This document shows, one piece after another, positions 1-64,000 of a stretch of DNA of 64,000 nucleotides. The notes under the pieces were generated by a model that did no database searches, was not told where the DNA came from, and saw only the letters and a program-made list of their open reading frames with translations. This DNA comes from Squalus acanthias (Eukaryota): assembly GCA_030390025.1 (NCBI GenBank), contig JASTWF010000034.1:3348001-3412000 (forward strand). The letters run 5' to 3'. The position numbers and the translations under genes are program-made. Position 1 is the stretch's first letter. The number at the start of each line of letters is the position of its first letter.

Positions 1-150
1 AGAGTGGAGGAAATAACACATGTGACAGTCTGTGATAGGGTGGAAGGCAGGAGTGGTTAAATGTTACAAATGGGGATGACAGAATCATCAACAGCTGTCT
101 CCTGAGCTGCAGTCAGAGTGGGAGTGGAGCGTAGAATTAAAGTGACAAGC

Positions 151-282
151 GTTCCATCCCACTCTGACCACTCTGTCCTCGGCCTCTTACAACGTAAGCT
201 CGAGGAACAACACCTCATCTTTCTATTAGGCACTTTACAGCCTTCTGGACTCAACACTGAGTTCAACAATTTCAGACCATAA
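151..282 (+). mobile_element. Penelope-like element fragment (C-terminus of GIY-YIG endonuclease)
   Basis: Frame from 151 reads VPSHSDHSVLGLLQRKLEEQHLIFLLGTLQPSGLNTEFNNFRP*, the typical RKLEEQHLIFxLGTLQPxGLN end of fish Penelope ORFs. Positions 1-80 may be an inverted UTR piece of the same family. Confidence 0.75.
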
Positions 283-315
283 CCTCGGCCCCCATTTATT
301 CAGGAGGCAGCTGTT

Positions 316-1976
316 GATGTCGGTGTGGTGCCAGAAGACTGGAGAATTGCAAATGTTAAACCCTTGTTCAAAAACTGGTGTAAGGATAAACCCACAAAAT
401 ACAGAGCAGTCAGTTTAACCTTGGTGATTGGGAAGCTTATAGAAACAATTAATGGGACAAAATTAACAGTCACTTGGACAAGTGTGGATTAATTAAGGAA
501 ATCCAGCACGGATTTGTCAAAGGCAATCGTGTTTATCTAACTTGACGTGTTTTCTGATCATTTAACAGAGAGAGTTGATGAGCGGAATGCGGTTGACATG
601 GATTTCAAAAAGACGTTGATAAAGTGCCATATAATAGGTTTGCCAGCAAAGTTGAAGTCCTTGGAATAAAAGGGGCAGTGCAGCATGGATAAAAAATTGG
701 TTAAGTGACAGGAAACTGAGAGTAGTGGTGAACGGTTGTTTTCTGGACTGAAGAAGGTACACAGTGGTGTTCCCCAGGGGTCGGTACTCGGAATACTGCT
801 TTTCTTGATATATGTTAATGACTTCGACTTGAGTGTACAGGGCACCATTTCAAAATCTGCAGATGAGACAAAACTTGGAAGTAAAGTGAATAGTGAGGAG
901 GATAGTGATAGATTTGAAGAGGACAGAGACATGCTGATGAAATGGGCGGACACGTGGCAGATGAAATTTAATGCAGAAAAGTGTGAAATGATACAATCTG
1001 GCAGGAAGAATGAGGAGAACCAATGTGAACTAAAGGGTACAATTCTAAAAGTGGTGCATGGACAGCGTTGAAGGTTGCAGGGCAGGTTGAGAAAGCGGCT
1101 AAAAAAGCACACGAGATCCTGGGCTTCATAAATAGAGGCATAGAGTACAGAAATAAGGAAGTTATGATGAACTTTTATAAAATTGAGAGGTCGCACAACA
1201 CCAGGTTATAGTCCAACAGTTTTATTTGAAATCACAAGCTTTCGGAGCTATCGATTTGCTCCTTCCTCAGGAAGGAGCAAATCGATAGCTCCGAAAGCTT
1301 GTGATTTCAAATAAAACTGTTGGACTATAACCTGGTGTTGTGCGACCTCTCAATTTTGTCCACCCCAGTCCAACACCGGCATCTCCGCATCATGAACTTT
1401 TACAAAACACTGGTTCAGCCTCAATTGGAGTATTGTGTCCAATTCTGGGCACCACACTTTAGGAAGGATTTGAATGACTTAGAGCGGGTGGAGAAAGGAT
1501 TTACAAGAATGATTCCAGGGATTCGGGACTTCAGTTATGTGGAGAGACTGGAGAAGCTGTGGTTGTTATTCTTAGAGCAGAGAAGGCTGAGAGGAGATGT
1601 GATAGAGGTGTTCAAAATCATGAGGGCTCTGGACAGAGTAGATAGAGAGAAACTGTTCCCATTGGTGGAAAGGTCACGAATCAGAGGACACAGATTTATG
1701 GTGATTGGCAGAATAACCAAAGGGGACATGAGAAAAAACTTTTTTACGCAGCGAGTGGTTAGGATCTGGAATGCACTGCCTCAAAGGGTGGAGGAGGCAG
1801 ATTGAATCGTGGCTTTCAAAACGGAATTGGCGAAGTACCGAAAGGAAAAAAAATGCCCGGCTTCGGGGCAAGCGCGTGGGAGTGGGATTTGCTGAAGTGC
1901 TCTTGCTGAGAGCTGGCACGGGCTCGATGGGCCGAATGGCCTCCTTCTGCGTTGTAACCATTCTATGATTCTATCT
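316..1976 (+). mobile_element. CR1-clade LINE, decayed 3' half (RT domain to 3' tail)
   Basis: Frameshifted RT motifs [18 protein letters not shown] (from FADDTKLG), LEYCVQFWAPH, FFTQRVVRIWNALP; 3' tail ...gggccgaatggcctccttct...ttctatgattctat. Interrupted at ~1183-1391. Confidence 0.92.
1183..1391. mobile_element. Penelope-derived pLTR insertion folded into a perfect palindrome, with a hammerhead-like core
   Basis: 89-bp arms (1179-1267 / 1269-1357) centred on 1268. Minus strand reads CTGAGGA-AGGAGC-aaatcgata-GCTCC-GAAAGCTT. Flanked by a 16-bp direct repeat ATGAACTTTTA(T/C)AAAA at 1167-1182 and 1392-1407. Confidence 0.75.
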
Positions 1977-1984
1977 TTTAAGAA

Positions 1985-2439
1985 AAAAGACCTCCATTTA
2001 TATAGTACCTTTCACGACCACCAGACATCTCAAAACGCTTTACGGACAATGAAGTAATTTTGGAAATGTAGTCACTGTTGTAATGTGGGAAACGCGGCAG
2101 CCAGTTTGCACGCAGCAAGCTCCCACAAACAGCAGTGTGATAATGACCAGATAATCTGTTTCGTTGATTGCGAGGCAAGCATTGGCTATGACTCAGGGAA
2201 TATCTCCCCTGCTCTTCTTCGAAATAGGGCCATGGGATCTTTTACGTCCACCTGAGAGCACAGACAGGGCCTCGGTTTAACGTCTCATCTGAAAGACGGC
2301 ACCTCCGACAGTGCAGCACTCCCTCAGTACTGCACTGGAGTGTCAGCCTAGATTTATGTGTTGCAAGTCCCTGGAGTGGGACTTGAACCCACAACCTTCT
2401 GAGATCAGAAGCGAGTGTGCTACCCACTGAGCCACAGCT
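1985..2439 (-). mobile_element. tRNA-derived Deu-domain SINE (SacSINE1/AmnSINE1-like)
   Basis: Minus-strand head with A box TGGCTCAGTGG and B box GGTTCAAGTCC; central Deu-domain-like GCCGTCTTTCAGATGAGACGTTAAACCGAGGCC...GTGGACGTAAAAGATCCCATGGC. Confidence 0.85.
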
Positions 2440-2555
2440 AACACATTATTCCTCCCTTTTTATGTCACTTTCTAGTCTTTTGTTCTCAACTTTAGATCAA
2501 TACAGGAAGAGAAACTCCCTTCTCTCTATTCTGTCCTCGGTATTTTTGGACTCTA

Positions 2556-2699
2556 CAGGAATAAAGGCATATAAGGATGGGGTGGGTGTGGGTGGAATGT
2601 GGACATAAGGTCGATGATCATACATGATCTCATTCAATGAAGGGCTCGAAGGGCCGTATAGCCGACTCCTGCTCGTAATTCTTATTTTCTTATGTATAT
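2556..2699 (+). mobile_element. Short CR1 3'-tail fragment
   Basis: gatcatacatgatctcattcaatga...ggctcgaagggccg...ctcctgctc...ttcttatgt resembles the CR1 tail at 29015-29100. Confidence 0.7.
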
Positions 2700-3098
2700 G
2701 GGCAGATGAAATATTGCGTATTCGCTCACTTTTAATTTAAAATTGAGTACAATAAGGTGAGCTACATTGTGTTGCAGTAAAGTGTTGTGGTGACAATGGT
2801 TCAATGAGTCTGTTTGTTCAATGACTGTAATTAATGCCAGTTACAGTGAGGCCTAATGATGTCACTCAGGCATTTCCCTCTGCTCTAAATAAGGAGCTCC
2901 CTTCACTGTGTCACCTCACACAGTCAGCGCGCTGCCCCCAGCACAAAGACCACCAGTCACTCACAGAAGGTAAGGCATGGATTGGGGAGAAGTGCTGAGG
3001 AAATTAGTAATATGGTATGATATATAAAATATGTACTATCCCCTCCTCACTGCTGTTGATGTTCCCAGTAAGGATCTGTGTCCAGTTATTAATTCTAA

Positions 3099-3329
3099 GT
3101 GATGGAGAGGCCCAGAGAAAGAGCTTGGCGCTTCAGTGACGAGGCATTGCTGGCTCTGGTTGGTGCTGTGGAACGGCGATGGGCAGTGTTGCTCCCTGAG
3201 AGTGGCAGGAGACCATTGCCCCGGGAGTTTAGAAGGGTATGGAGGGAGGTGGCTCAGCACATCTCCTCGACGAGCCTGGTGCCGCGGACCCACACCCAAT
3301 GTCGGAAGAAGTTCAATGAGCTCACTCGG
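3099..3329 (+). pseudogene. Myb/SANT-like DNA-binding protein exon of Harbinger element 1
   Basis: MERPRERAWRFSDEALLALVGAVERRWAVL...WREVAQHISSTSLVPRTHTQCRKKFNELTR is a trihelix Myb/SANT pattern as in Harbinger ORF2/NAIF1. Similarity ends at a GT near 3329; an upstream donor AAG|GTAAGG (~2969) and AG acceptor (~3098) suggest a 5' UTR exon. Confidence 0.85.
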
Positions 3330-3557
3330 GTGATTACGTACTTTTCAATACCTCTACATCCCTCCATCTCAACTTCAATCTGTGCCCAGAGGATTTACAA
3401 ACCCAAATGCCCAACACTCATCCAAACCTATGGCCATCGCATAAAACACACATCCACATCCCACACCTTGCACACATTAATGGCTATTCAACTAGGGGAG
3501 ACACCTCTGCCAAAAACATGGCTGCACACAGTAACGGCTGTTCAACTATGCTAGGCA

Positions 3558-4856
3558 CATCCTGGTGACTCCAGGATGGTATGTTGCCTCCCTGGTGCCA
3601 GGGTCAAGGATGTCACAGAACGGCTGCTGGGCATTCTGAAGGGGTGGAACAGTCAGAGGTCGTGGTTCACATTGGCACCAACGACATAGGTAGAAAGAGG
3701 GATGAGATCCTGCAACAAAATTTAGGGAGTTAGGTAGCAGATTAAAAAGCAGGACCTCAAAGGTTGTAATCTCTGGATTACTCTCGGTGCCACGTGCTAG
3801 TGAGTATAGGAATAGGAGGATAGAGCATATGAATGCGTGGCTAAAGAGTTGGTGCAGGAGGGAGGGATTTAGTTTGATGGATCACTGGGTCTCCTTCTGG
3901 GGAAGGTGGGACCTGTACAAGTCGGAAGGGTTGCACCTGAACCGGAAAGGGACCAACATCCTTGTGGGGAGGTTTGCTAGTGCTGTTGGCGGGGGTTAAA
4001 CTAACATGGCAGGGGGATGGGATACGGAATGGAGCTATAGTAGGGGGTGATGCACAGCCAAATATAGAGAAAAGAACAACTCAGACTGGAAGTCAGAGCA
4101 AATATGTAACGGCACAAGGGGTTATGGCAAGGCTGGATGGCATTTATTTTAATGCAAACAGTCTTACGAGTAAGGCAGATGAATTGAAGGTGTTGATGAA
4201 CACATGGGAGTATGATAGTGTTGCTATCACAGAGACATGATTGAGGGAAGGGCAGGACTGGCAGCTCAATATTCCGGGATATAGAATCTTCAGGCGAGAC
4301 AGAGGAGGGTGTAAAAGAGAAGGGTGTATCTCAATATTAATCAAGGAGTCAATTACTGCAGTAAGGAGGGATGATATCTCAGCAGGTTCCTCTAATGAGG
4401 CCCGATGGGTAGACCTTAAAAACAAAAAGAAGGCAAGCACTTTGCTGGAAGTGTACTGAGGCCCCCAAACAGTCTGGGGGAGATAGAGGAACAGATATGT
4501 AGGCAAATCTCAGAGATGTGCAGAAAAAATAGGTTAATAATAGTAGGGGATTTCAATTTCCTCAATATTAACTGGGATAGTCAGAGTTTGAAAGACTTAG
4601 AGGGTGCGGAATTCTTAAAGTTCATCCAGGAGAGCTTTTTGAGCCAGCATGTAAAAAGTCCTACAAGAGAGAGGGCAGTACTGGACCTAATTCTAGGGAA
4701 TGACCGCGGGCAAGTGGTAGAAGTGTCAGTAGGAGAGCATTTTGGTGACAGTGACCATAATTCGGTGAGATTGAAGGTAGTCATGGAAAAGGACAAAGAT
4801 GGATCGGAAATAAAGGTTCTAAATTGGGGGAAGGCCGATTTTAATATGATAAGGCA
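3558..4856 (+). mobile_element. Internal CR1 fragment: ORF1 SGNH esterase C-half plus ORF2 APE endonuclease
   Basis: MVCCLPGARVKDV, VVHIGTNDI, GLHLNRKG (esterase); YFNANSL, AITET, IVGDFNF, LDLILGN, DSDHNSV (APE). Stops and frameshifts; both element ends are missing. Confidence 0.88.
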
Positions 4857-4871
4857 GTGTCTGCCCAAAAC

Positions 4872-7800
4872 AGGGTGGGAAGGGGGGAAGTGCGCAGGGG
4901 ATGGAGGTCAGCCTTGCTGCAGCCAGTGGGACACATTAGGAGAAGCAGTAGGGTGGGAAGGGGGCAAGTGCGCAGGGGATGGAGTTTACTCTTGCTGCAG
5001 CCACTGGGGCCACATTAGGAGGAGCAGTAGTTTGGGAAGGGGGGGAGTGCGCAGGGGGTGGAGGTCACCCTTGCTGCAGCCAGTGGTGCCACATTAGCAG
5101 GAGCAGTAGGGTGGGAAGAGGGCAAGTGCGCAGGGGTTGGAGGTCACCCTTGCTGCAGCCACTGGGGCCACATTAGGTGGAGCAGTCGGGTGGGAAGGGG
5201 GGAAGTGCACAGAGGATGTAGGTCACCCTTGCTGCAGCCACTGGTGCCACATTACAGAGGAGCAGTAGGGTGGGAATGGGAAAGTGCGCAGGGGATGGAG
5301 GTCACCAACGCTGCAGCCAGTGGGGCCACATTACAGAGGAGCAGTAGGGTGGGAAGGGGGGAAGGGCGCAGGGGATGGAGGTCAACCTCGCTGCAGCCAC
5401 TGGGGCCACATTAGGAGGAGCAGTAGGGTGGGAAGTGGGGAAGTGCGCAGGGGATGGAGGTCACCCTTGCTGCAGCCACTGGAGCCACATTAGGAGGATC
5501 AGTAGGGTGGGAAGGGGGGAAGTGCGAAGGGGATGGAGGTCACCCTTGCTGCAGCCACTGGGGCCAGATTACAGAGGAGCAGTAGGGTGGGAAGGGGGCT
5601 AGTGCGCAGGCGATGGAGGTCATCCTTGCTGCAGCCAGTGGGGCCAAATGAGGAGGAGCAGTAGGGTGGGAAGGGGGTAAGTGCAAAGGGGATGGAGGTC
5701 ACCCTCGCTGCAGACAGTGGTGCCACATTAGGAGGAGCAGTAGTGTGGGAAGGGTGAGGTGCGCAGGGGATGGAGGTCACCCTAGCTGCAGCCAGTGGAG
5801 CCACATTACAGAGGAGCAGTAGGGTGGGAAGGGGGGAAGTGTGCAGGGGATGGAGGTCCCACGTGCAGCAGCCACTGGGACCATATTACAGAGGAGCAGT
5901 AGGGTGGGAAGGGGGGAAGTGCGCAGGGGATGGTGGTCACCCTTGCTGCAGCCAGTGGGGCCACATTCCAGAGGAGCAGTAGGGTGGGAAGGGGGGATGT
6001 GCGCAGGGGATGGAGGTCACCCTTGCTGCAGCCAGTGGGGCCAAATGAGGAGGAGCAGTAGGGTTGGAAGGGGGGGAAGTGCGCAGGGGATGGAGGTCAC
6101 CCTTGCTGCAGCCAGTGGCCCCACATTAGGAGGAGCAGTAGGGTGGGAAGGGGGGAAGTGCGCAGGGGATGGATGTCACCCTCGCTGCAGCCAGTGGGGC
6201 CACATTACAGAGGAGCAGTAGGGTGGGAAGGGGGGAAGTACGCAGTGGACGGAGGTCACCCTCGCTGCAGCCAGTGGGGCCACATTACAGAGGAGCGGCA
6301 GGGTGGGAAGGGGGAAGTGCGCAGGGGATGGAGGTCACCCTTGCTGCAGCCAATGGGGCCACATTACAGAGGAGCAGTAGGGTGGGAAGTGAGGAAATGC
6401 GCAGGGGAAGAGGTCACCCTTGCTGCAGCCACTGGGGCCACATTAGGAAGAGCAGTAGCGTGAGAAGGGGGCAAATGCGCAGGGGATGGAGGTCACCCTT
6501 GCTGCAGCCAGTGGGGCCACATTACAGAGGAGCAGTAGTGTGGGAAGAGGGGAAGTGCGCAGGGGATGGAGGACACCTTGCTGTAGCCATTGGGGCCACA
6601 TTAGGAGGAGCAGTAGGGTGGGAAGGGGGGAAGTGCGCAGGGGATGGAGGTCACCCTTGCTGCAGCCACTGGAGCCACATTAGGAGGAGCAGTAGGGTGG
6701 GAAGGGAGGACGTGCGCAGAGGATGGAGGTCACCCTTGCTGCAGCCAGTGGGGCCACATTACAGAGGAGCAGTAGGGTGGAAAGGGGCGAAGTGCGCAGT
6801 GGATGGAGGTCTCCCTCGGTGCAGCCACTGGGGCCACATTAGGTGGAGCAGTAGGGTGGGAAGGGGGAAGTGCGCAGAGGATGGAGGTCACCCTTGCTGC
6901 AGCCACTGGGGCCACATTAGGTGGAGCAGTCGGGTGGGAAGGGGGGAAGTGCACAGAGGATGTAGGTCACCCTTGCTGCAGCCACTGGTGCCACATTACA
7001 GAGGAGCAGTAGGGTGGGAATGGGAAAGTGCGCAGGGGATGGAGGTCACCAACGCTGCAGCCAGTGGGGCCACATTACAGAGGAGCAGTAGGGTGGGAAG
7101 GGGGGAAGGGCGCAGGGGATGGAGGTCAACCTCGCTGCAGCCACTGGGGCCACATTAGGAGGAGCAGTAGGGTGGGAAGTGGGGAAGTGCGCAGGGGATG
7201 GAGGTCACCCTTGCTGCAGCCACTGGAGCCACATTAGGAGGATCAGTAGGGTGGGAAGGGGGGAAGTGCGAAGGGGATGGAGGTCACCCTTGCTGCAGCC
7301 ACTGGGGCCAGATTACAGAGGAGCAGTAGGGTGGGAAGGGGGCTAGTGCGCAGGCGATGGAGGTCATCCTTGCTGCAGCCAGTGGGGCCAAATGAGGAGG
7401 AGCAGTAGGGTGGGAAGGGGGTAAGTGCACAGGGGATGGAGGTCACCCTCGCTGCAGACAGTGGTGCCACATTAGGAGGAGCAGTAGTGTGGGAAGGGTG
7501 AGGTGCGCAGGGGATGGAGGTCACCCTAGCTGCAGCCAGTGGAGCCACATTACAGAGGAGCAGTAGGGTGGGAAGGGGGGAAGTGTGCAGGGGATGGAGG
7601 TCCCACGTGCAGCAGCCACTGGGGCCATATTACAGAGGAGCAGTAGGGTGGGAAGGGGGGAAGTACGCAGGGGATGGTGGTCACCCTTGCTGCAGCCAGT
7701 GGGGCCACATTCCAGAGGAGCAGTAGGGTGGGAAGGGGGGATGTGCGCAGGGGATGGAGGTCACCCTTGCTGCAGCCAGTGGGGCCAAATGAGGAGGAGC

Positions 7801-9113
7801 AGTAGGGTTGGAAGGGGGGGAAGTGCGCAGGGGATGGAGGTCACCCTTGCTGCAGCCAGTGGCCCCACATTAGGAGGAGCAGTAGGGTGGGAAGGGGGGA
7901 AGTGCGCAGGGGATGGATGTCACCCTCGCTGCAGCCAGTGGGGCCACATTACAGAGGAGCAGTAGGGTGGGAAGGGGGGAAGTACGCAGTGGATGGAGGT
8001 CACCCTCGCTGCAGCCAGTGGGGCCACATTACAGAGGAGCGGCAGGGTGGGAAGGGGGAAGTGCGCAGGGGATGGAGGTCACCCTTGCTGCAGCCAATGG
8101 GGCCACATTACAGAGGAGCAGTAGGGTGGGAAGTGGGGAAATGCGCAGGGGAAGAGGTCACCCTTGCTGCAGCCACTGGGGCCACATTAGGAAGAGCAGT
8201 AGCGTGAGAAGGGGGCAAATGCGCAATGGATGGAGGTCACCCTTGCTGCAGCCAGTGGGGCCACATTACAGAGGAGCAGTAGTGTGGGAAGAGGGGAAGT
8301 GCGCAGGGGATGGAGGACACCTTGCTGCAGCCATTGGGGCCACATTAGGAGGAGCAGTAGGGTGGGAAGGGGGGAAGTGCGCAGGGGATGGAGGTCACCC
8401 TTGCTGCAGCCACTGGAGCCACATTAGGAGGAGCAGTAGGGTGGGAAGGGAGGACGTGCGCAGAGGATGGAGGTCACCCTTGCTGCAGCCAGTGGGGCCG
8501 CATTACAGAGGAGCAGTACGGTGGGAAGGGGGGAAGTGCGCAGAGGATGGAGGTCTCCCTCGCTGCAGCCACTGGGGCCACATTAGGTGGAGCAGTAGGG
8601 TGGGAAGGGGGAAGTGCGCAGAGGATGGAGTTCACCCTTGCTGCAGCCAGCGGGGACACATTAGGAGGAGCAGTAGGGTGGGAAGGGGGGAAGTGCGAAG
8701 GGGATGGAGGTCACCCTTGCTGCAGCCAGTGGGGCCACATTACAGAGGAGCAGTAGTGTGGGAAGAGGGGAAGTGCGCAGGGGATGGAGGACACCTTGCT
8801 GCAGCCATTGGGGCCACATTAGGTGGAGCAGTAGGGTGGGAAGGGGGGAAGTGCGCAGGGGGTGGAGGTCACCTTCGCTGCAGCCAGTGGGGCCACATTA
8901 AAGAGGAGCAGTAGGGTGGGAAGGGGGTAAGTTCTCAGGGGATGGAGGTCACCCTCGCTGCAGCCACTGGGGCCACATTAGTAGGAACAGTAGGGTGGGA
9001 AGAGGGGAAGTGCGCAGTGGATGGAAGTCACCCGTGCTGCAGCCAGTGGACCCACATTAGGAGGAGCAGTAGGGTGGGGAGGGGGAAGTGCGCAGGGGAT
9101 GGAGGTCACCCTC
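4872..9113 (+). repeat. 79-bp G-rich tandem repeat, ~54 copies, with a 1744-bp higher-order duplication
   Basis: Unit gggtgggaaggggggaagtgcgcaggggatggaggtcacccttgctgcagccagtggggccacattaggaggagcagta (79-80 bp). Identical variant ORFs recur at offset 1744 (5284/7028, 5375/7119, 6143/7887). Confidence 0.97.
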
Positions 9114-9436
9114 GAAGGCCAACTGTTGAATCTGTAATTAAATCGGGGGAATGTTTGTGGGAAAGTTCGAGGTTGTTGTTATTATATTTGTTGACTGTTT
9201 TGCCGTTTATCTCCATGTTGTGAGGACAAGTTTTGTTAGTTCATGAATTGTTGGGCTTGTTTCTAATTGTTTGTCCTGAATAAATGGCACAGATTTTGTA
9301 ACATAAATAATGTTTTTTATTGTTACTTTACATCTTTCTTGATTTGAATCATTGCAGCTTTGCCCGGCAACAGGGTGTGCGGGATACTTTCAGTGATGTG
9401 CTTCTTCATCCCAGAAGCCATCTTCTCAGTAAGGGG

Positions 9437-10570
9437 TTACAATCGGTGTCTTATCAGCCATTCACGGACGGCCCTTTCAGTGGCAACATTGTGCACCTCC
9501 CTCCCACGTTGGTGCTGCTGATCCTCCTCTTCATCCTCCTCCTCCGCCTTTCCCTCTTGCCCCTCCTCCTCAGGTGATGCACGAATCCTTGGTGGCAATG
9601 GCTGGGCCCTCATGATTGCAATGATATGAAGCATGCAGCACTCAACAATGAAGAGGAGACTCGCTCTGGAGATTACTGCAGGGCTCCTCCTGAGTGGTCC
9701 AGACACCGGAGCCGTTGTTTGAAGACCCCGAACGTTTACTCTGAGGTTCCTGGTGGCGCTATGGCTCTCTATCTATTGCAGCTCGGCAGGGGTGTTGGGT
9801 TTATGGAGCGGTGTCATCAGCCAGGTGCAGAGCGGATAATCCTTGTCCCCGAGGTGCCATCCACTAGGTTGACACGATGGTAGGAAGAGGTCTGTTGCAG
9901 GATAAAAGTATCGTCTCTGCTGCCATGATGGCGGGCATTGACGGCGAGTCTGAGCTGTCTGTGGTCACAAACCAACTGGACATTCAAAGAGTGGAAGCCC
10001 TTGTGGTTTCGGAACACCTCTGCATTCTCATGGGGTGCCCACAATGCCACATGCATGCAGTGAAAGGCACTCTGAACCATGGGGAAGCCCGCTATCCTCG
10101 CAGAGCCACATGCGCGTTCGCGCTGTTTGTAATGGGAAGAGATGTACTGGCGTCTCCTCTTATACAAAGCCTTTGTCACCTTCCGGATGCAACAATGAAC
10201 AGCGATCTGGGAGATATTCACTGTGTTCCTTATAGAGGCCTGAAAGGAACCGCTGACTTAGAAATTCAGTGCCACTGTCACCTTCACTGCCACCGACAAA
10301 GACGTCCTGGTCCTGAGCTGAGGCTGCAGATCTGGTTGCAGGAGATGGCAGAGCTCAGTGACCACCTCCTTGCTGAAGCGCAGCCATTGGAAACACTGCT
10401 CCTCAGACAAATGGAAAATAGGAGGACAATTCCTCCCTGAATACCCTGGGAGGGTAAGGTCTCATGATGGCCCTACTCCCTCTGGTCGCGTTTGCAACAC
10501 TCTCTCTCTCCGCTTCTGCTGTCTCCGAAGGTGAAGCTGGACGTCGCCCCAAGTTAGTGCAGCCCACATC
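9437..10570 (-). pseudogene. Harbinger/PIF DDE transposase, decayed (element 1)
   Basis: RPYPPRVFRE; ISQIAVHCCIRKVTKALY; IAGFPMVQSAFHCMHVAL (catalytic D of DCTH lost); [29 protein letters not shown]; acidic tract then VREWLIRHRL. Several frameshifts. Confidence 0.9.
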
Positions 10571-10987
10571 GAAGCTTCCAAATATCGTTAGAAGGAAGAT
10601 TAAATAAAAATGAACCTCCAAATTGGTGCTCATGACCCAAAACTCCTTCGGTGAGTGTCGACTCTCTCCAGACGTGTCTCTCCCTCTCAACCTGCTCCTA
10701 TCGCCCCGTTACCCCTCCCCCCGAAGGAGCTCAGTGGAGGTGGTCACCAACCGACTTTTCCCCCCATGATTATCTGTGTTTCTCTCTTTGTCGTTCCCCA
10801 TCCCATCCGCGCTGCTGTCAGCTATTGATTCTGAAGGTGAATTCGTGTTACCAAGATTCAAATGTTCAACTCAAGTAAATTTATTGGAGGTGACTCTTTA
10901 TTGAACGAATTTCAGTCTGCTACCTACACTGAACATTTATATCAGATCAGAAGAATGCTGTCTTGGTAAAGGAGACTTTTCACCTAA

Positions 10988-11124
10988 TGGCGAAAGGCCA
11001 TCGACCTGAAACGTTAACTCTGTTTCTCTCTTTCTCCACAGATGCTGCCTGACCCGCTGAGTATTTCCATCATTTTCCGTTTTCATTTCAGATTTCCAGT
11101 ATCCACAGTATTTTGCTTTTGATT
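10988..11124 (+). mobile_element. Penelope-type pLTR relic with degenerate hammerhead motif
   Basis: gaaaggccatcgacctgaaacgttaactctg...ccacagatgctgcctgacc...tttcagatttccag; a second copy lies at 30290-30421. The CUGANGA box is mutated. Confidence 0.7.
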
Positions 11125-12436
11125 TCATCTAATGCTCGGTATGGATACTCACAGAGTCACAGGAACAAATCCTGGCAGATCACATCCACATCTTTAAATG
11201 TCTGAAATATCCGCTAATCATTCAGTTCCAGTCAGTGTCTCCTTTCCCACCCTCTCCAGTTCTGCATTATTGGCACTGCTTCTGATGGTTAAAGTAGGAT
11301 TACAAGGATAATTTACATTCTCACAAAACGTTCATTCAGCCAGATTTCAATACATTTCTTTCTGATCATTGTTTTGAATTTACAATTGGATCCCATGCCC
11401 GTCTGTAACAGTACAGTGGATCTGTCAGTGAGACTCAGAGTGATTCTCTATTGCCTCCTGCTGTACTTCATGATAAACAATCCCAGCTGATTGTAACTGA
11501 AGTACTGAGGATAAGAAAATCCTTTGATATCTTCTCGTCTAATATTCTCTCCACAAGTTGGAAACAACAGGTGAAAAAGTACAAGGATAAATCTCTTCCA
11601 TTTGTGTTCAGACACTTTACAACAGCATTTGGCGGCACTTTGCCTGTGGTTAAGTCGTCTGATTTCGATGCTGATAAATGCATTTAGTGGGACATTACCT
11701 GGTCAATCATCACTATTTACTTTAATTCAGAGGCCATTATTTGCAATGTTACTTGGCAAATCTTTCTTTCAATGAGCTAGAATTTGTGTATTTCAACAAA
11801 AATGCAGTAAACTCAATCTTCAAAACATATCTGATAGCCCAGTTATCTTTATAACTGCAGTGCACTTGTATTTATTATCTTAGCATTGTCGTATTACATC
11901 CGTACCTTTTACATACAATTGCCTGTAATTATTGCATGCCAAGGTTGGAGTTTCTGTATTTTGCTGTTGCATTCATTTTCAGTTCTAAATAGAATGGATA
12001 TTCTGACCAGGAGCAGGAATCCAAGCGGGATTTCCCCCTCCCTAACACAGGGGCACAGAAGCGAACTGCACCGCTCCAAATGCTGACTGATCCCGGGACA
12101 CGAAGGCTTCCTGAGAGGGTCTGGTCATTTGTGTCCCTGGTACCTCGGGCGGTGCTTTTGTCTGCTGGGCTAAATGTAGATCGATCATTTAATCTCTCCT
12201 TGATCAAACATCTGTTACTTTCATATTGTATTTATTCCCATTTCATTTTTTGATTCCACAATGTATTCCCGATTATTCTTACAATAAGCCCTGTATTCAG
12301 CTCCACAGGTAATAGGATTAGATTATATCATTCAATGTCGGTAATGAGTTGCAGATTTCACCCCGAATTCCCTCAAACTGCTGCTTTTGCTCCCAGCCTG
12401 ATGAATAATTTCCCTGTTTATTTCCCTTCCACACAG

Positions 12437-13338
12437 TTAACTTAGTGACGATTGTGATCCTGTCTCGTGGAAAGTGTGATCTCTCCAAATGTGTCACTCG
12501 CTACCTGGTGGCCATGGCAGCGGCGGATCTACTGGTCGTTATCCTCGACCTGATATTGAGGCACATTCGCATTGTTTATATTGAACAGTTTTATTTCGTG
12601 CTGTCCATCCCCGTGTGTAATATCCACGCCGTCCTGCTGTTCGCAGCCACAGACTGTTCTGTCTGGTTCACCGTCACTTTCACCTTTGATCGATTTGTGG
12701 CCATTTGTTGCCAGAAGCTGAAAACTAAACATTGCACCGAGAAAACGGCGGCTGTGGTTCTGGGAACAGTGACTGTGCTGAGCGGTTTAAAGAACATCCC
12801 CTGGTATTTTATGTTCACAGGTCGGTATTGGATTGGGAACGACCCCTGGTTTTGTTTTGCCACAATGGGTGTTCAGGAATCACCGGTCTGGGCAACAATC
12901 GAGCTCCTTCATTATATTCTCACCCCGGGGGTCCCATTTGTGGTGATTCTGCTGCTCAATGCTGTCACCGTCAGACACATTTTAGTGGCCAGCAGAGCCC
13001 GCAGGAGACTCCGGGGTCCCAGCAGTGGGGAGAATCCAAGAGACCCGGAGATGGAGAGCCGCAGGAAATCCATCATTTTACTGCTTGTAATCTCCGGCAA
13101 TTTCATCCTGTTATGGGCAATGTTTATGGTGTTTTCTATATGGAACCGGATGTACTGGTTGGGGTATGAGTCTGTATTTCTACCTAATTATGTACAGGAA
13201 CTGGGATTCATGCTGCAGCTGCTGAGTTGCTGTACAAACACTGGGATTTATGCCGTGACCCAGACTAAGTTTAGACAGCAGTTGAAGAATGTGGGGAAAT
13301 ATCCCTTTACTCTGATTGTAAAATTCATTAAAGGATGA
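12437..13338 (+). CDS. Class-A GPCR, GPR139/GPR142-like, terminal coding exon (end of TM1 to stop)
   Basis: Acceptor tttcccttccacacag| at 12436 (phase 1). Open frame xNLVTIVILSRGKC, TM2 LVAMAAADLLVVI, TM3 FTFDRFVAIC, TM5 PFVVILLLN, TM6 NFILLW, TM7 SCCTNTGIY, helix 8 KFRQQL, TGA at 13338. First exon not found. Confidence 0.88.
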
Positions 13339-13395
13339 GAAGAAGCGGAGACTTTGCAGCCCAAGAGTTGACATTTCCCTGGGCCTGATAATGTG

Positions 13396-13768
13396 GCCCC
13401 CCGCACAAAGATGGCGTATCCGGGGCCCAGCACAAAGATGGCGGCTTTGGGGCCCCGCACAAAGATGGCGGCTCTGGGGCCCCGCACAAAGATGGCGGCT
13501 CTGGGGCTCCGCACAAAGATGGCGGCTCTGGGGCCCCGCACAACGATTGCGGCTCTGGGGCCCCGCACAAGCATTGCGGCTCTGGGGCCTCGCACAAATA
13601 TGGTGGCTCTGGGGCCATGCACAAAGATGGTGGCTCTGGGGCCCCGCACAAAGATGGAGGCTCTGGGGCCCCGCACAAGGATTGCGGCTCTGGGGCCCCG
13701 CACAAGGATTGCGGCTCTGGGGCGCCGCACAAGGATTGCGGCTCTGGGGTCCCGCACAATGATTGCAG
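13396..13768 (+). repeat. 27-bp GC-rich minisatellite, ~14 copies
   Basis: Unit ggcggctctggggccccgcacaaagat (9-codon period in all ORFs), followed by a CpG-rich tract to ~13935. Confidence 0.95.
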
Positions 13769-14080
13769 CAGTCACTCGGGGTCTTTCCCTGGCGGCGGGA
13801 GGCGAGTATCTGGATGGCGGGAGCAGTTGGAGTCCCGGTTACTGAGAGCGGGCGGCGAGGCAGAGCAGCCTGGCCCGGCACGGCCCGCAGGACCCCGAGC
13901 AGCCCAGCCCGGGGAGGAGATGGCCCGGCACCAGGACTTTATTAGTCATTATAACACTTTAAAATCATTACATCACTTTACGGATCTTTTAGAACCCTTT
14001 ATAAATCATTATGACCATTAATATCACATTATGACGCTTTTTCAATCATTATGACACTTAATAAATCATTTTATAACTAA

Positions 14081-14489
14081 TTCTTGGGATGTGGGCGTCG
14101 CTGACGAGGCCAGCATTTATTGCCCATCCCTAATTGCCCTTGAGCAGGTGGTGGTGAGCCGCCTGAGACAAGCGAGTGTCTTGTGGGCCATTTCAGAGGC
14201 CAGGTCAGAGTTAACCACATTGAAGTGGGTCTGGAGTCACATTTCAACCGGACCAGGGAAGAGTGGCAGATTTCCTTCCCGAAAGGCCATAAGTGAACCA
14301 GGTGGGTTTTTACGACAATCCGGTACTTTCATGGTCACCATTATTGACACAAGCTTTTCATTCCAGATTTGTTTAATTAATCAAATTTAAATTCCCGCAG
14401 CTGGTGGGATTTGAGCACATGTCTCTGGATCATTTGTCGAGTCATCTGGTTTACTAGTCCAGCAACATAACCACTATGCTACCGTACCC
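14081..14489 (-). mobile_element. tRNA-derived SINE with RTE-type 3' tail
   Basis: Minus-strand head GGTACGGTAGCATAGTGGTTATG...GCTCAAATCCC (A/B-box-like); tail GGGCAATTAGGGATGGGCAATAAATGCTGGCC resembles the neighbouring LINE end. Confidence 0.7.
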
Positions 14490-14690
14490 TTCAAAAATAT
14501 CACCGTTCTTTCATCGTCACTGGTTCAAAATGCTGAAATTCCTTCCACAACAGTATTGTGGGAGCACCTTCACCACGCGGACTGCAGCGGATCAAGATGA
14601 AGGCCCACCATTTTCTCATGGGTAACTAGGGATGGGCAAGTAATACCGGCCTTGACAGTGCCACCCCTAGCCTGAGAACAAATACATAGA
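14490..14690 (+). mobile_element. LINE 3' end, probably RTE/RTEX clade
   Basis: Decayed FIVTGSKC*NSFHNSIVGAPSPRGLQRIKMKAHHF, then gggtaactagggatgggcaa...ggccttg tail. Confidence 0.55.
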
Positions 14691-17600
14691 AATAATAAAA
14701 TAGGATTAAAATCAATGATTTTATAATTCATTGGCTGAAACTAGATGAGGCCTGTGATCAGAGCGGGGCGTCAAGTACGCTAAACAAATTGTCAACATCA
14801 CTTGGATCTCCAATTCTATCGTTGTATGATTGATACTTGTCACACTATCCCAATTTCCCAATCATTACAAAATGCGCTTGATAAATATCACATATTACCA
14901 AAATTGAAGCCCAGGGGATTAAAGTGGCAGTGACAACAGTCTGTCAGCAATCGGTCAACAATTGGTCTGTTACAGTGAGAGGTTTTGAATATGTAAGAGA
15001 TGATTAAAGTAAGGGGTATATCAGAGTGGTACAGAGAGGTGTGTGAGGTATATCAGTGTGTTACTGTAAGGATGTGTGGGGTATATCAGAGTGTTATAGT
15101 CAGGGGCGTGGGTTTATATCAGAGTGTTACAGTGAGGGGTGTTGGGTATATCGATATTTACAGTGAGGGGTGTGTGGGGTATATCAGAGTGTTGTAGTCA
15201 GGGGAGTGGGTTTACATCAAAGTGCTACAGTGAGGGGTGTGGGGTACATCAGAATAACACAATGAGCGGTGTTGGGTATATCAGAGTGTTACAGTGAGCG
15301 GTGTCGTGTGTAACACAGTGTTACAATCAGGGGTGTGGATCTATAGGAGTGTTTTACATTGAGCGGTGTTGGGTATATCAGAGTGTTACAGCGAGGGGTA
15401 TGGGGTATATCAGTGTTACAGTGAGGGATATCGGGTATATCAGAGTGTTACAGTGAGGGGTGTCGGGTATATCAGAGTGTTACAGTGAAGGGTATGGAGT
15501 ATATCAGAGAGTGTTACAGTGAGGGGTGTCGGGTATATCAGAGTGTTACAGTGAGGGGTATGGAGTATATGAAAGGTTTTACAGTGAGGGGTGTCGGGTA
15601 TATCAGAGTGTTACAGTGAAGGGTATGGAGTATATCAGAGAGTGTTACAGTGAGGGATGTCTGGTATATCAGAGTGTTACAGTGAGGGTTTGAGGTATAT
15701 CAGTGTTATAGTGAGGGGTGTGGGGTATATCAGAGAGTGTTACAGTGAGGGATATGGAGTATATCAGTGAGTGTTACAGTGAGGGGTGTGGGGTATATCA
15801 GAGTGTTACAGTGAGTGGTGTGGGGTATATAAGAGAGTGTTACAGTGAGGGGTGTGGGGTATATCAGAGAGAGTTACAGTGAGGGGTGTGGGGTATATCA
15901 GAGTGTTACAGTGAGGGGTATTGGGTATATCAGAGAGTGTTACAGTGAGGGGTGTGGGGTATATCAGAGAGTGTTACAGTGAGGGGTGTAGGTTTATATG
16001 AGTGTTTTACATCGAGGGGTATGGAGTATATCAGAGAGTGTTACAGCGAGGGGTGTGGTGTATAACAGAGTGTTACAATCAGGGGTGTGGGTTTATATGA
16101 GTTTTTTACATTGAGGGGTGTCGGGTATATCAGAGTGTTACAGTGAGGGGTGTGGGGTATATCAGTGTTACAGTGAGGGGTGTGGGGTATATCAGTGTTA
16201 CAGTGAGAGGTGTCGGGTATATCAAAGTGTTACAGTGAGGGGTGTTGGCTATATCAGAGTGTTACAGTGAGGGGTGTGGGGTATATCAGAGAGTGTTACA
16301 GTGAGGGATATGGAGTATATCAGTGAGTGTTACAGTGAGGGGTGTTGGGTTTATCAGAGAGTGTTACAGTGAGGGGTATGGAGTATATCAGAGAGTTAGT
16401 GAGTGGTGTGGGGTATATCAGAGTGTTACAGTGAGGGGTGTGGGGTATATCAGAGAGTGTTACAGCGAGGGGTATGGAGTATATCAGAGTGTTACAGTGA
16501 GGGGTGTCGGGTATATCAGAGAGTGTTTCAGTGAGGGGTGTGGTGTATATCAGTGTTACAGTGAGGGGTGTGGGGTATATCAGTGTTACAGTGAGGGGTG
16601 TGGGGTATATCAGTGTTACAGCGAGGGGTATGGAGTATATCAGAGTGTTACAGTGAGGGGTGTGGCGTATATCAGAGAGTGTTATAGTGAGGGGTATGGA
16701 GTATATCAGAGAGGGTTACAGTGAGGGTGTGGGGTATATCAGAGAGTGTTACAGCGAGGGGTATGGAGTATATCAGAGTGTTACAGTGAGGGGTGTCGGG
16801 TATATCAGAGAGTGTTTCAGTGAGGGGTGTGGTGTATATCAGTGTTACAGTGAGGGGTGTGGGGTATATCAGTGTTACAGTGAGGGGTGTGGGGTATATC
16901 AGTGTTACAGCGACGGGTATGGAGTATATCAGAGTGTTACAGTGAGGGGTGTGGCGTATATCAGAGAGTGTTACAGTGAGGGGTATGGAGTATATCAGAG
17001 AGGGTTACAGTGAGGGGTGTTGGGTATATCAGAGAGTGTTACAGTGAGGGGTATGGAGTATATCAGAGAGTTAGTGAGTGGTGTGGGGTATATCAGAGTG
17101 TTACAGTGAGGGGTGTGGGGTATATCAGAGTGTGGTACAGCGAGGGGTATGGAGTATATCAGAGTGTTACAGTGAGGGGTGTCGGGTATATCAGAGAGTG
17201 TTTCAGTGAGGGGTGTGGTGTATATCAGTGTTACAGTGAGGGGTGTGGGGTATATCAGTGTTACAGTGAGGGGTGTGGGGTATATCAGTGTTACAGCGAG
17301 GGGTATGGAGTATATCAGAGTGTTACAGTGAGGGGTGTGGCGTATATCAGAGAGTGTTACAGTGAGGGGTATGGAGTATATCAGAGAGGGTTACAGTGAG
17401 GGGTGTCGGGTATATCAGAGTGTTACAGTGAGGGGTGTGGAGTATATCAGAGAGTGTTACAGTGAGGGGTATGGCGTATATCAGAGAGTTACAGTGAGGG
17501 GTATAGAGTATATCAGAGTGTTACAGTGAGGGGTATGGAGTATATCAGAGTGTTACAGTGAGGGGTGTGGGGTATATCAGAGTGTTACAGTGAGGGGTGT

Positions 17601-18840
17601 GGGTATATCAGTGTTACAGTGAGGGGTATGGGGTATATCAGAGTGTTACAATGAGGGGTGTGGGGTATATTAGAGTGTTACTGTGAGGGGTGTGGAGTAT
17701 ATCAGAGAATTACAGTGAGGGGTGTGGAGTATATGAGAGAGTTACAGTGAGGGGTATGGAGTATATCGGAGTGTTACAGTGAGGGGTATGGAGTATATCA
17801 GAGTGTTACAGTGAGGGGTATGGAGTATTTCAGAGTGTTACAGTGAGGAATATGGAGTATATCAGAGAGTGTTACAGTGAGAGGTATGGAGTATATGAGT
17901 GTTACAGTGAGGGGTGTGGAGTATGTCAGAGTGTTACAGTGAGGGGTATGGGGTATATCAGAGAGTGTTACAGTGAGGGGTGTGGGGTATATCAGAGTGT
18001 TACAGTGAGGGGTATGGAGTACATCAGAGTGTTACAGTGAGGGGTATGGAGTATATCAGAATGTTACAGTGAGGGTTATGGAGTATATCAGAGAGTGTTA
18101 CAGTGAGGGGTGTGGAGTATATCAGAGAGTTACAGTGAGGGGTATGGAGTATATCAGAGAGTGTTACAGTGAGGGGTATGGAGTATATCAGAGAGTGTTT
18201 AAGTAAGGGGTGTGGGGTATATCAGAGAGTGTTACATTGAGAGTTGTGGGGTATATCAGAGTGTTACAGTGAGGGTTATGGAGTATATCAGAGTGTTACA
18301 GTGAGGGGTGTGGAGTATATCAGAGAGTGTTACAGTGAGGGGTATGGAGTATATCAGAGAGTGTTACAGTGAGGGGTATGGAGTATATTAGAGTGTTACA
18401 GTGAGGGGTATGCAGTATATCAGAGAGTGTTACAGTGAGGGGTATGCAGTATATCAGAGAGTGTTACAGTGAGGGGTGTGGAGTATATCAGAGAGTGTCA
18501 CAGTGAGGGGTATGGAGTATATTAGAGTGTTACAGTGAGGGGTATGGAGTATATCAGAGTGTTACAGTGAGGGGTATGGAGTATATCAGAGAGTGTTACA
18601 GCGAGGGGTGTGGGGTATATCAGAGAGTGTTATAGTGAGGGGTATGGGGTATATCAGAGTGTTACAGTGAAGTGCATGGAGTATATCAGAGAGTGTTACA
18701 GTGAGGCGTGTGGAGTATATCAGAGTGTTACAGTGAGGGGCGTGGGGTATATCAGAGTGTTACATTGAGGGGTGTGGTGTAAATCAGAGAGTGTTACCTT
18801 GAGGAGCCTGGGTTAAAACGGTGTGTTACAGTGAGAGGTT

Positions 18841-19680
18841 TAAGAACATAAGAATGTAAGAAATAGGAGCAGGAGTAGGCCATTCGGCCCCTTGAGCCTG
18901 CTCCGCCATTCAATGACATCATGGCTGATTTTCTGTCTCAATTCCTTTCACCAGCCTTATCTCGATATCCCTTGATGCACTTAGTAGTCAGAAATCTATC
19001 GACTTCTGTTTTGAATATGCCCAATGACTGAGCCTCCACAGCCCTCTGGGGTAGAGAATTCCAAAGATTCACTACCCTCTGTGTGAAGAAATGTCTTTAT
19101 TAGAGTTAAATATATTTCTTAAGGCTAAAGGGATCAAGGGATATGGGGAGAAAGCAGGGATAGGGTACTGAATTTGGATGATCAGCCATGATCGCATTGA
19201 ATGGCGGAGCAGGCTCGAGGGGCCGAATGGCCTACTCCTGCTCCTATCTTCTATGTTTCTATGCTTCTATGCTTCTCATCTCAGTCCTGAATGGCCTACC
19301 CTTTATCATGAAGCTGTGGGCCCTGGTTCTGGACTCCCCAGCCAAGAGAAACATTCTCCCAGCATCCAACCTATCAAGCCCTGTAATAATTGTTTATGCT
19401 TGAATGAGATCCCCACTCATTCTTCTGAATTCAAGAGAATACTGGCCTAGTTTACTCAATCTCTTCTTATACGGCAGTCCCGCCTTCCCAGGAATCAATC
19501 TCGTGAACCTTCGTTGCACTCCCTCTTTGGCAAGTTTATCCTTCCTTAGGTAAGGAGAACAAAATTGTACACAGTACTCCAGGTGTGGTCTCTCCAAGGC
19601 CCTATATAAAGGGAGTAAGACTTCTTTACTCCTGTACTCAAATCCTCTTGTAATGAAGGCCAGCATACCATTAGCCTTCC
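18841..19680 (-). mobile_element. 5'-truncated CR1 (minus strand) containing a nested plus-strand CR1 tail at ~19098-19270
   Basis: Minus ORF MLAFITRGFEYRSKEVLL...HLEYCVQF with tail at 18841. The insert reads ELNIFLKAKGIKGYGEKAGIGY*, then 3' UTR and ttctatg repeats in the opposite orientation. Confidence 0.9.
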
Positions 19681-20185
19681 TTGGGGTATGTAAGACAGTG
19701 TTATAATCAGGATAGTGGGGTATATAAGAGTGTTGCAGTGAGAGGTGTGGTTTATATCAGAGTATTATAGTGAGGGGTGTGGGGTATATCAGATTATTAC
19801 AGTGATGGGTGTGGGGTACATCAGAGTGTTACAGTGAGTGGTGTGGGGTATATCAGAGAGTTACAGTGACGGGTGTGGCGTTTATCAGCGTGTCACAGGT
19901 AGGGGTTTGAGGTATATCAGTGGGTTACAGTGAGGGGTTTGGGGTATATCAGAGTGTTACAGTGAGGGGTGTGTGGTATATCAGAGAGTTACAGTGAGGG
20001 GTGTTGTGTCTATCAGTGTGTTACAGTGAGGTGTGTGGGTATATCAGTGTTACAGTGAGGGATGTGGGGTATATCAGTGTTACAGTGAGGGGTATATCAG
20101 TGTTACAGTGAGGGTGTGAGCTATATCAGTGTTACAGTGACGGGTGTGGGGTTTATCAGCGTGTCACAGGTAGGGGTGTGAGGTA

Positions 20186-23100
20186 TGTCGTAAGAATGAG
20201 CCTTACGCGTGGTGAACTTAAAGTAAGCTTTAATCAACTAAAAAGGTGCTACATACAAAAGAGGTCTTACTCTATGCCTCTCCAGGATCCAACTGCTCAG
20301 TCCAGTATTTATCCTGGACTAATCACAGGAAGTGATGCAATAAACTTCGAGTCACAGGAAGCTGTATTGTGTTACCACATTCTCCCCCCCCACAAAAAAG
20401 ATTAGGAGGCCGGGATGCTCCCTCGATTTCGTAGCCGCCGGACGAGGGAGAGCCGCACCCGTTTGGGTTCTCGTAGCGGTAGAGGGCCCCTAGCCCGTTT
20501 ACCCGCCGCGGGCCGTGGACCAGAGTCCGAGTGATCCAGCCCGCTCTGTGAGGGGTCAGGACGATCCTGACTGTGTACTGGTGCCCGAACGGGTGTCGGG
20601 CAGGGCTGTGGCAGATCCGTTTCCGAGCGTATGGTACGGGGTGGATCGTGGCTGCGCGTGCGAGCCCCGACGGGCTCATAGTCAGTCTGCCCCAGGTCGG
20701 CACGCTGGAGTGAGGTACCAGCCGGCGTCAGATCCAGATCGTGATGAGAGGCACCTGGCGAGCCCAGAGATGTGCCTGGTACAATATCATCCCCTGGTGT
20801 CCCTCTATGTTTCGGCGGGCAGGGAGCCAGATCCCGCAATGACACGGTAGATTCCCGACCGTCAGGATACCGAATATAGGCGTAGGTAGGGTTGACGTCA
20901 GTGAGCTCAACCTCATCTACCAGGGGGTTATTCTTAGACGCCCGGACATATCTTCGGAGTAGCACTGGTCCCGGTGCAGTCAGCCACGATGGGAGAGATA
21001 TCCCATAGGATGAGCGACGCTGAAATCGGAAGAACCGTTCATGAGGCGTCGTATTTGTGGCGGTCGAAAGGAGGGACCGTGTGGAGTGTAATGCGTCTGG
21101 AAGTACTGCTTCCCATTGCTGGTTGGATAGGCCCCGAGATCTCAAAGCCAGACGTACCGCATTCCAGATGATAGCGTTAAAACGCTCGACTTGCCCATTC
21201 CCGACTGGATGATAAGGCGTCGTTCTGCTGGCAGCAATTCCCCGTTCCGAGAGATAGGCCTTGAGTTCTCCTGACATAAAAGAAGGGCCCCGATCCGAAT
21301 GAACATAGGATGCCATGCCACAAAAAGCAAATACCTGCTCAAGGCAGCTGATAACCGTGGTCGTCAGCATATTGGGGCAGGGAAAGGCAAACGGAAAACG
21401 GGAATACTCATCGACCATGGTCAATAGATAAGTGTTGCGAGTTGAAGAGGGCAACGGCCCCTTAAAATCGATGCTAAGCCGTTGCATTGGCTGGGTCGCA
21501 TGTATGAGTATACCACCCGAGGGGCGGAAAAACTGAGGTTTCAATTCCGCACAGACTCTGCAGTCCGAGCACATCTTCTTTACATCCCCGGTAGAGAATG
21601 GGAGATTTCGGGACCGCACGAAGTGTAGCATGCGAGTAACGCCCGGATGACACAACCCATCATGGATGTCTACGAGCGTAGAGGGTGCCATGGCGGAGCA
21701 GAATGCTCGTGTGAGGGTATCCGGAGCCACATTCTCCTTGCCAGGTCGATAGTGGATGGTGTAACCAAAAGAGGCCAATTCCAGCCGCCAAAGCTGGATT
21801 TTATTATTTTTAATTTTGGTCCGTTTTCGATTATCGAGCATGAAGGCGACCGATCGCTTGTCCGTGATTAAGGTAAAGTGCTGGCGAGCTAGGAGATGAG
21901 TCCACTTCCGTACTGCCTCTATGATGGCTGTAGCTTCTTTCTCGACTGGAGGATAATGTAGCTCAGCCCCTTGAAAAGTCCTGGACAAAAATGCCACCGG
22001 ACGACCTTCCTGATTCAGAGTGGCCGAGATCGCCACCTCCGAGGCATCACACTCAACAACAAAAGGAAGACTCTCATCGATGGAGTGAAGAGCCGCTTTC
22101 TCCAACTGTTTTTTCAGGAGGTTAAAGGCTGCAACAGCCGCTGTGTCTAGTGGGAATGTGCTGGCCTTCAGTAGAGGTTGGATTCGGTCCGAGAAGTTAG
22201 GAATCCATTTAGCATAGTATGCAAACAGGCCGAGGGCCCGGCGCAAGGAGGCCGGATTCTTAGGTGGCGGGAGCTCTTGGAGTGGGCGAAGCCTTTCAGG
22301 GTCAGGTTTAATGATGCCATTGCCCACACAATAGCCAAGGATGTTGATGGTTGGTTGTGACTCAATGGATTTAGCCGCATTTAATGTCAAATTACGGTGC
22401 TGGAGTGCATCCCAAAATCGTTGGAGATTGGCGTCATGTTCCCGCTGATTGCGACCTGCGACAGTGATATTGTCCAGATAAGGAAACGTATCCTTCAAGT
22501 CTTCCTGTTTGACCAGGTCATCCATTGCTCGCTGGAAGACAGCCACTCCATTAGTGACCCCAAAGGGGAGGCGACGAAATTGATACAGCCGTCCATTGGC
22601 TTCAAAGGCCGTATACTGCTTGTCTGAGACCTTCAAGGGTACCTGATGATAGGCACTTTTCAGATCATATGTTGAGAACACCGTGTACTCAGCCAGTTTA
22701 TTAACCATATCATCGATGCGCGGCAATGGGTATGCGTCCAAGTCCGTATATTGATTGATGGTCTGTGAATAGTCAATGCACAGCCGTTTCTTGTGAGGTT
22801 GTAGAGGGTTCTTAACAATAACGACCTGGGCGCGCCATGGCGACGAACAAGGCTCGATGATATCCTCTGCTAAAAGCCGAGAAATCTCAGCCGCAATAAA
22901 AGACTGGTCTTCCTGACTGAAACGTCGTGACTTTGTTATAATCGGTTTGCATCGAGGAGGGATACTGGTAAACAGTGAGGGTTCATCCAGTGAAGCTGCT
23001 GACAATGCACAGAACGGTAATCGAGGTCCTATATTAGAAATAGTGAGTTCAGGTTTGGATCCGCCGAACTCAATGGTGAGCTTCTTATGCTGCTTTTGAA

Positions 23101-24630
23101 AATCCAGCCCTAAGATAAGATCACTACATAAGTCCTTGAGCACCGAAAGCCGGGTGGAGGGATACCTGTGACCATTAAGTGTTATTTCAACCATACAAAA
23201 GCCAGAAATTCTGGTATTAAGTGATGACTGAGCCATCGCAATGGCCTGGTCCGATGGGAAAATATGTAGCTTTAACTCTGCAACAATCTGTTCCCTAATG
23301 AAACTATCAGTGCTACCTGAGTCAATTAAGGCATCTAAAGTATGTCCATTAATTGATGCTTTTGTAGCTGCATGGAATAGGTTCTGAGGACAAGCAGCTG
23401 TAATTGGTGTCGTTGCACAAAGAGTGGCTGAAACTCTAGGTGTGTTTCTTCGAGAGAAAACCCGAGAGGAAGCACGATAGATTTTAGCCGGAACATCTTG
23501 ATAGGCCCTTACCGGGGCAGTTCGGTAGGACTTAGCTTGATAAGCCCTCGTAGAGGCTCTTGATAGGCAAACCTTTGCAAAATGACCCTTTTTGTTGCAA
23601 TGACTGCAAAACGCATTGCGAGCAGGGCAGAATTTCCGAGGGTGAAACTCATCACCACAAAAGAAGCATTTCTTAGATTGCCAAGAGGCTGCCACAGTGG
23701 GGTCATCATCCTCTTCATCAGTGAAGTCATCAGATTGATCGTCAGGGATAAAGTCCTCCCTAATAGAGTTCACCTGTGGCCTCTTAAATTGCCTGACTGT
23801 AGTTAAGGCAGCAGACCGAGGTCTGGGCACTGTATAAAGGTCTGCATTTCTTTTTGCCAGATCTAGAGAGCAAGCCATGTCATAAGCTCTCTGAAGCTCA
23901 AGTGTCTTACTTTCCAGTAGACGCTGGCGTATAAATGGGGAGGCAAGCCCGCAGATGAAAGCATCACGGATCATCTCTTCACGGTACAGCTCAGCTGAGG
24001 CCGCCTGAAAGTTACAGTCCATACTAAGTCTGCGAAGCTCTTGGAGGAATTTATCAATGGATTCCTCCGGCCCTTGTTGGGCTGTAGCTAGTAGATGTCT
24101 GGCATAGACCTCATTCGGTGTCTTAGTATATAGTCTTTTAAGCGTCCGAATTGCCTCCTCGTAACTGCCCCATTCCTCAACATACTGAAATACATTCGGA
24201 GTGACACAGTTGATGAGTATCCGCAACTTTGTGTCATTATCAGCCTTGCAATATTCGAGAAAATTGTCAAACGTGCGATACCAGTGTTTCCACACCTTAC
24301 CGGCTGCTGGGGTGTTTGGGTCCAAGTCAAGACGCGATGGTTTAAGGATGTTTTCCATGATGGGTGATTCCCTGGATCCTTAGTTCCGAGTTCGTCCAAA
24401 AAGTTTGAGTGCGAAGTTTTTCAAAGTTGATTAAATTGTCGTAAGAATGAGCCTTACGCGTGGTGAAATTAAAGTAAGCTTTAATCAACTAAAAAGGTGC
24501 TACATACAAAATAGGTCTTACTCTATGCCTCTCCAGGATCCAACTGCTCAGTCCAGTATTTATCCTGGACTAATCACAGGAAGTGATGCAATAAAGTTCG
24601 AGTCACAGGAAGCTGTATTGTGTTACCACA
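20186..24630 (-). mobile_element. Full-length Ty3/Gypsy LTR retrotransposon
   Basis: 194-bp TG...CA LTRs at 20186-20379 and 24437-24630 with 3 substitutions; 5-bp TSD AGGTA (20181-20185, 24631-24635); polypurine tract GGGGGGGGAGAA beside the 3' LTR (20380-20391); single intact ORF. Confidence 0.98.
20402..24358 (-). CDS. Gag-Pol polyprotein, 1318 aa, single frame
   Basis: Zn knuckles CFFCGDEFHPRKFC and CSHCNKKGHFAKVC; protease LIDSGS; RT YDLKSAYHQ, LPFGVTN, YLDN; RNase H CDAS...EKE...TD; integrase HDGLCH...CSDCRVC, IDFKGP, HSDRG, QVERFN. The order PR-RT-RH-IN is Gypsy-type. Confidence 0.97.
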   Translation of the reverse strand: MENILKPSRLDLDPNTPAAGKVWKHWYRTFDNFLEYCKADNDTKLRILINCVTPNVFQYVEEWGSYEEAIRTLKRLYTKTPNEVYARHLLATAQQGPEESIDKFLQELRRLSMDCNFQAASAELYREEMIRDAFICGLASPFIRQRLLESKTLELQRAYDMACSLDLAKRNADLYTVPRPRSAALTTVRQFKRPQVNSIREDFIPDDQSDDFTDEEDDDPTVAASWQSKKCFFCGDEFHPRKFCPARNAFCSHCNKKGHFAKVCLSRASTRAYQAKSYRTAPVRAYQDVPAKIYRASSRVFSRRNTPRVSATLCATTPITAACPQNLFHAATKASINGHTLDALIDSGSTDSFIREQIVAELKLHIFPSDQAIAMAQSSLNTRISGFCMVEITLNGHRYPSTRLSVLKDLCSDLILGLDFQKQHKKLTIEFGGSKPELTISNIGPRLPFCALSAASLDEPSLFTSIPPRCKPIITKSRRFSQEDQSFIAAEISRLLAEDIIEPCSSPWRAQVVIVKNPLQPHKKRLCIDYSQTINQYTDLDAYPLPRIDDMVNKLAEYTVFSTYDLKSAYHQVPLKVSDKQYTAFEANGRLYQFRRLPFGVTNGVAVFQRAMDDLVKQEDLKDTFPYLDNITVAGRNQREHDANLQRFWDALQHRNLTLNAAKSIESQPTINILGYCVGNGIIKPDPERLRPLQELPPPKNPASLRRALGLFAYYAKWIPNFSDRIQPLLKASTFPLDTAAVAAFNLLKKQLEKAALHSIDESLPFVVECDASEVAISATLNQEGRPVAFLSRTFQGAELHYPPVEKEATAIIEAVRKWTHLLARQHFTLITDKRSVAFMLDNRKRTKIKNNKIQLWRLELASFGYTIHYRPGKENVAPDTLTRAFCSAMAPSTLVDIHDGLCHPGVTRMLHFVRSRNLPFSTGDVKKMCSDCRVCAELKPQFFRPSGGILIHATQPMQRLSIDFKGPLPSSTRNTYLLTMVDEYSRFPFAFPCPNMLTTTVISCLEQVFAFCGMASYVHSDRGPSFMSGELKAYLSERGIAASRTTPYHPVGNGQVERFNAIIWNAVRLALRSRGLSNQQWEAVLPDALHSTRSLLSTATNTTPHERFFRFQRRSSYGISLPSWLTAPGPVLLRRYVRASKNNPLVDEVELTDVNPTYAYIRYPDGRESTVSLRDLAPCPPKHRGTPGDDIVPGTSLGSPGASHHDLDLTPAGTSLQRADLGQTDYEPVGARTRSHDPPRTIRSETDLPQPCPTPVRAPVHSQDRPDPSQSGLDHSDSGPRPAAGKRARGPLPLREPKRVRLSLVRRLRNRGSIPAS

Positions 24631-24919
24631 AGGTATATCAGTGTGTTTCAGTGAGGGGTGTGGTGTATATCACAGTGTTACAGTGAGGGGTGTCGTGTCT
24701 ATCAGTGTGTTACAGTGAGGGTGTGAGCTATATCAGTGTTACAGTGAGGGGTTTGGGGTATATCAGAGTGTTACAGTGAGGGGTGTGGTGTATATCACAT
24801 TGTTACAGTGAGGGGTGTCGTGTATATCAGTGTTACAGTGAGGGTGTGAGCTATATCAGTGTGTTACAGTGAGGGGTGTGGGGTATATCAGAGTGTTGCA
24901 GATAGGTGTGTGGTTTATC

Positions 24920-26038
24920 TGTGAAGGAGTAAGCCATAAAACCTATTCAGAAAAATACACAATTCTATCAAAGAATTCTGGCCTTATTAAAATATGACAA
25001 ACTGGGTCTGGAAATCTAGAAACCTAACTATGAAAAAGCTGTGAAAGCTTTCTGGCTATAGAGATAAGATAGTTGTTGAAACTGAATCAATAACCTTATT
25101 GAAACAGAAGTTTAAAGGCTGACCTTTCGGAACAAGACAATGGTTCACCCTGGTTAAGTTGTTCTAATTTACACTTCGTAAAGAAGCACAAACATCTGCC
25201 TTCGTAAAAATGACATCAAGTAAAACGCACCTGCCGTTACACCGCTTTGTTATGGGAAATTTAGAACACCTAGAGAAGAGACATAATTCTGTAATGCTAC
25301 CAGCTGTGGTGACTGTAAGAATTGCAGGGGTCAGCAGAAAAATGACTGGAGATAATTAGCTTACATCAGCAGAAAACCTTAAAGGAAATACCACTGGAAA
25401 AGTGTAAAAATATTTAACTCTCAAATGGGATAGTAGACTCGCTTTAAAGGGACAAGGTGATTCTTGGCTTCAGAGACGGCTCTGTATATCTCCAACTCTT
25501 TGTACCTCGGGTATCAAAGGTATTTGTTTTTGGTGGATATCCTGTAGAAAACTAAGAACTGTAAAACTGTAGCGAAGTTAAGATTTGAAAGTAAGGTTCT
25601 CTGATAATAGAATAGTAAGCTTTCTCCTTTTGGAACTGTTAATGTTGCGATTGACTCACCAACTGTAAATTACATGTCGGTTCTTTAATAAATCTATATA
25701 TTTTTAGAATTCTCTCACATAAGACTTCTGTATCAAGCTCGCGAACTCAATCACTGTGCACTCTTTGGTGAGGAGTTGCAGAATTCGGGGGAGTTTTCCG
25801 GACCCTCAGAATATCCGGAACGTTACAGTCTAGCTAAACTTATTAAAATTGCTATCTGGAGGACGGTAATATTTTCAGGTTGTTCCTTTCCTTTAGGGAG
25901 AGATAGTCCGGAGCTTTTGACCCAATTAAGCATCTTTAGGATTCGGCTACCTCAAAGCTTAGTTGAAAGTGAATGTCTGAGGAATACGCCTGATCCGGAG
26001 TCGCCCGAAATGGGCTGGGACTAGTAATTATCCCTTCA
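24920..26038 (+). mobile_element. Probable solo LTR, 1119 bp
   Basis: Unique sequence inside the satellite with TG...CA ends, short inverted termini (TGAAGG / CCTTCA), 4-bp TSD TATC (24916-24919, 26039-26042) and AATAAA at 25687; no coding motifs. Strand inferred only from the poly(A) signal. Confidence 0.75.
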
Positions 26039-26480
26039 TATCAGTGTGTTGCAGTGAGGTGTAAGGGTTAAATCAGAGAGTTACAGTGAGACATGTGGAG
26101 TACATGTCAGTGTTACAGTGAAGGGTGTGTGGTTATTCAGATAGTTAAAGTGAGTCGTGTGGGGTATATCAGTGTGTTACAGTGAAGGGTGTGGTGTATA
26201 TCAGTGTTACAGTGAGAGGTGTCGGGTAAATCACAGTTTTACAGCGTGGGGTGCGGCGTATAACAGAGTATTACAGTGAGGAGTGTGGGGTATATCAAAT
26301 TGTTACAGCGAGGGGTGTGTGGTATATCAAAGTGTTACAGTGAATGGTGTGGGGTATATCAGAGTTTTAAAGTGAGGTGAGTGGGGTATATCAGAGTGTT
26401 AAAGTGAGAGGTGTGTGATATGTAAGAGAATTTAAGTGAATGGTGTGGGGTTATTCAGATAGTTAAAGTGAGTCGTGTGG

Positions 26481-29120
26481 GCTAAGAAATAGCGAGGGGC
26501 GAAAAACATTAATAGGAGTGGTATATAGGCCTCCAAATAGTAAAATAGAGGTTGGGGAGGGCATCACGAGGGAAATTAGAGAAGCGTGCAATAAGAGCAC
26601 AGCTGTCATCATAGGTGACTTTAACTTACATATAGATTGGACTAGCCTAATCAGTAAAAATAATGAGGAGGAGGAATTCCTTGAGTGTTTAAGGGATGGT
26701 TATCTGGATCAATATGTCGAGGAACCAACTCGGGAACAGGCTATATTGGACTGGGTACTGTGCAATGAGAAGGGACTAATTAGTAATCTTGTTGTACGGG
26801 GACCCTTGGGTCAGAGCGATCATAACATGATCGATTTCTCACTCGAAATGGAGAGCGAAGAAATTGACTCAGAGACTCAGGTCCTGAATTTAAACAAGGG
26901 GAATTATGATGCCATTAGACGGGAACTGAGTAGGTCTGATTGGACAACGTTCCTGGGAGGACTGGAGGTAGATAAACAATGGCAAGCATTTAAAGATAGA
27001 ATGACAAAATTGCAAAAATTGTTTATACCAATCTGGCATAAAAGGAAATCTAAAAAGGTGACTCAACCGTGGATAACAGGGGAAATTAGAGACAGCATAA
27101 AATCCAAAGATAGGGCGTATAAAATAGCCAAAAAACGCGCCAGAGCGGAAGATTGGGAACAGTTTAAGATAGAGCAAAGGAGGGCAAAGGGCTTAATCAA
27201 GAAGGGCAAAATAGCTTACGAAAGCAAGCTGGCGGAAAATATAAAAACTAACTCCAAAAGCTTTTATAAGTATATCAAGAGGAAAAGACTGGTGAAAACC
27301 AAAGTTGGTCCATTGCAGTCAGATACGGGGGAATATATAATGGGAAATAAGGAAATGGCAGACCAACTAAATGCATACTTTGGGTCAGTCTTTACGAAGG
27401 AAGACACAAAAAACCTCCCTGGGATATCGGGAAAAATAGGGACATTGGCAAAGGAGGAACTGACGCAAATCAATATCTCTAAGGATATGGTGTTAAGGAA
27501 GCTAAAGGGATTGAAGGCGGACAAATCCCCAGGGCCTGATAACATGCATCCTAGGGTACTGAAGGAGGTGGCCCTAGAGATAGCGGATGCACTAAGCATG
27601 ATTTTTCAGAATTCATTAGACTCGGGAACAGTGCCCATGGATTGGAGGGTAGCTAACGTTACCCCACTATTCAAAAAGGGGGGTAGGGAAAAAGCAGGTA
27701 ATTACAGACCTGTAAGCCTTACATCAGTTGTGGGCAAAATGCTGGAGTCCATCATTAAGGATGAAATAGCCGAGCACTTAGCAAATGGGGACAGGATAGG
27801 ACAGAGTCAACATGGATTTACAAAGGGTAAATCGTGCTTGACTAATCTATTGGAATTTTTTGAGGGAGTAACTGGTAAAATAGATGGGGGAGAGCCAGTA
27901 GATGTGGTGTACCTGGACTTCCAAAAGGCCTTCGATAAGGTCCCACATAAAAGATTAGCATGGAAAATTGAAGCTCATGGGATAAAGGGGAAAGTATTGA
28001 CGTGGATAGAGAACTGGCTGTCAGATAGAAAACAGAGAGTTGGAATAAACGGCTCATTTTCTGAATGGCAGGCAGTAACAAGTGGGGTACCACAGGGATC
28101 TGTCCTGGGTCCCCAGCTGTTCACAATTTATATTAATGACCTGGATCAGGGAGTCGAATGCAGCATTTCCAAATTTGCAGACGACACTAAACTAGGAGGG
28201 GGGGTGGGCTCAGAGGAGGAGACCAGGAAGCTCCAGAGCGATTTGGACAGACTGGGTGATTGGGCGGATAAATGGCAGATGCACTATAATGTGGACAAGT
28301 GCGAAGTTATCCACCTTGGGTGCAGGAACGGGAGGGCAAATTATTATTTAAATGGCAATAAATTGGGAGAGGGGGAAGTACAGAGAGACCTGGGTGTTCT
28401 TGTACACCAGTCACTGAAGGCGAGCATGCAGGTGCAACAGGCGGTCAAGAAGGCAAACGGTATGCTGGCCTTCATAGCAAAAGGGTTGGAATACAGGAAC
28501 AGGGATACCTTGCTGCAGCTGTACAGGGCACTGGTGAGACCACACCTCGAGTACTGTGTACAGTTTTGGTCGCCTCATCTGAGGAAAGATGTTCTTGCCA
28601 TGGAGGGGGTGCAGCGGCGATTCACCAGGCTGATACCAGGAATGGCGGGATTGACCTATGAGGAGAGACTATGTAGTTTAGGGATGTACACACTGGAGTT
28701 TAGAAGATTGAGAGGGGACCTCATAGAAGTGTATAAAATTCTGACAGGTCTAGACAGATTAGATGCAGAAGGAATGTTTCCCTTGGCGGGTGAGAACAGA
28801 ACTAGAGGACATAATTTAAGGATAAGGGCTAAACCATTTAGGACAGAAATGAGGGGGAATTTCTTCACTCAGAGAGTGGTGAACCTGTGGAACTCATTGC
28901 CACAGAGGGCAGTGTACGCCAGCTCATTAAATATATTTAAGAGGGAATTAGATATATTTCTACAGGCAAAAGGGGTTAAGGGTTACGGAGAGAAGGCGGG
29001 GACGGGATACTGAATTGAAGGATCAGCCATGATCTCATTAAATGGCGGAGCAGGCTCGAAGGGCCGGATGGCCTACTCCTGCTCCTATCTTCTATGTATC
29101 TATGTATCTATGTATCTATG
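26481..29120 (+). mobile_element. Young 5'-truncated CR1 LINE with open ORF2 (26518-29013, 831 aa)
   Basis: Partial APE (VYRPP, IGDFN, SDHN), complete RT ([25 protein letters not shown]), 3' UTR and (ctatgtat)n tail; no stops. Confidence 0.97.
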
Positions 29121-30289
29121 TATATCAGATGTTACAGTGAAGGGTGTGGTGTATATCAGTGTTACAGTGAGAGGTGTCGGGTAAATCACAGTTTTACAGC
29201 GTGGGGTGCGGGGTATAACAGAGTATTACAGTGAGGGGTGTGGGGTATATCAAATTTTTACAGCGAGGGGTGTGTGGTATATCAAAGTGTTACAGTGAAT
29301 GGTGTGGGGTATATCAGAGTTTTAAACTGAGGTGAGTGGGGTATATCAGAGTGTTAAAGTGAGAGGTGTGTGATATGTAAGAGAATTTAAGTGAATGGTG
29401 CGGGGTATAACGGAGTCTTACAGTGAGTGGTGTGTGGTATATTGATGGTTGTTGGGTATATCAAAGTGTTACAGCGAGGGGTGTGGAGTATATCAGAGTG
29501 TTAAAGTGAGGTGAGTGGGGTATATCGGTCTGTTACAGTGAGAGGTTTGAAATATGTAAGAGAGGATTAAATTATGGGCTATATCAGAGTGTTAATGAGG
29601 TGTGTGAGTTATATCAGAGTGTTAAATTGAGGGGAGCGGCGTATATCAGAGTGTTAGCATAAGAGGTGTGGGGTATATCGGTGTGTTACACGAAGGCATG
29701 TGCGGGGTATGTCAGAGTGTTGTAATCAGGAGAGTGGGTTTGCATAAGAGTGCTACAGTTACGGGTGTGGGGTACATCAGAGTAATACAATGACCGGTGT
29801 GGGGCATATCAGAGTGTTACAGTGAGGGGTGTGGTGTATAACAGAGTGTTACAGTCAGGGGTGTGGAGTTATATCAGTGTGTTACATTGAGGGGTGTCGG
29901 GTATATCAGTGTGTTACAGCGAGGGATATGGAGTATATCACAAAGTGTTACAGTGAGGGGCGTGGGGTATAACGGTGTGCTACAGTAAGATGTTTGGGGT
30001 ATGTAAGAGAGTGTTACAGTCAGGAGTGTGGGCTATATCATTGTTATAGTGAGGGGTGTGGTTTATATCAAAGTGTTACAGTGAGGGGTTGTGGGGTATA
30101 TCCGTTTATTATAGTGATTGATGTGGGGTATATTAGTGTTGCAGTGAGGGGTGTTCAGTACCTGAATGTTACAGTGAGGTTTGTGGGGTATATCAGAGTG
30201 TTAAAGTGAATGGCGTGGGGTATATCAGAGTGTTAAAGTGAGGTGTGTGATCCATTACTCTTTAACTAATCCATGGGTACCTACCTGCT

Positions 30290-30421
30290 CCAATGAAAGG
30301 TCTACGACCTGAAACATTAACTCTCTTTCTCTCTCCACAGATGCTGCCTGACCTGCTGATTATTTCCAGCATTTTCTGTTTTTACTTCAGATTTCCAGCA
30401 TCCGCAGTACTTTGGTTTTAT
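30290..30421 (+). mobile_element. Penelope-type pLTR relic, second copy
   Basis: atgaaaggtctacgacctgaaacattaactc...ccacagatgctgcctgacctgctga matches 10988-11124. Confidence 0.7.
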
Positions 30422-30465
30422 GCGCCTGCCTGGAATTATTTGATGGGACATTATTGAGGGCGCTT

Positions 30466-31280
30466 TAAGAACATAAGAAATAGGAGCAGGAGTAGGCCAT
30501 TTGGCCTTTCGAGCCTGCTCTGCCATTCAATATGATCATGGCTGTTCTTCTACCTCATCTCCACTTTCCTGCACTGTCCCCATATCCCTTGATTCCCTCG
30601 ATATTCAAAAATCTATCTATCAATGACTGTGTCTCCACAGCCCTCTGGGCCATAGAATTCCGAGAATTCACCACCCTCTGAATGAAGATATTTCACCTCA
30701 TCTCAGTCCGAAATGGGCGACCCCTGATTCTGACACTGTGACCCCTGGTTCTAGACTCCCAGGCCAGGGGAAACATCCTCCCTGCATCTAACCAGTCAAG
30801 CATAGTAAGCATTGTGTATGCTTCAAATAGATCACACCTCATTCTTCTAAACTCTAGAGAATATAGGCTTCGTCTACTCAATCTCTCCTCATAGGACAAT
30901 CCCCCCATCCCAGGAAGCAGTCTGGTGAATCTTCCTTGCACTCCCTCTTTGACAAGTATATCCTTCCATAGGTAATATGACCAAATCTGTACACAGAACT
31001 CCAGGTGTGTATCTCACCAGGGCCCTATATAATTGCAATAAGATGTCTTTACTTTTATACTCAAATCCTCTTGTAATGACGGCCAACATACCATTTGCTT
31101 TACTAATTGCTTGCTGTACCTGCAGGTTAAAGTTCAGTGATTCGTGTACAAGGACACCCAGGTCCCTCTGAATACCAACTTTTCCCAATCTCTCACTATT
31201 TAAATAATACTCCAGTAGGAAAAATAGAAAAGCAAAGTGGATAACTTCACATTTCTCAGCATTATATTCCATCCACATAT
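30466..31280 (-). mobile_element. Decayed 5'-truncated CR1 LINE
   Basis: WMEYNAEKCEVIHF, QRDLGVLVH, GMLAVITRGFEYK, RTRGHSVRIRGRPFRTEMR; tail at 30466. Confidence 0.9.
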
Positions 31281-32237
31281 TACGTCCACGTAAGTTATTA
31301 GAATATAAATCACAATGTAACCAGACAATCAACAAATATAAAGTGCTGTAGTTCTTTAATTCGCAGTATTAAAAAGCACTGAACAAAATGGGTATCCGTA
31401 TTTTCAACTTCAATAACTTCCATGAATAAACGTGGTCTTCTTGAACCAGCACACCACCCATGTAACAGGTCAGAAATGCAGCACTTATTCACAAGTGCAG
31501 ACAAACACATACACAATTTGTGTCACTGAATTCTAAACAAAAAGCAGGAAAAACGGTGATGTAACAGAAATAAATATCTGTCCTTCTTTCTGGACAGGAG
31601 AACCAGTCAGACTGACTGGGAAATGTTTATTCATATGTTGATGTAAAGATTTAAAATTTGCCAATTTCACTTCTAATATTTTTCCCTCAAACATTCTCCA
31701 CAATATTATTCCCTGCTCTTATCAAGGAAAATTTTGAATTATTTTAGTTATTTCACAATTAAAAGCGGGGAACAAACTTTATTGTACTCACAATTTTTAA
31801 TCTCCCATATCAAACATTCAATCGAATTGTATGTTATCAGTTTAATCAAAGTATTTTCTGTGTCTTCGTCAATAAACAAATAACATATTTTCCTGCAATT
31901 TTTATATATCATCACATATCTCTTGTTCCTGTGAACACTTCCCTAAATGTTTAAGATGAAATCTATATTTACATTATTCCTGTGACTTGTTGGGACTACA
32001 GAACGACAGGCAAAATAAAAGGTTTTGTGTTTTTCCCTTTTTTCGTTCTCTTCCTTTCTGTCTTAAAGGTATATTTTTTTTAAAGTCATTTAAAAGTAAT
32101 ATGTAACTCCTACAAATCCTCCCCTGCCCTCCCCTCCTCAACACCATGGTTGCATGTTTGTGTAAAGCTAATCACTTCACTTGATCGCTCACAATCAAAA
32201 ATTGAGTAATTTCAATTTTAAAACATTTTAAGCAGTT

Positions 32238-34460
32238 AGATACATAGAACAGTACAGCACAGTACAGGCCCTTCGGCCCTCGATGTTGTGCCGAGCATTG
32301 TCCGAGAACAAGATCAAGCTATCACACTCCCTATCACTCTGGTGTGCTCCATGTGCTTATCCAATAACCGCTTGAAAGTTCCTAAAGTGTCCGACTCCAC
32401 TATCACAGCAGGCAGTCCATTCCACACCCCAACCACTCTCTGAGTAAAGAATCTACCTCGGACATCCCTTCTATATCTCCCCCCATGCACCTTATAGTTA
32501 TGCCCCCTTGTAACAGCTGCATCTACCCGAGAAAATAGTCTCTGAACATCCACTCTATCTATCCCCCTCATCATCTTATACACCTCTATTAAGTCGCCTC
32601 TCATCCTCCTCCGCTCTAAAGAGAAAAGCCCCAACTCCCTCAATCTTTCCTCATAAGACCTCCCCCCCAAACCAGGCAGCATCCTGGTAAATCTCCTTTG
32701 CACTCTTTCCAATGCTTCCACGTCCTTCCTATAGTGAGGTGACCAGAACTGCACACAATATTCCAAATGTGGTCTCACCAAGGTCCTGTACAGTTGCAGC
32801 ATAACCTCACGGTTCTTAAACTCAAACCCTCTGTTAATAAACGCCAACACACCATAGGCCTTCTTTACTGATCTATCCACTTGAGTGGCAACCTTCAGAG
32901 ATCTGTGGATATGAACCCCCAGATCCCTCTGCTCCTCCACGTTCCTCAGAACCCTGCCGTTGACCCTGTAATCCTTATTCAAATTTGACCTACCAAAATG
33001 AATCACCTCGCACTTATCAGGGTTAAATTCCATCTGCCATTTTTCGGCTCAGCTCTGCATCCTATCAATGTCTCTTTGCAGCCTACAACTGCCCTCCACC
33101 TCATCCACTACTCCACCAATCTTGGTGTCATCAGCAAATTTACTGATCCACCCTTCAGTCCCCTCCTCCAAGTCATTGATAAAAATCACAAACAGCAGAG
33201 GACCCAGCACCGACCCCTGTGGCACACCGTTGGTAACTGGTCTCCAGTCCGAAAATGTTCCATCCACCACCACCCTCTGCCTTCTATGAGATAGCCAGTT
33301 ACTTATCCAATCGGCCAAATTTCCCTGTATCCCACAACTCCTTACTTTCTTCATGAGACGACCATGGGGAACCTTATCAAACGCCTTACTAAAATCCATG
33401 TATACGACATCAACTGCTCTACCTTCATCTACACACTTAGTTACCTCCTCAAAGAATTCAATTAAATTTGTTAGGCAAGACTTACCCTTCACGAATCCGT
33501 GTTGACTATCCCTGATTAAGTTGCCCCTTTCCAAATGGTCATAAATGCTATCCCTCAGGACCTTTTCCATTATCTTACCAACCACCGAAGTAAGACTAAC
33601 CAGCCTATAATTACCAGGGTCATTCCTATTTCCTTTCTTGAAGAGAGGAACAACATTCGCCACTCTCCAGTCCTCTGGCACCATCCCCGTGGACAGTGAG
33701 GACCCAAAGATCAAAGCCAGAGGCTCTGCAATCTCCTCCCTTGCCTCCCAAAGAATCCTAGGATATATCCCATCTGGCCCAGGGGACTTATCGACCCTCA
33801 GGTTCTTCAAAATTGCTAAAACATCTTCCCTCATAACATCTACCACCTCCAGCCTATCCACCTTTATCACACTCTCATCCTCAAGAACATGGCCCCTCTC
33901 CTCGGTGAACACTGACGAAAAGTATTCATTCATCACCTCTCCTATCTCTTCTGACTCCATGCACAAGTTCCCACTACTGTCCTTGACCGGCCCTACCCTC
34001 ACCCTGGTCATTCTTTTATTTCTCACATAACAGTAAAAAGCCTTGGGTTTTTCTTGATCCGACCCGCCAAGGACTTCTCATGCCCCCTCCTAGCTCTCCT
34101 AAGCTCTTTTTTTAGCTAATTCCTTGCTACCTTGTACCCCCAACTGAACCTTGTTTTCTCATCCTTACATACGCTTCCTTTTTCCTCTTGACTAGACATT
34201 CAACCTCTTTTGTGAACCATGGTTCTCTCACTCGGCCATTTCCTCCCTGCCTGACAGGGACAAACCTATCAAGGACACGCAGTAATTGCTCCATGAAAAA
34301 GCTCCACTTTTCGTTTGTGCCTTTCCCTGATAGTTTCTGTTCCCATCTTATACTCCCTAATTCTTGCCTAATCGCATCATAATTACCCCTCCCCCAATTA
34401 TAAACCCTGCCCTGCCGTATGACCCTATCCCTCTCCATTGCAATAGTGAAAGTTACCGAA
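32238..34460 (-). mobile_element. 5'-truncated CR1 LINE of a second subfamily
   Basis: ORF2 pieces 34127-34438, 33049-34026 and 32314-33033 ([25 protein letters not shown]); different 3' tail gaagggcctgtactgtgctgtactgttctatgt; few disablements. Confidence 0.95.
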
Positions 34461-34845
34461 TTTTTCAGTTCAGAACTTCTTTAAAAACGTTTGGACTTCA
34501 AGACCTGGTTGAAACTTGTTTAGATGAGGAGGAAATTGACTTTTCCTTCTGTTTCTTCCGAACTCATATTCAAAACTTAAGGGGGGAAAAATGTTTTTAA
34601 CACTCATTTATCGTGAAAAGTTCATTAAAAATCTTTAAATTGTTTCAAGTCTCGTTCAGCTTTGACAGAAGAAGTTGCTCCAAGTTTCTATTTCCCCCTT
34701 CAATGCTGTCGTTAAACATACAACAAAAAAATAAAATAAAGTCTAATAACAAACGGAGCTCAAATCAGAAAGTGAATAACATGGTAAACTTGCTAAGAAG
34801 GCGGCGAGGTTATCTCTCCCCAGCCCTGGCGATGAGTTGGGATCA

Positions 34846-35296
34846 GTGCTGTACTTGCCCTGGGAGCATTTGATTGGGACAGTGGAGAGAGCTTTAATCT
34901 TTATATAACCCGTGCTGTTATTGCCCGGGGAATGTTTGATGGGACAGTGCAGAGAGCTTTAATCTTTATATAACCCGTGCTGTACTTGCCCTGGGAATGT
35001 TTGATGGGACAGTGCAGAGAGCTTTAATCTTTATATAACCCGTGCTGTTATTGCCCTGGGAGCATTTGATTGGGACAGTGCAGAGAGCTTTAATCTTTAT
35101 ATAGCCCGTGCTGTTATTGCCCGGGGAATGTTTGATTGGGACAGTGCAGAGAGCTTTAATCTTTATATAACCCGTGCTTTTATTGCCCTGGGAATGTTTG
35201 ATGGGACAGTGCAGAGAGCTTTAATCTTAATATAACCCGTGCTGTTATTGCCCTTGGAATGTTTGATTGGGACAGTGCAGAGAGCTTTACTTTACA
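34846..35296 (+). repeat. 65-66-bp tandem repeat, ~7 copies
   Basis: Unit gggacagtgcagagagctttaatctttatataacccgtgctgttattgccctgggaatgtttgat. Confidence 0.95.
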
Positions 35297-35350
35297 TCCC
35301 GGGTGTTTGGGTATTGGGCCACTCCTCCCGCTTACAGAGAAAGAAGTTGA

Positions 35351-35833
35351 GTGTCAAGCAGGGAGTGGAATGTCTGTGAATTGAAAGAGTCTATCATTGG
35401 TCAAAATCTGGGAATGGAGCTTAAGAAAATAAATGAGTCTCTTGTTGGACTCTTGCAGAAACCCGATTTGGGAATGGAGCTTAAGAAAATAAATGACTCT
35501 CTTGTTCGACTCTTGCAGAAACCCGATTTGGGAATGGAGCTTCATTAAATGAATGAGTCTCTTGCTGGACTCTTGCAAATAATTTCTGCTGCCATTACTG
35601 TGAGTCCCTCAGAACCAACCTTACCTGCTCCCAGCACAGAAACAGTGCAGGTCCAAGAGCCAGCTGCTCCGCCTGTGATGATGCAAGCAAACATTGCCTT
35701 GCAGCAGCAGCAGCAGCAGCAACAACCCTGTCAGGAGGCAATTGCTGAAGGGCAAGAGACGGCAAGCAGGGCCGTTTCAAGTCGCAGCACAGGGCACCGG
35801 TCACGGGGAGCGGGAAAGCGCAGGAGACAGTAG
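35351..35833 (+). pseudogene. Probable 3' coding part of the Myb-partner gene of Harbinger element 2
   Basis: One frame broken by a single TAA (35546-35548); three 60-bp in-frame repeats (LGMELKKINESLVGLLQKPD), P/Q-rich linker, basic tail RSRGAGKRRRQ; convergent with the transposase. The Myb domain itself is absent. Confidence 0.5.
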
Positions 35834-36382
35834 GGTGTTGCATTTTCCACAATACACATCCATTGACCCTCAGGCATAGTTTCGAGCGGGTAAACTTTTC
35901 AATTGTTTAATTTTTCGTTTTATTTAAAAGTTACATGTTTTCATTGTTTTTTTATTGAAATATATATTTGTCACTGAAAGTGTAAGTAAACTTTTCATTG
36001 AAAAAGCACAGCCTCTATTCAGTTTTAAAAAATTCAAATTGTTTATTTGCAGAAAAAAATTGAACATTAAAACTGTTTTACATTTAGGAAAGAGTTATTT
36101 TCCAACTTGAATGTCTTTATTGCATTAACGTAGCAAAAAAAGTCAAAAGTGTTTACACATTTTTTTATAACCTATTTCTGTTTACGATTGTTTGCAAAGT
36201 TGAAAAGTAGCTAGTTAACATTGAAAAGTTATAAACTATGTACATCAACACTGAACCTCAGAAGTCTGTAATGCTGCAATAAAAGAGCACTGTTTCACTT
36301 TAAATTGTGTCTGTTCCTTTATTTGCCTTGCTGGGGGAGAGGGAGAGGGAGGGGGAGGGGGAGGGGGAGATACAAGGCGACA

Positions 36383-37532
36383 CTATCTCGTGAAGGTGTT
36401 GTCTACCAGCTGCTCCCGAACAGCCTTACTTTGAGCAGCAGTTGGCTCTTCCCCATTAGGCCTTCCCACAGGCACATTGGCATTGTCCACATCCTCCAGT
36501 TCTGCAGGTAGTTCATCTGCAGCGTTAAGGGTCAGTCCTTCCCGCAGGGCAAAGTTATGCAAAGCACAACAGACCACCACAATCTTTGCCACTTTCAGAG
36601 GAGAATACTGCAAGGTCCCCCCTGACCTGTCCAGGCACCGGAAGCGTGATTTCAGAACTCCGATTGTCCTCTCCACCTATTGCCGTGTGGACACGTGTGC
36701 CTGGTTGTATCTCTCCTGAGCCTCATTATTGGTCTTACGGTAGGGAGTCATCAGCCATGGTCTTAGCGGGTATCCCTTGTCGCCCAATATCCATGCGGAT
36801 CCTGGAGGCAATGCGTTGAGGTCGCCATATAAGTTAGAGTTACGGAAGACGAAGGAGTCATGATTACTTCCACGGTTACTTGCATTCACATTTAAAATCC
36901 TGAGATGCGCATCACAGACAATCTGGACATTCAATGAATGAAACCCCTTCCTGTTGATAAATGTCACAGGTGCAACCCCTGGTGCCTTCAATGCTACATG
37001 GGTTCCATCGAAGACCCCAATCACTTTGGGGAATCCAGCAATGTTATGAAATGCAAGCGCCATCTCCTTTTGATGGCGAGCGGACAAGTCATAGTTAATG
37101 AACTCAGAAGCCCTACGGAAAATGGCTTCTGTGACCTGGTGAATGCAGGCCCTCGCAGCATTCTTGGATATGTTGGAAATGTCACCGGTGCTTGCCTGAA
37201 AAGTCCCACTTGCAAAGAAGTTCAGTTCTGTGGTTACCTTCATGCTCACTGATAATGCAGTGCGGCTCTTCGAGCGTGTTTGAAAGTCCTCCTTTAACAT
37301 GTCACAGATTCAGGCCAATTGACTCTTTACTGAAGCGCAGCCTCCTCACACACAGCTCCTCCGACAGCATCTCAAATGACAGCCTCTCCCTGTACACTCT
37401 ATTTGGTGGGTAGTAGTTTCTCCTTCTCAGGAGGAGACGGGCTTGGTTCCTCCATCTGATTTGTTGTCTGGCGTCAAAAATTCTCTGATACACAATCCCA
37501 CAGAGGAACAGGAATTGACTGTGAAAGGGCAT
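36383..37532 (-). pseudogene. Harbinger/PIF DDE transposase, nearly intact (element 2)
   Basis: NRVYRER, RRLRFSK, FFASGTFQ, FDGTHV, NRKGFHSLNVQIVCD, GSNHDSFVF, LGDKGYP, ERTIGVLKSRFRCL. One frameshift near 37305 and one TAG at 36677-36679. Confidence 0.95.
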
Positions 37533-38099
37533 CTTTCTCCCTCACAGGCTTCCTGCTTCAAACAGAAAGTTGTAATGAAAAAATGGAAATAGTTGTTAAA
37601 GTAACTTTAGTAAAGTGAGTGGCTATAAAATCAGGTCGGGCTATGGTGGGAAACGTGCGCTATCGGATTGGGAACACCTCTACCCGCCACACGGCCCTAG
37701 TTGATTTTCCAGAACTGTAACATTTTCATAAATTAATGCATACATACATACATACATACTTACTTAGAATTACTCATTTTCATCTTTAAAACTTTTTGAA
37801 ATGTAAATAGTTCATTTTGAAACTTTCATTTTCACATTTATGATAGATACCTAAATATGTCTTGTACACACCCACAGTTGCTATACTACTCCAAATGGTC
37901 AAAACCCGTTTTTAAACTTTTTTTAAATTGCAAACTTACCTAAGACTTAATTAAATAAACATTGGTGGCTTTCAGATTTAAAAAAACTCACTTCAGTAGC
38001 CCCACTGCAAAAGGATTTATTCCTCCTGCTGTCTCCGGATCTTCAAAAATGTCTCTTACTCCTGCTTTTTACATGTGTAACTGCTAGGAGCTTACACAC

Positions 38100-38309
38100 A
38101 CTACTTTCATTCAGAAAAATATTAAATTTCAGGACGCACGCGCAGAATCTCCAGCCCACGCGATTCCACGGAGATACCTGCAAGTGAACCAACATGAAGT
38201 GCCGGTTTTCAGCGCATGATCAGTGCATGCAGAAAACCGGCAATTGGAGACAGAATACGCGAGAGTACACAGTGCGTACTCTCGCATACTGAGACTAATT
38301 TTTGGGCCA
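38100..38309 (-). mobile_element. Probable terminal region of Harbinger element 2
   Basis: Ends ...ctaatttttgggcca|TTA at the satellite junction (GGCCC-type terminus, TTA/TAA target); subterminal inverted repeat ccggttttc...gaaaaccgg at 38201-38240. No matching left end seen. Confidence 0.5.
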
Positions 38310-38792
38310 TTAACTTTATTCCCCGGTGTAGAATGTATCATGTCGAAATTAACAATTAACTGTAAATTTATTACCCGGTGTAGAGATTATCCTGTTAAAA
38401 AAATGACTGTAACTATATTCCACAGTGTAGAGGGTATCATGTCAATTCAACAATTAACTGTAACTTTATTCTCTGGTGTACAGGGTATAATGTCTAAATT
38501 AACAATTAACTAACTTTATTACCCGGTGTGGATGGTATTATGTCAAAATTAGCAATTAACTGTAACTATATTCCCCGGTGTGGAGGGAATCATGTCTAAA
38601 TAAACAATTAAATGTAACTTTAGTGTCCTTTGTAGAAGGTATCATGTTTAAATTAACAATTAAGTATAATTTTATTCCCCGGTGTACAGGGTATCATTTC
38701 AAAATTAACAATTAACTGTAACTTTATTCCCCGGTGTAGAGGGCATCATGTCTAAATTAACAATTAACTGTAACTTTATTCCCCGGTGTAGA

Positions 38793-39220
38793 GGGCAACA
38801 CGGTGGCATAGTGGTTAGCACTGGTGCCTCACAGCGCCAGAGACCCGGGTTCGAATCTGACCTCGGGTGACTGTCTGTGTGGAGTTTGCACATTCTCCCC
38901 GTGTCTGCGTGGGTTTCCTCCGGGTGCTCCGGTTTCCTCCCACAGTCCAAAAATGTGTGGGTTAGGTTGATTTGGCTATGATAAATTGACCTTAGTGTTA
39001 GGGGGGATTAAATATGTGGGGTTATGGGGATAGGATGGGATATGTTAGGGGGAATTAAATACGTGGGGTTACGGGGGTAGGGTGGGATATGTGTACTGTG
39101 GGGATTAAAGCAGGGACAGGGTACTGGATTTGGATGATCAGCCATGATCGTATTGAATGGCGGAGCAGGCTCGACGGGCCGAATGGCCTACTCCTGCTCC
39201 TAGATTCTATGTTTCTATGT
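38793..39220 (+). mobile_element. HE1-like V-SINE with CR1-derived tail
   Basis: A box TGGCATAGTGG, B box GGTTCGAATC, V domain TGTGTGGAGTTTGCACATTCTCCCCGTGTCTGCGTGGGTTTCCTCCGGGTGCTCCGGTTTCCTCCCACA; tail nearly identical to the CR1 3' UTR at 29015-29100. Confidence 0.92.
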
Positions 39221-42200
39221 CTAAATTAACAATTAACTGTAACTTTATTCCCCGTTGTAGAGGCATCATTTCAAATTAAATGTTAAGTGTAACTATATTC
39301 ACTGGTGTTGAGGGCATCATGTCAAATTAACAATTAACTGCAACTTTATTCCCCGATGTAGAAGGAATTATGCCTAAATTAACAATTAACTGTAACGTTA
39401 TTCCCCCGATGTAGAGGGTATCACCTCTAAATCAACAATTAACTGTAACTATATTCCCCGGTGTTGAGGGAATCCTGTCTAAATTAACAATTAACTGTAA
39501 CTTTATTCCCCTGTGTAGAAGGTATCATGTCTAAATTAACAATTAACTGTAACTTTATTCCCCAGTGTAGAGGGCATCATGTATAAATTAACAATTCTCT
39601 GCAACTTTATTCCCCGATGTAGAGTGCATAATGTCAAATTAACAATTAACTGTAACTTTATTCTCCAATGCAGAGGCAACATGTCAAATTAACAATTAAC
39701 TTGAACATTATTCCCCAGTGTAGAGGATATCATTTCAAATAAAACAATTAACTCTAAATTTACTTCCTGCTGTAGAGGGGTTCATGCCTAAATTAACAAT
39801 TGATAATTACTTTATTCCCCGGTGCCGAGGTTAACATGTCAAATAAAACATTGCCTTTTACTTTTTTCCCCGTTGTAGAGTGCTTCATGTAATAATTAGC
39901 AATTGACTGAAACTCTATTCCCCGGTGTGCAGGGAGTCATCTCTAAATTAACAATTAATTGTAACTTTATTCATCTGTGTAGAAGGTATCATGTCTAAAT
40001 TAACAATTAACATTAACTTTATTCCCAAGTCAAGATGGCATCATGTCGAATTTAACAATTAACTGTAACTTTATTCCCCGTTGTAGAGGGTATCATTTCA
40101 AATTAAATATTAAGTGTAACTATATTCACTGGTGTAGAGGGCATTATGTCAATTTAACAATTAACTGTAACTTTATTCCCTGGTGTATAGTGAATCATGT
40201 CAAATTAACAAGTAACTGTAAGTTTATTCCCCGGTCCAGAGGGTATCATGTCTCAGTTAACAATTTACTGTAACTTTATTACACGATGTAGAGTGTATCA
40301 TGACGAAATTAACAATTAACTGTAACGTTATACCCCGGTTTAGAGGGTATCATGTCAAATTAACAGCCAACTATATCTTTATTCCCCAGTGTAGAGGTTA
40401 TCATGACAAATTAAAAATTAACTTTCAGTTTATTCCCCAGTTTAGAAGGTATCAAGTCTAAATTAAAAATTAACTGTAATTTTATTGACCAATATAGAGT
40501 GTATCATGTCAAATTAACAATTAACTGTAACTTCATTCCCCGGTGTAGAGTGTATAATGTCAAATTAACAATTAAGTGTAACTTTATTCCCCGGTTTAGA
40601 GGGAATCATTTCAAAATTAACAATTCACTGTAACTTTATTCCCCGGTGTAGAGGGCATCATGTCAAATTAACATTTACCTGTAACCTTATTCCTCGGTAT
40701 TAAAGAGGGTATCATATCTAATTTAACAATTTAATGTAACTTTATTCCCCCGTGTAGAGGTTATCATGTAAAATTAACAATCAACTTTAACTTTATTCCA
40801 CAGTGTAGAGGTTTTCATGAAAATTAAAAAAGTAAATTTAAATATATACCCCAGTTTAGTGGGCATCATGTAAAATTAACAATTAACTCTAACTTTATTC
40901 CCCGGTGTAGAGGGTATCATGTCCAATTAACAGGTAACTGTAACTGTAGTCCCCGGTGTAGAGGGCTTCATGTCAAAATTAACAATTAACTGTAACATTA
41001 TTCCACAGTGTAGAGGGTCTCATGTCAAAATTAGAAATTGACTGAAACTTTATTCCATTGTGTGGAGGGAATCATGTCTAAATTAACAATTAACTGTAAC
41101 TTTATTCCCCGGTTTGCCGGGAATCATGTCTAAATTAACAATTAACTGTAACTTTATTCCACTGTGCAGAAGGTATCATGTCTAAATTAACAATTAACTG
41201 AAACTTTATTCCCCGGTGTAGAGGGTGTCATGCAAAATTGACAATTAACTAACTTTATTCGCCGTTGTAGAGGGTATCATGTAAAATTAACAACCAACTT
41301 TAACTTTATTCCCAGTGTAGAGGTTATCATGACAAATTAAAAATTAAATTTAAATTTATTCCCCAGTGTAGTGGGCATCATGGCGAAATTAACAATTAAC
41401 TGTAACATTATTCCAAAATGTAGAGCATATCACGTCAAAATTAGCAATTGACTGTAACTTTAAAAAAGGGTGTGCAGGGAATCATGTCTAAATTAACAAT
41501 TTCCTGTAACTTTATTCCCCGGTATACAGGGTATCATGTCAAAATTAGCAATTTATCTGTAATATATTCCCCGGTGTAGAGGGCATCATGACAAATTAAA
41601 AATTCACTTTAACTTTATTCCCCAGTTTGGAAGGTAGCATGTCTAAATTAAAAATTAACTAATTTTATTCACCAATGTAGAGGGCCTCCTGTCGAAATTA
41701 ACAACTAACTGAAACTTTATACCCCGGTGTAGAGGGCATCATGTCAAATTTTCAATGAAGTGTAACTTTATTCCCCGGTTTAGAGGGAATAATTTCTAAA
41801 TTAACAATTCACTGTAACTTTATTCCCCGGTGTAGAGGGCATCATGTCAAATTAAAATGTAACTGTAATCTTATTCCTCGGTGTAGAGGGTATCATATCT
41901 AAATTTACAATTTAATGTAACTTTATTCCCCAGTATAGAGGTTATCATGTAAAATTAACAATCATCTCTAACTTTGTTCCACAGTGTAGAGGGTATCATG
42001 TAAAATTAACATTCAACTATAACTTTATTCCACAGTTTATAGGTTTTCATGAAAACTTAACAAATAACTGTAAGTTTATTCCCCGGTGTAGAGTGTATCA
42101 TGTCAAATTAACAAGTAACTGTAACTTTAGTCCCCGGTGTAGGGGGCTTCATTTCAAAATTAACAATTAACTGTAACGTTATTCCACAGTGTAGAGGGTA

Positions 42201-45200
42201 TCATGTCAAAATTAGCAAATGGCTGAAACTTTATTCCATTGTGTGAAGGGAATCATATCTAAATTAACAATTATCTGTAACTTTATTCCCCTGTGTAGAA
42301 GGTATCATGTAAAATTAACAATCAACTGTAACTTTATTCCCCGGTGTAGAGGTTAATATGTAAAATTAACAATCAACTGTAACTTTATTCCCAGTGTAGA
42401 GGTTTTCATGACAAATTAAATATTAAATTTAAATTATTCCCCAGTGTAGTGGGCATCATGGCAAAATTAACAAGTAACTGTAACATTATTCCAAATTGTT
42501 GTGGATATCATGTCAAAATTAGCAATTGACTGTAACTTTATTCTACGTTGTGCAGGGAATCACGTCTAAATTAACAAATAATGGTAACTTTTTTCCCCTG
42601 TGCAGAAGGTATCATGTCTAAATTACCAATTAACTGTAACTTTATTCCCCTGTGTAGAGGGCATCATTTTTAAATTAACAATTAACTGTAACTTTATTCT
42701 CCAATGCAGAGGCAGCATGTCAAATTAACAATTAACTTTAACATTATTCCCCAGTGTAGAGGATTTCATGTCAAATTAACAATTAACTGCAGATTTACTC
42801 CCTGCTGTAGCGGGTTTAATGCCTAAATTAACAATTGATAATTCATTATTCCCCGGTGCCGAGGGGTCATGTCAAATAAAAAATTGACTTGTACGTTATT
42901 ACCCGGTGTAGACGGCTTCATGTCAAAATTAACAATTAACTGTAAAATTATTCCCTAGTGCATGGGTATCATGTCATAATTAGCAATTGACTGAAACTTT
43001 ATTCCCCGGGGTGCAGGGAGTCATCTCTAAATTAACAATTAATTGTAACTTTATTCATCTGTGTAGAAGGTATCATGTCTAAATTAACAATTAACATTAA
43101 CTTTATTCCCCAGTCAAGATGGTATCATGTCAAATGAACAATTAACTGTAACTTTATTCCCCGTTGTCGAGGGCATCATTTCAAATTAGATATTAAGTGT
43201 AACTATATTCACTGGTGTGGAGGGCATTATGTCGAATTTAACAATTAACTGTAAAATTATTCCCTGGTGCAGAGGGTATCATTTCATAATTAGCAATTGA
43301 CTGAAACTTTATTCCCCGGTGTGCAGGGAATCATGTTTAAATTAACAATTAACTGTAACTTTATTCAACTGTGTCGAATATATCATGTCTAAATTAACAA
43401 TTTACTGCAACTTTATTCCACAGTCAAGATAGCATCATGTCGAATTTAACAATTAAGTGTAACTTTATTCCCCAGTGTAGAGGGCATCATGTCAAATGAA
43501 CAATTAACTGTAACTTTATTCCCCGTTGTCGAGGGCATCAATTCAAATTAAATATTAAGTGTAACTATATTCACTGATGTAGAGGGCATCATGTCAATTT
43601 ACAAATGAACTGTAACTTTATTCCCCGATGTAGAAGAAATTATGTCTAAATTAACAATTAACTGTAACTTTATTCCCAGTCAAGATGGCATCATGTCAAA
43701 TGAACAATTAACTGTAACTTTATTCCCCGTTGTCGAGGGCATCATTCTGAAACTTTATTCCCCGGTGTGCAGGGAATCATGTTTAAATTAACAATTAACT
43801 GTAACTTTATTCAACTGTGTCGAATATATCATGTCTAAATTAACAATTTACTGTAACTTTATTCCACAGTCAAGATAGCATCATGTCGAATTTAACAATT
43901 AAGTGTAACTTTATTCCCCGGTGTAGAGAGCATCATGTCAAATGCACAATTAACTGTAACTTTATTCCCCGTTGTCGAGGGCATCATTTCAAATTAAATA
44001 TTAAGTGTAACTATATTCACTGGTGTCGAGGGCATCATGTCAATTTAACAATGAACTGTAACTTTATTCCCCGATGTAGAAGAAATTATGTCTAAATTAA
44101 CAATTAACTGTAACTTTATTCCCCAGTCTAGATGGCATCATGTAGAATTTAACAATTAACTGTAACTTTATTCCCCTGTACAGAAGGTATCATGTCTAAA
44201 TTTACAATTAACTGTAACTTTAGTCCCCGGTGTAGAGGGTATCATGTAAAATTAACAATCAAGTGTAACTTTATTCCCCTGTGTAGAGGGTATCATGTAA
44301 AATGAACAATCAACTGTAACTTTATTCCCAGTGTAGAGGTTATCATGACAAATTAAAAATTAAATTTAAATTTATTCCCCAGTGTAGTGGGCATCATGGC
44401 AAAATTAACAATTAACTGTAACATTATTCCAAATTGTAGGGGATATCATGTCAAAATTAGCAATTGACTGTAACTTTATTCTATGGTGTGCAGGGAATCA
44501 TGTCTAAATTAACAATTAACTGTAACTTTATTCCCCGGTATACAGGGTATCATGTCAAAATTAGCAATTAACCGTAACTATATTCCACTGTGTAGAGGGC
44601 ATCTTGACAAATTAAAAATTAACTTTAACTTTATTCCCCAGTTTAGAAGGTATCATGTCTAAATTAAAAATTAACTGTAATTTTATTCACCAATGTAGAG
44701 GGCCTCCTGTCGAAATTAACGATTTACTGAAACTGTATACCCCGGTGTAGAGGGCGTCATGTCAAATTAACAATGAAGTGTAACTTTATTCCCCGGTTTA
44801 GAGGGATTTATTTCTGAATTAACAATTCACTGTAACTTTATTCCCCGGTGTGCAGGGAATCATGTCTCAATTAACAATTAACTTTAACTTTATTCCCCAG
44901 TCAAGATGGCATCATGTCGAATTTAACAATTAACTGTAACTTTATTCCCCGGTCTAGAGGGCATCATTTCAAATTAAATATTAAGTGTAACTATATTCAC
45001 TGGTGTAGAGGGCATCATGTCAACTTAACAATTAATTGTAACGCTACTCCCCTATGTAGAAGAAATTATGTCTAAATTAACAATTAACTGTAACTTTATT
45101 CAACTGTGTAGAAGGTATCATGTCTAAATTAACAATTAACTGTAACTTTATTCCCCAGTCTAGATGGCATCATGTCGAAATTTACAATTAACTATAGCTT

Positions 45201-48200
45201 TATTCCCCGGTGTCGTGGGAATCCTGTCTAAATAAACAATTAACTGTAACTTTATTCCCTGGTGCAGAGTGACTCATGTCTAAATTAACAATTAACTGTA
45301 AGTTTATTCCCCGGTGCAGAGGGTATCATGTCACAGTTAACAATTTACTGTAACTTTATTACCCGATGTAGGGAGTATCATGTCAAATTAAAAACTGATT
45401 GTAACTTTATTACAGGATGTAAAGGGTATCATGTCTAAATTAACAATTTACTGTAACTTTATACTCCGGTTTAGAGGGAATCATGTCAAATTAACAGTCA
45501 ACTATAACCTTATTCCCCAGTGTAGAGATTATCATGACAAATTAATAATTAACTTTCACTTGTTCCCCAGTTTAGAAGGTATCATGTCTAAATTAAAAAT
45601 GAACTGTAATTTTATTCACCAATGTAGAGGGCATCCTGTCGAAATTAACAATTAACTGAAACTTTATACCCCATTGTAGAGGGCATCGTGTCAAATTAAA
45701 ATTTAAGTGTAACTTTATTCCCCGGTTTAGAGGGATTCATTTCTAAATTAATAATTAACTGTAACTTTATACCCAGTGTAGAGGGTATCATGTCAAATTA
45801 ACAATTAACTAACTTCATTCCCTGGAATACCGGGAATCATGTCTAAATTAACAATTAACTTTAACTTCATTCCCAGATGTAGAGTGTATTATGTCAAATT
45901 AACAATTAACTGTAACTTCATTCCCCGGTGTAGAGTGTATCATGTCAAATTAGCAATTAAGTGTAACTTTATTCCGCGCTTTAGAGGGAATCATTTCAAA
46001 ATTCACAATTCACTGTAACTTTATTCCCCGGTGTAGAGGGCATCATGTCAAATTAACATTTAACTGTAACCTTATTCCTCGGTGTAGAGGGTATCATATC
46101 TAAATTAACAATTTAATGTAACTTTATTCCCCGGTGTAGAGGTTATCATGTAACATTAACAATCAGCTGTAACTTTGTTCCCCAGTGTAGAGGTTATCAT
46201 GCAAAATTAACAATCAACTTTAACTTTATACCCCAATGTAGGGGTTTTCATGACATATTAAAAAATTACTTTAAATATATTCCCCAGTTTAGTGGGCATC
46301 ATGTCAAATTAACAATTAACAATTAACTTTATTCCCTGGTGTAGAGTGTATCATATCAAATTAACAAATAACTGTAACTGTAGTCCCCGGTGTAGAGGGA
46401 ATCATTTCTAAATTAACAATTAACAGTAACTTTATTCCCGGTGTAGAGGGTATCATGTCAAATTAACAATTAACTGTAACTTTACTCCTCGTTGTAGAGG
46501 GCATCATGTTTAAATTAACAATTTAGTATAACTTTATTCCCCGGTGTAGAGGTTATCAAGTCTTATTATTAATTGACTGGTACAGTATTCCCCGGTGTAA
46601 AGGGTATCATGTCAAATTCACAATCAACTGTAACTTTATTCCCCATGTAGAGTTTATCATGACAAATTAAATATTACCTTTAACATTATTCCCCAGTTTA
46701 GAGGATATCAAGTCAAATTAACAATTAATTGTAAATTTACTCCCTGCTATAGAGGGTTTCCTGCCAAAATAAACAATTGACATTTACTTTATTCCCCGGT
46801 GTAGAGTGCATAATGTCGAAATTAACAATTAACTGTAACTTTATTCCCTGGTGTAGAGGGTATCATGTCAATTCAACAATTAATTGTAAATTTGTTCTCT
46901 GGTGCAGAGGGTATCATGTATAAATTAACAATTAAATGTAACTTTATTCCCTGGTGTAGCGGATATCATGTCAAATTAACAATTAACTGCAAATTTATAC
47001 CCAAGTGTAGAGGGTTTCATAAAAGATTAACAGTTAATTGTAAATTTATTCCACAGTGTGGAGGTCATCATGTCAATTAAACAATTAACTGTAACTTTAA
47101 TCTCTGGTGCAAAGGGTATCATGTATAAATTAACAATTAAATGTAACTTTATTCCCCGGTGTAGAGGATATCATGTCAAATTACCAATTAACTGTAACTT
47201 TATTCCCCAGTGTAAAGGGTATCATGACAGATTAACAATTAACTGTAACTTTATTCCCCGGTGTAGAGGGCATCATATAAAATTAACAATTAACTGTAAC
47301 TTTATTCCCTGGTGTTGAGGGAATCCTGTCTAAATTAACAATTAACAGTAACGTTATTCCTCGGTGTAGAGGGCATCATGTCTAAATTAACAATTACCTG
47401 TAAATTTATTCCCCTGTGTAGAAGGCATCATGTCAAAATTAACTATTAACTGTAACTTTATTCCCCAGTGTAGAGGGCATCATGTTTAAATTAACAATTA
47501 ACTGTAACTTTATTCTCCCATGCAGAGGCAACATGTCAAATTAACTATTAAATTTAACATTATTCCCCAGTGCAGAGGATATCATGTCAAATTAACAATT
47601 AACTGTAAATTTACTCTCTGCTGTAGAGGGTTTCATGTCTAAATTAACAATTGACAATTACTTTATTCCCCTGTGCCGAGAGCATCATGTCATATGAAAA
47701 ATTGACTTTTAATTTAATCCCCGGTGTAGAGTGTATCATGTCGAAATTAACAATTAACTTTAACTTTATTCCCCAGTGCAGAGGGTATCAAGTCAAATTA
47801 ACAATTGGCTTTTACTTTATTCCCCGGAGTAGAGGGTATCATGTAAATTCAACAATTACCTGTAACATTATTCTCTGGTGCAGAGGGTATCATGTATAAA
47901 TTAACAATTAAATGTAACTTTACTCCCCAGTGCAAAGGGTAACATGACAGATTAACAATTAACTTCAACTTTATTCCCCGTTGTTGAGGGCATCATATAA
48001 AATTAACAATTAACTGTAACTTTATTCCCCGGTGTAGAGGGTATCATATCAAATTAACAATTAACTGTAACTTTATTCCACGGTGTAGAGTGAATCGTGT
48101 CAAATTAACATTTAACTGTAACATTATTTCGCGGTGTAGAGGGTATCATATCTAAATTAACAATTTAATGTAACTTTATTCCCCGGTGTAGAGGTTATCA

Positions 48201-51200
48201 TGTAAACTTAACAATTAACTGTAACTTTATTCCACGGTGTACAGGGTATCATGTCATTATTAGCAATTGACTGAAACTTTATTCCATTGTGTGGAGGGAA
48301 TCATGCCTAAATTAACAATTAACTATAACTTTATTCCCCGGTGTGCAGAGAATCATGTCTAAATTAACAATTAACTGTAACTTTATTCCCCTGTGCAGAG
48401 GGTATCATGTAATATTAACAATCAAGTTTTACTTTATTCACCGGTGTAGAAGGTATCATGTAAAATTAAAATTCATCTGTAACTTTATACCCAGTGTAGA
48501 GGTCATCATGACAAATTAAAAATTAAATTTAAATTTATTCCTCAGTGTAGTGGGCATCATGGCAAAATTAACAATTAACTGTAACATTATTCCAAATTGT
48601 AGAGGATATCATGCCAAAATTAGAAATTGACAGTAACTTTATTCTATGGTGTGCAGGGAATCATGTCTAAATTAACAATTAACTGTTACGTTATTCCCCA
48701 GTATACAGGTTATCATGTCAAAAATAGCAATTAACAGTAACTGTATTCCCCGGTGCAGAGGGCATCATGACATATTAAAAAGTAACTTTTACTTTATTCC
48801 CCAGTTTAGAAGGTATCATGTCTAAATTAAAAATTAACTGTAATTTTATTCACCAATGTAGAGGGCCTCCTGTCGACATTAACAATTAAATGAAAATGTA
48901 TACCCCGGTGTAGAGGGCATCATGTCAAATTAACAATTAAGTGTAACTTTATTCCCCGGTTTAGAGGGCTTCATTTCTGAATTAACAATTCACTGGAACT
49001 TTATTCCCCGGTGTAGAGGGCATCATGTTAAATAACAATCAACTGTAACTTTGTTCCCCAGTGTAGAGGTTATCATGTAAAATTAACAATCAACTATAAC
49101 TTTATTCCCCAGTTTAGAGGTTTTCATGACAAATTAACAAATAACTTTAAATATATTCCCCAGGTTAGTGGGCATCATGTCAAATTAACAAATAACTCTA
49201 ACTTTATTCCTGGTGTAGAGTGTATCATGTTAAATTCATAAGTAACTGTAACTTTAGTCCCCGGTGAAGGGGGCTTCATTTCAAAATGAGCAATTAACTG
49301 TAACATTATTCCACAGTGTAGAGGGTATCTTGTCAAAATTAGCAATTGACTGAAATTGTATTCCATTGTGTGGAGGGAATCATGTCTAAATTAACAATCA
49401 ACTGTAACTTTATTTCCCGGTGTAGAGGGCATCATGTTAAATAAACAATTAATTGTAACTTAATTCCCAGGGGTAGAGTCTATCATGTCAAATTAGCAAT
49501 TAAGTGTAACTTTATTCCCCGGTGTAGAGGGCATCATGTCAAATTAACATTTAAATGTAATCTTATTCCTCGGTGTAGAGTGTATCATATCTACATTTAC
49601 AATTTAATGTAACTTTATTCCCCGGTCTAGAGGTTATCATTTAAAAATAACAATCAACTGTAACTTTGTTCCCCAGTGTAGAGGTTATCATGTAAAATTA
49701 ACAATCAACTATAACTTTATTCCCCTGTTTAGAGGTTTTCATGACAAATTAACAAATAACTTTAAATATATTCCCCAGGTTAGTGGGCATCATGTCAAAT
49801 TAACAAATAACTCTAACTTTATTCCCTGGTGTAGAGTGTATCATGTTAAATTCATAAGTAACTGTAACTTTAGTCCCCGGTGAAGGGGGCTTCATTTCAA
49901 AATTAGCAATTGACTGTAACATTATTCCACAGTTTAGAGGGTATCTTGTCAAAATTAGCAATTGACTGAAATGTTATTCCATTGTGTGGAGGGAATCATG
50001 TCTAAATTAACAATCAACTGTAACTTTATTTCCCGGTGTAGAGGGTATCATGTAAAATTAACAATCAACTGCAACTTTATTCCCAGTGTAGAGGTTTTCA
50101 TGACAAATTAAAGATTAAATTTATATTTATTCCGCAGTGTGGCGGGCATCATGGCAAAATTAACAATTAACTGTAACATTATTCCAAAGTGTAGAGGATA
50201 TCATGTCAAAATTAGCAATTGACTGTAACTTTATTCTATGGTGTGCAGGGAATCATGTCTAAATTAACAATTAACTGCAACTTTATTCCCCGGTGTGCAG
50301 GGAATCATGTCTAAATTAACAGTTAACTGTAACTTTATTCCCCTGTGTAGAAGGTATCATGTAAAATTAACAATCAACTGTAACTTTATTCCCCGGTGTA
50401 GAGGGTATCATGTCAAAATTAGCAATTGACTGTAACTTTATTCTATGGTGTGCAGGGAATCATGTCTAAATTAACAATTAACTGTAACTTTATTCCCCGG
50501 TATACAGGGTATCATTTCAAAATTAGCAATTAACTGTAACTATATTCCCCGGTGTAGAGGGCATCATATCGAAATTAACAATTAACTGTAACTTTATTCA
50601 CCGTTGTAGAGGGTTTCATGTCAAAATAAATATTAAGGGTAACTATATTCACTGATGTAGAGGGTATCGTGTCAAATCAACAATTAACAGTAACTTTATT
50701 CCTCGATGTAGCAGGAATCATGTCTAAATTAAGAATTAACTGTAACTTTATTCCCCGGTGTTGAGGGGATCCTGTCTAAATTAACAATTAACTGTAACTT
50801 TATTCCCCAGTGTAGAAGGTATCATGTGTAAATTAACATTTAACTGTAACTTCATTCCCTGGAATACCGGGAATCATATCTTAATGAACGATTAACTGTA
50901 ATTTTATTCCCCAGTGTAGAGGGCATCATCTCGAAATTAACAATTAACTGAAACTTTATTGCCCGGTGTAGAGGGCATAATGGCAAATTAACAATTAACT
51001 GTTACTTTATTCTCCGGTGTAGAGGGCATAATGTCAAATTAACAATTAACTGTTACTTTATTCCCCGGTGTCGAGGTTATCATGTCTAAATTAACAATTA
51101 ACTGTATCTTTATTCCCCAGTGTCGAGGGCATCATATTAATTTAACAATTAACTGGAACTTTATTCCCCGGTGTAGAGGGTATCATTTCAAATTAACTAT

Positions 51201-54200
51201 CTTTATTCCTCGGTGTAGAGATTATCATGTTAAAAAAATTGACTTTTACTTTATTCCCCGGTGTAGAGGGTGTCATGTAAATTCAACAATTACCTGTAAC
51301 TTTATTCTCTGGTGCAGAGGGTGGCATGTATAAATTAACAATTAAATGTATCTTTATTCCCCGGTGTAGAGGATATCATGTCAAATTAACAATTACATGT
51401 AACTTTATTCCCCAGTGTAGAGGGTATCATGACAGATTAACAATTAACTTCAACTTTATTCCCCGATTTTGAGGGCATCATATAATATTAACAATTAAGT
51501 GTAACTTTATTTCCCGGTGCAGAGGGTATCATATCAAATGAACAATTAACTGTAACTTTACTCCCCGGTGTAGAGGGAATCATGTCAAAATTAACATTTA
51601 ACTGTAACTTCTTTCCCCGGTGTAGAGGGCATCATGTCAAAATTTGCAATTAACTGTAACTATATTCCCCGGTGTGAAGTGTATGTTGTTTAAGTTAACA
51701 ATTAACTGTAACCTTAATCCCCGGTTTAGAGGATATCATGTAAAATTAACAATTAACTGTAACTTATTCCCCGGTGTAGAGGGCATTATGTCAAAATAAA
51801 CAATTAACTGTAAATTTATTACGCGGTGTAAAGGACATTATGTCAAAATTAGCAATTAACTGTAACTATATTCCACGTTGCAGAGGGTATCATATCAAAT
51901 TAACAATTAACTGTAACTTTATTTCCCAGTGTAGAGGGTTCCATTTAAAATTAAATGTATTATTATTCCCCAGTGTAGAGATTATTGACTGTAATGTTAT
52001 TCCACAGTGCAGAGGGTATCATGTAAATTCAACAATTAGCAGTAAGTTTATTCTCTGGTGTACAGGGTATCATTTCTAAATTAACAATTAACTGTAACTT
52101 TATTTCACACTGTAGAGGACATCATGAAAAATTAACAATTAACTGTAAAATTATTCTCCGGTGTAGAGGTTATGGTATCAAATTAACAATTTACTGTAAC
52201 TTTATTCCCCGGTGTAGAGGGCAACATGTAAAAATTAACAATTAACTGTAACTTTATTCCGCATTGCAGTGGGTATCATGTCTAAATTAACAATTAAAAG
52301 TAACTTTTTTCCCCAGTTTAGAGTATATCATGTAAAATTAACAATTAAATTAACTTTATTCCCCGGTGTAGAGGATATTATGTGAATTAAAAATTAACTG
52401 CAAAATTCTTCTCTTGTGAACAGGATATCATGCCAAATTAAAAATTAACTGTGACTTTATTCTGTGCTGTAGAGGATATCATGTCTAAATTAACGATTAA
52501 ATGTAAAATTATTCTCCGGTGTAGAGGTTATGATGTCAAATTAACAATTAACAGTAACTTTATTCCCCGATGTAGAGGGTATCCTGTCTAAATTAGCAAT
52601 TAACTGTAACTTTGTTCCCCAGTGTAGAAGGTATCATGTCTAAATTAACAATTAAGTTTAACTTTATTCCCCTGTTGAGAAGGTATCATGTCTAAATTAA
52701 CGATTAAGTGTCACTTTATTCCCCTGTTGAGAAGGTATCATTTCTAAATTAACAATTAACTTTAACATTATTCCCCGGTGTAGAGGATATCATGTCGAAA
52801 TTAACAATTAACTGTAACTTTATTCCCTGGTGCATAGGGTATCATGTCAATTTAACAATTGAGTGTAACTTTATTCCCCTGTGCATAGTGTATCATGTCA
52901 AAATTAACCATTAACTGTAACTTTATTTCCCGGTGTAGAGTGTATCATGTCGAAATTAACAATTGACTGTAACTTTATTCCCCGGTGTAGAGGGCACCAT
53001 TTCGAATTAACTGTATCTTTATTCCCCAGTGTATAAATTATCCTGTTAAAAAAAATGACTGCAACTTTATTCCACAGTGTGGAGGGTATCATGTAAATTC
53101 AACAATTTACTGTAAATTTATTCCCCAGTGTAGAGGGTATCATGAAAGATTAACAATTAACTTCAACTTTATTCCCCGGTGTTGAGGGCATAATGTAACA
53201 TTAACAATTAACTGTAAATTTATTCCCCAGTGTAGAGGGTATCATGTCAAATTAACAAATAACTGTAACTTTATTCCCCGGTGTACAGGTGATCATGTCA
53301 AATTAACAATTACCTGTAACCTTATATCCTGAGTGTAGAGGGTATGATGTCTTATTTAACAATTAAATGTAACTTTATACCCTAGTGTGGAGGGTATCAT
53401 GTCAAATTACCAATTGACAGTAACGTTATTCCCTGTTGTGGTGGGAAACTTTTCTTAATTTACAATAAACTATAATTTTATTCCACAGTGTGGAGGGAAA
53501 TATATCTAAATTAACAAATAACTGTAAATGTTTTCCCCTGTGTACAAGGTAACATGTCTAAATTAACAATTAACTGTAACTTTATTCACCGATGTAGAGG
53601 GCATCATTTCAAATTAAATATTAAGTGTAACTAAGTTTACAGGTTTAGAGGGCATCACGTCAAATTAACAATTAACTGTAACTTTATGTTCTCTGCGTAG
53701 AGGGTAACATGACAAGTTAAAAATTAACTATCAATTTATTCCCCAGTGTAGAGGTTATCATGTCAAATTAACAATTAACTGTAACTTTAGACCCCGGTGT
53801 AGAGGGCTTCATGTCAAAATTAACAATTAATTGTAAATTTATTCACCGGTGTAGAGGGTATCATGTCTAAATTAACAATTAACTGTAACTATATCCCCCG
53901 GTGTTGAGGGAATCCTGTCTAAATTAACAATTAACAATTGACTGGTACAGTATTCCCCAGTGAAAAGTGTATCATGACAAATTAAAAATTAACTTTAACA
54001 TTAATCCCTAGTGTAGAGGATATCATGTCAAATTAACAAGTAAATGTAACTTTATTCAACAGTGAAGAGGATATCATGTCAAATTAACAATTAACTGTAA
54101 ATTTACTCCCTGCTGTAGAGGGTTTCATGCCTAAATTAACAATTGACAATTAATTTATTCCCCGGTGCCGAGGGTATCATGTCAAAATTAACAATTCACT

Positions 54201-54210
54201 TTAACTTTAT

Positions 54211-55471
54211 TGTAGGGTGTGGTATTGGGTTCAGCCTTCACCTCTGACTCAGTGAGCAGTTCGAATCGATCACACGCCCCTGGTTACTAGAATTTGGACT
54301 TATTGGTCCTGAACAAAGATTCAGTAGACAACAGGTTCTAATGAAAGATTTCTGATTTTATTAAAAGAAAAAGGTAACAAACTTAAAACACACTTAATAC
54401 TTGAACACAGGTTGAGCAACACTCGGTACAGTCGAGGGATACCGACAATATACAAAAAAAACCTTGCCCATCCCAAAAATCCCACTATCTAGCTAGGTTT
54501 TGGTTTCAGGAGATCAGGGATAATGCTCACCGAACGAATCCTTGAGAGTTGAGAGTTAGGGTTTAGAGTCTTTTGAATAAAAGGTTTCGTAAGGCCCTTG
54601 TTGCCGCGAGGTGTCCAATGGTCACTGAGGCAGTCGCGCTGGTTTCTTCTTGTGAGTTGGTCTGTTTGTGAAGTTGTTGGCCTTCTTTCCTCCTTCTCCT
54701 CGTGGCTTGTGGTGTCGTTGCTGGAGCAGAGCTGAGAGAGAGAGAGAGAGCTGTGCGAGCGTTGAGTGCGTTGTCAGCGAGTCCAGAGAGAGAGAGTCTT
54801 GTGACATTAGGTCCCCAATTATACTTTCCTTTTCGCGCTCAAAACCCCTTACTAAAACGGTTTCCCTTAGATTTCAAATGAGCCCTGTTTACTCCATTGT
54901 TAGTTTTGGCGGGCTTCTCAGTTTCGATGGCTTTAACTTTGTGTTAAACATGTCCTGATAGCTTCCGATTTAGGCAAGGCCTTTATCTACGCGCCAAATC
55001 TTGTCCCTATTGTCCTTGGTATTTGGCGCACTTTAAATCTGTCCTGTGGATACCTGGTTGATTGGTTTTTGATGAAGTAAATCGGGGCACTAAATGTTTT
55101 ATTTATTTCAGGCTTCTGGTATCCTGTTTGGGCCTGGGAATTTCAAAAGAGGTCTTGGATTATACATATTTGGTTGTGTGTGTGAGGCTTTTGGGTTTGT
55201 CTCTTCCTTCTTGGTAGGATGGCAGTGTAAACACATTCCCAGACAGCTTGATTGGGCCCCAATACCCAAATCTGTCCACTGCCTGGGCACGCCACTCCGT
55301 AGCCTGTCGGTGTCTGTGAAAGGTGTCTTTCCCAACAGTAAGATTCAAAAAGTCATTTTCCTCAGGGTTTTTCTTACCTGATCTTTACAAATTTCCAAAA
55401 CTGAGTGTTTTACCTCAAATCACTTCACTTAGGGTTCTGTTCGAGTTTCTGGGGGTTTTGCGAAGCCTACA
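54211..55471 (-). mobile_element. Solo LTR, copy 1 (1261 bp)
   Basis: Inverted termini TGTAGG...CCTACA and 4-bp TSD TTAT. The minus strand shows CCAAT (55061-55065), GTATAA (54819-54824) and AATAAA (54357-54362) in U3-R-U5 order. Confidence 0.85.
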
Positions 55472-58400
55472 TTATTCCCAGCTGCAGAGTTTATCATGTC
55501 GAAATTAACAATTAACTGTAACTTAATTCCCCGGTGTAGAGATTATCATGTTAAAAAAAATGACTAACTTTATTCCACAGTGTAGAGGGTATCATGTCAA
55601 TTCAACAATTAAACTGTAACTTTACTCCATGGTGTAGAGGATATCATGTCAAATTAACAATTAACTGTAACATTATCCCCGGTGTAGAGGGTATCATATC
55701 AAATTAACAATTAACTGTAACTTTATTTCCCGGTGTAGAGGGTATTATGTCAAAAATTGCAATTAACTGCAACTATAATCCCCGGTGTGGAGGGAATCAT
55801 TTCTAAATAAACCATTAAATATAACTTTATACCCCTTTGTAGAAGGTATCATGTCTAAATTAACAATTAACTGGAACTTTTTTCCCCGGTGTAGAGGGTA
55901 TCATATCAAATTAACAATTAACTGTAACTTCATTCCCAGGTGTTGAGTGTAGCATGTCAAATAAAAAATTAGTGTAAATTTATTCCCTGGTTTAGAGGGT
56001 ATCATTTCTATATTAACAATTCACTGTAACTTTATTCCCTGGTGTAGAGGGCATCATGTCAAATTAACATTTAAATGTAATCTTATTCCTCAGTGTAGAG
56101 GGTATCATATCTAAATTTTCAATTTAATGTAACTTTATTCCCCGGTGTAGAGGTTATCGTCTAAAAATAACAATCATCTGTAACTTTGTTCCCCAATGTA
56201 GAGATGGTCATGTAAAATTAACAATCAACTATAACTTTATTCCCCAGTTTAGAGGTTTTCATGACAAATTAACAAATAACATTAAATATATTCCCCAGTT
56301 TAGTGGGCATCATGTCAAATTAACAAATAACTCTTACTTTATTCCCCGGTGTAGAGTGTATCATGTCAAATTAACAATTAACTGTAACTTTAGTCCCCGG
56401 TGTAGAGGGCTTCGTTTCAAAATTAAAAATTAAGTGTAACATTATTCCAAAGTGTAGAGGATTTCATGTCAAAATTAGCAATTGACTGTAACTTTATTCT
56501 ATGGTGTGCAGGGAATCATGTCTAAATTAACAATTAACTGTAACTTTATTCCCCGGTATACAGGGTATCATGTAAAAATGAGCAATTTACCGTAACTATA
56601 TTCCCCAGTGTAGATGGCATCATATCTAAATTAACAATTAACTGTAACTTTATTCACCGTTGTAGAGGGCTTCATGTCAAAATAATTATTAAGGGTAACT
56701 ATATTCACTGATGTAGAGGGTATCGTGTCAAATCAACATATAACAGTAACTTTATTCCTCGATGTAGAAGGAATCATGTCTAAATTAACAATTACCTGTA
56801 ACTTTATTCCCCGGTGTTGAGGGAATCCTGTCTAAATTAACAATTAACTGTAACTTTATTCCCCAGTGTAGAAGGTATCATGTGTAAATTAACAATTAAC
56901 TGTAACTTCATTCCCTGGATATCGGGAATCATGTCTTAATTAACGATTAACTGTAATTTTATTCCTCAATGTAGAGGGCATCATGTCGAAATTAACAATT
57001 AACTGTTACTTTATTTCCCGGTGTAGAGGTTATCATGTCCAAATTAACAATTAACTGTATCTTTATTCCCCGTTGTCGAGGGCATCATATTAATTTAACA
57101 ATTTACTGTAACTTTATTCCGCGGTGTAGAGGGTATCATTTCAAATTAACTGTATCTTTATTCCTCGGTGCAGAGATTATCATGTTAAAAAATATGACTT
57201 TTATTTATTCCCCGGTGTAGAGGGTATGATGTAAATTCAACAATTACCTGTAACTTTATTCTATGGTGCAGAGGGTGGCATGTATAGATTAACAATTAAA
57301 TGTATCGTTATTCCCCGGTGTAGAGGATATCATGTCAAATTAACAATTACATGTAACTTTATTCCCCAGTGCAGAGGGTATCATGACAGATTAACAATTA
57401 ACTTCAACTTTATTCCCCGGTGTTGAGGGCATCATATAAAATTAACAATTAACTGTAACTTTATTTCCCGGTGTAGAGGGTATCATATCAAATGAACAAT
57501 TAACTGTAACTTTACTCCCCGGTGTAGAGGGCATCATGTCAAAATTAACAATTAACTGTAACTTTTTCCCCCGGTGTAGAGGGCATCATGTCAAAATTTG
57601 CAATTAACTGTAACTATATTCCCCGGTGTGAAGTGTATGATGTTTAAGTTAACAATTAACTGTAACCTTATTCCCCGGTTTAGAGGATATCATGTCAAAT
57701 TAACAATTAACTGTAACTTTATTCCCCGGTGCAGAGGATATCATATCAAATAAACAATTAACTGTAACTTTATTTCCCAGTGCAGAGGGATCCATTTCAA
57801 ATTAAATGTATCATTATTCCCCAGTGTAGAGATTATTGACTGTAATTGTATTCCACAGTGTAGAGGGTATGATGTAAATCCAACAATTAACAGTACGTTT
57901 ATTCTCTGGTGTACAGGGCATCATGTCTAAATTAACAATTAGCTGTAACTTTATTTCACAGTGTAGAAGACATCATGAAAAATTAACAATTAACTGTAAC
58001 TTTATTTCCCGGTGTAGAGGGTATCATATCAAATTAACAATTTACTGTAACTTTATTCCCCGGTGTAGAGAGCATCATGTAAAAATTTACAATTAACTGT
58101 AATTTTATTCCGCATGGTAGTGGGTATCATGTCTAAATTAACAATTAACAGTAACTTTCTTCCCCGGTGTAGTGGATATCATGTCTATTAAAAATTAACT
58201 GTAAAATTGTTCTCTTGTGTACAGGATATCATGCCAAATTCAAAATTAACTATGACTTTATTCTATTCTGTAGAGTATATCATGTCTAAATTAACAATGA
58301 ACTGTATAATTATTCTCCGGTGTAGAGGTTATCATGTCAAATTAACAATTAACAGTAACTTAATTCCCCGATGTAGAGGGTATCCTGTCTAAATTAGCAA

Positions 58401-60475
58401 TTAACTGTAACTTTGTTCCCCAGTGTAGAAGGTATCATGTCTAATTCAACAATTAAGTGTAACTTTATTCCATTGTTGAGAAGGTATCATGTCTAAATTA
58501 ACAATTAATTGTAACTTTATTCCCCTGTTGAGAAGGTATCATGTCTAAATTAACAATTAACTGTAACATTATTCCCCACTGTAGAGGGCATCATGTCGAA
58601 ATTAACAATTAATTGTAACGTTATTCCCCGGTGTATAGGGCATCATGTCAAATTAACAATTAACTTTAACATTATTCCCCAGTGTAGAGGATATCATGTC
58701 AAATTAACAATTAACTGTAAATCTTCTCCTTGGTGTAGAGTGTTTCAGGCCTAAATTAACAATTGATATTTACGTTATTCACCGGTGTAAAGGATATCAT
58801 GTCGAAATTAACAATTAACTGTAACTTTATTCCACAGTGTGGAGGGAAACATATCTAAATTAACAAATAACTGTAAATGTATTCCCCTGTGTACAAGTTA
58901 ACATGTCTAAACTAACGATTAACTGTAACTTTATTCACCGTTGTAGAGGGCATCATTTCAAATTAAATATTAAGTGTAACTATTTTTACTGGTGTAGAGG
59001 GCATCATGTCAAATTAACCATTAACTGTAACTTTATATTCTCAGCGTAGAGGATATCATGACAAGTTAAAAATTAACTTTAAATTTATTCCCCAGTGTAG
59101 AGGTTATCATGTCAAATTAACAATTATCTGTAACTTTAGTTCCCGGTGTAGAGGGCTTCATGTCAAAATTTTCAATGAATTGTAAATTTATTCCCCGGTG
59201 TAGAGGGTATCATGTCTAAATTAAAAATTAACTGTAACTATATCCCCCGGTGTTCAGGGAATCCTGTCTAAATTAACAAATAACAATTGACTGGTACAGT
59301 ATTACCCAATGAAAAGGGTATCCTGACAAATTAAAAATTCACTTTAACATTATTCCCCAGTGTAGAGGATATCATGTCAAATTAACAATTAACTGTAAAT
59401 TTGCTCCTTGGTGTAGAGTGTTTCATGCCTAAATTAACAATTGATATTTACGTTATTCCCCGGTGTAGAGGATATCATGTCGAAATTAACAATTAAATGT
59501 AACTTTATTCCCCGGTGTAGAGGGCACCGTTTCAAATTAACTGCATCTTTATTCCCCAGTGTTGAAATTATCATGTTTAAAAAAATGACTGCAACTTTAT
59601 TCCACAGTGTGGAGGGTATCATGCCAATTCAACAATTTACTGTAACTTTATTCCCCAGTATAGAGGGTATCATGAAAGATTAACAATTAACTTCAACTTT
59701 ATTCCCCGGTGTTGAGGGCATAATGTAAAATTAACAATTAACTGTAACTTTATTCCCCAGTGTAGAGGGTATCATATCAAATTAACCATTAACTGGATCT
59801 TTATTCCCCGGTGTAGAGGTTATCATGTCAAATTAACAATTACCTGTAACATTATATCCTGAATGTAGAGGGTATGATGTCTTATTTAACAATTAAATGT
59901 AACTTTATACCCTGGTGTGGAGGGTATCATGTCAAATTACCAATTGACAGTTATTTTATTCCCTGGTGTGGTGGGAAACTTTTCTTAATTTACAATAAAC
60001 TGTAACTTTATTCCACAGTGTGGAGGGAAACATATCTAAATTAACAAATAACTGTAAATTTATTCCCCTGTGTACAAGGTAACATGTCTAAATTAACAAT
60101 TAACTGCAACTTTATTCACCGTTGTAGAGGGCATCATTTCAAATTAAATATTAAGTGTAACTATTTTTACTGGTGTAGAGGGCATCATGTCAAATTAACA
60201 ATTAACTGTAACTTTATATTCTCAGCGTAGAGGATATCATGACAAGTTAAAAATTCACTTTAACATTATTCCCCAGTGTAGAGGATATCACGTCAAATTA
60301 ACAAGTAAATGTAACTTTATTCCACGGTGAAGAGGATATCATGTCAAATTAACAATTAACTGTACATTTACTCCCTGCTGTAGAGGGTTTCATGCCTAAA
60401 TTAACAATTGATAATTACTTTATTCCCCGGTGCCGAGGGTATCATGTCAGAATTAACAATTGACTTTAACTTTAT

Positions 60476-61745
60476 TGTAGGGTGTGGTATTGGGTTCAGC
60501 CGTCACCTCTGACTCAGTGAGCGGTTCGAATCGATCCCACACCCCTGGTTCCTAGACTTTGGAATTATTTACGGGTCGTGAACAAAGATTCAGTAGACAA
60601 CAGGTTCTGATGAAATAATTCTAATTTTAATAAAATAAAAAGGTAACAAACTTAAAACACACTTAATACTTGAACACAGGTTGGGGAACACACGGTACAG
60701 TCGAGGGAGACCGACAATATACAAAAAAAACCTTGCCCATCCCAAAAATCCCACTATCTAGCTAGGTTTTGGTTTCAGGAGATCAGGGATAATGCTCACC
60801 GAACGAATCCTTGAGAGTTGAGAGTTATGGTTTAGAGTCTTTTGAGTAAAAGGTTTCGTAAGGCCCTTGTTGCCGCGAGGTGTCCGATGGTCACTGAGGC
60901 AGTCGCGCTGGTTTCTTCTTGTGTGTTGGCCTGTTTCTGAAGTTGTTGGCCTTCTTTCCTCCTTCTCCTCGTGTCTTGTGGTGTCTTTGCTGGAGCAGTG
61001 CTGAGAGAGAGAGAGAGAGAGAGCTGTGCGAGCGTTGAGTGCGTTGTCAGCGAGTCCAGAGAGAGAGTCTTGTGACATTAGGCCCCCATTTATACTTTCC
61101 TTTTCGCGCCCAAAACCCCTTACTAAAACGGTTTCCTTTAGATTTCAAATGAGCCCTGTTTACTCCATTGTCTTAGTTTTGGCGGGCTTGTCAGTTTCGA
61201 TGGCTTTAACTTGGTGTTAAACATGTCCTGATAGCTTCCGATTTAGGCAAGGCATTTATCTACGCGCCAAATCTTGTCCCTATTGTCCTAGGTTTTTGGC
61301 GCACTTAAAATCTGTCTTGTGTATACCTGGTTGATTGGTTTTTGATGAAGTAAATCGGGGCACTAAATGTTTTATTGATTTCAGGCTTCTGGTATCATGT
61401 TTGGGCCTGGGAATTTCAAAAGAGGTCTTGGATTATTCATATTTCGATGTGTGTGTGATGCTTTTGGGTTTGTCTCTTCCTTCTTGGTAGGAAGGCAGTG
61501 TAAACACATTCCCAGACAGCTTGATTGGGCCCCAATACCCAAAGCTGTCCACTGCCAGGCAACGCCCCTCCACAGCCTCTCGGTGTCTGTGAAAGGGGTC
61601 TTTCCCAACAGTAAGATTGAAAAAGTCATTTTCCTCAGGGTTTTTCTTCCCTGATCTTTAAAAATTCCCAAAACTGAGTGTTTTACCTGAAATCACTTCA
61701 CTTAGGGTTCTGTTCGAGTTTCTGGGGGATTTTGCGAAGTCTACA
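60476..61745 (-). mobile_element. Solo LTR, copy 2 (duplicate of 54211-55471)
   Basis: Colinear with copy 1, same TSD TTAT and same flanking satellite variants; offset 6265 bp. Confidence 0.85.
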
Positions 61746-64000
61746 TTATTCCCAGGTGTAGAGTGTATCATGTCGAAATTTAAAATTAACTGTAACTTTA
61801 TTTCCCGGTGTAGAGATTATCATGTTAAAAAAATGACTAACTTTATTCCACAGTGTAGAGGGTATCATGTCAATTCAACAATTAAACTGTAACTTTATTC
61901 CCCGGTGTAGAGGATATCATGTCAAATTAACAATTAACTGTAACTTTATTCCCCGGTGTAGAGGGTATCATATCAAATTAACAATTAACTGAAAATTTAT
62001 TTCCCGTTGTAGAGGGTATTATGTCAAAATTAGCAATTAACTGCAACTATATTCCCCGGTGTGGAGGGAATCAGGTCTAAATAAACCATTGAATGTAACT
62101 TTATACCCCTTTGTACAAGGTATCATGTCTAAATTAACAATTAACTGTAACTTTATTCCCCGGTGTAGAGGGTATCATATCAAATTAACAATTAACTGTA
62201 AATTTTTTCCCCGGTGTAGAGGGCATCATTTCAAAATTAACAATTAACTGCAACTTTATTCCCGGAATAAGAGTGGATCATGACTAAATTAACTATTAAC
62301 TGTGACTTTATTCCCCATTGTAGAGGGAATCATTTCAAATTAAATATTAAGTGTAACTATATTCACAGGTGTAGAGGGCATCATGTCAATTTAACAATTA
62401 TCTGTAACTTTATTCCCCGATGTAGAGGGGACCATACCTAAATTAACAATTAACTGTAACTATATTCCCCTGTGTAGAAAGTATCATGTCTAAATTAACA
62501 ATTAACTGTAACTTTATTCCCCGGTGTAGAGGGGACCATATCTAAATTAACAATTAACTGTAACGTTATTCCCCGGTGTAGAGGGTATCTTGTCTAAAAT
62601 AACAATTAGCTGTAACTATATTCCCCTGTGTTGAAATTATCATGTCTAAATTAACAATTAACTGTAACTTTATTCCCAGGTGCAGAGGGGACCATGTCTA
62701 AATTAACAATTAACTGTAACGTTATTCCACGGTGTAGAGGGTATCATTTCAAATTAAATATTAAGTGTAACTTTATTCCCCGGTGTAGAGGGTATCCTAC
62801 CAAATTAACAATTAACTGTAACCTTATATCCTCAGTGTAGAGGGTATGATGTCATATTTAACAATTAATTGTAACTTTATACCCTGGTGTGCAGGGTATC
62901 ATGTCAAATTACCAATTGACAGTAACTTTATTCCCTGGTGTGGTGGGAAACTTTTCTTAATTTACTTAAACTGTAACTTTATTCCACAGTGTGGAGCGAA
63001 ACATATCTAAATTAACAAATAACTGTACATTTATTCCACTGTGTAAAAGGTAACATATCTAAATTAACAATTAGCTGCAACTTTATTCACCGTTGCAGAG
63101 GTCGTCGTTTCAAATTAAATATTAAGTGCAACTGTTTTTACTGGTGTAGAGGGCATCATGTCAAATTAACAATTAACTGTAACTTTATATCCTCAGCATA
63201 GATGGTATCATGACATATTAACAATTAACATTAACTTTATTCCACGGTGTAGAGGGCATCATGTCTAATTAACATTTAACTGTAGCCTTATTCCTCGGTG
63301 TAGTGGGTATCATATCTAAATTAATAATTTAATGTAACTTTATTCCCCGGTTCAGAGGTTGTCATGTAACATTAACAATCAACTGTAATATTGTTCCCCA
63401 GTGTAGAGGGTATCATGTAAAATTAACAATCAACTGAAACTTTATTCCCCAGTGTAGGGGTTTTAATGACATATTAAAAAATAACTTTAAATATATTCCC
63501 CAGTTTAGTGGGCATCATGTCAAATTAACAATTAACTCTAACTTTATTCCCTGGTGTAGAGTGTATCATATCAAATTAACAAGTAACTGTTACTGTAGTC
63601 CCCGGTGTAGAGGGAATAATTTCTAAATTAACAATTAACAGTAACTTTTTCCCGGTGTAGAGGGTATCATGTTAAATTAAAAATTAACTGTATCTTTACT
63701 CCTTGTTGTAGAGGGCATCATGTTTAAATTAATAATTTACTGTAACTTTATTCCCCGGTGTAGAGGTTATCAAGTCTTATTAATAATTGACTAGCACAGT
63801 ATTCCCCGGTGTAAAGGGTATCATGTCAAATTCACAATCAACTGTAACTTTATTCCCCGGTGTAGAGGGCTTCATGTCAAAATTAACAATTAATTGTAAA
63901 TTTATTCCCCGGTGTAGAGGGTATCATGTCTAAATTAACAACGAACTGTAACTATATCCCCCGGTGTTGAGGGAATCCTGTCTAAATTAACAATTAACAA

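Follow-up and report, generated by a model that had tools for sequence, protein, structure and literature searches.

The window, a 64,000-nt stretch of Squalus acanthias DNA, contains an intact Ty3/Gypsy element of 4445 bp at positions 20186-24630 of the minus strand, bearing LTRs of 194 nt, a 5-bp target duplication, a polypurine tract and a single gag-pol frame. Its features are given below in window coordinates, in the order in which they are read on the coding strand.

20186..24630, minus strand: the whole LTR retrotransposon (4445 bp), recognised by direct repeat, LTR alignment and one open frame; it sits within an array of a ~32-bp satellite
24631..24635, minus strand: 5′ target-site duplication TACCT (flanking sequence)
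24437..24630, minus strand: 5′ LTR, 194 nt, TG...CA (direct repeat and LTR alignment)
24557..24563, minus strand: ATAAATA box, TATA-like or forkhead-like, 73 nt upstream of the arm; the sister family conserves it at 91 nt upstream (pairwise LTR alignment)
24480..24490, minus strand: predicted self-primer AGTTGATTAAA, putatively the 5′-terminal 11 nt of the RNA, where R starts, containing ATTAAA; exact complement of the primer-binding site, covarying with it in relatives
24440..24458, minus strand: U5 hairpin, CGTAAG-7 nt-CTTACG, drawn in the fold as CGUAAGG-5 nt-UCUUACG
24436, minus strand: spacer base A separating the terminal CA of the LTR from the primer-binding site; the same ...CA-A-TTT... 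junction occurs in most relatives
24425..24435, minus strand: predicted primer-binding site (PBS) TTTAATCAACT, whose complement lies in the element's own LTR rather than at the 3′ end of a tRNA
20402..24358, minus strand: gag-pol frame, from the ATG at 24358 to the stop, with two CCHC knuckles, protease, reverse transcriptase (RT), RNase H and integrase, then a proline/arginine-rich tail; a chromodomain is absent
22469..22480, minus strand: RT motif C, YLDN, which is YLDD in Ty3 (HMMER alignment to 7q5b_A)
20380..20391, minus strand: polypurine tract GGGGGGGGAGAA, adjoining the 3′ LTR (sequence)
20186..20379, minus strand: 3′ LTR, 194 nt, with 3 mismatches to the 5′ LTR (direct repeat and LTR alignment)
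20181..20185, minus strand: 3′ target-site duplication TACCT (flanking sequence)

The LTR borders are firm: the two copies differ at only three of their 194 nt, have TG/CA ends and are flanked on both sides by TACCT, with GGGGGGGGAGAA abutting the 3′ LTR. The element is young. Its Pfam domains (RVT_1, RT_RNaseH, RT_RNaseH_2, rve and gag-asp_proteas) are of Gypsy type and follow the order protease, RT, RNase H, integrase, and the closest solved relative of the gag-pol protein is Ty3 Gag-Pol (E 4.8e-59). Together with the TG...CA LTRs, the target-site duplication and the polypurine tract, this domain order places the element in Ty3/Gypsy (Metaviridae); membership of BEL/Pao was rejected on the basis of the Gypsy-type domains and the top solved match to Ty3. 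The substitution in motif C extends beyond this copy, as counts show that the RT active site reads YxDN rather than YxDD in most of the clade to which the element belongs. A literature search for YLDN found no paper, and the supplements of PMC6238403 contain no sequences bearing either YLDN or YLDD.

Read on the minus strand, the 5′ LTR (24630..24437) ends in ...CTTACGACA, continues with an A (24436), and then enters TTTAATCAACT (24435..24425). The reverse complement of this last segment, AGTTGATTAAA, occupies 24490..24480 within the LTR (LTR nucleotides 141-151). The original prediction had described an exact 11-nt complementarity at these positions, and its extent is as described: the match is bounded on both sides, by T against T at the outer end and by G against A at the inner end. 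Matches to the LTR of at least 11 nt arose in 22 of 20,000 shuffles of the 25 nt that follow the LTR, and the 21-nt string spanning the LTR end and the PBS occurs once in the window, with 0 occurrences expected. The exact 11-nt complement is kept in all 30 of the other copies of the family that were fetched.

The U5 hairpin, likewise described there, was recovered at 24458..24440 in minimum free energy (MFE) folds. It ends 4 nt before the PBS, a position equivalent to that of the U5-IR hairpin of Tf1, and a sister family forms a hairpin at the equivalent place in its own MFE folds. When the segment 24490..24400 is folded, the MFE structure consists of the 11-bp helix plus the hairpin (−13.9 kcal/mol, z −2.71), equalled by 1 of 200 shuffles. 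The helix is present in the MFE folds of 13 of 13 families, and an inner duplex or hairpin adjoining the PBS is present in the window copy and in several relatives.

The PBS was also proposed not to be of the tRNA type, and this is borne out by the absence of TGG at or near the LTR end and by the covariation of the site with the LTR, described below. An Rfam tRNA search of the genome gave 63 matches at 30 loci, among which ARAGORN called only Lys(UUU) and Cys(GCA); ARAGORN found no tRNA gene within the window. The longest complement between the PBS region and these tRNAs (seven distinct sequences of the two isoacceptor types) is 5 nt, as compared with 4-9 nt for random stretches of the element, a comparison that, drawn from two types, by itself leaves room for internal fragments of other tRNAs.

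Fourteen related families with differing arm sequences, at 45-70% protein identity, retain the pairing; they comprise a second young family of the same 3.7-Gb genome and families on metagenome contigs. The members of the homologue clusters are all named 'uncharacterized', and the ESM Atlas returned generic Gypsy clusters only. When the 5′ regions of the window copy and 21 metagenome loci were inspected, 17 of the 22 carried a 9-17 nt perfect inverted repeat with its 3′ arm beginning directly after the LTR end; of 440 shuffled controls for these regions, 2 reached 11 nt and 34 reached 9 nt. The second family of the shark genome, whose LTRs are 99-100% identical and whose protein is 68-72% identical to the window protein P0001, has a 13-nt pair, and further pairs occur in L096 (14 nt), L042 (14 nt) and L048 (12 nt). 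The pairing is degraded to 7 nt in L071 and carries one mismatch in L097. In L043, L054 and L095 it was not found at the expected place, and the 5′ ends of these three loci are probably mis-set or missing; among 18 further loci, a weaker LTR search found no LTR pair.

It is in their outer 6-10 nt that the 14 distinct arm sequences vary, and the changes in one arm are matched in the other. The median length of pairing is 13 nt when a PBS is set against its own LTR but 5 nt when it is set against the LTR of another family; cross pairs of at least 11 nt number 12 of 182, all among four families with a common AGTTGATTAAA core. In an alignment of 14 sequences, the 13-bp helix is 94.0% paired, as against 75.4% in shuffles and 21-48% when the arms are slid, and double-sided changes occur at 9 of its 13 pairs. 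The covariation score of 0.521, compared with 0.152 for the controls, was reached by 0 of 500 shuffles, although such controls may overstate significance for related sequences. RNAalifold recovers exactly this helix, unprompted. Between L037 and L041, a single G>T in the arm is accompanied by the matching C>A in the PBS, and the 47-nt loops differ by one base. The inner 5 nt of the arms (TTAAA/TTTAA) are nearly invariant, so that no covariation signal arises there; this segment may be conserved as a poly(A) signal.

These observations support the hypothesis, put forward in the original prediction, that the element primes its own reverse transcription in the manner of Tf1, as the LTR/PBS pairing has been kept in related families through compensatory changes; we assign this reading a probability of roughly 80%. 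In Tf1, for which self-priming is proven, the PBS is bound by the first 11 nt of the RNA, which RNase H severs between nucleotides 11 and 12 (PMC7175516 and PMC10085805). By analogy, a stretch of the LTR would anneal to the complementary site one base past the 5′ LTR. In the window copy this stretch would be the 11 nt AGUUGAUUAAA, the predicted 5′ end of the genomic RNA with a start at 24490, and in relatives the primer would measure 12-16 nt. The resulting helix would close a loop of ~36-79 nt holding one or two small hairpins. The RNase H of the element would then cleave the RNA where the annealed stretch ends on its 3′ side, after ...AAA, and the freed 3′-OH would be extended through the spacer A and U5 to yield minus-strand strong-stop DNA, which would subsequently jump to the 3′ R. 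Later copying of the primer by the plus strand would rewrite the PBS from the LTR arm in each cycle, so that the two arms would stay perfectly matched and change together.

RNA evidence for the start site was sought in four of 16 listed runs. The interval 24050-24650 has 0 reads in run X16, a single raw poly(A) RNA run, and in X9, counts that are not informative on the start or end of the RNA; in runs X1 and X5 it is covered by Logan contigs breaking at the LTR border, as DNA assemblies do. The alignment places an initiator-like YYA-G-T motif at the start of the arm, where the predicted transcript begins.

Not every feature of the LTR points to that start. U3 has diverged between the two shark families except at the ATAAATA box, which both retain, and a TATA box is expected ~30 nt upstream of a start site; if ATAAATA is such a box, the arm would be internal to the RNA, which would begin ~40 nt upstream of the arm and ~30 nt after the box. 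Alternatively, the 3′ R could supply the primer from its own copy of the arm, either in cis or on the second packaged RNA, since the poly(A) hexamer lies inside the arm and the arm would therefore exist in the 3′ R too. Self-priming by an internal arm would need a second trimming step, and we consider it unlikely. The distance from box to arm is unequal between the families (73 vs 91 nt), and a TATA-like motif is missing in 10 of the 13 families inspected, with only L036 among the other three having one near −30. The initiator-like motif at the arm also argues for a start there, and the sharp end of perfect complementarity at 11-16 nt fits a primer whose 5′ end is the end of the RNA. By the retroviral scheme, moreover, a long 5′ tail left unpaired would be expected to block the second strand transfer once copied into plus-strand DNA.

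The helix between LTR and leader could instead serve packaging, dimerisation or translation control, the true primer being a host RNA such as an internal tRNA fragment. Its 3′ arm lies at most 5 nt from the ATG or overlaps it in 10 of the 17 positive loci, and in many relatives it stands 1-5 nt before the start codon, so that the helix could mask initiation; the host tRNAs, too, were represented by a sample. Several observations nonetheless make such a role very improbable. The 3′ arm is found exactly at the PBS position, one base past the CA of the LTR, in every family, and a site for a host tRNA should remain constant, whereas the observed site changes along with its own LTR. The junction has no TGG, complementarity to the sampled tRNAs does not exceed background, and 65 nt separate the end of the PBS from the ATG in the window copy. 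As for the idea that AT-rich sequence gave rise to the 11-nt inverted repeat by chance, the arms are indeed short and AT-rich, and shuffling does occasionally generate 11 nt. This explanation was rejected on the comparative data and retains a negligible likelihood, as 14 families pair at the same position through different sequences and no shuffle attained the observed covariation.

Self-priming has hitherto been tied mainly to a different branch of such elements. To our knowledge it has been proven only for Tf1 of fission yeast, and on sequence grounds it has been attributed to the Tf1/sushi chromoviruses, Tcn1-like elements and a single Copia lineage of plants. Tf1/sushi falls within the chromovirus branch, which is characterised by the chromodomain. 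The original prediction stated that no C-terminal chromodomain is present, which holds: the element has no Pfam Chromo match at E≤0.1, and PF00385 is annotated in 0 of the 120 homologues listed. Elsewhere in the genome PF00385 was found only in frames of at most 251 aa, which are short and host-like, and thus the genome offers no chromovirus for comparison.

The Tf1/sushi group (Tf1 and Tf2 of Schizosaccharomyces pombe, Tj1 of S. japonicus, sushi-ichi, and the Tcn1-like elements of fungi and non-seed plants) likewise belongs to Ty3/Gypsy (PMC7175516, PMC10085805, PMC4600332 and PMC6317226). The window element resembles this group in having a PBS that adjoins the 5′ LTR and is complementary to that LTR, and a U5 hairpin that adjoins the PBS, and its predicted primer, like that of Tf1, measures 11 nt. 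It differs in lacking a chromodomain, and its clade differs in an RT motif that is mostly YxDN and in its hosts, which are aquatic metazoans of several phyla. The Tf1 'pretzel' comprises three duplexes, namely primer:PBS and two in which sequences next to the PBS pair with the LTR downstream of the primer (PMC10085805). The third duplex, sought by pairing the loop with the 25 nt that follow the PBS, was undetectable in 13 of 13 families, where the best candidates measured 5-8 nt including G-U pairs and were equalled by 42-197 of 200 shuffles per family; the start codon 1-5 nt past the PBS in many relatives is a further departure from Tf1.

Prediction of self-priming from LTR/PBS complementarity outside Tf1/sushi has a precedent in the TAR lineage of plant Ty1/copia elements (Houba, Osr-1), which are members of another superfamily, with the Copia domain order and plant hosts (PMC6317226). 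In anatomy and hosts, the only respects compared, the window element is close to Steamer and the Steamer-like elements of bivalves, which are compact (about 4.4-5 kb), have short LTRs (177-187 bp, vs 194 bp here) and a single gag-pol frame with two zinc knuckles, and have spread across phyla among marine hosts. Those elements differ in having tRNA-type PBSs, namely TGGTGTCAGAAG for tRNA-Leu directly after the LTR in Steamer and a site for tRNA-Asn in MchSLE1, and in being described with YxDD (PMC8905726, PMC11046912). In the shark genome the Steamer LTR-end/PBS string is at chance level, with 40 matches vs 68 for a reversed control. Steamer belongs to the Mag lineage of Ty3/Gypsy; the window element has the single frame and compact size of Mag but not the Steamer-type tRNA-Leu PBS.

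The missing chromodomain and the missing third pretzel duplex suggest that the element may belong to a lineage separate from Tf1/sushi. We regard as evenly balanced the broader proposal that it represents a large chromodomain-less clade of compact Ty3/Gypsy elements (in sharks, tunicates, molluscs, crustaceans, nematodes and cnidarians), one that remains very active in this genome and in which self-priming either had an origin of its own or was kept separate from that of Tf1/sushi, with a simpler two- or three-helix junction and an RT that is mostly YxDN. Among the papers listed by literature searches on self-priming (including PMC6317226, PMC6934838, PMC3601003, PMC4600332 and PMC10085805), none was seen to name a chromodomain-less metazoan Gypsy clade as self-priming, Repbase and GyDB lying outside this search.

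If a second, chromodomain-less clade of animal Gypsy elements does self-prime, the mechanism would be older, or more readily re-invented, than has been thought. The families of this clade constitute natural compensatory mutants, among them near-isogenic ones like L037/L041 and the further natural pair L035/L040, for the study of primer recognition and cutting, and the presence of YxDN in an evidently active clade bears on the tolerance of the RT active site. LTR-annotation pipelines that seek tRNA-type PBSs will mis-score these very abundant elements. Finally, as no host tRNA would be needed, self-priming may partly explain how easily the clade crosses the borders of phyla, and independence from host tRNAs would thus provide a testable reason for its cross-phylum spread.

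The window element is a complete LTR retrotransposon, the parts of which are arranged as follows.

Features of the window element, all on the minus strand (window coordinates)
20186-24630: whole LTR retrotransposon, complete
24630..24437: 5′ LTR, 194 nt, TG...CA, with 24437 as its last base at the end of ...CGACA
24490..24480: LTR arm AGTTGATTAAA (LTR nt 141-151), the reverse complement of the PBS
24458..24440: hairpin CGTAAG-7 nt-CTTACG
24436: spacer base A between LTR and PBS
24435..24425: PBS TTTAATCAACT
24379..20402: single open frame between the LTRs, stop to stop, with an ATG at 24358
22469-22480: RT motif C, YLDN where Ty3 has YLDD (residues 634-637 of the element's protein, P0001; from alignment)
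20379..20186: 3′ LTR, 194 nt, TG...CA

The two LTRs differ at 3 positions over 194 nt, a TACCT pentamer lies on either side of the pair, and GGGGGGGGAGAA directly precedes the 3′ LTR. The open frame codes for two CCHC knuckles, an aspartic protease, RT, RNase H and integrase, and the Ty3 Gag-Pol polyprotein ranks first among the solved relatives of its product (E 4.8e-59); the element belongs to Ty3/Gypsy. The insertion site is a long array of a ~32-bp satellite (window about 15000-30000; unit like TGTTACAGTGAGGGGTGTGGGGTATATCAGAG), which resumes beyond both ends of the element. Between 50 and 82% of the element's sampled 31-letter words are present in runs labelled with five coded organisms (A-E), and several labelled species must thus contain near-identical copies.

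The original prediction held that this element primes reverse transcription from its own RNA, citing an exact 11-nt self-complement at the PBS position and the lack of a tRNA-type PBS start. Both features are found: 24435..24425 and 24490..24480 are complementary over exactly 11 nt, the match being broken off at either end, and TGG is absent from the LTR junction. The small U5 hairpin that it described is present at 24458..24440. It also forms in the minimum free energy fold of RNA from 24490 to 24400, which consists precisely of that hairpin and the 11-bp helix (−13.9 kcal/mol, z −2.71), with an equally good structure in 1 of 200 shuffles. When the 25 nt after the window LTR were shuffled, a match of at least 11 nt to the LTR arose 22 times in 20000.

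A protein search yielded a list of 120 homologues, 55-89% identical, every named one of which is "uncharacterized"; the named hosts are a catshark, a tunicate, mussels, a shrimp, a sea louse, a whipworm and a sea anemone. In metagenome contigs, a scan turned up 581 relatives, the best 80 of which (68 loci) were retained. Self-BLAST of the 47 loci of at least 3.8 kb revealed direct-repeat pairs in 18; those of L031, L043 and L058 are assembly wrap-arounds within coding sequence. Pairing was assessed in 22 sequences, comprising the window copy and 21 loci whose match begins near the N-terminus. In 17 of the 22, the longest inverted repeat within 260 nt upstream of the start codon measures 9-17 nt and its 3′ arm begins directly past ...CA(A), while shuffled controls reached 11 nt in 2/440 cases and 9 nt in 34/440. 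An old copy with LTRs 93.9% alike (L071) has 7 nt of pairing remaining, and for L048, in which the arm lies beyond the contig start, a 12-nt pairing was found using the 3′ LTR copy. This search upstream of the start codon showed no pairing at the expected place in L043, L054 and L095, the starts of which are probably mis-set or missing. Further 14-nt LTR/PBS pairs occur in L096 and L042, and 13-nt pairings in L060 (including one G-U) and L097 (including one mismatch). The fragmentary relative L095 also carries, at about 1-245 and 139 nt upstream of its presumed start, an inverted repeat of 20 perfectly matched nt, TCCCGATTCTCACTCCCGAT with its complement around a 57-nt loop, that is unrelated to PBS pairing.

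The pairing is maintained while the sequences themselves change. Among the 14 distinct arm sequences found across families, the inner part (TTAAA with TTTAA) is near-constant, and the outer 6-10 nt vary yet remain complementary. The median pairing of a PBS is 13 nt (range 9-16) with its own LTR versus 5 nt with the LTR of another family; cross-family pairs of at least 11 nt (12/182) all fall among four families having the AGTTGATTAAA core in common. In a MAFFT alignment of 14 sequences, a 13-bp helix has 94.0% of its cells paired, versus 75.4 ± 1.8% in shuffles, with both sides changed in 9 of the 13 pairs (31 cells). The covariation score of 0.521, versus 0.152, was equalled by 0/500 shuffles, counts that are not probabilities because the aligned sequences are related. 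Two observations are independent of this relatedness. Sliding one strand by 1-3 columns drops pairing to 21-48% of cells, and near-isogenic loci differ by single coupled events: L037 and L041 by a G>T arm change matched by C>A in the PBS, their 47-nt loops having one difference, and L035 and L040 by T/C in the arm matched by A/G in the PBS. Given the alignment as its sole input, RNAalifold predicts the same 13 pairs. The PBS/LTR covariation in relatives to which the original prediction had looked is thus present.

Two families of this clade reside in the 3.71-Gb genome containing the window. With the LTR-PBS stretch as query, there were 1345 first-look candidates, and each of the 40 scored has 98-100% identity. 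Both 11-mers are unaltered in 30/30 fetched loci, which shows the family to be young and makes them uninformative on covariation. The homologue protein P0108 as query gave 22,932 candidates and 51 scored places 61% identical to it, 31 of which have an intact 1315-aa open frame. Four fetched places (L099-L102) represent a second family, with 68-72% protein identity to P0001, LTRs of 215-217 nt that are 99.1-100% identical, and 5-bp target duplications; it is very young. Its pairing spans 13 nt (CAAGTTGATTAAA with TTTAATCAACTTG), likewise one base past the LTR.

This comparative evidence supports self-priming by the window element well, and we place its probability at about 0.8. Covariation and the absence of TGG carry most of the case against a tRNA primer, the direct comparison having covered only two tRNA types. 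Tf1 RNA pairs with the PBS through its first 11 nt and is cleaved by RNase H between nt 11 and 12 (PMC7175516; PMC10085805), and the primer/PBS geometry of the window element is the same. By analogy, the arm would pair with the site one base past the LTR, the RNA would be cleaved after ...AAA, and the freed 3′-OH would be extended across A 24436 and U5. Plus-strand synthesis would then copy the primer, such that the LTR arm rewrites the PBS in each cycle, which would account for the perfect match in young copies as well as for the coupled changes. In 13/13 folded families the helix closes a loop holding one or two hairpins; a hairpin is stacked directly on the primer 3′ end in 7/13, and in the window copy and several other families one ends 1-5 nt ahead of the PBS. 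In many relatives (L033, L037, L041, L046, L076 and others) the gag start codon lies only 1-5 nt past the PBS, and a priming helix would there cover the start-codon context; the distance in the window copy is 65 nt.

The 5′ end of the primer would be the outer limit of perfect pairing, predicted at 24490, where alignment reveals an initiator-like TTA-GTT common to most families. ATTAAA within the arm would supply the poly(A) signal of the 3′ LTR, with an R of roughly 25-30 nt. Alternatively, transcription might start about 40 nt upstream, leaving the arm internal to the RNA. ATAAATA, the sole U3 motif conserved between the two Squalus acanthias families, lies 73 nt (window family) and 91 nt (second family) upstream of the arm and is too distant for a TATA box setting the start there; similar motifs are absent from most relatives and occur near −30 in L036 only. 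The variant with an internal arm is therefore live. A TTTTGT/TGTA-rich stretch at 24491-24515 (minus strand), 10-24 nt upstream of the arm and in the same place in L033, L035, L046, L097 and L099, is a candidate poly(A) upstream element or core-promoter element.

Motif C reads [YF]xDN in 102 of 118 informative homologues and xxDD in 16; the YLDD families L042 and L048 likewise self-pair. The same substitution is known in nematode BEL/Pao elements, where its effect on activity was left open (PMC554778; PMC9094657), and we found no literature report of it in a Gypsy clade. Here the substitution is carried by families that have identical LTRs and run to thousands of copies, and YxDN must therefore be compatible with activity.

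Self-priming is described as the common feature of the Tf1/sushi group, a monophyletic sublineage of chromoviruses, the integrases of which terminate in a chromodomain (PMC10085805), and is also predicted for Tcn1-like elements and the plant Copia TAR lineage (PMC6317226). In contrast to the Tf1/sushi group, the clade of the window element is without a chromodomain: none is present in the window element or in the 120 listed homologues, as had been claimed for the C terminus of this element. It likewise differs in being without the third "pretzel" duplex, since pairing of the 25 nt past the PBS with the loop was no better than in shuffles in 13/13 families; in many relatives the stretch after the PBS is already coding sequence. 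Steamer-type elements resemble the clade in size and hosts but differ in having tRNA-type PBSs and YxDD (PMC8905726; PMC11046912). The clade may be either sister to Tf1/sushi, with loss of the chromodomain, or placed among tRNA-primed lineages, with an independent origin of self-priming. In the literature listings and passages covered, self-priming was not reported for any metazoan Gypsy clade lacking a chromodomain. The mechanism itself is not new; here it would operate in a lineage other than the classical one, and the breadth of the mechanism, together with a simpler structure and the YxDN motif of the active site, makes the clade worth specialist attention.
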